Of a stretch of DNA of 64,000 nt, positions 1-64,000 are shown in pieces. Source of the stretch: an uncultured Gammaproteobacteria bacterium. GTDB taxonomy: Bacteria; Pseudomonadota; Gammaproteobacteria; CAWCPV01. Position 1 is the first letter of the stretch; each line of letters opens with the position of its first letter. The stretch is taken from contig CAWCPV010000004.1 in NCBI GenBank assembly GCA_963797555.1, positions 768,001-832,000 of the forward strand, given 5' to 3'. The position numbers and the translations under genes are program-made. The notes beneath the pieces are model-generated. The model saw only the letters and a list, made by a program, of their open reading frames with translations. It searched no databases and was not told the DNA's origin.

Positions 1-5
1 GTCAC

Positions 6-1433
6 CTAGACGATCTTCATGAGGGCGTCGTCGTCGGCGAACGTGGCGATCTCGCTCACCCCCACAGTGAGGTTCTCGCCACAGGGCAACTCACCAAAGT
101 CGCGCCCGCCGAGCTGTTGCACTTCACCGAAGCGCGGCGGCGACCGCAGCAACCGAAGGTTGCGTACGTCCGCGAGCCCGGATTCGCCCATGAGCGCATA
201 GGTCACCTCGGAGAAGCGTACCGGTTCGCCGAAGTCGAGCGTGTCGACATAGCGCTGGACCCGATCCAGGAGCGCCTTCTTGAAGTTCTTCGCCGCGTCG
301 GAATCGTTGATGACCCCGGTCGACGTGCGCGGCAGCGGGATCCCGGTGACCACCAGGTCGGCGGCGATCCCGACGAACACGCGGTGCGCCTCCTGCACAC
401 GCGGGTAGATGCCGATCGGACGCAGGTCCTCGATCACGGACTCGACGGAGACGCCTACGCCGGCCGGCCCATCGAAGATGGCTGCGTCAGTGAGGGCTAC
501 CAGTACGGTGAAGAAGTTGGGCGACACGATGTCGCGCTCGGCGCCGAACACGCGCTCGATGAAGTTGAAGGTGCCGAAGATGGGGAGGTCGATGTCGAGC
601 CCGCCGCCGTCGCGCACGACCACGCGCCGCACCCCCGGGACCAGGGATGCCGCCACGCGGATAGCCTCGACCGACCAGGTGGAGCGCGGGGCGCGCAATA
701 GCAAGTCACGGTAGCGCCTGTCGGGCCAGCGCAGCTCCCCTCCGGCTAGGGGACGCGTATGCTCGATGGCGACCACCGATTCGAGTGAACCCGTCCCAGC
801 GGCGGTGATCAGTGCGTCGAGGGTATCGGAGTCGTCGCGGTTCCAGAAGGCGATCTTCTGCGGGTTACCCCCGCCTGCGCTCACGTTCGGGTCGAGGTTG
901 TGCTCGGGGCCGGGATAGAACGCCTCCACGGCCACATCCTTGGGCCCGCCCGTCCGGGTGAGGAGCACACTTTCGGTGGTAGCCACATGGTGGTTTCCGC
1001 TGGTATAGAGCCGGGCGCCGCGCGGGATCAAAAGCTCGTCGATCCCAGCGGGCAGCGCGGGCGTCAGGCGGATGGTCCCTTGCCCCTGCAAAAAGGGCCG
1101 CGGCAACCCCAGCTCCTCGCCCAGGCGGCTCAGCGCTTCTCCCCGCGCCGAAGAGACGAACTGGTTGTCATACACGGCAGCCAGCGCCGCCCAGGTGCGC
1201 GCGTCTTCCAGCGCCGTGACCTCGAGGATCTTGCGGATTGCCGAGCCCGAGGTGAGGTCGACATCCTTGCCGAACACCGTGCGTGCGAGAGCCAGCTTCT
1301 CCGCTAGGAGGCGCGCGAACGGCTTGGGGACGAACCCTCCGTCGGTCAGGCCGTATCCCTGAGCGCTCGTGGTGCGGGCCAGCTCCTCGTCGACTGCAAG
1401 GATGTCCGCAGTGTTGACCGTACCGTTAGCCAT
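6..1433 (-). CDS. Baseplate J / Mu gp47-like wedge protein
   Basis: 475 aa. N-terminal GYGLTDGGFVPK...FGKDVDLTSGS...ARGEALSRLGEELGLPR matches the phage baseplate J/gp47 pattern. Follows the gp25-like gene. A GTG directly after the stop (position 5) suggests the operon continues off-window. Confidence 0.85.
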   Translation of the reverse strand: MANGTVNTADILAVDEELARTTSAQGYGLTDGGFVPKPFARLLAEKLALARTVFGKDVDLTSGSAIRKILEVTALEDARTWAALAAVYDNQFVSSARGEALSRLGEELGLPRPFLQGQGTIRLTPALPAGIDELLIPRGARLYTSGNHHVATTESVLLTRTGGPKDVAVEAFYPGPEHNLDPNVSAGGGNPQKIAFWNRDDSDTLDALITAAGTGSLESVVAIEHTRPLAGGELRWPDRRYRDLLLRAPRSTWSVEAIRVAASLVPGVRRVVVRDGGGLDIDLPIFGTFNFIERVFGAERDIVSPNFFTVLVALTDAAIFDGPAGVGVSVESVIEDLRPIGIYPRVQEAHRVFVGIAADLVVTGIPLPRTSTGVINDSDAAKNFKKALLDRVQRYVDTLDFGEPVRFSEVTYALMGESGLADVRNLRLLRSPPRFGEVQQLGGRDFGELPCGENLTVGVSEIATFADDDALMKIV

Positions 1434-1908
1434 TCGGCACCACCTTCCCGAGATCGAGCGTCGCAGTATCGCCCGTGACCGTCTCGAACACCACCTTCAC
1501 CTCCAGCTCGCGGATGTTGGAACCGGGGCTGGTCAGCCGCCCGTCCTGCAACTGCACATCGACGATGCGCCGCACCCGCGGGTCCTTCTGCAGCAGCGTG
1601 ATCACGGCGATGCGGATGCGCTCCTGCACCATGATCGGGACCGTCTCCTCGGCAATGGCGTTGAGCCCGTCGAAGCCGAAATCCACGTTGAACACATCAC
1701 CCGTGAGAGGTGTGGTGAGGGCCACGGTGAGCGCCTGCCCGAGGTTCTCCATTCCCTCGGTCAAGGCGAAGTCGCGCGTCATGCCGTCGCCGCTCGGCGC
1801 GAGCACCAGATCGCGCCCGAGGTCCAGCGCGCCCTGCGTGGGCGCGCACAGGAGGCCGAAGCCAAGCAGCCTGCGCCGCAGAATGGCACGTTCGCGTTCG
1901 GCATCCAT
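1426..1908 (-). CDS. gp25/GPW-like baseplate wedge (sheath initiator)
   Basis: 160 aa. GMENLGQALTVALTTPLTGD..FGFD...DPRVRRIVDV is typical of the gp25/GPW family. Lies between spike and baseplate J. Confidence 0.8.
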   Translation of the reverse strand: MDAERERAILRRRLLGFGLLCAPTQGALDLGRDLVLAPSGDGMTRDFALTEGMENLGQALTVALTTPLTGDVFNVDFGFDGLNAIAEETVPIMVQERIRIAVITLLQKDPRVRRIVDVQLQDGRLTSPGSNIRELEVKVVFETVTGDTATLDLGKVVPNG

Positions 1909-3825
1909 CAGCTGCCCCTCCCTCTGACGTCCATCACACCGTCGGTCTCGACTATCACGTTCCCCTTGGAGTCGAAGGTGATGTCCTCTCCCGCCACGAA
2001 GTGCAGCTTCTTCTTGGATTCAATGGTGATGTTCCCGTCCTGATCGATGACGATCTTGGACCCACTGGCGTGTTCAATGCTCACATGTTCATTGGCGGCG
2101 GCGGGGCGCGTGCCAGCCCGTTGCAGCTTGTCCGCACCCACGCGCACGGTGAACTTGCCCACCTCGATAACGCGGTTGCCGTCGGCGTCGATCAGGTCGT
2201 TGGTGGCCTTGCCGCCCGGCTCGTTCAGCTTCTTGTCGTCGGCGACCTGTTGGCGATCGGCCTCAGGAATGGCGGCCGGCAGGACCAGCCAGTAGTCACC
2301 GGGATTGGACGCGGGCGCCTGGCCCCGCTCCCACAGCGCCCCGATGTCGATAAGGTCGTCGTCGTCGCCGTTGCGGTGGGCAAGGAGCACCCGCATCCCC
2401 GGGTAGCGCGGCAGGACCAGACCGAACTTGCCCCAGGCGAACGGCGAGGCGTACGGTGCGGCATTGAAGTGACTTCCCCGGTCATCGAAGGCGAGTCGCG
2501 CGGCCGCGTACGGATAGCCGTCGTCGGCCACGAGGCCGCGCCAGAGCTTCTCGGTCTGTGCCGGGAGCTGTCCCCCGTTGGCGTTGGTGGCGCGCACCTG
2601 GCCCACGTCGAGGCGCCGTCCGCCCCCTTTGGCGGCGTGTTGACGGACCAGGCCCGCGAGCTCCCCTTCGGGGCTGTCGTCGTGCTGCGCCGGCTCGGGC
2701 ATGGCCGGCCCTTTGGGCGACCCGTGCTCAAACCAGCCTTCAAATTTCCCCGGGGGTCCGGAAGGGATGGCGACGCCGCGAAGCAGGGTTATGAAGGCGG
2801 ACTCGCGGGACAGACGGTGGTTGACGCCGCGCACGTACATTCTGGTCTTGGTGGCCGCGAGGACCTCGGGCACACCGAGTGCGAAGCTCACCGCCGACCC
2901 CAGCTCATCGGTCTCGTCGGGAGGACGGTTGAACTCGACGAAGTCGCCCGGTTTGATGTCCGGACGCCCGCGCAGGGTCAATTCGAAGACATCGCGCTTG
3001 CCGGCATCCGGGTTGCCCGGGTCTTCGGGTTCCTGGCCGCGACTCTCGATCTGGATGAGCCCTTCGTCGGCGCCGATCTGGAACGTCTTGCCGACCAGCC
3101 GCAGCCGGTCCGGGCCCATGTACAGCAGTCCATCGCGGATGAGGTACATCCCGAGGCCGAACTGCCCGGTTTGCTGCTCCATGGCCGCACCAAGCTCGCG
3201 CAGGCGCTCTACGCCTATCTCCCCTTCGGACCAGCTCCGCTCGTCGTTGTTCAACCTCGGAGGAGGGCGTCTTTTCCTGCGACAGGGAGTTCACCCTGAG
3301 CAAATGAGTGATTTGCGCCGCCGCCTGCAGGCTGTCGGCCTCCGTCCCCATCTGGGGAATAGGCTTCAGCAGCTTGTCGTAGACCAGGTCGCGCGCCTCG
3401 ATCACGACCTCGTAGCGACGCGCCCCCGCGCGCCGCTTGAGCGATGACACGCGCAACACTGCGACCAACGAGTCGTCGGGCGGCTCGTCGCCCTGCAGGG
3501 TGTCGGTGAGCCCGGCGAGGTCCACCAAGTAGCCCACCGGCCCTGCATCGCGCCAATAGAGGCGAAGGTTCGCCACCAGGTTCGCGCGCGCCTTGTAGAG
3601 CTTCGCATAGTCCTCGCTGCTCATCCCCTCGATGACGAAGGTGTAGCTCCCGCCGTCCAGGGTCCCCGGCAGGGTGGCGTCGATCGAGGCGTAATAATCC
3701 GACGAGCTAAGCGCCGCAACGCGCTCATTCTTGATATCCTCGGGCTTGACGTCCAAACCCTGGGACACCTCGCGAAACTCGATGTGCCACGCCGCGTGGA
3801 CGCCGACCTTGGGGATCGCGCTCAC
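1908..3825 (-). CDS. VgrG-like baseplate hub-spike fusion (one frameshift at ~3255-3290)
   Basis: GTG at 3825 overlaps the upstream stop (GTGA). The N-part is in the frame of ORF 2905..4311 and the C-part is ORF 1908..3254. The C-part has a gp5 OB-fold-like GLVLPRYPGMRVLLAHRNGDDDD..IGALW and a beta-helix-like tail (SGSKIVIDQDGNITIESKKKLHFVAGEDITFDSKGNVIV). Confidence 0.75.
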
Positions 3826-4418
3826 GGCAAGTAGCCTCCACGCGGGCTGATTGTCGCGCCCGGAATACCGATGGCCGACTGCGAGAGCGCCGTGTTGCGG
3901 GCCGCCACGTAGGGGTCGATGGGTGCGAGCGGGAACGCGCTCGTCCCCCTGTCGACACGCCGCCAAGCCACCTCCACGAACGAGCCATAGTTGCCCGGTC
4001 CGCGCACGCAGCCGGCGTGGAGCAGCCAGCCGGCGACGTACAGGTCGATCACCGTGCGGCCGCCGTCCCCGTCCGGGATCACGCGCGACAGGCCCGCGGC
4101 CAGCGGGATCGCCGCGAGCGTCGCGCGCCCCTGGCGGAGGAGCAAGCGGATGGCTGGACGCTCCAGCGGATCGGCGCCGCGGGGCGCGCTGTGTACCTGA
4201 GTCTCGTCGATGGCCGCGCTCACCACGGCTTCCGGATCGGCCTCGCGCCAGAACGCCGCGAACCCTGTGGGAACCAAGAGTACCAGGCTCAGATCCGATT
4301 CGAGCGGCCACTGAAAGGGGACGCCGCGCGTGAGTTCCTGCCGCGACCGGGTGAAGCCGGCCGGGATCGCGATCGGTTCCTCGGGGGTGAGGAACCGATC
4401 CATCGGCATTGGCGTCAT
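3822..4418 (-). CDS. Hypothetical baseplate-module protein (plug-like by position)
   Basis: About 198 aa from ATG 4418, translationally coupled to the hub-spike gene. The function is assigned from position only. Confidence 0.45.
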   Translation of the reverse strand: MTPMPMDRFLTPEEPIAIPAGFTRSRQELTRGVPFQWPLESDLSLVLLVPTGFAAFWREADPEAVVSAAIDETQVHSAPRGADPLERPAIRLLLRQGRATLAAIPLAAGLSRVIPDGDGGRTVIDLYVAGWLLHAGCVRGPGNYGSFVEVAWRRVDRGTSAFPLAPIDPYVAARNTALSQSAIGIPGATISPRGGYLP

Positions 4419-4434
4419 GACCGGGCCCACGGCG

Positions 4435-4977
4435 TCACCTCGCGAAGTCCGCGAGCGCTCCCACGGCCAGCGGGGCGGCGTCGAGGACCTTGGCGAGAAC
4501 GCCGGGGCGTGGCACGTGCACCAGCGATATCGACACATCGAGCACGTCGCGCCGGGCCGCCGAGGCAGTGAACGTCAGCGACTGGATCTGCATGTCGGTG
4601 CGGATCGTCATCGAAGTGACCAGCGTCAAGCCCGACACCGCGCCGCCGGTGATGCGTTCGATGGCCGTGCCGCGCTTGCTCAGATCGGCCATGGTCTCGA
4701 GCATGAACTTGAAGGTGAAGCGCTGCGGGCCGACGAGCAGTCCGCTCAAGCTGACGGTGTCGTCATGCGCCGCCACGATCATCCGTTCTTGCGATGGCCC
4801 GATCGGCGGCAGGTGGTACGACTCGGAGAGAGACATGGACGTGACCGCAAACAAAGGCACGAAGAGCGGGGTGACAATCGCGGGCACGGGCGTGAGGGCT
4901 TGAACCGCAAGCTGGACCGGGTCCGCCAGCACGGCCGAGGGCACCGCCGTATTCAGGAAACTGCTCTCAAGTGGCAT
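4435..4977 (-). CDS. Dit-like / tube-initiator-like baseplate protein
   Basis: About 180 aa, beta-rich (SMSLSESY...VSLSGLL...LTLVTSMTIRTDMQIQSLTF...LDVSISLVHV), resembling tube-fold Dit/gpU-type proteins. Lies upstream of the hub. Confidence 0.5.
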   Translation of the reverse strand: MPLESSFLNTAVPSAVLADPVQLAVQALTPVPAIVTPLFVPLFAVTSMSLSESYHLPPIGPSQERMIVAAHDDTVSLSGLLVGPQRFTFKFMLETMADLSKRGTAIERITGGAVSGLTLVTSMTIRTDMQIQSLTFTASAARRDVLDVSISLVHVPRPGVLAKVLDAAPLAVGALADFAR

Positions 4978-5023
4978 CACATGCCGCCTTTCGCCCGCGT
5001 TACCCTGCACCCATGGGATTGCC

Positions 5024-5386
5024 TCACTCCGCCTTCAACCGATCGTGCACGCCCGCGCCCGCCGCGATCGTCCCCGGCGGAGTCCCATTCGTGGTTCCGC
5101 CTGGGGGATCGATGACGACGAACTCGCCATCGACCTTAAGCTTGGTAGCTTTACCCGACGTTACTTCCGACACGGCGGTGCACTTCACCTGGCCCGCATC
5201 CTCCTTGTTCTGGCAGGCTGAAATGGTCGCGGTCGCGACGAGAATGTTCGCCGTAGTCAGGACCTTATGGCCGTCCACCTTCAGCCTGCCGACGCCGCTC
5301 TTGGACAGCGTGCCCCCGTGCGGAGCCGGCTGCTCGGGCGTGGCCACGCACTTCAACACCGTGTCCTCAGTGAGCACCTTACCCAT
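5024..5386 (-). CDS. PAAR-like (DUF4280-type) spike tip protein
   Basis: 120 aa with C..(x)n..HGG, KVDGHKVL, two further Cys and KLKVDGEFVV, a PAAR-like Zn-binding tip pattern. Confidence 0.7.
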   Translation of the reverse strand: MGKVLTEDTVLKCVATPEQPAPHGGTLSKSGVGRLKVDGHKVLTTANILVATATISACQNKEDAGQVKCTAVSEVTSGKATKLKVDGEFVVIDPPGGTTNGTPPGTIAAGAGVHDRLKAE

Positions 5387-5783
5387 CAGCGTTACCTCTT
5401 TCGAGCCATTCGATGATCAGACGTGGCAGTGGGCCGAGGAGTGGGGCCTCGGCCGGCCACTTCCCCAGCTGCACTTGAATTACTTGCCCGCCGTTGGGCT
5501 TGCGCCAGTAGCTGGTGCTCATGGCGTACCGGTCGCCTCCGGCGTCCTCGCCGATCCGGATGGCCCCGCGAAAACCTCGAGGTGTCCACGTTCCCTCGAC
5601 GGGACGCAGCTCCGACACGCCATAGAGGGTAATGTCCGCTGCGGGGATCGAGAGCCCATCCGTGAGCTCGAGTAGCGCACTCGGTTGATTGGGGAGGCCC
5701 ACGCCGGCCCGGTCTTCGCCGTTGTAGCTCCGTAGGAGAGCAGAGCAGCAGGGTCTCGCCGTATAGCTGGTGATCGCCATCAC
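5379..5783 (-). CDS. SUKH/SMI1-KNR4-like immunity protein
   Basis: 134 aa. LP....LLELTDGL.I....LYGVSEL...IRIGEDAGGDRY matches the SMI1/KNR4 (SUKH) pattern. Directly downstream of a putative nuclease toxin. Confidence 0.65.
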   Translation of the reverse strand: MMAITSYTARPCCSALLRSYNGEDRAGVGLPNQPSALLELTDGLSIPAADITLYGVSELRPVEGTWTPRGFRGAIRIGEDAGGDRYAMSTSYWRKPNGGQVIQVQLGKWPAEAPLLGPLPRLIIEWLERGNADG

Positions 5784-5792
5784 GCTTCCTCG

Positions 5793-8700
5793 CTAGTTGA
5801 AACTCACAAACGGTAGCGTCGCCTCGAAGGCGTTCCGGTACTCGGTGAGTTCGGCCTCGGTGATATCGCCGCGCTTGAGGGCCCGCTTGATCACGGCGTG
5901 TTCGAGCGCCGGTCGCAGCCGCCCCTTCACATCCTCAATGACCTGCCGCATCACGGCCGGATCGTTGACATCCGAGATCTTGAGCCGGCGTGCCGCCGCC
6001 GCGGCGATTTCCTGGCTGCGAATGCGCCAGTCGATCGACTCAAACGCGCGAGAACTCCCAGTCAACATCCGGCGCTCCGTCACCTCGATGACGATGTTGG
6101 TCGCCAGCTGGCGGACCGCGTCGTCTCCGAGGCTGCGCAGCCGATAGATTTCCTTCACCTCGACGCGCCGAGTCAGGGCTGCACTGGGACGGAACACGCG
6201 GAAGTCCGACACGCGCAACTCTCCACCGGCAGACAGACCCGGGTCTTCGAACGCCAAGTGGGCGTCCGGGAAGCGGTCCAGTTCCTTATTGGCTGCGAGC
6301 AGGACGCCAACGACAGCCTTGTACTTCTGAGGTACGTTGCCGGTGAGATCCGGGATAAGTCTGCCCAGATCTAAGGAGCGCGGCGCCAGCCGCTGCAATG
6401 ACTCGAAGATCCCCACGACTTGCTGTGGTTCGAAGTTGTGAAAGACGCGTAGCGCCTTGCTGGCGGTCGTACCCGATCGCAGCTCGAAGAAGATCTCCAG
6501 TCCCTCGTTCGCCTGCGGCGAGAAGCTCGCCAACGTGCGCAACGCCTTCTGCACGTCCATGAACCACTCGCCGGTTTCGATGGGAGAAAGCAGCTTGGCC
6601 AGCGTCGAGGCGTTGCCGCCGCGCTCGAGAAAGCGGCTGAATCCCTCCATTTCGGCGGTGTGCTGTGGTCCCAGGAAGCGGCCGATCCCCCGCAAAAGCC
6701 GCTGTGCCGTGCGCTGGCTGCGCTGGGCGACGGTCGTCAGTTGTGCCACGAACTTCGCGGTGTCGGGCTGTCCCTGGATCACGTGCAGTGCGCGGCGCTG
6801 CGCTTTAACGTCGTATCCGCCGACGATGGCGTCAATCGATGGGGGAGGCACGCTCGGGCGGCCGGGCAGCAGCAACAGAGGCCGGTCCATACCCGCGCCG
6901 GTCAACCGGAGGACGCCACCGCCCGTATCGGTCACCTCATAGCCTGCCCGACGGAATCGCACCATCATCTGGTCTGCGCTTTGCGCAGGCACATATGGGT
7001 TGTATTCGAACGCCTCCGGTCCGACGGCGACCAACTCGTGGACCACTTCCGATGGCGCAGGGCGCGTCCGCGCCGCCCCTGCCCCTGCGGAGGGTGGCTG
7101 CGAGTTGCGGACGATCTCGGCGTACTGCGCGACTATCTTCGCCAAGGCACCCACACGCGAGCGGCTGAGGCCCAGTGAGGCCAAGGCTTCGTCGGAAAAG
7201 TTCTTGCCCGCCATACGCCCGAGCACCTCTTCGAGCTCTGGCAGGATTGTCAGCAAGCGTTTCTTCAGCGATGCGTGTTGTGCGTCGTCTGGCCCACTCG
7301 GACCGATTCGGCGAATCTCGTCGAAAATGGCAGCGCCTTCCTGGCGCACGCGATCGAACCGGGCCAAGAGTTCGTCCTGGATATTCAGCGCACGCAACTG
7401 CTGGCGTAGGCGCGAGCCACCGAGGAGCGCACCGGTCGCCGACAGCACCACGCTGGAGAACATGAATGTCTCCATGTCCTCCGGCATGTGGCCGGTTTGG
7501 ACAAGCGTCAAGCCCAGATTGATGCCGGTGCCCACCGCCGCGTCGGCGCCCAACACGATGCTGAGCTGCGCTAGATCGCGCCCAGGGGCAAGGTAGCGTC
7601 CAAATGCCACGAAGCGGACGTTAAACCATCGGAATAGGAACCCGAAGGCCGCATTTTCACTGAATGAGACCAGCACGTCTCGGGCGCTCACCTCCTCGTG
7701 CAGAGCGACGACCTGTCCGAGCGTCGTCACAGCCGTAAACGTTCCGGCTCCAATCAGCGTGGTCTCGGTGGCGGTCAAGCCCAACGCGCCTTCGGCGATC
7801 CCTGCGACGCCCCAGGTCACGACCATCGCGACAACGGTGATTCCAAGGCGAACCCAGAACTTCCGTTTGTTGCGTCTGACTTCTTCCTCTGCCTTGTCGT
7901 TTATTTCTTTGACCAGCTCATCGAGGCGCTGCTGCCACCCCTTCATCTTGTCTGGCAGGTTGGCGTAATCAGGGTGTTCAAGCTCGCGCTTGACCCCAGC
8001 GATGATGGGGTCGGTACGCCGCCACCAACTGACGTGATCGTCGACATCACCGATGTCGTGATCGATTGCCCAGTCCGGCAACTGCAGCGCGCCGTGCCAG
8101 AACGTCATCAGGGATCGCTTTACTTCGAGCTCGCCGAGCTGTTGCCGCAGCTTGCCGGCTAACACGAGATAGGGCTCACCACGGCCGTGCTTGCCCGCGT
8201 TTGCCACTTCGCTCCCCAGTGCGCCGACCTGCTGTAGGAGCTGATTGAGTTTCGTGTTGAACTTGGTGTATGCGTTGTCGTGGCCGACCCCCATCACAAA
8301 GATGGGGATCAACGTCACCTGGTAGGTCAGCTCTTTGATTCCCGCTGCGACATGCTCCAGCCGCTTGTCGGCGGCGAGCCCCTGCCAATCCGCATAAAAT
8401 GCGTCCGCGTCTTTCAGCAGTTTGTCGATCGGATCCTTCCGGAACGGCGATGCGCGCAACGCATCGATGAGCACGTCCAGATAGCGCGAGCGAGCCTGCA
8501 ACAGGATCTGTACCTCCTCCAGGTTGTCAGCCTCCTGTCCTGCACTGAGTCGATACAGCAGCAGCCAATTGTCAATCTCGCGCACCTTGGCCAGTACCGC
8601 CACCAAGACCTGGTAGTATGCGAGTAACTCTTCCTGTGGCACGAACGTGCTTATGCCTTGCTTGCCGCTGGCGAGCGCCGCCAGCAGCGCGGGATAGCGC

Positions 8701-9689
8701 CACAGATCGATGCGATTCAGTGCCTTGAAGATCACATCCTCGGTCTTCTCTTCCGCGGTGATCAGGTAGCCCTGCAGATGCAGTCGCGCAGTGGCGATCG
8801 GATCGAGGAGCGCGACGATACGCCGGAAGCCTGGAATGCGGCGCTCCAATTCGCCCGTGAGCCACGCGGCTTCGGGCAACTCTCCGGCCAAATGGATTGC
8901 GTCGGCGGCAATGTCGAGAGACTGGGCGGCTTCTTGGATCGCTTGCTTGTCTTTATCGATACGCCTGATCGCACCTTCGGAGAATTCGTAAACACGTGCG
9001 ATCGCCGCAGCGCTCCCTGTCGAGGCTTCCAGCAGCAGCTTGCGGAACTTCGCTGGGTTGCGCTTGGCAAACGCGCGCAGGATTTCCACGTTCAGGGGAT
9101 CGGCGGGATCCCGCCCCGGTCTCGTCCGTGTTCCGCTCAAGATTCGCTGGAACAGACTGCCGTCGTCTTTGACAAGTTGCGCGACCGTCGTGCGAATCAG
9201 TGTGAGCTGTTCGTCGGAGAAATCGCCAGGTTGCCGGGCACGCTTGACGATCAGGAGCTTCGGCGTAAGGTCCTTTTTCGGCTGATAGCTGGGAATGAGG
9301 TAGCCGTCGCCGTCGAGCGTCCATCGATGCTCGTCGACCCGTTCGCGAATCTCGTCCGGCAGTACAGGGGGCGCCGTGACCGCGGCGCGTACGAAGTCGT
9401 ACAGGTGTGCACTGGAGGCGGCACGTGAGAAGGTCTCTTTCACCAGCGCTTCGATATCGGCGCGGACCGCCGCCGATACCCGGTCGAGCTCGCCACCGGT
9501 CCAGACGACTTTGGGTTCCCAGAGACGGATAGTCGCATATCCGCCGCGCCGCGCGAGGACGACATCCCGCGAGCTGGCGAGAGCCCGTCCGGCGGCAGAG
9601 GCGAGAGCTTCTGCGATCACGTCGCGCCGCTTCGCGAGGCCCGTCGCGTTGACCCGGATGCGGGTTGGAATGATCACGCTCACGGGCAT
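5793..9689 (-). CDS. Large putative effector/polymorphic toxin: helical N-region, hydrophobic membrane-insertion region, C-terminal PD-(D/E)xK nuclease-like domain
   Basis: 1298 aa. A coiled coil precedes the hydrophobic FWVRLGITVVAMVVTWGVAGIAEGALG...GAGTFTAVTTLGQVVAL (~7700-7860). The C-terminal FE...RVSDFRV...VEVKE is a restriction-endonuclease-fold motif. Followed by a SUKH-like gene. Confidence 0.65.
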   Translation of the reverse strand: MPVSVIIPTRIRVNATGLAKRRDVIAEALASAAGRALASSRDVVLARRGGYATIRLWEPKVVWTGGELDRVSAAVRADIEALVKETFSRAASSAHLYDFVRAAVTAPPVLPDEIRERVDEHRWTLDGDGYLIPSYQPKKDLTPKLLIVKRARQPGDFSDEQLTLIRTTVAQLVKDDGSLFQRILSGTRTRPGRDPADPLNVEILRAFAKRNPAKFRKLLLEASTGSAAAIARVYEFSEGAIRRIDKDKQAIQEAAQSLDIAADAIHLAGELPEAAWLTGELERRIPGFRRIVALLDPIATARLHLQGYLITAEEKTEDVIFKALNRIDLWRYPALLAALASGKQGISTFVPQEELLAYYQVLVAVLAKVREIDNWLLLYRLSAGQEADNLEEVQILLQARSRYLDVLIDALRASPFRKDPIDKLLKDADAFYADWQGLAADKRLEHVAAGIKELTYQVTLIPIFVMGVGHDNAYTKFNTKLNQLLQQVGALGSEVANAGKHGRGEPYLVLAGKLRQQLGELEVKRSLMTFWHGALQLPDWAIDHDIGDVDDHVSWWRRTDPIIAGVKRELEHPDYANLPDKMKGWQQRLDELVKEINDKAEEEVRRNKRKFWVRLGITVVAMVVTWGVAGIAEGALGLTATETTLIGAGTFTAVTTLGQVVALHEEVSARDVLVSFSENAAFGFLFRWFNVRFVAFGRYLAPGRDLAQLSIVLGADAAVGTGINLGLTLVQTGHMPEDMETFMFSSVVLSATGALLGGSRLRQQLRALNIQDELLARFDRVRQEGAAIFDEIRRIGPSGPDDAQHASLKKRLLTILPELEEVLGRMAGKNFSDEALASLGLSRSRVGALAKIVAQYAEIVRNSQPPSAGAGAARTRPAPSEVVHELVAVGPEAFEYNPYVPAQSADQMMVRFRRAGYEVTDTGGGVLRLTGAGMDRPLLLLPGRPSVPPPSIDAIVGGYDVKAQRRALHVIQGQPDTAKFVAQLTTVAQRSQRTAQRLLRGIGRFLGPQHTAEMEGFSRFLERGGNASTLAKLLSPIETGEWFMDVQKALRTLASFSPQANEGLEIFFELRSGTTASKALRVFHNFEPQQVVGIFESLQRLAPRSLDLGRLIPDLTGNVPQKYKAVVGVLLAANKELDRFPDAHLAFEDPGLSAGGELRVSDFRVFRPSAALTRRVEVKEIYRLRSLGDDAVRQLATNIVIEVTERRMLTGSSRAFESIDWRIRSQEIAAAAARRLKISDVNDPAVMRQVIEDVKGRLRPALEHAVIKRALKRGDITEAELTEYRNAFEATLPFVSFN

Positions 9690-9766
9690 GAGTCAGGCGC
9701 CTACCAGCACGACGTTCCACATGGAGACCTGTCTACCGCCCTCGCGGCGCTTGACCGTCAACACAT

Positions 9767-21799: not shown

Positions 21800-22105
21800 G
21801 GCACCAACTCCGGTGTCCATGAACTGCAGGGGATACTCTTTGCCCTGGTCTTGCTCGATCTTTGCGGACTCCGGGGGATACGCCTCCGGGGCGGCCTTGC
21901 CCGCAAGGCAAACTTCGTCTTCGTGTAGCGGTAGCCGAGGCGGCGCTGCACTGCGCTCCTGCGGCGCTCCTAGACTGCTCCACGACCCAGTGCCCCACTT
22001 CCTTCGCATCCAGCCGGTCCAACGACGATCGGCCTCACGCTGGTCGAGCGCGCCGCGGTACGCCGCACTCAGCGCTGCCGTTCTTCAGGTCGCGGAGCGT
22101 GGTCG
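21800..22105 (-). mobile_element. Highly degenerate IS630-family transposase remnant
   Basis: Fragments across frames (AYRG / DAKEVGHWV / RLGYRYTKTK / GKAAPEA / LQFMD) follow the IS630 HTH-to-DDE order. Confidence 0.55.
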
Positions 22106-22496
22106 AGCATGTCGTATATCATGCACATTGCTTCAGTTGCTTACATGAGAGAGTTCAACTAACTTCTGAGATGCGACCGGTATAAATCTCAGGCTATCGG
22201 CCTGGGTGCGATCTCGGTAGGACGCGCGAGCGAGGAGGGGAACGGACGGGGGTGGAAGCCCCGACGCGGTCTGGACCAGCGGCGGGCGCCCGGTTTGCCG
22301 CTTCACCTGCGACGGCCGTGCTCACTGTGCCTGCGGCCGTCGGAGGACGGGGGCCCGACAGGGGGGCGTGGTGCGGTCTTCTGGTATCGGCATGTCATCC
22401 GAAGCAGGAGAGCCACCACCTGAGCTGCCAGTCGGCGAAGCGGTTCCCCGCAGGCCTCACGTGTCCTTACCCCGAACCTAACGCTGGAGCCCCTCC

Positions 22497-24473
22497 ATGG
22501 CGGAGAATCTGTGGGACGATCAGGACGCTGCCGGGTACCTGGGCGATCTGGCCTTGCGGGTCTATACCTCACGGCTGCTGGGCCGCGATCCTGCACTGGT
22601 CCTGCATGGTGGCGGCAACACTTCCGTGAAGATCCGGGAGCGCAACGTCCTCGGCGAGGAGCAGGACGTGCTTTACGTGAAGGGCTCGGGCTGGGACCTG
22701 GCGACCATCGAGGCTGCGGGGTTTACCCCCATTCGCATGGACCACTTGCTCCGGCTGGCGCGCCTGGAGGCGCTGTCGGACCTGCAGATGGTGAACGAGC
22801 TGAAGACCCAGCAGACCGACGCCGCGGCGCCCACCGGCTCGGTGGAGGCCATTTTGCACGCCGTCCTGCCCTACCGGTACGTCGACCACACCCACGCCGA
22901 CGCCCTGATTACCCTGACCAACACCCCTCAAGGCGAGGCGCGGGTGCGCGAGGCCTGCGGGGACTCGGTTGTGGTGGTCCCCTACGTGATGCCCGGGTTC
23001 GACCTGGCCCGCGTGGTGGCCCAGCGCTTCCCCGCCCAGGCCGACGAGCGGACCATCGGCATGGTGCTGATGAGCCACGGTCTGTTCTCCTTCGGCGCCA
23101 CGGCCCGCGAGTCCTACGAGCGCATGATTGTGCTGGTCAACCGCGTCGAGGATTACCTGAAGGCCCAGGGGGCCTGGGACCTGCCGGAGGCCTCGGCGGG
23201 CGAGCCGACGGCGGGGCGCCGCGTGGAACGGGCAGAACTGCGTCTGCAGGTCTCGGAGGCGGCGGGCTCGCCGATGGTGCTGCGCTGCGAGGACACGGCC
23301 GAAATCCTGGCGTTCTGCCGCCGCGACGACTTGACGCGCATCACCCAGCAAGGTCCGGCGACCCCCGACCATGTCATCCGCACCAAGCGTACCCCGTTGC
23401 TGGGGCGCGACGTGGCGGGCTATGCGGAAGACTACCGGGCCTACTTCGCCGAGCACGCGCCCCGGGCCCGGACGCCGGTTACTCCGCTCGATCCGGCCCC
23501 GCGCGTGATCCTGGACCCGGCGCTGGGCATGCTCACCGCCGGCCGTAGCGCACGGGAGGCGATCATCGTCGCCGACGTGTACCGCCACACCCTGCAGATC
23601 ATCCAGCGCTCCGAGCGCTTGGGCGGCTGGCAGGCGCTGCCCGCCCGGGACATCTTCGATGTGGAGTACTGGGAGCTGGAGCAGGCCAAGCTGCGCAAAA
23701 GCGCGAAGGCACCCGTGTTCCAAGGCGAGATCGCTCTGGTCACCGGGGCCGCCTCCGGGATCGGACGGGCCTGCGTGGAGTCCCTGCTCCAGCGCGGCGC
23801 GGCGGTGGTGGGGCTGGACGTGACCCCCGCGATGCAGGACATGGGTGATCGGCCCGATCTCCTGAACATCGTCTGCGACGTGACCGACACCGGTCAGGTG
23901 CAGACCGCCCTGGACCGGACGGTCCACGCCTTCGGCGGACTGGACATGCTGATCCTCAATGCGGGCCTGTTCCCCGGCGGGACTCGTATTGCGGAGCTGG
24001 ACGAGGTCACCTGGCGGCGGGTGATGGCGGTCAATCTGGACGCCAACCTGAATCTGCTGCGCGACTGCTACCCCCTGCTGAAGCTGGCGCCTGGGCGCGG
24101 CCGGGTGGTGGTCATCGGGTCCAAGAACGTCCCGGCGCCCGGGCCGGGCGCCGCGGCCTACTCAGCGTCCAAGGCAGCCCTGACCCAGCTCATGCGGGTG
24201 GCCGCCCTGGAGTGGGGGCTGGAGGGGATCCGGGTCAACGCGCTGCACCCCGACGCGGTCTTCGACACCGGGCTGTGGACCGAGGAAATTCTGGCGGCGC
24301 GCGCCTCCCAGTACGAAATGACGGTGGAGCAGTACAAGACCAAGAACCTTCTCAGGACCGAAGTGTGCAGTCGCGACGTGGCGGAACTGGCCGCGGAGAT
24401 GTGCGGCGCGCTCTTCGCCAAGACCACCGGCGCCCAGGTGCCGGTCGACGGGGGCAACGACCGAGTAGTCTAA
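22497..24473 (+). CDS. Bifunctional class II aldolase / short-chain dehydrogenase (RhaD-like fusion)
   Basis: LVLHGGGNTSVK, KGSGWDL, VDHTHAD, TPDHVIRTK, EYWELEQAKL. SDR part has TGAASGIG and YSASK. Confidence 0.92.
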   Translation: MAENLWDDQDAAGYLGDLALRVYTSRLLGRDPALVLHGGGNTSVKIRERNVLGEEQDVLYVKGSGWDLATIEAAGFTPIRMDHLLRLARLEALSDLQMVNELKTQQTDAAAPTGSVEAILHAVLPYRYVDHTHADALITLTNTPQGEARVREACGDSVVVVPYVMPGFDLARVVAQRFPAQADERTIGMVLMSHGLFSFGATARESYERMIVLVNRVEDYLKAQGAWDLPEASAGEPTAGRRVERAELRLQVSEAAGSPMVLRCEDTAEILAFCRRDDLTRITQQGPATPDHVIRTKRTPLLGRDVAGYAEDYRAYFAEHAPRARTPVTPLDPAPRVILDPALGMLTAGRSAREAIIVADVYRHTLQIIQRSERLGGWQALPARDIFDVEYWELEQAKLRKSAKAPVFQGEIALVTGAASGIGRACVESLLQRGAAVVGLDVTPAMQDMGDRPDLLNIVCDVTDTGQVQTALDRTVHAFGGLDMLILNAGLFPGGTRIAELDEVTWRRVMAVNLDANLNLLRDCYPLLKLAPGRGRVVVIGSKNVPAPGPGAAAYSASKAALTQLMRVAALEWGLEGIRVNALHPDAVFDTGLWTEEILAARASQYEMTVEQYKTKNLLRTEVCSRDVAELAAEMCGALFAKTTGAQVPVDGGNDRVV

Positions 24474-24772
24474 CGGCTCGTCCCAAACAACTGAATCCAG
24501 TGTCCGTGGGCAGGATGGTGTAGTTTCCACTCGCGCTGGATATTTGAGAGCGGATGACGCGCTGAAACAGGCACAGGACGGCCTGCTTGGGGCCCTGGGC
24601 AAGCCGCCGGCGTGGGAGTTCCCCGTCACCCTCGGTCGGACCTGCGCCGCGGCCTGTGTTAAGGTGCAGTTCGGGGCGGGGCGCGCGGGCGCCGAAAGCG
24701 GCGGCGCGTCAAGGTAGCGGGTTTCAGCCGACGGGGGCGGGCTACCGCTTGAGCCGGGGTGGGGAGGTCGTC

Positions 24773-25801
24773 ATGACACAGCGGGTGACCTGGCTGGTTC
24801 TCGGGTGGGCCCTATGGCTCGCATGCGCCTCGGCCGGGCAGGCCGTGGTGCGTTCGGTGCTGTTCTATTCCCCTACCTGTCCCCACTGCCATGAGGTGAT
24901 GACCAACGCCCTCCCTCCGATCCTCGATCGTTTCGGCAAACAGCTTCGCATCGTCGGTGTGGACGTGACCCGCCCCGCCGGCAAGGCCCTCTATCGGTCG
25001 GCGGTCAAGCGCTACGCGATCCCCGATGATCGTCGCGGTGTGCCGACCTTGATCATCGGGAACACGGTCCTGGTCGGCTCGGAGGAGATTCCCCGCGAGC
25101 TGCCCGACCTGGTGGTCCGCGCCTTGGCTGCTGGCGGCACCGCCTGGCCGGACATCCCGGGGCTGGCCGTGGCGCTTCCCGGGGAGGTCGGTGCCCAGAA
25201 GCTCGCTGCCGACCAGCAGAGCGGTTGGCCGGAGCGGTTTGCGCGAGACCCGCTCGCCAACGGCCTGGCGGTAGCGGCGCTGGGGCTGATGGTCACGATA
25301 GCGGTCCCGGCCAGCCGGCGCATGCCCAAGGCATGGCGAGGCCGCAGCCGGCTCGGCTGGCCGGTGCCGATGCTGGCGCTGACCGGACTCGCCATCGCTG
25401 GTTACCTGGCCTATGTGGAGACCAGCGGAGCGGCGGCCGTGTGTGGCGCGGTGGGAGACTGCAACGCCGTGCAGCAGAGCGCATATGCGCGCCCGTTCGG
25501 CATCCCCATCGCGGTGTTGGGCGTGTGCACCTACCTGACGGTTCTGCTCGCCTGGGGGCTCACCCGCTGGCGGCGCGTGCGGCTGGATGTTTGGGCGCAT
25601 CGGATACTGCTCGTAGCGGCTGCCGCGGGGGCAGCCTTCTCGGCCTATCTGACCTTCCTCGAGCCCTTCGTCATCGGTGCCACCTGTCTCTGGTGCCTGT
25701 GCTCTGCCCTGATCATGACCGCTCTGCTGTGGATCAGCACCCGCCCGGACCCGGTCACGATCGGCGGTCCGCGCAGCGGCGGCCCAAGCGGCGCGCGCTG
25801 A
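24773..25801 (+). CDS. Thioredoxin-like domain (CPHC) fused to VKOR membrane disulfide oxidase
   Basis: Signal peptide and FYSPTCPHC. VKOR part has CGAVGDCNAVQQSAYA...YLTFLEPFVIGATCLWC. ATG 24773 with GGAGG RBS. Confidence 0.85.
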   Translation: MTQRVTWLVLGWALWLACASAGQAVVRSVLFYSPTCPHCHEVMTNALPPILDRFGKQLRIVGVDVTRPAGKALYRSAVKRYAIPDDRRGVPTLIIGNTVLVGSEEIPRELPDLVVRALAAGGTAWPDIPGLAVALPGEVGAQKLAADQQSGWPERFARDPLANGLAVAALGLMVTIAVPASRRMPKAWRGRSRLGWPVPMLALTGLAIAGYLAYVETSGAAAVCGAVGDCNAVQQSAYARPFGIPIAVLGVCTYLTVLLAWGLTRWRRVRLDVWAHRILLVAAAAGAAFSAYLTFLEPFVIGATCLWCLCSALIMTALLWISTRPDPVTIGGPRSGGPSGAR

Positions 25802-26090
25802 TCGCGGCCACGGCGCGGAGGCTGGGCGCATTGGTCAACGCCGTGATGTATTTCCAGCCCTCGGCCGAGAGCGCCTCCTTGCCCCTGGCCTTGATCATGC
25901 CGCGGTCGCCGACCAAGACCACCTCTTCGACGGCGGATTGCTCCTTGAGGACCCGGATTTGCTCGGCGAGCGTGCTGGGGTCGGCCGTATTGCCCTCAAA
26001 TACCGGTACCGCCAAGGGCTCCCCATCATCGGCGCTGAGCAATCCGATGACCATCTGCAGCTTGCCGCGTTTGCCATCGCCGTGTCGTCC
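25800..26090 (-). mobile_element. IS1634-family transposase internal fragment
   Basis: DGKRGKLQMVIGLL...GEPLAVPVFEGNTADPST...VVLVGDRGMIK...WKYITAL. Truncated at both ends. Confidence 0.85.
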
Positions 26091-26861
26091 CGCATGAACT
26101 TGTGCATTACTTGCCGGCCCCGCAGAAAGCATGAGCGGAAATGCTGTGCAACGATAGGCTCTAATCGAATCCATACGACACTGAGCCCGACTCAGATGGA
26201 GTCGGGCACGGTTTCGGTAGAGGTTCGCCGGAGCGGCGAGCAAGGGTGCGATTTCCTTCATCACCTATGGTCGCTGCCGCACGGGAACAGTCTTGGATCT
26301 AGAGTCGTCACTGGGAATTCGGGCCCATATGCCCCTCACCGTTTTTTCCAGTTCGAGGTGGCTGTCCTACGGCGCTCCTTTACACTCACGGAAGCGTACC
26401 CTTGACGGGTAGGGCCTATTGGGTGAAGATTCGCGTCGGATAACGCAGGCGAAATCCCTACGTGCGGTGCAGCATCAGGCCGACAGTGGTTAGGCTGGTG
26501 GGGCATAGATGATCCCGCGAGACCGGCTCTTCCCAACTCGCGGATGTCGTGATGCGTTGGCCGAACTTGAGGCGGGCCGCGACTCCCCGGCGCGCTGCGG
26601 CTCATGGACCGTCTTGGACGGTGGCTCCGACCGAGGCCGCGCCGAGGGGATGGTACGCTGGCTGGAGACTCGACAATGGAAGGCCGGAGTAGTTGCTGCG
26701 CAAAGTCGCGTAAGACGCCTGCGTTTCGAGGCGGTGGCCCGGCCAGGGCGGAGGCACTGACGGTCTGCTCACCGAGCGCCGCTGCCCCGCCGGTTAGCCC
26801 ACACTTGGCGCACTCCCACTACGCGGTGTTGGACCGCTCGCCTCCAAAACCAGGAGATCCG

Positions 26862-27980
26862 ATGACGAACTTTGTGGCCGAACATCGCGCACGCAGCGCG
26901 CACCGCGTCAAGGTCTTCGCGATCGTAGTCACGAGCCTGTTGCTGGGGGCGGGGTGCGCGCGAGAAGAGAAAAAGCCCGAGGACATTCGGCCGGTGAATG
27001 CCGCGCGGGTCATGGAGAACTCCGCCGCGGTCGTGTCGGACTATGCGGGCTACGTGGAGCCCCGCTACGAAATGCCCCTCGCTTTCCGTATTTCAGGCAA
27101 GCTCCTGGAGCGCGACGTGGACGTAGGCGCCTTGGTCAAGCGCGGACAGCTATTGGCACGGCTCGACACCGCCGACCAGGAAGCCAATGTCGCCTCCGCG
27201 CGAGCCCAGGTTCTCTCGGCGGAATCCGACTATGGTCAGGCCAAGGCTGACTACGAGCGCTTTCGGGAGTCGTTCGCAAAGAAGTTCATCAGCGCAACCG
27301 AATTCGATCGCTACAAGACTGCATACAGTGTCGCCGCGCAGCGCGTCGAGCAGGCCCGCGCTCAGCTCAAGCTGACCGAGAACCAATCGGCGTATACGAC
27401 GTTGACGGCCAACTACGACGGGGTTATCACCGCGACCAAGGCAGAGGCGGGCCAGGTGGTGTCCGTTGGAGAGACGGTCGTGACGCTGGCGCGGCCGGAA
27501 GAGAAAGAGGTCGCGATCAGCATACCGGAGAACCGCCTGGGCGAACTCGGCGCGGCCACGGATATCCGGGTGAGCTTGTGGGTGAACCCCAGCCGGTACT
27601 ATAAAGGGAAGCTTCGCGAAGTCTCGCCGATCGCGGACGACGTCACCAGGACCTACCCAGCGAAGGTCACCCTAGTCGACCCGGACGACGCGGTCAAGCT
27701 GGGTATGACTGCCACCGTGTTTCTCACCAGGCCGGCGCCGCCGCATGTTGTGCAGGTGCCGTTGACCGCGTTGTACGAGCGCGATGCCCATCCTTTCGTC
27801 TGGGTGATCGACTCCCAGAAGGGGGTAGTCAAGCTCACTCCCGTCACTGTCGGCAAGTACCTCAAGGATGCGGTGACCATAACCTCCGGGCTGCAGCCTG
27901 GGGAACTGGTGGTAAGTGCAGGCGTCGACAAGCTGATCGACGGACAGAAGGTGCGAGTGCTCCCCGAGGACTGGCGATGA
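26862..27980 (+). CDS. RND efflux periplasmic adaptor (MFP), lipoprotein
   Basis: Lipobox-like GAGC, LAFRISGKL..RDVDVG, lipoyl and alpha-hairpin pattern. AGGAG RBS before ATG 26862. Confidence 0.93.
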   Translation: MTNFVAEHRARSAHRVKVFAIVVTSLLLGAGCAREEKKPEDIRPVNAARVMENSAAVVSDYAGYVEPRYEMPLAFRISGKLLERDVDVGALVKRGQLLARLDTADQEANVASARAQVLSAESDYGQAKADYERFRESFAKKFISATEFDRYKTAYSVAAQRVEQARAQLKLTENQSAYTTLTANYDGVITATKAEAGQVVSVGETVVTLARPEEKEVAISIPENRLGELGAATDIRVSLWVNPSRYYKGKLREVSPIADDVTRTYPAKVTLVDPDDAVKLGMTATVFLTRPAPPHVVQVPLTALYERDAHPFVWVIDSQKGVVKLTPVTVGKYLKDAVTITSGLQPGELVVSAGVDKLIDGQKVRVLPEDWR

Positions 27981-30900
27981 AGCAGTTCAACCTCTCCGAG
28001 TGGGCGCTGGAGCACCAGTCGCTCGTCCTCTACTGCATGATCGCGCTATTTGCCGCTGGCATGTACGCCGTCCACGGTCTGGGTGAGGCGGAAGACCCGG
28101 ACTTCACCTTCAAGCTGATGGTGGTGCAGACGATGTGGCCCGGCGCCACCACCACGCAGGTGGAGCAGGAGATCACGGACCGCATCGAAAAGAAGCTGCA
28201 GGAGACGCCTTGGCTGGGATCTGTCCGTAGCTATTCCAAGCCTGGCGAGTCGACGATCTTCGTGGTGCTGAAAGAGGCCGCTCCACCGAAGGACGTGCCC
28301 GAAATCTGGTACCAAGTGCGCAAGGAGGTGGGGGACATCACGTCTACGTTGCCCGACGGCGTGCAGGGGCCGTACTTTAACGACGAGTTCGGGGACACCT
28401 TTGGCAACGTATATGCCTTTACCGCCGATGGATTCTCCTACGCACAGCTTAAGGATTACGTGGAGGACGTGCGCAAGGAGATCCTGCGCGTCCCCGATGT
28501 CGCCAAGGCCGACCTCGTCGGAGTCCAGGAGGAGCGCATCTACGTCGAAGTGTCCCAAAAAAAGTTTGCCAACCTGGGGATCGATCCGTACCACTTCTTC
28601 GACGATCTCAAGAACCAGAACGCGATGACGCCAGCGGGCCACTTTGACTCCCCGTTCGACCGCTTCTACGTTCGTGTCACGGGCGCCTTCGATTCCGTGG
28701 ATAAGATTCGCGAGATCGGCATCCGGGCGAATGGGCATCTGTTCCGCCTCGGCGATATCGCCCGTGTTTACCGCGCCTACGTCGATCCGCCCGTATTCAA
28801 GATGCGTTACATGGGCCACGATGCGATCGGGCTCGCAGTGTCGATGACGAAGGGTGGCAACATCGTCGAGCTCGGCGAGAACCTCCGTAAGGCATTCGAT
28901 GGCATCAAGGCGAACATGCCCCGCGGCATCGAGGTGTATCAGGTCTCGAATCAGCCCTTGGTGGTTCAACGCTCGGTCAATGAGTTCTTGGAGACGCTCT
29001 TAGCGGCGGTCGTGATCGTCCTCGCCGTCAGCTTCCTCAGCCTGGGATTGAGGACGGGGCTCGTGGTCGCGACCTCGATACCCCTCGTGCTGTGCGTGAC
29101 TTTCCTACTGATGTGGCTTTACGGCATCGACCTGCAACGGATCTCCCTCGGCGCCCTGATCATCGCACTGGGGTTACTGGTCGACGATGCCATCATCGCC
29201 GTGGAGATGATGGCCACCAAGATGGAGCAGGGCTGGGAGCGCAAGAAAGCGGCAAGCTTCGCCTACACGTCCACAGCATTTCCCATGCTCACAGGAACCT
29301 TGGTCACCATTTCAGGTTTTCTGCCGGTGGGCCTCGCAAGGTCTTCGGCTGGCGAGTTCACTTTTTCCCTCTTTGCCGTCGTGAGCATCGCGCTGCTGGT
29401 GTCATGGGTGGTCGCCGTTCTTTTCACGCCTTACATCGGCTACAAGATCCTTCCCGACTTCAAACCTAGGCCGGGGCACGACCACAACGTCTACCAACGG
29501 CCGTTCTATAGGGGTTTTCGTCGCGTCGTGACCTGGTGCGTAACGCACCGCAAGCTGGTAATCCTCGTTACCGTAGGGGTCTTCGCGCTGGCGCTGTTCG
29601 CCTTTCGTTTCGTGCAGGACCAGTTTTTCCCCCCTTCCAATCGACCGGAGCTCATCATGGATTTGAGGCTTCCTGAAGGAGCCTCTTTCGCAGCGACGGA
29701 GCGCGAGGTCGAGCGAATGGAAGGATTGCTTAAAGGCGATCCCAACATCGTCAACTACGTAGCTTACGTCGGCGGCAACACGCCGCGCTTCTACCTGCCT
29801 CTCGACCAGCAACTCAATCAGATCAACATCGCTCAGATCGTCATTCTCGCCAAGGACAACAAGGCGCGGGAGGCAGTCAACGATCGCCTGCAGAAAGTCC
29901 TCGCGGACCAGTTCACCGGCCTGCGCGGGCGCATCAACCGCCTCGAAAACGGACCGCCTGTGGGCTATCCCATACAGTTCCGGGTGAGCGGCAAGGATCC
30001 GAATCTGGTACGGCACTATGCTGAAGAAGTAGCCGCCGTGATGCGTCGGAATCCACATGCGCTGAATGTGAACCTCGACTGGAATGAGCGCACCAAGGTG
30101 ATCAAGCTGAACATCGATCAGAACAAAGCGAGGGCGATCGGGATCGACTCGCAGGATCTATCCGCCGTTTTGAACGCGATCCTCGTCGGCTATGACATCA
30201 CGGAGTACCGGGAAAAGGACAAGCTGATAAAGGTCGTGGCGCGCGCGCCAGCCAACGAGCGCGTCGATGTTGCGGACTTGGGCGATATCACAGTGCCCAC
30301 GTCAAGCGGGAAGTACATTCCTCTGGCTCAAATTGCGAAGCCTTCGTACGAGTTCGAAGACGGCATCATTTGGCGGCGTCAACGACTGCCGACCATCACG
30401 GTCCGTTCCGACATCTTCGGAGACATCCAGGCGCCTGTGGTCACGGCGCAGATCAATCCGGAGTTGGACCCCATCCGGGCCAAGCTCCCCGAGGGCTATT
30501 ACATCGAGGTGGGAGGCGCCACCGAGGACAGCGCCAAGGCCGGGGCGTCCATCGCCGCCGTCATGCCGCTGATGGTGTTGGCGATCATCACCGTGCTGAT
30601 GATTCAGCTTCAGAGCTTGCAGCGGACGTTCCTGGTGCTGTTGACTGCTCCCCTCGGTCTGATCGGCGTGGTGGCGGTCCTGCTTGTGTGGAACGTTGCC
30701 TTCGGCTTTGTCTCCACACTCGGGGTAATCGCCCTGGCTGGCATGATCATGCGCAACGCGGTCATCTTGATCGATCAGATTGAACAGGACCACAAGAGCG
30801 GGCACTCGCACTGGGACGCCGTGGTCGAGGCGACCGTGAGGCGTTTTCGACCAATTATGCTCACCGCCGCTGCCGCGGTCCTGGCTATGATCCCATTGAC

Positions 30901-31042
30901 GCGCAGCAACTTCTGGGGACCCATGGCGGTCGCTATCATGGGCGGGCTGCTCGTAGCCACGGTACTCACGTTGCTCTTTCTGCCCGCACTCTACTCGGCT
31001 TGGTTCCGGATTAAGAGGCCCGAGGCGCAGAGTGGCCAGTGA
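27977..31042 (+). CDS. RND efflux permease (AcrB family, MexK/TriC-like)
   Basis: 1021 aa. FNLSEWALEH, EDPDFTFK, GLLVDDAII, RFRPIMLTA. Confidence 0.96.
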   Translation: MKQFNLSEWALEHQSLVLYCMIALFAAGMYAVHGLGEAEDPDFTFKLMVVQTMWPGATTTQVEQEITDRIEKKLQETPWLGSVRSYSKPGESTIFVVLKEAAPPKDVPEIWYQVRKEVGDITSTLPDGVQGPYFNDEFGDTFGNVYAFTADGFSYAQLKDYVEDVRKEILRVPDVAKADLVGVQEERIYVEVSQKKFANLGIDPYHFFDDLKNQNAMTPAGHFDSPFDRFYVRVTGAFDSVDKIREIGIRANGHLFRLGDIARVYRAYVDPPVFKMRYMGHDAIGLAVSMTKGGNIVELGENLRKAFDGIKANMPRGIEVYQVSNQPLVVQRSVNEFLETLLAAVVIVLAVSFLSLGLRTGLVVATSIPLVLCVTFLLMWLYGIDLQRISLGALIIALGLLVDDAIIAVEMMATKMEQGWERKKAASFAYTSTAFPMLTGTLVTISGFLPVGLARSSAGEFTFSLFAVVSIALLVSWVVAVLFTPYIGYKILPDFKPRPGHDHNVYQRPFYRGFRRVVTWCVTHRKLVILVTVGVFALALFAFRFVQDQFFPPSNRPELIMDLRLPEGASFAATEREVERMEGLLKGDPNIVNYVAYVGGNTPRFYLPLDQQLNQINIAQIVILAKDNKAREAVNDRLQKVLADQFTGLRGRINRLENGPPVGYPIQFRVSGKDPNLVRHYAEEVAAVMRRNPHALNVNLDWNERTKVIKLNIDQNKARAIGIDSQDLSAVLNAILVGYDITEYREKDKLIKVVARAPANERVDVADLGDITVPTSSGKYIPLAQIAKPSYEFEDGIIWRRQRLPTITVRSDIFGDIQAPVVTAQINPELDPIRAKLPEGYYIEVGGATEDSAKAGASIAAVMPLMVLAIITVLMIQLQSLQRTFLVLLTAPLGLIGVVAVLLVWNVAFGFVSTLGVIALAGMIMRNAVILIDQIEQDHKSGHSHWDAVVEATVRRFRPIMLTAAAAVLAMIPLTRSNFWGPMAVAIMGGLLVATVLTLLFLPALYSAWFRIKRPEAQSGQ

Positions 31043-31166
31043 GAAGGGCGTGCACACTCCGATTATGAGCGGCCGATGCTCTCGGCAAGGTTCCACGAAT
31101 GCTTCTAGCGGGCGTGTCCAGGGCCAACCCTCGGAGACGCGGCTCACCACGGTGGAATCCACCCAA

Positions 31167-31820
31167 ATCGAGCCGACCGGGGTAGCGGTGGGTAAATAGG
31201 GAGGTGGAGGTTTGGCTAGTTGTTCATGACTCTCCACTATTGTTCATTGCCTCACTCGAGGAGACGGGACCATGACAGAAGAGAGAGCTTCAGGGGTGAT
31301 GTCAGATACCGTAGTGCGTTTGTTTGGCAGGGGTGAGGCGTTTGACTCCGAAGGGTTCATCGGTTTTTTCACCGACAAGCCGATGTACCAGTTTGGTAAT
31401 GGCGAGCCCTGCTTGAACAAAGCGGCCATCAAGGCTTCGGTGGACAACTTTTTCGGTAGTGTGGCGGCGCTCTATCACGACATCAGGAACCTGTGGGAAG
31501 TAGGGGATGTGGTGTTTGTCGAGATGGACGTGACGTATTGGCGCAAAGACGGGACGTCCATCACCTTGCCTTGCTGCGATATCTTCCGGTTCTCGGGCGA
31601 CCAAGTGGCGGAGCTGCGTATCTTCATGGATGCGAATCCTGTGTTTGACAAGTCCATGGTGGTGTCCGCCTCTGCGTCGGTGATGACGGTGAGCGAAGGC
31701 AAGCGGGTGACGCCGCCCGGGACGATGAGGAAGTATTTTGCTGAGCATCCGGAGGGGATCGCCAGGGCGACCCACGGCTTCCCCCCCAAGTGGTCTATCG
31801 CAGGACCGAAATGGCCGATA
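31167..31820 (+). repeat. 654-bp direct repeat, copy 1
   Basis: Appears identical to 32163..32816 (offset 996 bp), from ATCGAGCCGACCGGGG to GAAATGGCCGATA. Confidence 0.95.
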
Positions 31821-32195
31821 GTCTCCAAGCTGGATCGAGTGAGGGCTATGGAAGGCGCGGCATGGTCGGGGAACTGGGAATTGTTCAAGACGTTCCTAGC
31901 CGAAGATGCCTCCATGGCAGTCGGGAATCGTGGCGTAGTGCGGACCCCGCAAGGCATCGCAGACTGGTTAAAACTCCATCTCGCGACGGAGCTGACCGTG
32001 ACCGATGCCAAGTTTTTAGGATTCTGGGAGACTCCAAACGAAGTGATTGCAGAAATGCATATGCGAGGATTTCGATTCGCCGATAATCAGAATGTAACGT
32101 TTCCTTGCCTCGACATTTACGGATTTCAGGGTGACAAGGTTCGCGATTGGCGAGTCTATGCGATCGAGCCGACCGGGGTAGCGGTGGGTAAATAG
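31272..32195 (+). CDS. Double NTF2/SnoaL-like domain protein A
   Basis: Two NTF2-like domains (VFVEMDVTY...LPCCDIFRF...ELRIFMD and IAEMHMRG...FPCLDIYGF...DWRVY). Lower GC than the host. Confidence 0.8.
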   Translation: MTEERASGVMSDTVVRLFGRGEAFDSEGFIGFFTDKPMYQFGNGEPCLNKAAIKASVDNFFGSVAALYHDIRNLWEVGDVVFVEMDVTYWRKDGTSITLPCCDIFRFSGDQVAELRIFMDANPVFDKSMVVSASASVMTVSEGKRVTPPGTMRKYFAEHPEGIARATHGFPPKWSIAGPKWPIVSKLDRVRAMEGAAWSGNWELFKTFLAEDASMAVGNRGVVRTPQGIADWLKLHLATELTVTDAKFLGFWETPNEVIAEMHMRGFRFADNQNVTFPCLDIYGFQGDKVRDWRVYAIEPTGVAVGK

Positions 32196-32816
32196 GGAGG
32201 TGGAGGTTTGGCTAGTTGTTCATGACTCTCCACTATTGTTCATTGCCTCACTCGAGGAGACGGGACCATGACAGAAGAGAGAGCTTCAGGGGTGATGTCA
32301 GATACCGTAGTGCGTTTGTTTGGCAGGGGTGAGGCGTTTGACTCCGAAGGGTTCATCGGTTTTTTCACCGACAAGCCGATGTACCAGTTTGGTAATGGCG
32401 AGCCCTGCTTGAACAAAGCGGCCATCAAGGCTTCGGTGGACAACTTTTTCGGTAGTGTGGCGGCGCTCTATCACGACATCAGGAACCTGTGGGAAGTAGG
32501 GGATGTGGTGTTTGTCGAGATGGACGTGACGTATTGGCGCAAAGACGGGACGTCCATCACCTTGCCTTGCTGCGATATCTTCCGGTTCTCGGGCGACCAA
32601 GTGGCGGAGCTGCGTATCTTCATGGATGCGAATCCTGTGTTTGACAAGTCCATGGTGGTGTCCGCCTCTGCGTCGGTGATGACGGTGAGCGAAGGCAAGC
32701 GGGTGACGCCGCCCGGGACGATGAGGAAGTATTTTGCTGAGCATCCGGAGGGGATCGCCAGGGCGACCCACGGCTTCCCCCCCAAGTGGTCTATCGCAGG
32801 ACCGAAATGGCCGATA
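32163..32816 (+). repeat. 654-bp direct repeat, copy 2
   Basis: Same sequence as 31167..31820. Confidence 0.95.
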
Positions 32817-33209
32817 ACCGTGCCCAAAGCAGTTATTGTCGATGCGTTTGAGGCAGCCATACGTGTAGGAAATTCGGAGTTGTTCAAGTCATATTTAACG
32901 GAAGATGCCTTACTGCAGATTGGCAACCGGGCCGAGGTGACTGGCCCTCAGCCTATTTGGGATTACCTGATGAAACTCTTCTCGTCCCGACTGCTAATAT
33001 CCGGTATGACCGCAAAAGCTACTTGGGAGATCGAGAATCTCTACATCATGGAAATGGATGTAAAGGGGGCTCGTGTGCGCGACGGCAAACCTGTCGAGTA
33101 TCCCTGCGTTGAGACTTATCGCTTTCGGGACAACAAGCTCAGTGAATGGCGGATATACCCGCTGGAGCCAGAATTACTCGCAGACGAATCTCTGATATCC
33201 AAGGCATGA
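32268..33209 (+). CDS. Double NTF2/SnoaL-like domain protein B
   Basis: First 183 aa identical to protein A. Different second NTF2 domain (YIMEMDVKG...YPCVETYRF...EWRIYP). Confidence 0.8.
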   Translation: MTEERASGVMSDTVVRLFGRGEAFDSEGFIGFFTDKPMYQFGNGEPCLNKAAIKASVDNFFGSVAALYHDIRNLWEVGDVVFVEMDVTYWRKDGTSITLPCCDIFRFSGDQVAELRIFMDANPVFDKSMVVSASASVMTVSEGKRVTPPGTMRKYFAEHPEGIARATHGFPPKWSIAGPKWPITVPKAVIVDAFEAAIRVGNSELFKSYLTEDALLQIGNRAEVTGPQPIWDYLMKLFSSRLLISGMTAKATWEIENLYIMEMDVKGARVRDGKPVEYPCVETYRFRDNKLSEWRIYPLEPELLADESLISKA

Positions 33210-33529
33210 TGATGTATGTATAGCTTGCGCAACTGACCGCTTAAAGCGGATGGAGTTGTTGCGCGCCTCGGCACGGTGGCCTGGTACCAGGGGTAATCCC
33301 CCGCGACAGCGCCGTCGAGGCTGTCGCAACGAAGCAACGCAAGGGCGGACGGCGTGGAAGCGAGCGTGGGCTATCACCGACGAAGTCTCGCCGAAACCGT
33401 CATCCGCAACGTCCTTTCCGCCCGGCATTTCCTTCGAAACGGCCGCTCCACCGCCAATGGTCCGGAGGTCATCCATAAAGCGGCCGACTTTCTTGTGCGT
33501 CGGCATTGACGCCGCGGTGTGAGGGTACC

Positions 33530-34228
33530 ATGATCGAAACGTCTACCCAGGTGCTGCGAGTGCGGGAGGAGACGCCAAGCGTTCGCTCAATTCTGCTCGC
33601 GAAGCCTGACGGGCTCTGGTTCGAAGTGAGTCAGGCCATGATGCTGACGCTCGCGAGCCCTGCCGGGATGGTCCGCCGTCCCTTCTCCATCGCAAGCGCG
33701 CCAGGACGTAATTACCTCGAGTTTGCGGCGCGTCGTTCGGAGAGCGACTTCAAACGCGCGTTCTTCGCGCTCCATCCCGGCGACCACGTGGGTCTCCGCG
33801 GCCCGCGCGGAGAGTTTTTTCTCGAGCGTCACCGCCCAGCAGTGCTCATTGCGGGCGGAATCGGCATCACGCCGCTGAAGAGCATGATCGAGTATGCGAC
33901 GGACGAGGCGCTCTCGACGCAGCTCGTGCTCGTGTACGGCAATCGCTCTCCCGAGGAGATCGTCTTCCGCGATGACCTTGACGCCCTCGCAGAGGCGAAT
34001 GCCGGCCTGCGTGTAGTTCACACCGTGACGGAGCCATCGCCGGATTGGTCGGGACGGGTGGGGCGCATCGACCCGGCTCTGCTCGGCCAAGTCGCCCGCG
34101 ACGTGCCAACGGCTTTTCATTACATTGCAGGACCGCCGCGCTTTGTGCAGGCCATTTACGCGATGCTCGCGTCGCTCGACGTGCCCATCGCAGATATCCG
34201 GATCGAGATGTTCCGGGGCTACGAGTGA
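33530..34228 (+). CDS. FAD/NAD(P)-binding oxidoreductase (ferredoxin-NADP reductase family)
   Basis: RPFSIAS, GPRGEF, IAGGIGITP, YIAGPP, EMF. Confidence 0.9.
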   Translation: MIETSTQVLRVREETPSVRSILLAKPDGLWFEVSQAMMLTLASPAGMVRRPFSIASAPGRNYLEFAARRSESDFKRAFFALHPGDHVGLRGPRGEFFLERHRPAVLIAGGIGITPLKSMIEYATDEALSTQLVLVYGNRSPEEIVFRDDLDALAEANAGLRVVHTVTEPSPDWSGRVGRIDPALLGQVARDVPTAFHYIAGPPRFVQAIYAMLASLDVPIADIRIEMFRGYE

Positions 34229-34407
34229 ACCCTGTGGCACATCGCACCGAATGGCTGCCATGCTACCGTCCTCGGCGAGATCTTCACTCGACACCGTCTC
34301 CCCATCTAAAGCAAGCGGCATGACAGGGTGCATACGTGAGACATGGCAGTAAAGCCGGATAGACCCGACCGTTTGCAAAGGTGGTCGAGGCCGACGACCG
34401 CGGCAAT

Positions 34408-34447
34408 GTGAAATCACTTTCAAGTAAGGTAGGTCGTATGCGCGTGG
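34408..34447 (+). repeat. Degenerate third copy of palindrome-cored repeat
   Basis: GTGAAATCACTTTCA...TAGGTCGT..GCGCGTGG resembles 35338-35378. Confidence 0.5.
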
Positions 34448-34795
34448 GGGGGGTGTAGCATCTCTCAAGACCTCTGGGGCTTGACTGGAGTCCGTTCGCG
34501 GCTGGGGGGCGCACAAGGGGGCAGTGCGTGCTACAGTATCTGTCGCGGGTTGCGACCCCTCCTGAAGGAGCTGATGGAGGACTCTAAGTCAGAACGCGTC
34601 CGGCTGCTTGTCTGGGTGTCTTTGGAGCTGAGCGGACTGACCACACCCGACACGGACAAGCTCTTGTCGATGATGATGGCCGGCAAACATAGCTGGCTAC
34701 AGTACCCGCTGGCCTTCGCGGCGCTGGGGCCGGTACGAGGCTGTGGGTTAGTGCGCGCATAGACTTTGGATGACGGCGTTTTGAGGAGTACCTAC

Positions 34796-35131
34796 ATGGG
34801 AAAGAAGTTATACGTCGGGAACTTGGGTTACGGCATTCGCAGCAGTGACCTGGAACAGCTATTCGCAGCTCATGGCACCGTTCGCTCTGCCGAGGTAATC
34901 ACGGATCGCACCACCGGGCAATCCAAAGGGTTCGGCTTCGTTGAGATGAGCAGCGACCAGGAAGCAAAAGCGGCCATCGCCGCCCTCAACGGCAAGGATA
35001 TGGGCGGTCGGGCGGTAACGGTCAATGAGGCCCGTCCCAAGGAAGAAGGTGGCGGTCGTGGCCACGGTGGTTATGGCCGGGGTGGAGGCGGCAGAGGCGG
35101 GGGCTATGGAGGCGGAGGACGCCGGTACTAG
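34796..35131 (+). CDS. RRM-domain RNA-binding protein with Gly-rich tail
   Basis: KLYVGNL (RNP2), KGFGFVEM (RNP1), VNEARP, GGGRGG tail. GAGGAG RBS. Confidence 0.95.
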   Translation: MGKKLYVGNLGYGIRSSDLEQLFAAHGTVRSAEVITDRTTGQSKGFGFVEMSSDQEAKAAIAALNGKDMGGRAVTVNEARPKEEGGGRGHGGYGRGGGGRGGGYGGGGRRY

Positions 35132-35269
35132 CAAGCGCGCGATTCGCTGACGCGTGGGCCGCCATGAACTCCTGTCCCGGAAGCGCGGTAGCGGTCAAGG
35201 TCAGTCAGAGGCTGGCGGGAGGCTCCTAGTGGCCCGCAGACCGCCTACAAGCCTCGCCAGAGGGGGGGA

Positions 35270-35359
35270 ATAGGAAGGGATGGCCCTCTGGGCCGTGTTG
35301 GACTGCCGCAGAGAAGGTAAGGGGTAAGTGAAAGCAAGTGAAATCAATTTCACTAGGGC
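35270..35359 (+). repeat. ~90-bp imperfect direct repeat, copy 1, with palindrome AGTGAAATCAATTTCACT
   Basis: Matches 38159..38248. Palindrome at 35337-35354. Confidence 0.9.
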
Positions 35360-35587
35360 TGATAGGTCGTGCGCGTGGAGTGTGGCGCCGTATCCCCCAG
35401 AAGGTCATCGAGACCCGCTAACGAGGTCCTGAAAAGGAGGGTATCACCCTATGGATGTCCATTGGGGGTGTGACACTTCAGTCGCGGGGCGAGCATGCCA
35501 CAAAAGGATAAGTGTGAGCTTTGCGCCCTGAAAGTGATCTTCGACCAAGACGCGGTTAGGGGCGGTACCGGGAAGACCGAAAACTAT

Positions 35588-35796
35588 ATGGCACTGTTAC
35601 GCGAATTGCAGGAGCAAGGAGATAAAATGTCCCAGATTTCATCCTGAACATGGGTCTCACGGTCCCTGAAGCGCTCTCCCTGAATGTTGCCAGGAGCACA
35701 GACAAGCTAACTGCGGGTCTCTACCGAATGACCTGGGTGATTCTTTGTCTCACAGTTTTGGCCGTCGTAGTCGCAGTGATTTCGGTAGTACGGTAG
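35588..35796 (+). CDS. Small membrane protein (possibly frameshifted; 48 aa from ATG 35650)
   Basis: ...STDKLTAGLYRMTWVILCLTVLAVVVAVISVVR* forms a single C-terminal TM helix. Confidence 0.35.
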
Positions 35797-35949
35797 CAAG
35801 TCGGATAGAACGCTAAAGGGTGAGAACGCCAGCAGCTTAGACAGGGTAGCAAGTGGTTCGTTTAGCGAGGGCCATGGTAAGCCTCACAGGTCCTCCGGGC
35901 AGGCGTTGGCACGCTACATACCGCTACTGTGCGAATCGGTGCCACCCAT

Positions 35950-36415
35950 TTAGCGGCCCAGGCGTGGTTCGTTGGGCGGGGTATTGCTTTCCGATGTCAA
36001 TGGTCCCCACAAAAGAAACGTGTCAACTAAGTGTTCTACGTTGTATCTCTTCGCGATGACCGACATTTTATCGACGTAGTTCATAGCGCTTTCTTCGTCA
36101 CGGACTTGAGCTTCTAATTTAACCAGTTCGGCCAGTTCGTTTTTGGATGCGAAACCTTGAATACGGAATAAGAATCTATTGACTTCGTGTGCGAAACGGC
36201 TTCGAAAAACAAACTAACGGTCGCCATGCAAATGTCATCCAAATGAACCAGACCGTGCCGGCGACCCATATCGCGGATGAAGATATCCGATAAAAGTCAA
36301 GGCGGGAACGAATGACAAGAAGCTCGTTGTTGATTGTGTCGGATGCATTTCTTTGCTTTGCTGTTTTGGGTGACCCACATCGAACGAGCTAACGAACTGC
36401 TTGTTAGAATTGACG
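35950..36415 (-). pseudogene. Low-GC gene fragment next to IS1380
   Basis: Protein-like frameshifted pieces (DTINNELLVIRSRLDFY..WVAGTVWFIW / FAHEVNRFLFRIQGFASKNELAELVKLEAQVRDEE). A possible 5' end MSDLSRLRQTERARLMWLK lies beyond the IS at 37754-37813. Confidence 0.35.
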
Positions 36416-36419
36416 AACC

Positions 36420-37753
36420 TGATGCTGTTCCGCCAGGCGTTGGGGCTGGAGCGGGTACCCTCGCCAGAAACGCTGAGGCAGCGTCTTGACGAGCACGCAG
36501 CGGTCCTGCGGGAGGTCATTGACGAGGCCGATATCGAGTTCATGGTCAACGCCAAGGCACCGGTCAGTGCGCTCAAGACCGGTCATGTGCCGGTGGACAT
36601 CGATGTCTTTCCCATGGACAACTCCGGGACCAAGCAAGAAGGGGTCTCGCGCACCTACCACGGCTATGACGGTTATGCGCCGATCGCGACCTATGTGGGA
36701 ACCGAAGGGTGGTGCGTCGGCTGTGAGCTGCGAGAAGGCAAGCAGCACAGTCAGAAGGAATTCGGCTACGTCTGGGAGCGCATCCTGCCGCGGGCCAGGC
36801 GCCTGACCAAACTGCCGCTGCTGGTGCGCCAGGACAGCGCCCACGACGCCTTGGAGAACCGGCTGCGCTACCTCGAAGAGGAGGTGGACTTCATTATCCA
36901 GTGGAACCCTCGGGGCGAGGACCCTGCCCATTGGCTGGAGCGCGCCGAGCGCCAAGGGGCATGGGAGACACCCCGACCCCGGCAAGCGCGTGGCGCTGTT
37001 CAGCGTCGTCGAGGAGCACCCCCATCGGGAGCACACCTACCACGTTCGCCGGGTGATGCGGGTGACCGAGCGCACCATCGACAAGAAGGGCCAGGCGCTG
37101 TTGGTACCGGAGCTGGAGCTCGATGGCTGGTGGACCTCGCTCGCCTATCCGGACGCGGAGATCGTCGCCCTGTACCGTGACCACGGCACCTCCGAGCAGT
37201 TCCACAGCGAGTTCAAGACCGACCTCGATATCGAACGGCTGCCCTCCGGGAAATTCGACACCAATGACCTGGTGCTCGCCTTTGCCGTGTTCGCCTACAA
37301 CATCCTGCGCTTCATCGGGCTCATCGGGCTGACCGGCGAGTCGGCTCCCCTGCGCCATCCGGCCAAGCGCCGGCGGATCAAGACCGTCCTCCAGGAACTG
37401 ATGTACCTCGCCGCCCGGTTGGTCGCCACCGCCCGCAGACTGAAGCTGCGCTTCAGCCGGCTCTGTCCCGGCTTCCGCGCCTTCGAGCAGCTGTATTACC
37501 AACTCGCCTTCGGGTAGCTAGGACGACCTCCATAGAAACTCGACCCGGGCCTCACCAGACCCCGGTGTAAACCTACGCCCGAAATTCAGCGTCCAAGCCT
37601 CAAAGCCCCGCCGTCACTCCTGCGCCGACGAGGGTCTACGCCCGCTGTACATAGCCGGCGTCACCGGTTGGCTAAAAACTAACCAACTCAACTGAGAATA
37701 GCTCCCATTCTCTCGCGCCCCGGGCGCTCGGAGATTCAAGTCACGGATCCAGG
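36420..37753 (+). mobile_element. IS1380-family element, 5'-truncated, transposase frameshifted at ~36980
   Basis: FRQALGL.RVPSPETLRQRLD, DIDVFPMDNSGTK.EGVSRTY, LYRDHGTSEQFHSEFKTDLDIERLPSGKFDTN. Right end TTCAAGTCACGGATCCAGG (37735-37753) fits the CCT... terminus of IS1380 elements. Confidence 0.9.
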
Positions 37754-38110
37754 ACTCTTTAACCACATCAATCGTGCTCGTTCAGTCTGACGAAGTCTTG
37801 AAAGATCACTCATGACAGTACCCGCTTGACCAACCCATTGTAACCCTTTCCAATTAAGCGTAGCAGGCTTTGTCTAGCGGTCAACCAAGGGAGCGCTCTG
37901 GGGTGTCTGTGCGTTGGGAAGGGTTCAGTGGGAGGGGTAAAGGCAGATCTCGGCTCCTGGGGCTTCTCAGAGCGTCTAAGCGCATGGACTACGCGAGAAG
38001 GAGCGTGACGAACGAGAGTGACCGAGGCAGAGGGGGGATTCTATGGCTTGGGGAAGGAAGCCCCAGCCCGACTTTCTCAACTGGAGGGGTTAACGGTCGG
38101 GAGAGGCGCA

Positions 38111-38137
38111 TAAAAAACTCCTGCCCCGGACGCAGGA
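38111..38137 (-). terminator. Rho-independent terminator-like hairpin
   Basis: TCCTGC-loop-GCAGGA followed by a T-run on the minus strand. Confidence 0.45.
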
Positions 38138-38158
38138 AGCCCGCAAAGGCACCGGGCC

Positions 38159-38248
38159 ATAGGAAGGGATAGCCCTGGGCAGTGTTGGACTGCCGCAGAG
38201 AAGGCAAGGGGTAAGTTTGGAATCAAGTGAAATCAATTTCACTAGGGC
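38159..38248 (+). repeat. ~90-bp imperfect direct repeat, copy 2
   Basis: Matches 35270..35359. Palindrome at 38226-38243. Confidence 0.9.
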
Positions 38249-38452
38249 CGGAGTCTACCAGTCAGTGCGAGCTTTACGATCCGCATTTCGCATAAGTTGA
38301 CAGTACCCCGCTGCCGGCACTCCATACGCCGTCGGGCTCGCAACTTCCGGTCGGCTGAACCGCTCGCTCCCGCGGCCTGACAATCGCGTCACAGCGTTTG
38401 ATGGCTATCCCCGCCTCCGATCGGCCATCGCACGATAACAGCGGATACAAGC

Positions 38453-39035
38453 TCAGTTCGACGCGCCGGTTCTTCGCCCGCCCTCCGGCGTATCGTTCGA
38501 CGCAACCGGATCGGCATCGCCAAATCCCTTGGCGGCCACGAGGCCCGGTTTCACGCCCTGCGAAATCAGGAACTGCATCACCGCATCGGCCCGCATCTGC
38601 GATAGCATCTGGTTGGAGGTGATGCCGCGGGCCGCCAGTTCCGGACCGATCGGCGTGCTGTCCGTGAAGCCGCTGACGTAAAGCCTGTTCTGCTGCGTCG
38701 GCGCGAGCTTCCGCACCAGCCGCGCAATGGACTGCTTGCCGGCTTCGGACAGTTGCCACCCCCCCGGTGGGAACAACATGTCGCTGTCCAGGGTGTAAAC
38801 AACGGCGGCGGCACCAAGGAGCGCGTCGAAGCAGCCGGCGGAGAGTTGCATCGCGTGCTCTTTCATGCACGCCTTGATATGCCCCTCGCCCGGCGGCACG
38901 CTGGAGCAGAAGCGCGATATCGGCGCCGCAGGCGCGCGCAAGCTCGGCTCTGCTCGGGATCGGTGCATCCTGCGCGTGTGCGGTTTGTGCGGTCAGCGCC
39001 AGGGCGGCGGCAATAGCGAAACCTGTGCTCGTCAT
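38453..39035 (-). CDS. Secreted protein: Cys-rich repeat plus OmpA/MotB peptidoglycan-binding domain (two frameshifts)
   Basis: Signal peptide MTSTGFAIAAALAL..AHA. ACGADI/FCSSVPPGEGHIKACMKEH...C repeat. OmpA-C part DMLF...VSGFTDS...LSQMRADAV...GFG...RAKNRRVE, split over two frames. Confidence 0.7.
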
Positions 39036-39630
39036 TCGGCCTCTCCCGCGGAGGATTAGGAAATCCAACGGCTCTAGGCAGTGAGGAGTGTAGGGTCGGG
39101 GCGCGCAGCCGGTCAAGGCGCGGGAAGTGGTGTCGGTCGAGAAGGCCGGGTCGGGGGCTGCGGTTGGGATGTTTGGCGGCGAGCAGGGCGAACGCTGCTA
39201 TGCTCCAAAACCGGCGAGCGCCCGATTCGCTGATGCGGGGCCGCCATGAACCCTCCCCAGAACCCCCGGTAGGGGTCAAGGTCCAGTTGCATGTTGGGGG
39301 AGGTATTAGTCCCCAAGCCAGCGCCATGATGGCTGTGATCCAGTCATGATTACGGCGAGACACCCGAGAGACAGGCCCGCCCCCTGGAGAGTGGCCCGAG
39401 AGATGCCCGGGTTGCTGATCCGGTGTGCGACTGGTAGGTGATAGAATGCTGAGGAGAGGGGGGAGATCCTCAGGGGAGATCTTCAAAGGGAGATCCTTCG
39501 GTACGCCTACCGCTTCTTCTCCGATTGCCTACTCCATGCCTACTGGACTGTTTGGCCGTCGAACGATGTTCCGCAAATGCCTTGTGCCAGTTGCCGAATG
39601 CGACGGGTCCCAGGTGGAGACGTGCTAACC

Positions 39631-40769
39631 TCAAATTCTGGAGGCTGCACCGAGCCTTTCCAGACCCATCGCCACCATATACTGCCGCGCGCTGAACTCC
39701 ACCGCGTAGCACTGGGCCGCAGACTGCAGGAACTCGGAGCCCAAGGGGTCGTTCAGCGTATCTAACATTGCCGCGGCCAGCGCTTCCGCGTCACCCACGG
39801 GCACGAGCGGACCGAAACGGCCGTCCTGAAGGATCTCCCGGGGGCCGCTTGGGCAGTCGGTGGCGACCACCGGTACTCCGAGGGCAAGGGCTTCCACCAG
39901 AACGTTCCCCAGACCTTCCCAGGCCGAAGACAGCACGAACAGCCGTGCCCGCGACGTGTATGCGTGAGGATTCGACACGAAACCGGGCATCGCAAGAATC
40001 CCCTGCGACGCCCAGTTGAGTGGCAAGCGTCTCGAATCTCGGGCCGGAGGTGTCCCTCGCCAAGTATCATGAGCCGGCACGGGCGCTCTCGCCGGACGCG
40101 CGTAAAGGCTCTTAGGAGCGTGAGGAAGTCCTTCTGCGGCTCTAGGCGGCCGGCACCCATGACCACCGGCGTATGACCGTCGTCGAGCCAGGGGTGAGGT
40201 ACGGGCGCTCGAGCCAGCGAGAACATCTCCTGGGTCACGATCGGATTCGGTATGACCGCGAAAGCTTCGCCGCGCCAGTCCATGAGGCGGGCAAAATCCT
40301 GGGCGACCCCTTGCGAGACTGCGATGATGCCCTCGTTGCGCGGGTAGTAGCGACGCATGTACCGGAGTTGTGACCGGCGCTTTCTCTCACTCAGACTTCC
40401 GAGCTGTTGAGTAAGGTTGGTGTCGATGGTGGCATAGACACGAGTGCGTGCCCGGGATAACGCCCGTGCCCTGAGCGCAGCAACGTCGACCCGGATGCGC
40501 GAGGCAAGGAGCGCGTCCGGCTTGGCGCGCCAGAGGTAGTTTGCGAGGAACGGAACGGCATGGAGCGCATGGGAAGTTCCCACCCGTAGCACGCTTATCC
40601 GGGGATCGAGCTGTGCATGGTAGGGGCTGTCCGCCCGTGCGGTCAGAAGGTCCACCTGGACACCTTGCCGCGTCAGCTCGTTTGCCAGATTGGTGCGGAC
40701 CTTCCCGATACCGCCCTGACCCAGAGAGTCGACGAATACCGCAAGCCTTCGTAAATTTGGAGACGGCAC
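39631..40769 (-). CDS. GT4 glycosyltransferase (frameshift at ~40020)
   Basis: [55 protein letters not shown]. Confidence 0.9.
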
Positions 40770-40866
40770 TGGAAGAGTCCGCCTTTGCGTGCGTCAGCAT
40801 AAGTTCGGGGACCGCGGGATGGCTCGCGAAGCGAAGGGCGCGGCTTCGCTACGGCGGATGGCTGGC

Positions 40867-41850
40867 CTACCCCCGGGCCTGCGGGTCGAGCAGAAACCTC
40901 AGCGGGTGGCGGCGTAAATTGCGCCAGCGCCACCTCGCCACGCGACGCGGCAAGCCTTGCGGATCCGCCCCGCGCTCGTGTGCCAGCCGGGCCACCTTGC
41001 GCTGCGCCATCCAGTCGAACAGCTTCTGGTGGATCACGTAACCCCGTTGCTGGTCGTATTTCAGCAGTCGCTTCGGAGTGAGATGTCTGTCACCGTGCGG
41101 CTCCGAGAGCCCGAGTTCCAGCAGCAGGGACGGCCGCACATGACCCTGGGCGACCTCATCCCTGACGAACTGCGGGCTGAGCGAGCCGTGGGCCAGCATG
41201 AGCTTCGCCTCATCTATCCAGTAGTGCCCCAGGGGGTGACACGGATAGACCCAGGGCTGTGTCTTGATCCTCGTGTAGTGCAGCAGGCGGGTCTGTTCGG
41301 TGAACTCGTCGAGGGCGTTCCACCCAACCGGTAGTCGGTCCTGAAGCTCCCCCTCCTTCAACAGAGGACAGACCGACATGAGTTGCTCATAGTCATAATC
41401 GACGCCGAGGCGTGCAATGATCTCCTCCGGGTCCCAGCGCAGCGCCGCGCAGTCCAGCACCATCACCGCGGTGAGCCGGCCCTTGCCGCGCGAGGTGCCG
41501 GTCACTCTCTCGACCAAGACCTTGGCTCCATTGAAGGGGGCGTTCCAGATCTCGCGAATGTCGGCGAATACGAGCATGTCCGAATCCATGTAGATCGCTC
41601 GCCCCTGATAGCCCGTGAGCTTTGGTATCGCGAAGCGCCCATAGGAGAAATTGGTGTAGGGAAGAAACCGCACGTCCGGCGGCGCCGGAGCCAGCGAGTT
41701 GTCCACCGTGCGCATCTCGACAGCGAGCGCGGTATGGCGTTTGATGGAATGCTCCAGCACTTTGAACGGGAGCGCCTCGGTGAAATGCGCGCCCACAAAG
41801 ATCCGAACGGCTTCGCCCGACGGCACTTGGTCATGTTCCGTAAGGGTCAT
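40867..41850 (-). CDS. GT-A (GT8-like) glycosyltransferase
   Basis: IFVG, TNFSYGRFAIP, RAIYMDSDML (DxD), WNALD, LLHYT..TQPW. Confidence 0.85.
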   Translation of the reverse strand: MTLTEHDQVPSGEAVRIFVGAHFTEALPFKVLEHSIKRHTALAVEMRTVDNSLAPAPPDVRFLPYTNFSYGRFAIPKLTGYQGRAIYMDSDMLVFADIREIWNAPFNGAKVLVERVTGTSRGKGRLTAVMVLDCAALRWDPEEIIARLGVDYDYEQLMSVCPLLKEGELQDRLPVGWNALDEFTEQTRLLHYTRIKTQPWVYPCHPLGHYWIDEAKLMLAHGSLSPQFVRDEVAQGHVRPSLLLELGLSEPHGDRHLTPKRLLKYDQQRGYVIHQKLFDWMAQRKVARLAHERGADPQGLPRRVARWRWRNLRRHPLRFLLDPQARG

Positions 41851-42866
41851 GATGTGTCCTCGGGGCGGCTCAGGCTCCGCCCTGTGGTGGTGGGGAGGCC
41901 CGCCACGGGTCTCTGCTGCCCGGCGCCGCCCATGGCGAGTGCCGAATCCAGGGAGAGCCTCGGTATGACGACTGCTGGCAGCCGGCTGCGGGGCGCCAGG
42001 TTGAATATCTCGATCCCAGCGGCATCTGCGACGGTCCGTGCTAGCTCGAACGCCGGCAGGATGTAGGGCTCGAAGTCCCGGTATAGGTGGGTCCGCGTCG
42101 CCGCCTTCCCCCGCTCGTAGAATCGCGTGTAACTGCCGCCGGCGCCGAGGTCCATGCCCAGGATGTAGATGCGCCGGAAACCTAGCGCTCGGCAGACCTG
42201 AAGCGCGGCAAACACGACCGTCTGCCCGGTGAAGACCCCCTTGTCTAAGCGCTCGCTAAATCCGACTCGCCCCTCCGTGAGCCGCGCCGTGGGGTGAAGG
42301 TGCACCCCGTCCTGTCCCTCCGCCCAGGCGTCGAATGCGGCGGGCGGAAGCTGCGGCACACCGTAGACCGCGTTCATTTCCGCGAAGAGGAACAGGTTGT
42401 CGCGGCCGAGGAGTTCGGGCTCGCGCTCGGCAATTTCGCTGAGCACCCGAAAAGTGAACAGGCAATTGGCATCCGAGAGTATGGCCTGGCGCACCAAGTC
42501 GAAGCGGTTTCTGGCAAATGTTCGATCGGCGACAATGTGATAGGTGAACCGAACACCCGTCTCGAACGACTTGACGATGCTACCGTTTACTCCGAAGCAC
42601 ACCCGATCCCGGAGCTTGGGGAAATCCACCTCGGACAATGACGGGCCGCTTGCGACGATGAAAACCTCCTGGGAGTCGGGTCTGGAGAGCGCGCTCAGCG
42701 GGTTCGTTTGACCCACGACTTGTCCCCTCCAGATGATCGAGGACGAACCGGGACGACCACCTCCTTCCTGCAAACGAAAGTCGGGGTGCAGCGTGCGCAT
42801 GTGCCCGAAAGGCGGCTTAATGCCGCGTCGATAGAGCCTCTTCCGAAGCTTGCTGATAATCCTCAT
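41847..42866 (-). CDS. WaaZ/DUF115-like LPS sugar transferase
   Basis: FIVASGPSL...FGVNGSI, GFS..GVFTGQTVVFAALQ...IYILGMDL. Start at MRIISKL (42866). Confidence 0.7.
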   Translation of the reverse strand: MRIISKLRKRLYRRGIKPPFGHMRTLHPDFRLQEGGGRPGSSSIIWRGQVVGQTNPLSALSRPDSQEVFIVASGPSLSEVDFPKLRDRVCFGVNGSIVKSFETGVRFTYHIVADRTFARNRFDLVRQAILSDANCLFTFRVLSEIAEREPELLGRDNLFLFAEMNAVYGVPQLPPAAFDAWAEGQDGVHLHPTARLTEGRVGFSERLDKGVFTGQTVVFAALQVCRALGFRRIYILGMDLGAGGSYTRFYERGKAATRTHLYRDFEPYILPAFELARTVADAAGIEIFNLAPRSRLPAVVIPRLSLDSALAMGGAGQQRPVAGLPTTTGRSLSRPEDTS

Positions 42867-43069
42867 GCCTTCGCCAGAGCGGCTCGCGGTGCCAACGCAC
42901 GATTTGACATTATATCGGGACCGGCGGGCCGGCGCGGCCCCCTGCCGCCCGCGGCGGCTGTGTACTGGCATATACTGTAACCGTGAGGTTGCCGGAGCCA
43001 CACAGGCACCGGGAGTGGATCTGCGATCGGGATGGGTCGCGATCGGTTTCGGGGAGGGCGTTGCAAGCC

Positions 43070-43381
43070 ATGGCGAAGCTCGCGAAGGGCGCTAGATTCA
43101 TTGGGGTGCGTGTCCAGCCGCACGGGATCACGGTCTCGGATGCCGCCACCGAGGTTTCCTTCTTCAATATGGGGGAGCTGCTCGAACTCAGCGCGCTGAT
43201 CGAGGTCGGGCTCGGGCCCTACACGATCAAGGACATCGAGGGCGAAAAATGGAAGGCCGTCCTCAGCGGTCCGCAGATCCTGTTCATGTCGTCGGCACAT
43301 GGCGTACTCCGGGTCGGACGGAGGGACTTGTTGGACGCCCTGTATCAGGTCCAAGGGAATTTCCTACTGCCGCCCGCTTGA
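43070..43381 (+). CDS. Hypothetical protein (103 aa)
   Basis: ATG 43070 after GGAGG, host-like codon usage. Confidence 0.55.
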   Translation: MAKLAKGARFIGVRVQPHGITVSDAATEVSFFNMGELLELSALIEVGLGPYTIKDIEGEKWKAVLSGPQILFMSSAHGVLRVGRRDLLDALYQVQGNFLLPPA

Positions 43382-43455
43382 GGCGCGGAACACATCCTGG
43401 CCGCAGTCGGTCGCCGTGCGAGTGCTCCGGCGGGTCTCGAGGTCCGGGCGCTTGC

Positions 43456-45501
43456 TTATCCCGCGCGGGTCGCTGCTGGTGTCGGCGATCGGTGAGGGGA
43501 GCGGTTGTGGAGCCAGGCTCGCACGCCGACACGCAGACGGATCCGCTCTTCAGCAGTGAGTCCGCGCGGGTCGAAACGATACCGGTAATGAAGGGCGACG
43601 AGTGACTGGAGCGGATGGGCAGCCTCCAGGGAGTTCGGTGTTCCCGCTACGCGCTGCAGCCAGCACCCGAGGGGCTCCCCCGGGGGTTGCAGGAACCCTT
43701 CCTTCCGTAGCTGCTCGACGACCTGATAGAGCTCCGAATCGCTTCCGGGTCCCGTGGGACCAACCTCGGCTGGGCGCGGCTTCGCGCCCTGGCGGCGGAC
43801 CCTTTCCGTGGAACGGAGTCGCCACAAGAGCAGGATGGTGAGGGGGATCAGCAGCCACGCCAGATAGGTACGCACGCCCGTGTCCCCGCTTGACCAACGC
43901 CACTGGGCGAGCGCGTACAACACCCAGGACCCGAAGTCGTAGAGCCCTTCCCAGGCGGGAGCCTCCGCTTCCTCGATCCCCGCCCAGGCAGCGGGCGTGG
44001 TGTCCAGATCCCGCCATCGGCCGTCCACGTAGGCCAGTACCCAGGAGTGTGCGTGCCGGCTGCGCACCACATAGCGGTGCTCGCGCGGGCTATACTCCTG
44101 TATCGAATACCCCACAGCATATCTGGCCGGAATGCCCGCGGCTCTAAGAAGCAGAACCGTAGCAGTCGCGAAGTACTCGCAGTGCCCGGCTCGGGTGCGC
44201 AGGAGGAAATCCTCCAGGGTAGGCGTGCGAGGGCCCTTCTCCAACGAGGCGAGGGAGTATCTGAACTGCTCGCCGAAGAAGGTCTGCACGGCATGAACAG
44301 CCTGTGCCGGGGAAAGGCCAGGGAGGCCCAGCTCTTCGGTCAGGCGGCCCATGACGGCTTGGTGGACTTTCGGAACCTGAAGGTCTGCCTCCGCGGGAGG
44401 CTCGTCGATGGATGAGCCCGGGCGATAGTCGGCGCGATAAGTGACCAGGCCGGGGCCACCTTCCACGGTCACTGCGCCAAGATTGTTGCGCTCCAAGCGG
44501 TCAGCCGGCAGCCCGCCCACTCGGTACGTTCCGGCCGGAAGCGCTAACAGACCCTCTCCGTCCTCCAAGTAGCGAGAGACCGTGACACTGCGGCCCACCC
44601 CGGAATACTCGCCGAGCTTCCAGGTGGCGCCGTCTTCCGACGAGACGGTGTGGAAGGGGGCGCGCCTGGCGAACCAGGTGCCGACGCCCACCGAGTCGGG
44701 GTTGCGCCGCCAGACGAAGGTCGTGTAGCTGTTATAGTTGGCCTCCCTGAGCAGATGCGGGGGCGCTCCGCCGGACGCGGTCACCCGCAGCACGATACGG
44801 TCCGACAGCTTGAGCTTGCCGATATAGCCGATAGCGGTGGTGGCCCGATAAGGGTCCGTGTGATGGTGAAACACCTCCCAGAGCCACGGCCCCACGGCGT
44901 CCTCGAAGGCGAGGTGGGCACGGTGCAGGCCAGCCTGAGCGGGGTATCCCAGTACCCCTGCGAGTGCGATGAGGGCTCCCCAGCGCGCCGGACGTTGAGG
45001 CAACCGCCTCGCGCTCCATAGCGCCCAGGCGAGAATCAGGCAAAGCGCCGGATAGAACCAAGGGAGCGGCCGGGCTACGGCACTCGCGGCCAGCACGCAC
45101 ACGACCAGATAGGCATGACCGATGTCCACGCTCCCGATACGTTCCCGATGCTCTCGCACGCGCCGCAGACTGTAGAAGAATGCCGTCAGACGGATACGTC
45201 CTTCGGCGCCGTAAGCCTGGGCTGCCATCAAAGGAAACAGAGCGATGGGCGACCACTGCAGCAGGGTGTAGACGGCGTGGGTGGCGTCACCGCGGGAGAC
45301 CGCGTATAGCACCATGGCCAGGAAGATCACAGAGCACAAATCCGCTATCCGGTTCTGGTCGGATTCGGTGAGCTTCCAGCGCCAGGTGACCCCGCGCGAG
45401 CCTTCGAGCACGACCGCCATCGGGAGCGCAAACTGGGACAAACCGGTGGCGGCTCCCCACAACAGCAGAGAGGCGGCTATGAGAAAGGGGGACGTGCTCA
45501 T
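43456..45501 (-). CDS. Membrane transglutaminase-like protein (TgpA-like)
   Basis: N-terminal TM helices. GHCEYFATA..LLRAAGIPARYAVGY, HAHSWV, DTTP supply the catalytic triad. Confidence 0.92.
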   Translation of the reverse strand: MSTSPFLIAASLLLWGAATGLSQFALPMAVVLEGSRGVTWRWKLTESDQNRIADLCSVIFLAMVLYAVSRGDATHAVYTLLQWSPIALFPLMAAQAYGAEGRIRLTAFFYSLRRVREHRERIGSVDIGHAYLVVCVLAASAVARPLPWFYPALCLILAWALWSARRLPQRPARWGALIALAGVLGYPAQAGLHRAHLAFEDAVGPWLWEVFHHHTDPYRATTAIGYIGKLKLSDRIVLRVTASGGAPPHLLREANYNSYTTFVWRRNPDSVGVGTWFARRAPFHTVSSEDGATWKLGEYSGVGRSVTVSRYLEDGEGLLALPAGTYRVGGLPADRLERNNLGAVTVEGGPGLVTYRADYRPGSSIDEPPAEADLQVPKVHQAVMGRLTEELGLPGLSPAQAVHAVQTFFGEQFRYSLASLEKGPRTPTLEDFLLRTRAGHCEYFATATVLLLRAAGIPARYAVGYSIQEYSPREHRYVVRSRHAHSWVLAYVDGRWRDLDTTPAAWAGIEEAEAPAWEGLYDFGSWVLYALAQWRWSSGDTGVRTYLAWLLIPLTILLLWRLRSTERVRRQGAKPRPAEVGPTGPGSDSELYQVVEQLRKEGFLQPPGEPLGCWLQRVAGTPNSLEAAHPLQSLVALHYRYRFDPRGLTAEERIRLRVGVRAWLHNRSPHRSPTPAATRAG

Positions 45502-46844
45502 AGTCGGGCCAGCGCCTCCGCCACCCGGCCCGCGGGGAGTCTATGGAGGTGCTGCGGCTCGTCGCCCATAGGGCCGGGCTCCAAAGGGGTGTCGTCTCGA
45601 GTGAGGACCAAGACGCGCAAGTGAACCCCCAAGGACTTCAGGAGCGCCACCAGACTCTGTCTGGAGCTGTCCCAGCCCAACAGGACGCAGACGCAGGCGC
45701 TCAGGGAGGTGGCACGCGCGCGCACCAGTTCCTCCAACTCGTGGAACGCTCGCCCTCGCGTGGCGGTCACGCACGCCAGTACCTCCAGCAGGTGCTCGGT
45801 CGGGGTGGCGCCCCGTCCCGCGGCGACTGGGTAAGCTGTGGGGCCGGCGAACAGTAGCTCCAGCAGCGAATCTTCCTGCCTCGGGGCGCTGGCCACGGAG
45901 GCGGCGACCGACACCGCCTCTTCGAACATCGCCTCGTCGTCACCCTCGCTGAAAGTGTCCAGCACAAGGGCGTAGCGGACCATGAACTCTTCCCTGAACT
46001 CTTTTACTACGGGTCGGCCCGTCTTCGCCCAGCTCCGCCAGTGGATGTGGCGCCACGCGTCGCCCGGTCGATAGTCGCGCAAGGCGAAGAACTCCTGGGA
46101 GTCACCCACGGAGGAGGCCAGGGCAACGCCGCCGGGCTGGTAGTGACGGCTGCCGGGCAGACGTAGACGGGGCGTCCGGTAGATGCGCGGGAGCACCAGC
46201 AGGGCCTGGGCATGGGGGACCGTGACCAGGGAACGGACCAGTCCCAGGGGATCGGTGCGTGCGATGGCGATGGCACGGAACCGCACATAGCCGCGCCGCA
46301 GCGGCAAGAGGCGTACCTCCGCAGTGACTTCCTCCGTCGGTCCGAGGGGTGGGAGTGGCTGGTCGGCGACCTCGGCACCACGTCTTCGGGCGACGAGCCA
46401 GAGCCAACGGGGATACCCGACGGTGCGGTCGAACCAGTTGCGCCGCTCCTCTCCGGGCTCGTGAGCACGAAACAGCTCGTCGAAGGTGGGCAGCGAGTAG
46501 TCGAATACCTCGGACAGATAGAGCCCTGAAAGCTTCCCTCGGCCCGCGTTGCGGATCTTCACCCGATAGCTGAACGCTTGTCCCACGGTCGCGAACTGGG
46601 GCAGGCTCCGGCGGGCCTCGACCGGTATACGGGAGAACAGACGCTCCGCTACCGCGATGGCGAGCAGGGTGAGCAGGACCGCGAAGACCTGATAGGTGTG
46701 ACTCTGTCGCGTGTCCACTCCGAATACGGCGGAAGCAACGAGCGCCGCCATCAGCAGCTTTCCGCCGGGGCCCAAGCGTCTGCGGACCCACTCGTCGGCA
46801 AGGTACAGATAACGGAAGTTGCGGAAGATGATCCGTCTCAGCAA
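45498..46844 (-). CDS. DUF58 domain protein
   Basis: EFFALRDYRPGD..RHIHWRSWAK.G.PVVKEF, FEEAVSVAAS. In a MoxR operon. Confidence 0.92.
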   Translation of the reverse strand: MLRRIIFRNFRYLYLADEWVRRRLGPGGKLLMAALVASAVFGVDTRQSHTYQVFAVLLTLLAIAVAERLFSRIPVEARRSLPQFATVGQAFSYRVKIRNAGRGKLSGLYLSEVFDYSLPTFDELFRAHEPGEERRNWFDRTVGYPRWLWLVARRRGAEVADQPLPPLGPTEEVTAEVRLLPLRRGYVRFRAIAIARTDPLGLVRSLVTVPHAQALLVLPRIYRTPRLRLPGSRHYQPGGVALASSVGDSQEFFALRDYRPGDAWRHIHWRSWAKTGRPVVKEFREEFMVRYALVLDTFSEGDDEAMFEEAVSVAASVASAPRQEDSLLELLFAGPTAYPVAAGRGATPTEHLLEVLACVTATRGRAFHELEELVRARATSLSACVCVLLGWDSSRQSLVALLKSLGVHLRVLVLTRDDTPLEPGPMGDEPQHLHRLPAGRVAEALARL

Positions 46845-46853
46845 CGCAGACCC

Positions 46854-47786
46854 TCACGTGGGCACCGCGATCTCCCGCAACACCCCTTCCACGAGGGCTT
46901 CCGGGCTCATGCCGGAGAAGCGCGCCTGGGGGTCGAGCGCGATGCGGTGGGCCATGGCCGCGACCCCTACCTCCTGCACGTGCTCCGGGGCGACGAACTC
47001 CATGCCGTCGAACAGAGCCAGTGCCTGGGCCGCCTTCATCAGCGTCAGGGCAGCCCTTGGACTGGCCCCCAGACGGACCCCGGGAACCGTGCGCGTCGCC
47101 CGCACCAAGCCGACGATATAGTGCTGCAGCTCGCGACCGATGCGTACCGCTTGACATTGACGACGCAGCGCCAACACCTCCTGCCGGTCCACACAGGGGG
47201 TCACGTTGTCCAAGGGCTCCCCCCTGCTGCGCTCGGCCAGGATGGCTACCTCGTCATCGATGCTCACGTAACCGAGGCTGAGGCGCAAGGCGAAGCGGTC
47301 CAGTTGCGCCTCGGGCAGCGGATACGTGCCGTGGAACTCCACCGGGTTCTGGGTAGCCACCACGAAGAAAGGCTCCCCCAGCGTATGGCGTGTTCCGTCC
47401 GCGGTGATCTGTCCCTCGCCCATGGCCTCGAGTAGGGCCGACTGGGTGCGTGGTGAAGCCCGGTTGATCTCGTCGGCCAACAGGATGTGTGTGAAGATTG
47501 GGCCGAAATGGAAACGAAATGCCTGTGCCTGCTGATCGAAGACAGACACCCCCAGGATGTCGGAAGGAAGCAGGTCCGGCGTAAACTGGATGCGCCGGAA
47601 GTCGGCGTCGATTGAGCGGGCCAGCGCCTTGGCGAGCGTGGTCTTACCGGTCCCAGGAACGTCCTCCAGCAGGACGTGACCGCCGCTGACGAAGGCCGCC
47701 AGCAGCTTCCTGATGGCCGTTGACTGTCCCTTGATGGCTTTCTCCATGTTGGCCGCGATTCTGGCGGCGATCTCGGCGGGGTTCAT
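46854..47786 (-). CDS. MoxR-family AAA+ ATPase
   Basis: GHVLLEDVPGTGKT, RIQFTPDLLPSD, DEINRASPRTQSALLEAM, YPLPEAQLDRF. Confidence 0.96.
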   Translation of the reverse strand: MNPAEIAARIAANMEKAIKGQSTAIRKLLAAFVSGGHVLLEDVPGTGKTTLAKALARSIDADFRRIQFTPDLLPSDILGVSVFDQQAQAFRFHFGPIFTHILLADEINRASPRTQSALLEAMGEGQITADGTRHTLGEPFFVVATQNPVEFHGTYPLPEAQLDRFALRLSLGYVSIDDEVAILAERSRGEPLDNVTPCVDRQEVLALRRQCQAVRIGRELQHYIVGLVRATRTVPGVRLGASPRAALTLMKAAQALALFDGMEFVAPEHVQEVGVAAMAHRIALDPQARFSGMSPEALVEGVLREIAVPT

Positions 47787-47832
47787 GTCGCCTGCCTGCG
47801 CGTCGGGGTCCCTGGGCAAAGGCGTCGCTGCC

Positions 47833-48270
47833 TCACTGCCCGCATAGCTGTATCGTGACCGTGCGTCGCCGCGGGCCGTCCAGATCGATGAGCAGCACCG
47901 ACTGCCAGGTGCCCAGGGGCAGCCGGCCTTCGACTACGGGGATGACTTCGGTACTGCCCAATAACATGGCTGCGAGGTGCGAGTGGGCATTGGGCGGCTC
48001 ATCCGGAGGACACTCGCGCAGATGGATGTCGTTGTGGAGGTAGGGCGCATCCTTTGGGACCAGCCTTTCCAGGAAGACCCTCAGGTCTTGCAGGAGGCGG
48101 TCCTCTGCCTCGTTGATAACGAGTGCGGTCGTGGTGTGGCGGGACGAGACGATCACGAACCCAGCCGTTACGGGATTGCGCGCCAGATGGTCTCGGATGC
48201 GAGGAGTCAAATCATGAACATGGATTCCTGTCCCGGTCTGGACGGTGACCACTTCCTGAGTGATGCGCAT
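47833..48270 (-). CDS. YjbQ/UPF0047 family protein
   Basis: HTTTALVINE, YLHND, NAHSHL, LGTWQSVLLIDLDGPR. Confidence 0.92.
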   Translation of the reverse strand: MRITQEVVTVQTGTGIHVHDLTPRIRDHLARNPVTAGFVIVSSRHTTTALVINEAEDRLLQDLRVFLERLVPKDAPYLHNDIHLRECPPDEPPNAHSHLAAMLLGSTEVIPVVEGRLPLGTWQSVLLIDLDGPRRRTVTIQLCGQ

Positions 48271-48551
48271 GTCATCCCGCCCGTTGCTTGGCCTGAGCCC
48301 CATTCTAGGACGTTTACCGGCGGCGGTCCCGAGTGTGGACGCGTAGCGACCATGGCTGACCGATGCGCCGGCCGCCCCACCCAGCGGGCGCTCATCGCTG
48401 GACCCGCCTGGCTGGGGACGTTAAGTCTTGGCCCGTCCAGCGGGCCGCCCGCCGAGACCGAGCCATCAGCGGGGCACACGAGCCTATGCGGGCATTCCTG
48501 GGCGTGTGGGGCAGCGAGGAGTGGAGCTGGACGACGGGGTCTGCATCTGAC

Positions 48552-49343
48552 ATGAAGCCGGAAAGAAGTCCCGAGGAGGAGGCCGGCGCGCTTTTCGCGA
48601 ACTCGCGAATACTCGAGTGGCGAGCCCCCTTTAGATGGCTGCGTCTCGGCTGGCGCGATCTCAAGCGCGCCCCGGGTCCCGGTCTCACCTACGGTGGGTT
48701 CTTGGTCCTCTTCAGCTATCTCATCACCTACCTGTTGTACTCGGCACAACATTACCTTCTCCTCTTTAGCTTGCTCACGGGCTTCGTGCTACTGGGCCCG
48801 GCGTTAGCCTTCGGCATGTACGACGTCAGTTGTCAGTTGGAAAAGGGCCGCAGGCCGACCCTGGGACACTGCCTCGTGGAGAGCAAGCGGCATCTCGGAA
48901 ACGAGCTGGTGTTCGCGGTCGTTCTGCTCATCATCCTGCTGGTATGGGCGCGAGCCGCCTCGATGATCCACATCTTCTTTCCGGCCTCGGCGCAGCCCTC
49001 GCTGGTAGACTTGGCGGCGTTTCTGGGCATCGGTTCCGTGGTGGGCGCCTTCTTCGCCGCCTTGGTGTTCGCCGTCAGTGCCTTTTCTCTGCCCATGATG
49101 ATGGACCGCGACGTGGACGTGATCACGGCGGCGCTGACGAGCATCAATGCGGTCCTCAACAACAAGGGAGTCATGGCAGTATGGGCGGCCACCATCGTGA
49201 GCGCGGTACTCATCGGCTTCGCGACCGCCTTTGTAGGGCTTGGCGTGCTGCTGCCTCTCATCGGGCATGCCACGTGGCATGGCTATCGCGAGACCATCGG
49301 AGAGTCCCCCAAAGCGGGCGAGCCGGGTGGCCCGCAGGGCTGA
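48552..49343 (+). CDS. DUF2189 integral membrane protein
   Basis: PFRWLRLGWRDL, GFVLLGPALAFGMYDVS, LPLIGHATWHGYRE. Confidence 0.88.
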   Translation: MKPERSPEEEAGALFANSRILEWRAPFRWLRLGWRDLKRAPGPGLTYGGFLVLFSYLITYLLYSAQHYLLLFSLLTGFVLLGPALAFGMYDVSCQLEKGRRPTLGHCLVESKRHLGNELVFAVVLLIILLVWARAASMIHIFFPASAQPSLVDLAAFLGIGSVVGAFFAALVFAVSAFSLPMMMDRDVDVITAALTSINAVLNNKGVMAVWAATIVSAVLIGFATAFVGLGVLLPLIGHATWHGYRETIGESPKAGEPGGPQG

Positions 49344-49491
49344 GAGCTTCTAACAGATCGGCTACGCTTCGCATAGCGGCACTGCGCGCTGCTCGCTCTT
49401 CGCTGAGAGCCTGATATTTCTTGTCGCTGCGCTCTCACCGCCTTGCTCGCCGGGCGCTCGCGAGGACGGCTTCACGGCCTCGAAGGATACT

Positions 49492-50265
49492 TCATCTGGG
49501 CGCGAGGGTGATGTCGCTGTCGGCTGCGTCAACGGTCAGGCGGAATCGCCCGAGAAAGCTCATCCCCAGTAGCGGGTGGCCGGCCAGACGCTGGTCGTCG
49601 AGGAAGGTCACCGCAACGTCCTTCACCGATGCGCCCCCGACCTCGACGGCCGCAAGCGTGCCGCGGCTGGCGGGCGCCGCGCCGTTCGCGGTCTGAATCA
49701 CGCCCGGCGAGAGGTCCTCGGGCTTGAAGCCCAGGGGCTCCATCATCAACGTCGGCAGCACGACAGCGCTGGCACCCGTATCCACAATGAGCGATGCGGC
49801 GATACGCGCGCCGTTCGGTCCCACGAGCATGGCCTCGACGGCTCGTTGGGGTCCCAACTGCACCGCATGCTCTGGTGGAGATCGGGCGCCCGGTTGTTTG
49901 CGCCCAAGGATGATGAGTTGCGAGCGTTGTCCACCCGGATCTTGCCTCAGCACATAGTTGTAACCGGCCAGCAGCGTGCGCAGACGGCGCTGGGAATCGC
50001 CGTCCGCGATACCAGCCGCCTCGTCACCCAGACGGTCCGCTCCAACAATGGTGACCCCCGCAGCCGCGGCAACTTCGCGCACCTGGTCGCGCAGGCTTGC
50101 CGCCGACGCTATCGCGGCTGCGCAAAGCGCGCAGGCGAAAGCTACACTGACCGCCAAAGCGACCGGGTGGTCGCCCCACCGGTCTGACGGGTCAGTCGAT
50201 CGGGCCACGCTGTCGAGACTCGGGCAAGGAACGGGGCGCTCCGCGGGCTGAGTCGCCGCGCCCAA
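49492..50265 (-). CDS. Retropepsin-like aspartic protease with secreted N-domain
   Basis: LIVDTGASAVVL, TANG, LLGMSFLGRF. Start uncertain (signal peptide near 50170). Confidence 0.85.
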   Translation of the reverse strand: MGAATQPAERPVPCPSLDSVARSTDPSDRWGDHPVALAVSVAFACALCAAAIASAASLRDQVREVAAAAGVTIVGADRLGDEAAGIADGDSQRRLRTLLAGYNYVLRQDPGGQRSQLIILGRKQPGARSPPEHAVQLGPQRAVEAMLVGPNGARIAASLIVDTGASAVVLPTLMMEPLGFKPEDLSPGVIQTANGAAPASRGTLAAVEVGGASVKDVAVTFLDDQRLAGHPLLGMSFLGRFRLTVDAADSDITLAPR

Positions 50266-50269
50266 CGCC

Positions 50270-50593
50270 TCAGAAGTGGAACGGGAAATCCAGGGTCAGG
50301 CTCAGGTTCCCGCTTGGATAACGCGGCAGGTAACCGTACCCGTAGGTCCGCGGCTCCACGTAGTAGGGTTGATACACGTAGTGGGGCTGACGGTAGTACT
50401 CGCGTACCACGAACCGCGGATGGTACCGGTATGCGCCGAGGTGCTTGCCGTGACCGTATCCCCGAGGAACGATCCGCACGATCGCGCCTTCATCGTCGCG
50501 GTGGGCCGACGCCGCAATCGGGATGCCAGCGATGCCCGCCGCCAGCACGGACACACCCAAATACTTCGAGAGCTTACGCAGCCTCGATGTCAT
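50270..50593 (-). CDS. Small secreted Tyr/His-rich protein
   Basis: Signal peptide ending ASA, low-complexity Y/R/H-rich body, GGAGG RBS. Confidence 0.7.
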   Translation of the reverse strand: MTSRLRKLSKYLGVSVLAAGIAGIPIAASAHRDDEGAIVRIVPRGYGHGKHLGAYRYHPRFVVREYYRQPHYVYQPYYVEPRTYGYGYLPRYPSGNLSLTLDFPFHF

Positions 50594-51352
50594 ATCGTGT
50601 ACCTCCAGCGTCAGAAATCCAGTGATCTTTGAACAGTGATGATACTACTTCCCGCCAGATGAACGCTCGCTGAGCGCGGCCACTCCGCGCTGTGCGGGGA
50701 GGCGAGCAGGTCCCGGCGAGCGCCGCCTTCACTGGGGCCGCGCTGGGTGTGTGCCTGGCGTCTCCGCCGGTAGGACACGGCGGGGAGGACGAGATCGCAC
50801 GGCCATTGGACAGGCGCGCACTTCCGCGCACCGCGACCGTTGAGCTTGGCATTGGGGGCCTATCGCTCCGCGTGCTCACCCCATTTCGCCTGCGCACTCG
50901 TCATCCTCAGAGCACAGAGCTACAGACCGTGGCGTCCCCTCCGGACATGTGCCGTGCGCGCCCCTTCTGCAGCGCCCGGACCGTACTTCGATCGGTTTAC
51001 GACTGGGCGTGTCCTCGGGTTCGTATGCAGGTCATGCCGGCATGGCTGCTCGGGTCTCGCGGAACGCTGGTGCCGCACCTAGGGGATCTCGCGCAGATGC
51101 GATTCGATCCAACGGGATGAATCCTACGGGGTCGATGACCGCCGCTTCGCTGGGGCCGTCTTCGGCGATCACACGACGCCGTAGCAGGGCCAGGGCTACG
51201 CTGGCACAGGGGACCGGGCGACCGCTGAGGCATCCCCACTTGGAGACGGTGCCCCCGCTAATGCCAGATCGGCATGGACGACGGGCAGTCGGCCGAGCGT
51301 CGGCCCGCAAGGGACATCGCACGGCACAACGCGTCGGCGTTGAGGTCGCCGC

Positions 51353-52102
51353 ATGAGATTGGATATCGTGGTCCCCTGCTTCAACGAGGAGGATGTCTCG
51401 GAGGAGACTGCCCGGCGCCTCGAGGAGGTTCTCGAGGCCTTGACGGTCAAAGGCAAAATCGATGCCGGCAGCCGCATCTGTTTCGTGGACGACGGAAGCC
51501 GCGACGCTAGCTGGGCCATCATCGAACGCCTGGCCGCCCGCACCGGGTGGGTCCGGGGCATCAAGCTCTCGCGCAACCGTGGGCATCAGAATGCGTTGCT
51601 GGCGGGGTTGTTGGCCTGCCGGGGCGACGCCGCCATTAGCCTGGATGCGGACCTTCAGGACGATCCGCAGGTGATCGAACAGATGGTGGACGCCTACCAC
51701 GCCGGCTACGACATCGCCTACGGAGTCCGCACCGACCGGCAGTCCGACAAATGGTTCAAGCGCGTGAGCGCGGCCCTCTACTATCGACTGCTGAGCGCTC
51801 TAGGCATCGACGTTGTAGCCAACCACGCCGACTTTCGGCTGTTGAGCCGACGAGCCTTACAGAGCCTCGGGCGGTTTCGCGAGGCCAAGGTCGTTCCGCT
51901 CTACTTCCTGGGCGGTATTCAGCTTCTGAGTATCGGCATCATTGGAGAGTACCTGGCTAGGGTCTATGCCGAGGTGAAGGGACGCCCGCGCTACTTCATC
52001 GAGAAGACGGTGCCGGAGCCCGCGGCCGTTTCCGAGTCGCGCGAGACAGACGGTGCAGCCGCCTCCCCGAAATCCGCAGGGAGCGGTCGAAGAGCGGATT
52101 GA
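51353..52102 (+). pseudogene. GtrB/DPM1-like GT2 glycosyltransferase with in-frame internal deletion
   Basis: VVPCFNEE, FVDDGSRD, SRNRGHQNAL, DADLQDDP, ADFRLLSR, then a direct jump (FREAK|VVPLYFLGGIQ) to the last TM. The usual FLRG...GESKY...TM1 segment is missing. Confidence 0.7.
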
Positions 52103-52597
52103 AGGAACTCCCTGGGGTGTCTGGATGGCGCCTTGCCTCTGCCCGAGCCTCGGGACCCTGGCCTTTCTCTTGGCTTCGGTGTGAGGCTCGTGCTGCGCTC
52201 GTTCTCGGGCTGCGCGCTGGCGCGGCGGGTTCTCGCGCTTGCATCTGGCCGTCCGGGCAATGTCCCCCAACCGCGCGCAGTGCCACAGCCCCATCACAGT
52301 GGCGGGGTCAATCGGCGGGCGTCCCGCCCACCCTTCCATGGCTCGAATCCTAAGAACCACACCGTGGGCACGCGGTGACCCTCGGCAAAGAGATGCCCGA
52401 GATCACAGGCGCGCATCTCGACCTGCGTGCGGTCGACCCTTTGGTGGCGCAGTGGCGCGACCGGCGCTGGCCTCCGTTTGCGCTCCTGTTGACGGGCTCG
52501 TGCCTGCTCTTCGTCAAAAAAGTGACCTGTCCAGGTCGCGCTCGCCCGGCGAAAGCTCTACCCCATTGGAAAGGGGCGGGGGAGTTTTCACAGGCTC

Positions 52598-53236
52598 TCA
52601 GTGGAATCTAAGGACAGACTCCGTCTCCTCGAGGTGGCTCGTGTCTCCGCGCAGATCGAGGGTCCAGGCGTCGGCTTCGCGCCGCAACTTCACCAGGCTA
52701 CAGAAGGCGGTGTGCAGCTCAGGCGAGTTGCGGAGGAGCCCCCAGCTTGCACCGACAACCGAGGCGCCGTGCCCGACGATCAGCAGATTTCCGCGGAACT
52801 CGTCGCTGAGGAGTCTCGCGGCCTTGCCCGCTCGTGCCAGAGCTACCTCACTCGTCTCCGGGTAGCGCGCCATGACTCGGGATCTGTAGGACGCGTCGAC
52901 ACGCGGGAACCTTCTCGCCAGGGAATCGAGCGGAAGGCACACCGGGGGGTCGGGAAACCAATCCGGGTTCAGCCATTCGCTGAAGCCACTTTCCACCCCG
53001 ATAGAGAGGTCGAGGAGGTCCGCGACGTGGTGCGCGGTCTCAACCGCGCGCAGGAAGGGGGAGGCAAAGACGCGGGTAATTCCCTCGTCCCGTAGCCGCC
53101 GGGCGAGGGATTGTGCCTGCTGGACACCGTCCGGAGATAGCGGCGGATCGAAGGGCCGCGAGGCAGTCTTGAACCACTCCGGGTCGACAAAATCCAGGCG
53201 GTTACCGTGTCTTGCCAGCCAGATGATCTGTCCCAT
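52598..53236 (-). CDS. Histidine phosphatase (phosphoglycerate mutase superfamily)
   Basis: RHG motif, SPFLRAVETA, IVGHG. Confidence 0.92.
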   Translation of the reverse strand: MGQIIWLARHGNRLDFVDPEWFKTASRPFDPPLSPDGVQQAQSLARRLRDEGITRVFASPFLRAVETAHHVADLLDLSIGVESGFSEWLNPDWFPDPPVCLPLDSLARRFPRVDASYRSRVMARYPETSEVALARAGKAARLLSDEFRGNLLIVGHGASVVGASWGLLRNSPELHTAFCSLVKLRREADAWTLDLRGDTSHLEETESVLRFH

Positions 53237-53525
53237 GGCTCGTAAACGACGCCCGGCGGGCGCGCCAACACACGTGTCTCGGCAGCATTGGACGCCGCTC
53301 CAACCGTTCCGGCAGCCCGATCGGAAAGCGGCTCATTATCGCTCAGCCCACGCGCGAAAGCACGCTGAGTCGCTCGCAGAATGTTGCTAGAACACAACAG
53401 AAGGTTGCCAGCTCGGTGTTGTTGCGGCTACACTGGCCCGAGACCGTGCGAACGAGGAGTCAAATATGTTTGAAAACAAGCTCTTAGGACAATACCCCTG
53501 GCGTGCACGATGAGGGCCGCGCGCG

Positions 53526-54393
53526 TTGCGCTCTGGTGTTTCCCGGTCTTGTGGTACATCTCCACCCTGCGGTGCATCACATCCGCCGACCCGCAGCCAC
53601 CCTGACCCACAGTTAGCGGAACTTGCCTACCAGGCGCCCGCGGACGTTCCCCGCCGCGAGCTCCAGGACGTGCCGTATGAGCTGGGCACCCATGGCAGTA
53701 ACCAGACCACGAAAAAGGAGTTGTTCATCGAGACCCTGCTCCCGCTTGTTCTGCTGGAAAACGAGAGCATCGCGCAGCAGCGCAGACCGCATGCTAGGAC
53801 TATTCGAGCGCTTGGACCACGGCAACCCGCTGTCTGCCGGGGAGCAGTTATGGCTGCGGTCCCTCGCGGACGAGTACCGGGTATCGGGTGATCCGGTCTT
53901 GGACTCCGCCGCGCGGCGAGAGCTTGGCGGACGCGTCGATATCGTGCCCGCGGACCTCGCTCTGGCCCAAGCCGCCGCAGAGTCTGGTTGGGGAGGGTCG
54001 CACGCTGCACGGATAGACCGTGACCTCTTCGGTATGAAGGTGAGCGCAGCCGTGAGGATCTGGACACCGAGGGCGACTCGCCATAGGAAGGGTCAGCACG
54101 CGCCGCGGTTCGCTAGTCTACGGGAGGCGGTGCACACCTACATGCTGGTCCTCAACTCGCACGCTGCATACGGGCGCCTCAGAGAGCTGCGTGCGTCCCT
54201 GATCGGGCGCAGCGAGCCGGTGGAGGGCTCCCGGTTGGCGGCGGGGCTGGAGAGATACTCCACTCGCGGGAAAGGCTACGTTCGCATGATTCAGGGAGTG
54301 ATACGGCTTAATCAACTGGAGCGTTATCGGCTCGCCACCCTGCTGCCGTTCACGCCCGACGACCCCGCCGACGCCGCCGGCTCGCCCGGCTGA
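53526..54393 (+). CDS. Bax-like glucosaminidase-domain protein (frameshift at ~53780; 5' end unclear)
   Basis: KKELFIETLLPLV..EN, then RVDIVP.DLALAQAAAESGWG.S...LFG, YML.LNSH.AY..LR..R, GLERYS.RG..Y. Confidence 0.8.
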
Positions 54394-54454
54394 GTCCGAC
54401 GGGGGGAGCCGCAGGAGTCCACCATCCGGAAAGTGCGCGCCGGGGGTCGGGCGT

Positions 54455-55348
54455 CTATCGTGGCACCGACACCGGGTCCTGGTGGATGATCACCTCGGCA
54501 TTCTGGTAGACCGCTTCAATATTGTCCCGCACCTCGTCGGCCACGGCGTGCGCCTGCCGCAGGGAGAGCCTTCCATCCATCTCGAGATGGAGCTGGATGA
54601 AGATGGACCGCCCGGACCGCCGCGTGCGCAGGTCGTGCACCCCCCTCACCTCGGCGTGCTGCTGGGCCAGTGCGGCGATCCGCCGCCGCTCCCCCTCCGG
54701 GAGCTCGCGATCCATGAGTAGCTGAACGGCCTCCTGCCCGATGTCCCAGGCGCTGTACAGGATGTAGGCACCTATGGTCAGTGCGACGAACGGGTCGGCC
54801 CGCTGGGCTCCTAACAGCGCGTTTGCGCCTAACGCCACCAGGACGCCGACGTTAGTCAGCAGATCGGTCTTATAGTGCAGGGCATCCGCTTTGATCGCGG
54901 TCGAGCCGGTCCGCTGGATTACGTAGCTCTGCAACGCCAAAAGCGCCAAGGTCGCGACGATAGCGAATACCATCACCGCGACTCCGATGGTAGTGTTCTC
55001 CAGCGGCGTCGGATGTACCAGGCGATCGAGGGCCCGGTAAATTAGAAAGCAGCCTGACATAAGCACGAAGATGGCCTGACCGAGGCCGGCGAGAGACTCC
55101 GCCTTGCCGTGACCGAAGCGGTGGTCTTCGTCTGCGGGACGCAGTGCGTAACGGACTGCGAACAACAGGATGAGAGACGCCAGCGCGTCCATGCATGAGT
55201 CGATCAGCGAGGCGAGCAGGCTCACGGAGTCCGTCGCCAGCCAAGAGGCCAGCTTCGCCACGACTAGTACAAGGGCTGTGGCGGACGAGGCGTAGGTGGC
55301 CAGACGCAGCAGCCGCGCCTCTCGAGGCAGACCGACCTCAGCCATCAT
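54455..55348 (-). CDS. fieF: Cation diffusion facilitator (FieF-like)
   Basis: SLIDSCMD, PADEDHRFGHGKAESLA, ADALHYKTD, HDLRTRRSG, IIHQDP. Confidence 0.9.
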   Translation of the reverse strand: MMAEVGLPREARLLRLATYASSATALVLVVAKLASWLATDSVSLLASLIDSCMDALASLILLFAVRYALRPADEDHRFGHGKAESLAGLGQAIFVLMSGCFLIYRALDRLVHPTPLENTTIGVAVMVFAIVATLALLALQSYVIQRTGSTAIKADALHYKTDLLTNVGVLVALGANALLGAQRADPFVALTIGAYILYSAWDIGQEAVQLLMDRELPEGERRRIAALAQQHAEVRGVHDLRTRRSGRSIFIQLHLEMDGRLSLRQAHAVADEVRDNIEAVYQNAEVIIHQDPVSVPR

Positions 55349-56030
55349 CGGGTCTGCTCGTGGACCCCATAACGTTTCTCAGCGCATAGACGGCGCCACG
55401 TGGCCGGAGCGGCGCGATCCGATGAGGGCCGCGAGCGCCGTCGGCAGTACCACCGTGAATTACCGGAGATTCGTTCCCAAGAGGCCGATGCCAATGGGAG
55501 ACGCGTCCGGGAGCGTAGCGTAACCATCGGGCCAGGGCAAGCCGCAGAAGCACCCGCGCTACGCGCGCCACCGTCGAAATTGGCGGTCGGCACAACTTCG
55601 TAGCGCGCCCGTGGTCCACTTATTGGACGACGGTTCGTGGGCAGGCTCCCGATGCGCGGGACCTGTCCCCCAAAGCGGTGCTAGTCTCGTGCCACTTGGC
55701 TACCGCACCCGGCGACGACGAATGCGGCGAGCGCTGTGAGCCGTCTGTTCATGGCGGTCCAGCCTCACGTGAGAAGACGCACGTAGAGGCTCGATTGCCA
55801 GGCTCGTTGGAGAGCCGCGGGCCCATGTTAAGATGGACACCCCGTGGAACCGAAGCGTGTCTAACTGCGGGGATCCCGAGGTGTTCGCGCGGCTGCAACG
55901 CGCCGCCCGGTGCGGTGCCAGAGGCCCGCGGCGAGCGGCTCCACCATTGCACCTTCGCGGGCGTGTTGCCGGTGCTCTCCTCACGACCCCGGGCGCCGCC
56001 ACGGTCAATCTGAGTGAGGTTCTTGTCAAC

Positions 56031-56855
56031 ATGTCGCTAGGCTCGAAGGCGGGCGTCTACGTCAACGTCATGAACATGTACCGCAACGGCGGCTACAAGA
56101 TGCGCTACGACACGCTCCGCGAGTTCGCCTGTCGCGAGGGCGGTGATCCCGTGCGCCTGAATGCCTACGCGACATTCGACGCGGAGCGGGCAAAGAACGA
56201 CTTGGAGTATCGCGCGGGTACAGCCAACTTTTTCTCCGCCCTACGCGACTTCGGCTACAAGGTGCTCATTAAGGAGGTGCGGTGGTACGAGGACGAATCG
56301 GGTAAGCGGTACGGCAAGGCCAACGCCGACCTCGACTTAGCCGTGGACGCCTTGCTGCAGTCCGAGAACCTGGACCGGGTCCTTATCGCCAGTGGCGACG
56401 GGGATTTCGCCAGGGTGGTGCGGGCCCTCCAGAACAAGGGATGCCGGGTGGAGATCGTGGCGCTGGACAACGTTTCGGCCGACCTGCGCAGGGAAGCGGA
56501 CATGTTCATGTCGGGCTACCTAATCCCTAACCTCATTCCGGTGCCTCAAGGTCAGGACCGGCCGGCGTGGGGCGAGTTGGGATCTCGCGTTCGGGGGGTG
56601 TGCTATTGGCACAGCGACCAGGGCTACGGGTTCATGCGGTTTCTGGAGCGGGTCGGCCCGGGTTTATGGCTGACCGACGCGCGACTTCCGGATTCGCCTT
56701 ACGCCACCGCCTTCTTTCATGACTCGAACCTGCCGAGCGACGTGCCGGTGTCCGTCCTTCCGAGCCGCAACCACATCTTAGAGTTCGAGCTGGCGCGCTC
56801 GTCGCGTGGCGAGGGACTCCAGGCAGTCGATATTCGCCTGGCGAGCCGCCTGTAG
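56031..56855 (+). CDS. NYN (LabA-like PIN) domain protein with C-terminal cold-shock/OB-like domain
   Basis: KANADLDLAVD, SGDGDF, GCRVE...LRREADMF. C-terminal GYGFMRF...AFFHDSNL...EFEL...GLQAVDI. Confidence 0.85.
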   Translation: MSLGSKAGVYVNVMNMYRNGGYKMRYDTLREFACREGGDPVRLNAYATFDAERAKNDLEYRAGTANFFSALRDFGYKVLIKEVRWYEDESGKRYGKANADLDLAVDALLQSENLDRVLIASGDGDFARVVRALQNKGCRVEIVALDNVSADLRREADMFMSGYLIPNLIPVPQGQDRPAWGELGSRVRGVCYWHSDQGYGFMRFLERVGPGLWLTDARLPDSPYATAFFHDSNLPSDVPVSVLPSRNHILEFELARSSRGEGLQAVDIRLASRL

Positions 56856-56866
56856 ACGACCGACGG

Positions 56867-57337
56867 CTAGGGTTTGAATACCATCCAGTAGAGGTTGGCC
56901 AGGGGAAGGGCGAGCGCGAGGGTGCCGCCCGCGATCCACAGCCGCTCCAGCCGCCAGTAGATCTCGGGGATCGGTCCGCCGCTCGCGAAGCTGCGCGCGA
57001 GGCTCGACTGCTTGCGTTGAATGGGAATGAGGGCACCGAACCAGATGACGCCGGAAGCCACGAACAGCCAATAGCCCCACGCAAACCACCGCGCGTGTAG
57101 GTAGTCAAGGTGGAAAATGGCAGTCATGGCAATACCCGACCCCAGTATGAGAACCACACCCGCGGAGGTGAAAATGAAATCGTTCAAGGCCACCAAGCGT
57201 TGAGCGAAGGCCACAATCTTTGGGTCGGCTTCCCGGTCCGCCCGCAGCTTCCACCACCCGGTCACCAAGATGTTGCCCAGGAACAGGATGGCCCCGAGGA
57301 TATGCAGGCTCTTCAGAAGAAAGAACAACTGGCTCAT
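56867..57337 (-). CDS. DUF2269 membrane protein
   Basis: LKSLHILGAILFLGN...D.IFT...W...YWMVFKP. Confidence 0.85.
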   Translation of the reverse strand: MSQLFFLLKSLHILGAILFLGNILVTGWWKLRADREADPKIVAFAQRLVALNDFIFTSAGVVLILGSGIAMTAIFHLDYLHARWFAWGYWLFVASGVIWFGALIPIQRKQSSLARSFASGGPIPEIYWRLERLWIAGGTLALALPLANLYWMVFKP

Positions 57338-57748
57338 GCGCAGACGAGTGGCGGTGGTCCTGTGGCCGGGGCCAGGAGATGGCCTCGTCCCTCATCAAGG
57401 CGGATGCGTTACGATGACCGCATCGAGCCTTCCTGCCGGGGTCCGTGCTCCGGTGCGGGTCGGTGCCGCCCCATATCTTGCACCTTTCCTACGGGATGTC
57501 CAGCTTGGTGCGCCCGGCCCGTAAGGGCGAGTCCTGGCGGACAGCCCGATCCCGCACCCAATCTCGATGACCGCGCGCTCAACGCCCTCGAAGAGACCCA
57601 CGCGACGCTGTTGGCGGGTCCTGGACGAGGACCCGCAGCAGCCAGGTCCGGAGCCACGAGACCGCGGCTGCTCTCGGCACGTCTGAAGCAAACGGGCGAA
57701 CTGCTTCTCCGCGTGGGCGCGGGCTGGTACAATCCTAGCGTTCTATTC

Positions 57749-57821
57749 GGGCCGTTAGCTCAGTTGGTAGAGCACCGGACTTTTAATCCGAGGGTCGTAG
57801 GTTCGATTCCTACACGGCCCA
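57749..57821 (+). tRNA. tRNA-Lys(UUU); CCA not encoded
   Basis: GGGCCGTTAGCTCAGTTGGTAGAGC...CTTTTAA...GGTTCGATTCC...ACGGCCCA forms a cloverleaf with a TTT anticodon. TGnTACAAT extended -10 at 57725-57733. Confidence 0.97.
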
Positions 57822-57950
57822 CTCTCCCAGAAGGGTTTTCAAGGGTAGGCGAGTCACAGCAAAAACGTGTCACGGGACGTGTCATAGAATCCGGCAAGGG
57901 TGTCACATGTAACGGCGCGACGGTGCTGTTACGATGCAGCCGGCACCCAC

Positions 57951-57973
57951 AAAAAACCCCGCTCAAGGCGGGG
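57951..57973 (-). terminator. Rho-independent terminator
   Basis: CCCCGC-CTTGA-GCGGGG followed by TTTTTT on the minus strand. Confidence 0.7.
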
Positions 57974-58121
57974 GCAGGGGGGGCGGTACTGTGCCCCCTA
58001 TGGGTCAGGGGGAGATCGCGGCGCCTGGGGCGTCAGGTGAAGCCTGCGCCCGCCGTGCAGTAGTCGCGGAGCACGGGAGAAGGGTCAGCCCTATATCAAA
58101 ATATGAGGAAGGGCTAAGAAA

Positions 58122-59178
58122 ATGGGCAGAACATGCCCAGCCTGCGGGCACGAGCGCACTCCCCAAGAGGACCAAGTCTATCCGGATTGGCAGTGTCCGG
58201 CTTGCGGGGTCGTCTATTGGAAGGCTGAGGCCAAGCAGGCCTGGCAGCATCTGGAGGCTCGGCCGGAAACGGCCCCGATGCCAGAACACGATCCAGAGCC
58301 GCCCAAGGCATCAACCCACGGCATCCGCGAGAAGGGGGTGTCTGGACTGGAAGGAACTGAGTCCCACGAACTCCTGGCCCTATGCGACACCATACTTCAG
58401 GACAACGAGGTCACCGTTGAGGAGGTGTTTGGGCTCGGAGAGTGGCTCAAGCTCCACGAGGCCGCGCGTCTGGTGTGGCCCGGCGAAGTTCTCGCGCGAC
58501 TCATTCAAGCCGTTCTCTTGGACGGGAAGGTCACCAAAACCGAGTCTCCGACGCGTCAGCACCTGTTTGCGACAAGTGCAAAAGGACTGGGCAAAGCGCC
58601 AGCAGGAGAAAGTGCGGCAAGATGCCATCGAGAGCGCCAAATCGGCGGCGCGGGCAATGGATCTATCCCAGGCGAAACTGCCCTCCATCTCTATCACCCT
58701 TTACGTCAAGTCGCACACGGACCGGACTCTCCAGTATGCGGTTGATCTGACTGGACCATCCTGCACGTGCCCCGATTGGAAGTCGAATCGAAGCCATTTG
58801 CCGCCAAGCGACCTCACACGAGCCTGTAAGCACGTGTTCGATGCATTTGGTCAGATCCGGCCGCCTGATGGCTGGCCCGGCTGGATGGGGTCGTTTCTCG
58901 AGCACGGATGGAAGCCTCATCCGCAAACGCGATGGCTCGTTTCCAACGTGAACGAGCAATACGTTCTCATTTCGAGCGCTCCGCAACGATGGGCGAACGT
59001 CTTTTCGTCCGTGGGAGGCTCCTACCAGCGATTCGGCTACAATGTTGACGAGCAGCGTTGGTCCTATGGAATCGAACCCCCCGATGCGGGTGTCATTGCC
59101 AAGACGATTTCCCGCGGTTTCCAGGGCGACGAGAAGAAGGGGATCGCAGGTTTCTTCCGCAGGCTATTAAGAGGCTGA
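58122..59178 (+). CDS. Cargo protein: Zn ribbon, helical domain and SWIM Zn finger (frameshift at ~58545)
   Basis: CPACGH...CPACG, then LCDTILQDNEV..E...L.EWL...WPG..L...DGKVTKTE, then YAVDL...SCTCPDW...CKHV (CxC..CxH). Confidence 0.7.
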
Positions 59179-59185
59179 TTATCCA

Positions 59186-60016
59186 GTGAAAAGCCTCGTG
59201 ACACACGACACAAAACTTGCCTTGCTTCTTATTTTAGCTATCACATTCATCGCAAATACTGCGGATGCGCAGGTTGTATGCGATAAGTTCAAGTTAGTTG
59301 CACAATTAACAGGGTCGACTCTCAATCTTTCGGTAGATACCGATCTGCCTGACAGTGCGGTTGTCATGGTAACGGTGTCACGGTCTTATTTGGAACAAGG
59401 CAACGCGTCCACATACGTGTTGGATTATTTTTCACAGAAGAGTAGCGTCGGACAGTGGAGGTCTAAACATAGCATCTCCGTTGACAATGATAAGTGGAAT
59501 TCTGCGCTTAGAGAAAGGCAGGAATTGGCGTCCAGAGCCGGAATTGGTTTTGGTGTTGCCTCTGTCAGCGACAATATCACGGTTAGCATGGTGGTTCCCA
59601 TTAACCAACCAGATCCGCGGTTCGGAAAAGGGAACTCCGAACTCACCGGCAAGGCGGTAAGCACAACCGGCCTCCGTGTCGTTAAGGATAAAATGGAGAT
59701 CAACTATCCGTTGAGTGGAGCACCCATTGGCAAGTCCTCATATGGGAACCCCTTACAATTGGAAGTCGGTCAAAGTTACATCGTTACCAAAAAAACGCCT
59801 CTTATGCCATCACACAGCCCGGCCGATCCCATCGCAGCACTGCAAATGGTCAAACAAATTCCAAACGGCGGGGGGTTTACAGTGCTTGGCACGTTCGATA
59901 AGAAAGGTAACCGATGGTATCAGGTAAGCGCATTTGACCAAAGACTTGAACCGATTGGGACGGGCTGGATTAACAGTGGGGCCTTGCTTGGCCAACAACT
60001 CAAGGCCGTCCGCTGA
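59186..60016 (+). CDS. Low-GC secreted cargo protein with SH3-like C-terminus
   Basis: Signal peptide ending ADA. C-terminal FTVL...WYQV......GWIN resembles bacterial SH3. Visibly AT-richer than the host. Confidence 0.65.
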   Translation: MKSLVTHDTKLALLLILAITFIANTADAQVVCDKFKLVAQLTGSTLNLSVDTDLPDSAVVMVTVSRSYLEQGNASTYVLDYFSQKSSVGQWRSKHSISVDNDKWNSALRERQELASRAGIGFGVASVSDNITVSMVVPINQPDPRFGKGNSELTGKAVSTTGLRVVKDKMEINYPLSGAPIGKSSYGNPLQLEVGQSYIVTKKTPLMPSHSPADPIAALQMVKQIPNGGGFTVLGTFDKKGNRWYQVSAFDQRLEPIGTGWINSGALLGQQLKAVR

Positions 60017-60316
60017 AGTCGCAATGCGGGTCCGCTTCAGAATCTCGAATAGCTGGCGCCGGGTCGTCGGAATTGGACCGAACTCCTTCGCATGAAGTAA
60101 TGCGGTCTCGAATGGACCGATGCCACGGGCTGCCCGGATCTGGCGCCGCAGGGCGATCAACACCGCGCCCGACCGGGACCACGTAGAACCCGAGACCATG
60201 CTGGCGGCTTCGGCCAAGTAGGCGTCACGCACCAGCCGCCGAAGGGCCGCACGGGAGCGAACCAGCTCGCGCAGGGTCTCCTCGGGTATCGCAGTGACCC
60301 AGGCGGGTGCGGTCAC
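59810..60316 (-). CDS. Hypothetical satellite protein
   Basis: GTG 60316 coupled to the upstream stop. RRLVRDAYLAEAA...PTTRRQLFEIL. The 3' end overlaps the cargo gene antisense, so it is uncertain. Confidence 0.4.
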   Translation of the reverse strand: MTAPAWVTAIPEETLRELVRSRAALRRLVRDAYLAEAASMVSGSTWSRSGAVLIALRRQIRAARGIGPFETALLHAKEFGPIPTTRRQLFEILKRTRIATSADGLELLAKQGPTVNPARPNRFKSLVKCAYLIPSVTFLIERAKHCKPPAVWNLFDHLQCCDGIGRAV

Positions 60317-60615
60317 CGCGGAATCGGTGCCGCAGTCGGTGGCGCCGGCGGCCGCGGCGGTGGCTTCGCAGCGACAGCGGCCGCGGTGCCGACAGCCTGT
60401 GCGTACGAACGCAGCGCCGCATCCGCTGCCTCGAAGCGCTCCAGGGCCTCCACCTTGCGCCCGACCGGAATTAGCGGCTCGATTCGAGCCCACAACGCGG
60501 CCACCTGAGGCAGCTTGATCGTATTGGGCGCGGTGGAGTCGATTGAAAACCCGCGGGACGCTGCCTCGGCAAATACCGGCTCGGGTGCGAAGTTAGGATC
60601 TGGCTGTTTGGGCAT
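60313..60615 (-). CDS. Hypothetical satellite protein
   Basis: AAGGAG RBS before ATG 60615. About 100 aa with a Pro-rich tail. Confidence 0.5.
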   Translation of the reverse strand: MPKQPDPNFAPEPVFAEAASRGFSIDSTAPNTIKLPQVAALWARIEPLIPVGRKVEALERFEAADAALRSYAQAVGTAAAVAAKPPPRPPAPPTAAPIPR

Positions 60616-61117
60616 TTGGGTCTCCTTGTGCGGTGGTGGGCAATTCATTCGAGCCAGGGCCGCGGCTCAGCTCGGTCAGAACCGCGCGGATCTCGTTCGC
60701 CATCAGGGCGTAAATTCGCCGCTCGTCGGCCTCTGCCGCGAGAATCGAAGCCAGGCGGTCCGGCAACGCTTCCAGCTGGTCACGAGCGATTCGCGCAAGT
60801 GTGAATACGGCCGAATTGGTGCGCCGGATGACCTCAGCGTTAATGTCCGCCGTGCGCTTCTCGGTGTAAAGCCTCTGTGCCCGCCATAACAGGGCGCGCT
60901 CCTCGGCCGCGTCCAGCATCATTTTGCCGTTGGGTTTATGTTTGACGGTCTCGCGGGCGAGAAACCAGGCAAAGACCCGCGCCGTATCGTACACATGGCT
61001 CCGGCCGCGGGCGCCGCGCTCCTCGATGGGCAATCCTGCGCGTTGCAGCTCGGTCAAGGTCCTCTGACTCAATCCGAAGATGTCGGCCAACTGTTTTTTG
61101 TTGACGTTGATGCCCAT
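60593..61117 (-). CDS. Terminase small subunit, lambda Nu1-like
   Basis: MGINVNKKQLADIFGLSQRTL...GLP...G..G....YDTA.V..W parallels the Nu1 N-terminus (MEVNKKQLADIFGASIRTIQNWQ..GMP). Followed by a coiled coil. Confidence 0.9.
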   Translation of the reverse strand: MGINVNKKQLADIFGLSQRTLTELQRAGLPIEERGARGRSHVYDTARVFAWFLARETVKHKPNGKMMLDAAEERALLWRAQRLYTEKRTADINAEVIRRTNSAVFTLARIARDQLEALPDRLASILAAEADERRIYALMANEIRAVLTELSRGPGSNELPTTAQGDPNAQTARS

Positions 61118-61149
61118 TGGCCGAGGAAGGAACTCTCTAGGTTGTTGTT

Positions 61150-61207
61150 ACGCTAGGCAAATTGTGCAGGCTTGCCCGCCGCAGTGTGGGAAGGCTTAGA
61201 AGGACCC
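61150..61207 (-). other. Putative cos packaging site (cosQ-like GGGTCCT plus GC-rich cosN-like stretch)
   Basis: Minus strand reads GGGTCCT TCTAAGCCTTCCCACACT GCGGCGGGCAAG..., just upstream of the Nu1-like gene. Lambda cosQ is GGGTCCT. Confidence 0.5.
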
Positions 61208-61226
61208 GCTAATATACTCATGCTCG

Positions 61227-61538
61227 TCAGATGATCGGGTTCGCCACCAGCAGCAACACATCCGCGTGGCACCGCTCGCCCAGCTCGCACCAGCAACACA
61301 GATCCTTGCCTCCCAGCTCGCGCCGCACATCGGCCATGGTGTACGGCAGGCGCCCGGCGATCAGGTCCTCCTCGTAGCGTCCGACGGCCTCAGCTCTGCC
61401 CAGCTTCCGCCAGTCGTGCGGGTTGCCCCACTTGGAAGGACGCGACACCACCACGGCGCCCTCGGGCTTGCGCCACCCAGGGCGGCGGCTGCGCTGGATG
61501 CGGCGGGGGCCGCTCGTCATATCATCGTCATCGCTCAT
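61227..61538 (-). CDS. DUF4326 domain protein
   Basis: RPSKWGNP, ELGGKDLCCWC...CHADVLL. Confidence 0.9.
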   Translation of the reverse strand: MSDDDDMTSGPRRIQRSRRPGWRKPEGAVVVSRPSKWGNPHDWRKLGRAEAVGRYEEDLIAGRLPYTMADVRRELGGKDLCCWCELGERCHADVLLLVANPII

Positions 61539-61696
61539 GTTGGTCGTTGCCCTCGTGTTGAATCGTCATGCGCCGGATGCACCGGCTCGTTGCTCCACCA
61601 GTTCACCGCACCCCCGGCCGCCGCCTGTTCACCTTGCCCTGCCGCCAACGTCGCAGCAACCTGCGCCGCCAGCGTCGTGACGGGCGTCTCATGGTC

Positions 61697-62306
61697 TTAT
61701 GCCCTCGTGTTGAATCGTAGGCGCCGGATGACCTCTTCCACGTCCGCCCCGATGCGTGGCGGCGAAAGTATCCACAAGTGCGTCTCCGGTGGTCTCCACA
61801 TCCCCCACTCGGGAGCAGCGACGCACTGCCAGCCGTGTTCTCTTGCCCAGAATGCCGTACCCTCGGGGTCGTTGTGGGCACACTCGCCATAGGGCTCGGT
61901 CGTGACGATGTACCCGCCGCCATCGCGCCAGATCAGCGTATGGTCGAAGTATGGATGCCACATCAACCCGTGGGGAGGGAACACGCGACGGTAAGCCTCG
62001 CTCGGGCGTAGCCCGGTGGCATCCATGAAAGGAAGCATGTCGGATGATGCGACATGCTTTCCGCTAGCCTTTGGGCTCTGCCGCATCCATGAAGCTCACC
62101 ACGCGCTGCCAGGATGCCCGCTCCCTCATCGCGATGGCCCAGTTCTTGAACCGCTCTGTAGAGGTAAACCCGGGCGGTATCCAGAGCGCCCCGTAGTAGT
62201 GCTTCGCGGGATGCCGAGCCCGGATGAAACCATCCAGCACGCCGCGCGGGATGGTCGGGTCCCAATGCGTTCCGCCGTAGGGTAGCCGTACCGGGATGTC
62301 GTTCAT
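61697..62306 (-). CDS. Phage-type hypothetical protein split into two ORFs (62064..62306 and 61697..62038)
   Basis: FMDATGLRPS...DHTLIW.D......TEPY. The two halves share an 11-bp direct repeat, and removing the 64 bp between copies fuses them in frame. Confidence 0.5.
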
Positions 62307-64000
62307 GGTTGCCCCTCCAGGTCGTCGTCACAGCCACGTTCTCGCTCTTGAACAACACCGGTAACGGCGGTAACGCGGTAACGAACGTCCTCCATCCCTT
62401 GTGTCTCTAGGGGTTGTTCCGTTACCGCTCCCCTATGTGTACCGGTAACGGTGGTAACGGTACGCTGGGTGTTACCAGCGGTACCGCTGTTGCTACCGCT
62501 ACTACCGTTACCGTCGTTACCAGTCCTTGAACACTCACTCTCTCTCGAAGAAGAAGAGGGTAGAGGGTTACCGTTACCTCTCCACATAGGCGTATAGCGC
62601 CCATCCACGCGGTGGTGCAGCTCTCCGGCGTGCGCCATGGTCCACAACAGCTTCCCCACCGTGCCATAAGGCTTGCCGAGCGCCGCGGTAATGTCCTTGC
62701 GGCTGAGCGGTCCCTTGTCGCGCAACAGGTCTATGACTTCCTGCCGCTCCCGCGAGCGCTTGAACTCCTCAGCGTCACCCATGCCATGCCATGTACACGT
62801 ATCGGGACGCCATTCGAGCGCTAGGTCCGCCTCCTCTACGTCTCGGCCGCGCAGGTGAAGGAACGCGTCGGCGCGTCCGTGCTCCTTGGCGAGAATCAAC
62901 ACAGAGTCAGCCGCACCGCTCAGCCCGAGCGTACCTGACACGGTGTCGAACGGGTCTGCCGCGCCCATCTTGCGCAGGTGATGTATGAGTAGCAGCGCCA
63001 CGCCATGCGCGTCGGCAACGGCCTTGAGCGCGGCCACGGCCTCGTAGTCTGCCGCGTAGGCGTTTTGCTCGCGGGTCTGCTCCGCCCGGATGCGAGCGAG
63101 GGTATCGACGGCGACGAGACGAGCGCCGGGGTGGTCAGTGAGCCACGCCTTGAGCGCCTCGCACGCCTCGGCGCCGCGGGGCCAATCGGTTACAAGGTGC
63201 AGCCGCTCGGGGAATGCCGCGAGGGTGGCGAGCCGCTTCTTGAGTCGCCTGGGGGTGTCCTCCAGGGCCAGGTAAAGCACGTCTCCGGCCTCGACTCGGG
63301 AGGTCCCGAGCGCGACTCCGCCAGACGCGACGGCGACTCCCAGCCCGAGCGCGAGCCAGGACTTGCCCACCTTGGGCTTGCCCGCGAAGAGACTGAGCCC
63401 TTCGGGGAGAACTCCAGGGACAGCCCACTTGGGTTCGGGGAACTCGCGATGGGCCAGATCGGCGGCGGTGAAGGGTGCCGGGGCCTCGGTGCCGGGTGTC
63501 GGCGGCGCATCGCCGGCAGCCGCACGCCATCCATGTTCCACCGCTCGCGTCTCGCCGGGGATGTCCACGGGCACGATCACACCGGCTGTGTCCGTCTCCC
63601 GCACCAGCTCCGCGAGCCGCTCCACCGCATGCCGCGCCCACTCGGGGCCGAGCCCAGCCCGGCGAAGGTCTCCTCCGACGCGCAGGCACTGCGCGTGGCG
63701 TCCACGCTCCGGGTGGCGATGCGTGCGCTCGGCCGCCTGCGCGACAATGCGCGTCACGATGGAGCGCGCGCGGCGGTCTGCGGGGTCGTAGGGCAGTGGG
63801 TCGGGGTCGGCGCCGTTACCCGGTCGGGCCTCGGCTCTCGGGGCCTCCCGTGGTGCGAGCAGCTCCACCAGCCAGGCGGGCGGGTCGGCCAGCTCGGTCT
63901 CGTCCGGTGACAGCCCCGGTGCCCAGGCATACGCGGCGCCGGTGGGATGCACCGATGGCGGCACCACGTGATACCCGCCCTGCCCGCGAGTATCCACGCC
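62303..64000 (-). CDS. Prim-Pol / AAA_25 (RepA-like) helicase replication protein, 5' end off-window
   Basis: DTRGQGGYHVVPPSVHPTG..YAW (bifunctional primase/polymerase). GKPKVGKS Walker A, VLYLALED, LVAVDTL, LLIHHLRK, SGTLGLSGAAD. C-terminal wHTH. Confidence 0.92.
   Translation of the reverse strand, partial: GVDTRGQGGYHVVPPSVHPTGAAYAWAPGLSPDETELADPPAWLVELLAPREAPRAEARPGNGADPDPLPYDPADRRARSIVTRIVAQAAERTHRHPERGRHAQCLRVGGDLRRAGLGPEWARHAVERLAELVRETDTAGVIVPVDIPGETRAVEHGWRAAAGDAPPTPGTEAPAPFTAADLAHREFPEPKWAVPGVLPEGLSLFAGKPKVGKSWLALGLGVAVASGGVALGTSRVEAGDVLYLALEDTPRRLKKRLATLAAFPERLHLVTDWPRGAEACEALKAWLTDHPGARLVAVDTLARIRAEQTREQNAYAADYEAVAALKAVADAHGVALLLIHHLRKMGAADPFDTVSGTLGLSGAADSVLILAKEHGRADAFLHLRGRDVEEADLALEWRPDTCTWHGMGDAEEFKRSRERQEVIDLLRDKGPLSRKDITAALGKPYGTVGKLLWTMAHAGELHHRVDGRYTPMWRGNGNPLPSSSSRESECSRTGNDGNGSSGSNSGTAGNTQRTVTTVTGTHRGAVTEQPLETQGMEDVRYRVTAVTGVVQERERGCDDDLEGQP
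62360..62578. repeat. Iteron cluster (GGTAAC x5, GTTACC x6), putative replication origin
   Basis: GGTAAC at 62360, 62369, 62377, 62444 and 62453. GTTACC at 62421, 62471, 62507, 62516, 62567 and 62573. Confidence 0.75.

Follow-up and report, generated by a model that had tools for sequence, protein, structure and literature searches.

A probable CIS effector with a predicted PD-(D/E)xK nuclease tip and a candidate immunity partner in a tail-like gene cluster

In polymorphic toxins, the body is constant, the C-terminal toxin can be exchanged and a small gene lies downstream; delivery is by CDI, T6SS or T7SS. Members with restriction-endonuclease-fold tips and SUKH immunity proteins were reportedly described by Zhang, Aravind and co-workers in 2011/2012. 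Among effectors of contractile injection systems (CIS), Tme (BN159_7576) of Streptomyces davawensis is associated with spike, tip and tube-initiator proteins and comes from a cluster type that spans distant phyla; no immunity gene is described in the available part of the report (PMC11126660). Sle1-type effectors and RS14790/RS14785 of Micromonospora eburnea, from a survey of Actinobacteria, are presented as tape-measure-related modular CIS cargo with unrelated C-terminal domains, and the C-terminus of one of them inhibits growth, is presumed to target nucleic acids and is neutralised by the gene just downstream (PMC13277306, partial text). A further class of eCIS proteins (PMC8213781) joins DUF4157 to a toxin through a long linker, as does the AlgoCIS cargo Cgo2 (bioRxiv 10.64898/2026.05.27.728243); going by the available parts of these sources, an adjacent immunity gene is commonly absent in this class.

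Here, we compare these systems with a 1298-aa ORF (5793-9689, minus strand) found in a 64,000-nucleotide stretch of DNA (the window). The encoded protein is made up of an N-terminal domain, a long middle region, a hydrophobic block, a helical pre-toxin domain and a PD-(D/E)xK-like core. Its organisation into a constant body, a swappable C-terminal toxin and a small downstream gene is that of polymorphic toxins, although its delivery would be by a tail-like particle. We consider it reasonably probable that the protein is a CIS cargo or effector built like a polymorphic toxin, with a 134-aa immunity partner, and that it belongs to an accessory block. A sequence-only reading of the same DNA had described a membrane-inserting effector with a nuclease tip and SUKH immunity, carried on an AT-rich cassette between tube and PAAR genes. 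The nuclease-like C-terminus, the hydrophobic block, the swapped tips and the tail cluster have stood up, the SUKH assignment has done so in part, and the PAAR label and any notable AT-richness have not. The gene layout that it gave is correct: 5793-9689 (minus strand) encodes 1298 aa and 5379-5783 (minus strand) encodes 134 aa (133 aa from an ATG at 5780). The second ORF, placed 9 bp downstream, begins 9 bp away if counted to its GTG and 12 bp if counted to the ATG, with a Shine-Dalgarno-like GAGGAAG site ahead of its start. Its stop overlaps the start of a 120-aa ORF by 8 bp (ATGGGTAA), and it appears translationally coupled on both sides.

As with Tme, which is the largest ORF of its cluster and directly upstream of the baseplate genes, the 1298-aa ORF is the longest of its cluster and is syntenic in lying just upstream of baseplate genes, and both proteins are predicted to contain several transmembrane helices and end in a nuclease domain, in our case a predicted one. 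The two are likened by description, not by sequence: Tme has 2247 aa, an N-terminal DUF4157 domain and an EndA-like nuclease (DRGH/H-N-N) (PMC11126660, partial text), whereas Pfam recognises no N-terminal DUF4157 (eCIS_core) in the 1298-aa protein. Sle1-type genes differ in lying upstream of the sheath gene and in being paired with a small DUF4157 protein, Sle2, and their products contain a helical hairpin, not a large hydrophobic block (PMC13277306, partial text); no Sle2-like partner was seen adjoining the 1298-aa gene. Unlike the long DUF4157 proteins, the 1298-aa protein has an 'IPTRIR' N-terminal domain, and the core genes of its cluster escape the Pfam eCIS models. Among published proteins, it is similar to the tape-measure-related effectors of the Tme and Sle1 types. 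The whole protein has no significant match in Pfam, PHROGs or NCBIfam, and an Atlas search with residues 1-949 returned scores below 0.9 throughout; a PT-TG cluster among these neighbours (score 0.82) was set aside as too weak to use.

The tail-like setting proposed from the sequence is borne out by weak sheath and Dit_like matches, by homologues of the sheath and by collinearity with a cluster of Streptomyces canus. The 388-aa tail sheath (10498-11664, minus strand) has weak Phage_sheath_1 and PHROG sheath matches and 716 homologues, some with PF04984 or PF10758, and was not found in 400 sampled genomes. Next to it, a 146-aa tube-like protein (10045-10485, minus strand), which has no HMM match, is 41% identical to the S. 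canus ORF after the sheath gene. An ORF of 88 aa that separates the tube gene from the big gene (9767-10033, minus strand) has a homologue in S. canus, a 62-aa ORF that comes after the tube gene there (E 3e-4, with 36% identity across 36 aa). On the other side, a 191-aa protein (4435-5010, minus strand) is a Dit-like baseplate/tube-initiator candidate with a weak Dit_like match and is 39% identical to a 167-aa S. canus ORF that is also weakly Dit_like. The 134-, 120-, 88-, 146-, 238-, 160-, 315- and 475-aa proteins have no significant match in Pfam, PHROGs or NCBIfam. Cargo loading in AlgoCIS needs an AAA ATPase according to the available part of that report (bioRxiv 10.64898/2026.05.27.728243), and none was found among the cluster ORFs scanned here. 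A prophage tail was considered and rejected, there being no head or terminase genes adjacent; the cluster is bordered by housekeeping genes, with xseA, guaB and guaA at one end and glycogen genes at the opposite end.

The homologous CIS cluster of S. canus lies on plasmid NZ_CP109336 (sheath 29%, tube 41%, Dit-like 39% and baseplate J 31% identity) and is collinear with ours over the sheath, tube, 88-aa, Dit-like, VgrG-like, gp25-like and baseplate J genes. It too encodes a giant protein, of 1313 aa, with the same N-terminal domain, hydrophobic stretches as judged by eye from the sequence, and a C-terminal nuclease toxin. That toxin, however, is of the AHH (HNH/EndoVII) type instead of PD-(D/E)xK (30.3 bits against a cut-off of 22.3), and the giant gene stands at the 3′ end of the cluster, unlike here. 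The block of 1298-, 134- and 120-aa genes is absent from the corresponding place, and no counterparts of the 134-aa or, by tblastn, the 120-aa ORF were found in the S. canus cluster; in our cluster, the Dit-like gene is the first gene past the block. The best explanation is that these three genes are an accessory block that was inserted where the tube module adjoins the baseplate module. The 120-aa ORF (5024-5386, minus strand) has two 'KLKVDG' repeats and a PAAR-like tip is possible, but the PAAR label given to it earlier is without HMM support, its sole Pfam match being at chance level (E 0.21) and NCBIfam giving none.

The C-terminal part of the protein was said at first to be a REase-fold nuclease, and prediction agrees. 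By AF2 model and VIA-align comparison, residues 1120-1298 (5796-6332, minus strand) would form a PD-(D/E)xK (restriction-endonuclease-like) core. The model of the C-terminal 349 aa is confident (pLDDT 95.3, pTM 0.90) and has the alpha-beta-beta-beta-alpha-beta order about a central mixed sheet that characterises the fold (helix 171-190, strands 195-230, helix 240-258 and strand 270-274 in model numbering), with D213, E228 and K230 on neighbouring strands. The catalytic-type motif F1147-E1148...R1159...D1162...E1177-V-K1179, its codons checked, maps to 6153-6251 (minus strand), within the ~6150-6260 originally given, and supplies the acidic residue, the D and the (D/E)-x-K expected on successive elements (E1148, D1162 and E1177-V-K1179). 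In 59 related C-terminal domains the F and D1162 are kept 59 times each, R1159, E1177, K1179 and W1221 58 times each and E1148 56 times, and the motif columns are invariant or nearly so in 36 full-length relatives. Such retention shows that the motif is not a product of chance.

Structural comparison points the same way. The best 50 VIA-align matches are, by entry title, mostly PD-(D/E)xK nucleases, at Z 4.7-6.9, a range below the value of 8 under which, according to the tool, a match may reflect merely a common arrangement. They cover model residues ~150-349 and include McrC, HamA, Can2, TnsA, type II restriction enzymes and two CdiA-CT PD-(D/E)xK toxins (PDB 4g6v and 4g6u, Z 6.3 and 5.0). 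Foldseek gave no PDB match to the model at E<=1e-3, phmmer and hmmsearch against PDB sequences gave chance-level matches only, the domain has no Pfam or NCBIfam match, and none of the Pfam Tox-REase models matches the effector. Taken with the family-wide motif, the model leads us to predict that the domain cuts nucleic acid, and we infer nuclease activity. With this family comes a nuclease tip whose fold is predicted with confidence although Pfam, NCBIfam and PHROGs models do not recognise it.

A search of 1.84 billion representatives with the C-terminal 349 aa as query recovered 74 relatives at E<=1e-3; in most of them, the domain ends a protein of 1200-1450 aa. The earlier proposal to look for swapped C-termini was rewarding when applied to these relatives. 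Two of them (P0075 and P0078) share 83% identity over 427 aa and then diverge completely; P0075 ends in Pfam Ntox4 (39.1 bits against a cut-off of 25), whereas P0078 and P0005 share a third kind of C-terminus. A constant body with unrelated tips among such close relatives is the mark of polymorphic toxins. Two other candidates for swapped tips, P0006 and P0007, were discarded, as their C-terminal parts appear frameshifted or out of frame. Since relatives swap tips (Ntox4 in close relatives, AHH in S. canus) and 6 of 36 carry an eCIS_core (DUF4157) domain, in the layout of the long DUF4157 proteins, the 1298-aa protein is best read as a polymorphic nuclease effector. The same observations, together with the persistence of the catalytic-type residues down to ~25-30% identity, make it very improbable that the protein is a purely structural tape measure, with a C-terminal domain that serves as a plug or is an inactive relic and a 134-aa protein that is an assembly factor. 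The position and size of the gene would suit that explanation, as would two distant loci (L007 and L008) in which no small immunity-like gene follows the relative.

Sixty class-level genomes and 400 genomes sampled from the phylum yielded no relative of the 1298-aa protein, a profile search of genome contigs with alignment A1 confirmed no locus, and a metagenome profile search returned a single N-terminal fragment (L003); viral contigs gave no match to A4, the sheath protein or A10. In L008, the relative comes after the AAA ATPase of a canonical eCIS locus, and in L007 the relative precedes a second effector, which has a leader of the DUF4157 type and a PT-HINT domain.

CIS are being engineered as protein-delivery devices, and the marks by which cargo is recognised are still poorly understood. 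In this regard, the N-terminal domain of the 1298-aa protein (about residues 1-140; 9270-9689, minus strand), with its 'IPTRIR' and 'Y-x-IPSY' motifs, is a candidate docking or loading module. Of 45 long relatives, 28 have the N-terminal motif within their first 21 residues, and the AHH protein of S. canus aligns with family profile A2 over residues 15-100 (hhalign Prob 97.2%, E 3.2e-11). Being shared with the AHH-toxin protein of a related cluster, the domain could serve the loading or docking of effectors that lack DUF4157. Further along, a Gly/Ala-rich hydrophobic block with predicted transmembrane helices spans residues 610-760 (7410-7862, minus strand; ~7420-7860 as first marked), with Kyte-Doolittle segments at 610-639, 645-664 and 709-731; in every one of the 45 long relatives, one or more segments of this kind precede the C-terminal domain. 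A conserved junction motif, LLLLPGRPS (residues 938-946; 6852-6878, minus strand), stands ahead of the C-terminal region, which opens with a helical pre-toxin subdomain (residues 950-1119; 6333-6842, minus strand; AF2 helices at model residues 3-166). This subdomain is common to P0005, P0075 and P0078 and is retained even where the toxin tip differs.

From these parts, a course of events can be proposed in which the N-terminal ~100-140 aa would dock the effector to the particle, the long middle region and hydrophobic helices would allow it to be housed in the tube or to exit from it and to enter a membrane, and the helical pre-toxin domain would be followed by the PD-(D/E)xK nuclease domain that ends the protein, with the 134-aa protein, of SUKH/SMI1 type, acting as immunity partner. 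Another explanation is that the protein is an envelope nuclease acting on its producer, as is reported for Tme: the particle would stay in or on the producing cell, and the protein would insert into the cell's own membrane and process DNA, for instance in eDNA release or programmed cell death, and competitors would not be targeted. Tme is at the cell envelope and its nuclease underlies phenotypes of the producer, according to the available part of the report (PMC11126660), the hydrophobic block is conserved here, and the relatives in L007 and L008 have no adjacent immunity gene. Nevertheless, a SUKH-like gene directly downstream and the swapping of tips are marks of antagonistic polymorphic toxins, and we regard action on the producer as unlikely.

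The sequence-only reading had offered, as its own alternative, a tape measure fused to a toxin, and this is close to what the literature, as far as its available text goes, calls tape-measure-related CIS effectors (PMC11126660, PMC13277306). By analogy with the proposal for Tme, the effector may simultaneously serve as the tape measure of the tube. In such an evolved tape measure, the protein would set tube length during assembly, sit inside the lumen with its C-terminus at the spike, be expelled first on contraction and deliver the nuclease, an arrangement that extends the effector reading and does not exclude it. We see this as possible but on the low side of probability. The gene is the largest ORF and occupies the classical tape-measure place between the tube and 88-aa genes and the Dit-like and baseplate genes; no other long ORF of the cluster is ruler-like, S. 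canus likewise lacks an obvious other ruler, Pfam CIS_TMP has no match in G000 at E<=1, and the same considerations led to the argument that Tme derives from a tape measure (PMC11126660, partial text). On the other hand, the protein contains folded globular domains, does not match the HMMs of canonical tape measures (Pfam CIS_TMP, phage TMP families), and shows no homology to tape-measure families of Pfam or PHROGs or, in a profile search of PDB chains, to solved chains. The position of the gene also varies: in S. canus it stands at the 3′ end of the cluster, in L003 it comes after fibre-like genes and in L008 it follows the ATPase. That members of one effector family occupy the tape-measure slot in one cluster, the 3′ end in another and a place past the ATPase in a third bears on whether tape-measure-like effectors still measure.

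A broader proposal, which we hold to be rather doubtful, is that these proteins form a separate, phylum-spanning class of giant CIS effectors. A 'PIRLR' N-terminal domain of ~100 aa would replace DUF4157 in granting entry to the particle, the protein would double as tape measure, the tips (two PD-(D/E)xK types, Ntox4 and AHH) would be swapped through recombination at one constant site, 'RLRFE', within the nuclease domain, and the whole cassette of effector, immunity and tip genes would have moved into the tape-measure slot of a horizontally acquired cluster.

The assignment of the 134-aa neighbour as a SUKH/SMI1-like immunity protein depends on the comparison used. The SMI1/KNR4 pattern first seen in it is echoed by its language-model neighbours: the four rows listed for the 30 nearest Atlas clusters (set counts 7, 7, 6 and 10, summing to 30) are all named SMI1/KNR4, with a score of 0.94 and 168-180 of 256 features in common. 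An hhalign comparison with 17 SMI1_KNR4 domains adds a weak local match on the core motif (score 20.2, P 0.007, Prob 5%), against 16 controls that all scored <=13.6. The family databases do not follow: no Pfam family matches at E<=10 and no NCBIfam family at E<=1, and a genome search with PF09346 did not match the ORF. A word-based search of 5.8 billion proteins found no homologues, and the AF2 model from the single sequence is unusable (pLDDT 39.7). A prediction of the complex with the C-terminal domain scored 0.00; it was run without controls and gives no verdict either way. A tblastn match in L017 (E 0.003) was dismissed as chance, lying on the opposite strand of a primase gene. Because there is no Pfam match, usable fold or homologue, an immunity role of the SUKH/SMI1 type is only plausible.

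Effectors of the T6SS that have transmembrane segments require dedicated chaperones. The 134-aa protein could likewise have no role in immunity and act as a chaperone or adaptor, either shielding the hydrophobic block or joining the effector to the 120-aa tip protein. Its gene has the effector on one side and, on the other, the tip-like gene, to which it is translationally coupled, and its want of homologues would fit. The nearest language-model neighbours listed are nonetheless all named SMI1/KNR4, and we judge a chaperone or adaptor quite improbable. For the immunity partner that we prefer, the SUKH/SMI1 family is said, by Zhang et al. in 2011, to serve mostly as immunity to nuclease toxins. 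If the SUKH-like gene is true, bacterial targets would be indicated, a question that is open for most eCIS toxins in the available part of the survey by Geller et al. 2021 (PMC8213781).

As for base composition, the effector and its neighbour had been taken for an AT-rich cassette. At 62.6% and 64.2% GC, the 1298-aa and 134-aa ORFs do fall below most flanking structural genes (66-67%), and their GC3 (0.76 and 0.73) is lower than that of their neighbours (0.81-0.88), but the difference is marginal beside a tube gene at 62.1% and a window mean of 64.0%. The GC minimum (59-60%, at 7500-9000) lies in the N-terminal half of the 1298-aa ORF, not at the toxin/immunity end.

In this analysis, we found the 1298-aa protein encoded on the minus strand of the window (5793-9689) to be largely what the sequence-only reading had taken it for, an effector of a contractile injection system (CIS) with a nuclease at its C-terminus. 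The observed finding is real; CIS effectors that resemble tape measures and end in a nuclease, in some cases with an immunity gene beside them, were already described in publications of 2024-2026. Relative to these published effectors, the novelty lies in another nuclease fold, as predicted here, another N-terminal module, the evidence of tip swapping and the position of the cassette within the cluster.

The tail-like cluster, of ~18 kb, lies on the minus strand and begins immediately beyond the housekeeping gene xseA (13277-14788), with glycogen and PEP carboxylase genes on its far side and no head or terminase genes adjoining it. Its first gene is a 315-aa ORF; the 388-aa sheath gene (10498-11664; weak Phage_sheath_1 and PHROG sheath matches), a 146-aa tube-like ORF and an 88-aa ORF precede the 1298-aa ORF. 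The 134-aa (5379-5783) and 120-aa (5024-5386) ORFs come next, then a 191-aa ORF that matches Dit_like weakly, a 238-aa ORF, a VgrG-like region and, at the end of the cluster, ORFs of 160, 475 and 763 aa that extend beyond the window's left edge. The PAAR label given in the sequence-only reading, which would apply to the 120-aa ORF, is tentative; no HMM match supported it. The earlier ORF coordinates are correct, and the hydrophobic block was located at residues 610-760 (window 7410-7862) and the nuclease motif, F1147-E1148, D1162 and E1177-V-K1179, at window 6153-6251. As had been described, the 134-aa gene follows closely, starting 9-12 bp past the 1298-aa stop behind a GAGGAAG site; its own stop and the start of the 120-aa gene overlap. 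The AT-richness ascribed to the cassette is marginal: the GC contents of the 1298-aa (62.6%) and 134-aa (64.2%) ORFs, with GC3 of 0.76 and 0.73 vs 0.81-0.88, are below the 66-67% of most neighbours, but the tube gene stands at 62.1% and the window mean at 64.0%.

At window 3250-3990 (minus strand), the GC3 coding signal leaves the frame of ORF 2905-4311 near 3300-3400 for that of ORF 1908-3254; neither a proper stop nor a proper start separates the two, and the gpD/VgrG-like gene there is possibly frameshifted. PEP carboxylase is likewise split into two ORFs in locus L002 (2030-3598 and 3681-4997). Indel errors in the assembly are probable.

Searching with residues 950-1298 among 1.84 billion representatives retrieved 74 proteins at E ≤ 1e-3 (52 of them at E ≤ 1e-10), the matches being nearly all C-terminal in proteins of 1200-1450 aa. 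Across the 59 aligned sequences that span the core, F1147 and D1162 are conserved in all 59, R1159, E1177, K1179 and W1221 in 58 and E1148 in 56, and identical conserved columns were confirmed in 36 full-length proteins. AlphaFold2 modelled the domain with high confidence (pLDDT 95.3, pTM 0.90; alignment of 42 rows) as a helical bundle (model residues 3-166), a helix (171-190), strands between 195 and 230, a further helix (240-258) and a strand (270-274), placing D213, E228 and K230 (model numbering) on successive strands. While Foldseek gave no match to this model at E ≤ 1e-3, VIA-align (all-against-representatives) of model residues ~150-349 returned entries that are by title mostly PD-(D/E)xK nucleases, at Z 4.7-6.9, a range below 8 in which a match may reflect a common arrangement. 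Among them are AF1548, BstEII, a Hachiman component, SfsA, two CdiA-CT toxins, Bax1, Avs3, Cfr10I and NucS, as well as TnsA, McrC, Can2 and FokI. Because of this fold list and of the conserved motif, whose residues sit on the appropriate elements of the model, we accept the predicted REase fold that had been proposed for the C-terminus, and we infer nuclease activity for it.

An exchange of C-termini among homologues, which the sequence-only reading had raised for comparison, was also found. The closest relatives conserve the N-terminal ~945 residues and have different ends. Two of them, P0075 and P0078, share 83% identity across 427 residues ending in '...RLRFE', past which they are unrelated; the tip of P0075 is Pfam Ntox4 (39.1 bits, cut-off 25), and a third kind of end is common to P0005 and P0078. 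Two further relatives, P0006 and P0007, appear frameshifted and were left out of the evidence for tip swapping. A conserved body with differing ends is, as judged from sequence, the layout of a polymorphic toxin. The break in P0075 and P0078 falls at the F-E pair with which the nuclease motif of the 1298-aa protein begins (window ~6246-6260), so that tip exchange may recombine within the nuclease domain and not at the 'LLLLPGRPS' linker. As to the body, all 45 long relatives, chosen because they carry the C-terminal domain, contain one or more strongly hydrophobic segments ahead of it, and 28 of the 45 have an 'IPTRIR' or 'FPIRLR'-type motif inside the first 21 residues; some of those without this early motif are N-terminally cut and some start with an eCIS_core (DUF4157) domain, which is present in 6 of 36 relatives.

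The protein may also have a role as tube ruler, for which its gene position and size, the absence of any other candidate and the failure of CIS_TMP to match anywhere in the genome (E ≤ 1) all speak. Against an exclusive ruler speak its conserved globular nuclease domain, the exchanged toxin tips, the fusions to eCIS_core, a gene position that shifts between clusters and the lack of detectable homology to tape measures. The same ambiguity between ruler and cargo is described for Tme of S. davawensis, the largest ORF, located just upstream of the baseplate genes, which has TM helices and a C-terminal EndA-like nuclease of demonstrated activity and co-purifies with tip, spike and tube initiator (PMC11126660). 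Sle1-type effectors have unrelated C-termini, one with an immunity gene downstream (PMC13277306), and Geller et al. describe DUF4157-long linker-toxin proteins for which immunity genes are frequently absent (PMC8213781).

The identification of the 134-aa protein as a SUKH immunity partner is plausible. It had no homologue in a word-based search, no Pfam or NCBIfam match, no match in a PF09346 search of the genome and chance-level matches to PDB sequences, and its AF2 model was unusable. In an Atlas feature search, on the other hand, all four clusters listed of the 30 nearest are named SMI1/KNR4 (score 0.94, 168-180 of 256 features shared; set counts 7, 7, 6 and 10, sum 30). Against an SMI1_KNR4 profile built from 17 domains from genomes of the window's own phylum, hhalign placed 'FRGAIRIGEDAGGDRYAMS' on the family core motif at the matching position (score 20.2, P 0.007, Prob 5%), whereas five other cluster proteins, ten shuffles and the reversed sequence reached at most 13.6; hmmsearch --max gave 8.3 bits vs -1.2 bits or less for controls. 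We therefore regard a SUKH-like fold as fairly likely, and the candidate immunity role as somewhat less so, because the protein may instead be a chaperone or adaptor.

Relatives of the 1298-aa protein are found in differing places. In an Anaerolineae MAG (L008, with L015), a relative with eCIS_core is placed after the AAA ATPase that ends a canonical eCIS locus of sheath, tube, gp25-like, Baseplate_J and Tail_P2_I genes, with two further eCIS_core proteins downstream, past a low-GC island. In an Acidobacteriota MAG (L007), another effector with a DUF4157-type leader and a PT-HINT domain follows the relative after 10 bp, and in a metagenome fragment (L003) the homologue is placed after fibre-like genes. 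A cluster on the Streptomyces canus plasmid NZ_CP109336 is collinear with that of the window (identity: sheath 29%, tube 41%, small post-tube ORF 36%, Dit-like 39%, VgrG-like 45%, gp25-like 39%, baseplate J 31%) and is without the 1298-134-120 block. At its 3′ end, a 1313-aa protein has an N-terminal domain in common with the 1298-aa protein (hhalign Prob 97.2%, E 3.2e-11), hydrophobic stretches as judged by eye and a C-terminal AHH nuclease domain (30.3 bits, cut-off 22.3). The position of the effector gene thus varies among clusters, and in the window the block of three genes can be read as inserted at the place expected of a tape measure.

These loci hold further features. The low-GC island (L008:13320-15990; 46-51% vs flanks of 61-72%) begins immediately past the relative's stop. 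It encodes a 327-aa protein and one of 481 aa in which an SPPY-type methyltransferase motif is present, and resembles a restriction-modification pair that has been inserted. The gene after the Acidobacteriota relative opens with 'QPGDEHEREADRVA', a typical leader of DUF4157 effectors, appears frameshifted and runs on into the PT-HINT-containing ORF (6113-7084), followed by a 131-aa ORF; L007:3246-7501 resembles an array of effectors that possibly includes an immunity gene. The S. canus AHH gene (L017:27866-31807) is the last of its cluster, with no clear ORF seen in the 780 bp past it, and the upstream flank encodes a 626-aa Endonuclease_NS protein (L017:11336-13216), of the nuclease family of Tme's C-terminus.

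For the sheath, at least 716 homologues were retrieved; the best 120 of them are 58-93% identical (the window's own protein being 100%) and carry source names from Myxococcota, Planctomycetota, Cyanobacteria and Actinomycetota, an unusual degree of conservation between phyla. One homologue lies on a contig of 6,968 bp, equal in length to the contig of P0002, a close relative of the 1298-aa protein. A sample of 400 genomes from the window's own phylum yielded neither the sheath nor the 1298-aa protein. Together, these findings point to horizontal acquisition of the cluster, and suggest that clusters of this type have spread widely by horizontal transfer. Further CIS genes occur in the same genome, G000, of which the window is C4:768001-832000. 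At C13:54902-62310, C3:37817-38059 and C2:265033-265221 (loci L005, L006, L012 and L013) there are two additional sheath genes above the Pfam cut-off and two eCIS_core proteins, one of which is just ~7 kb away from the C13 sheath. Canonical eCIS loci are probably present in this genome besides the divergent cluster of the window.
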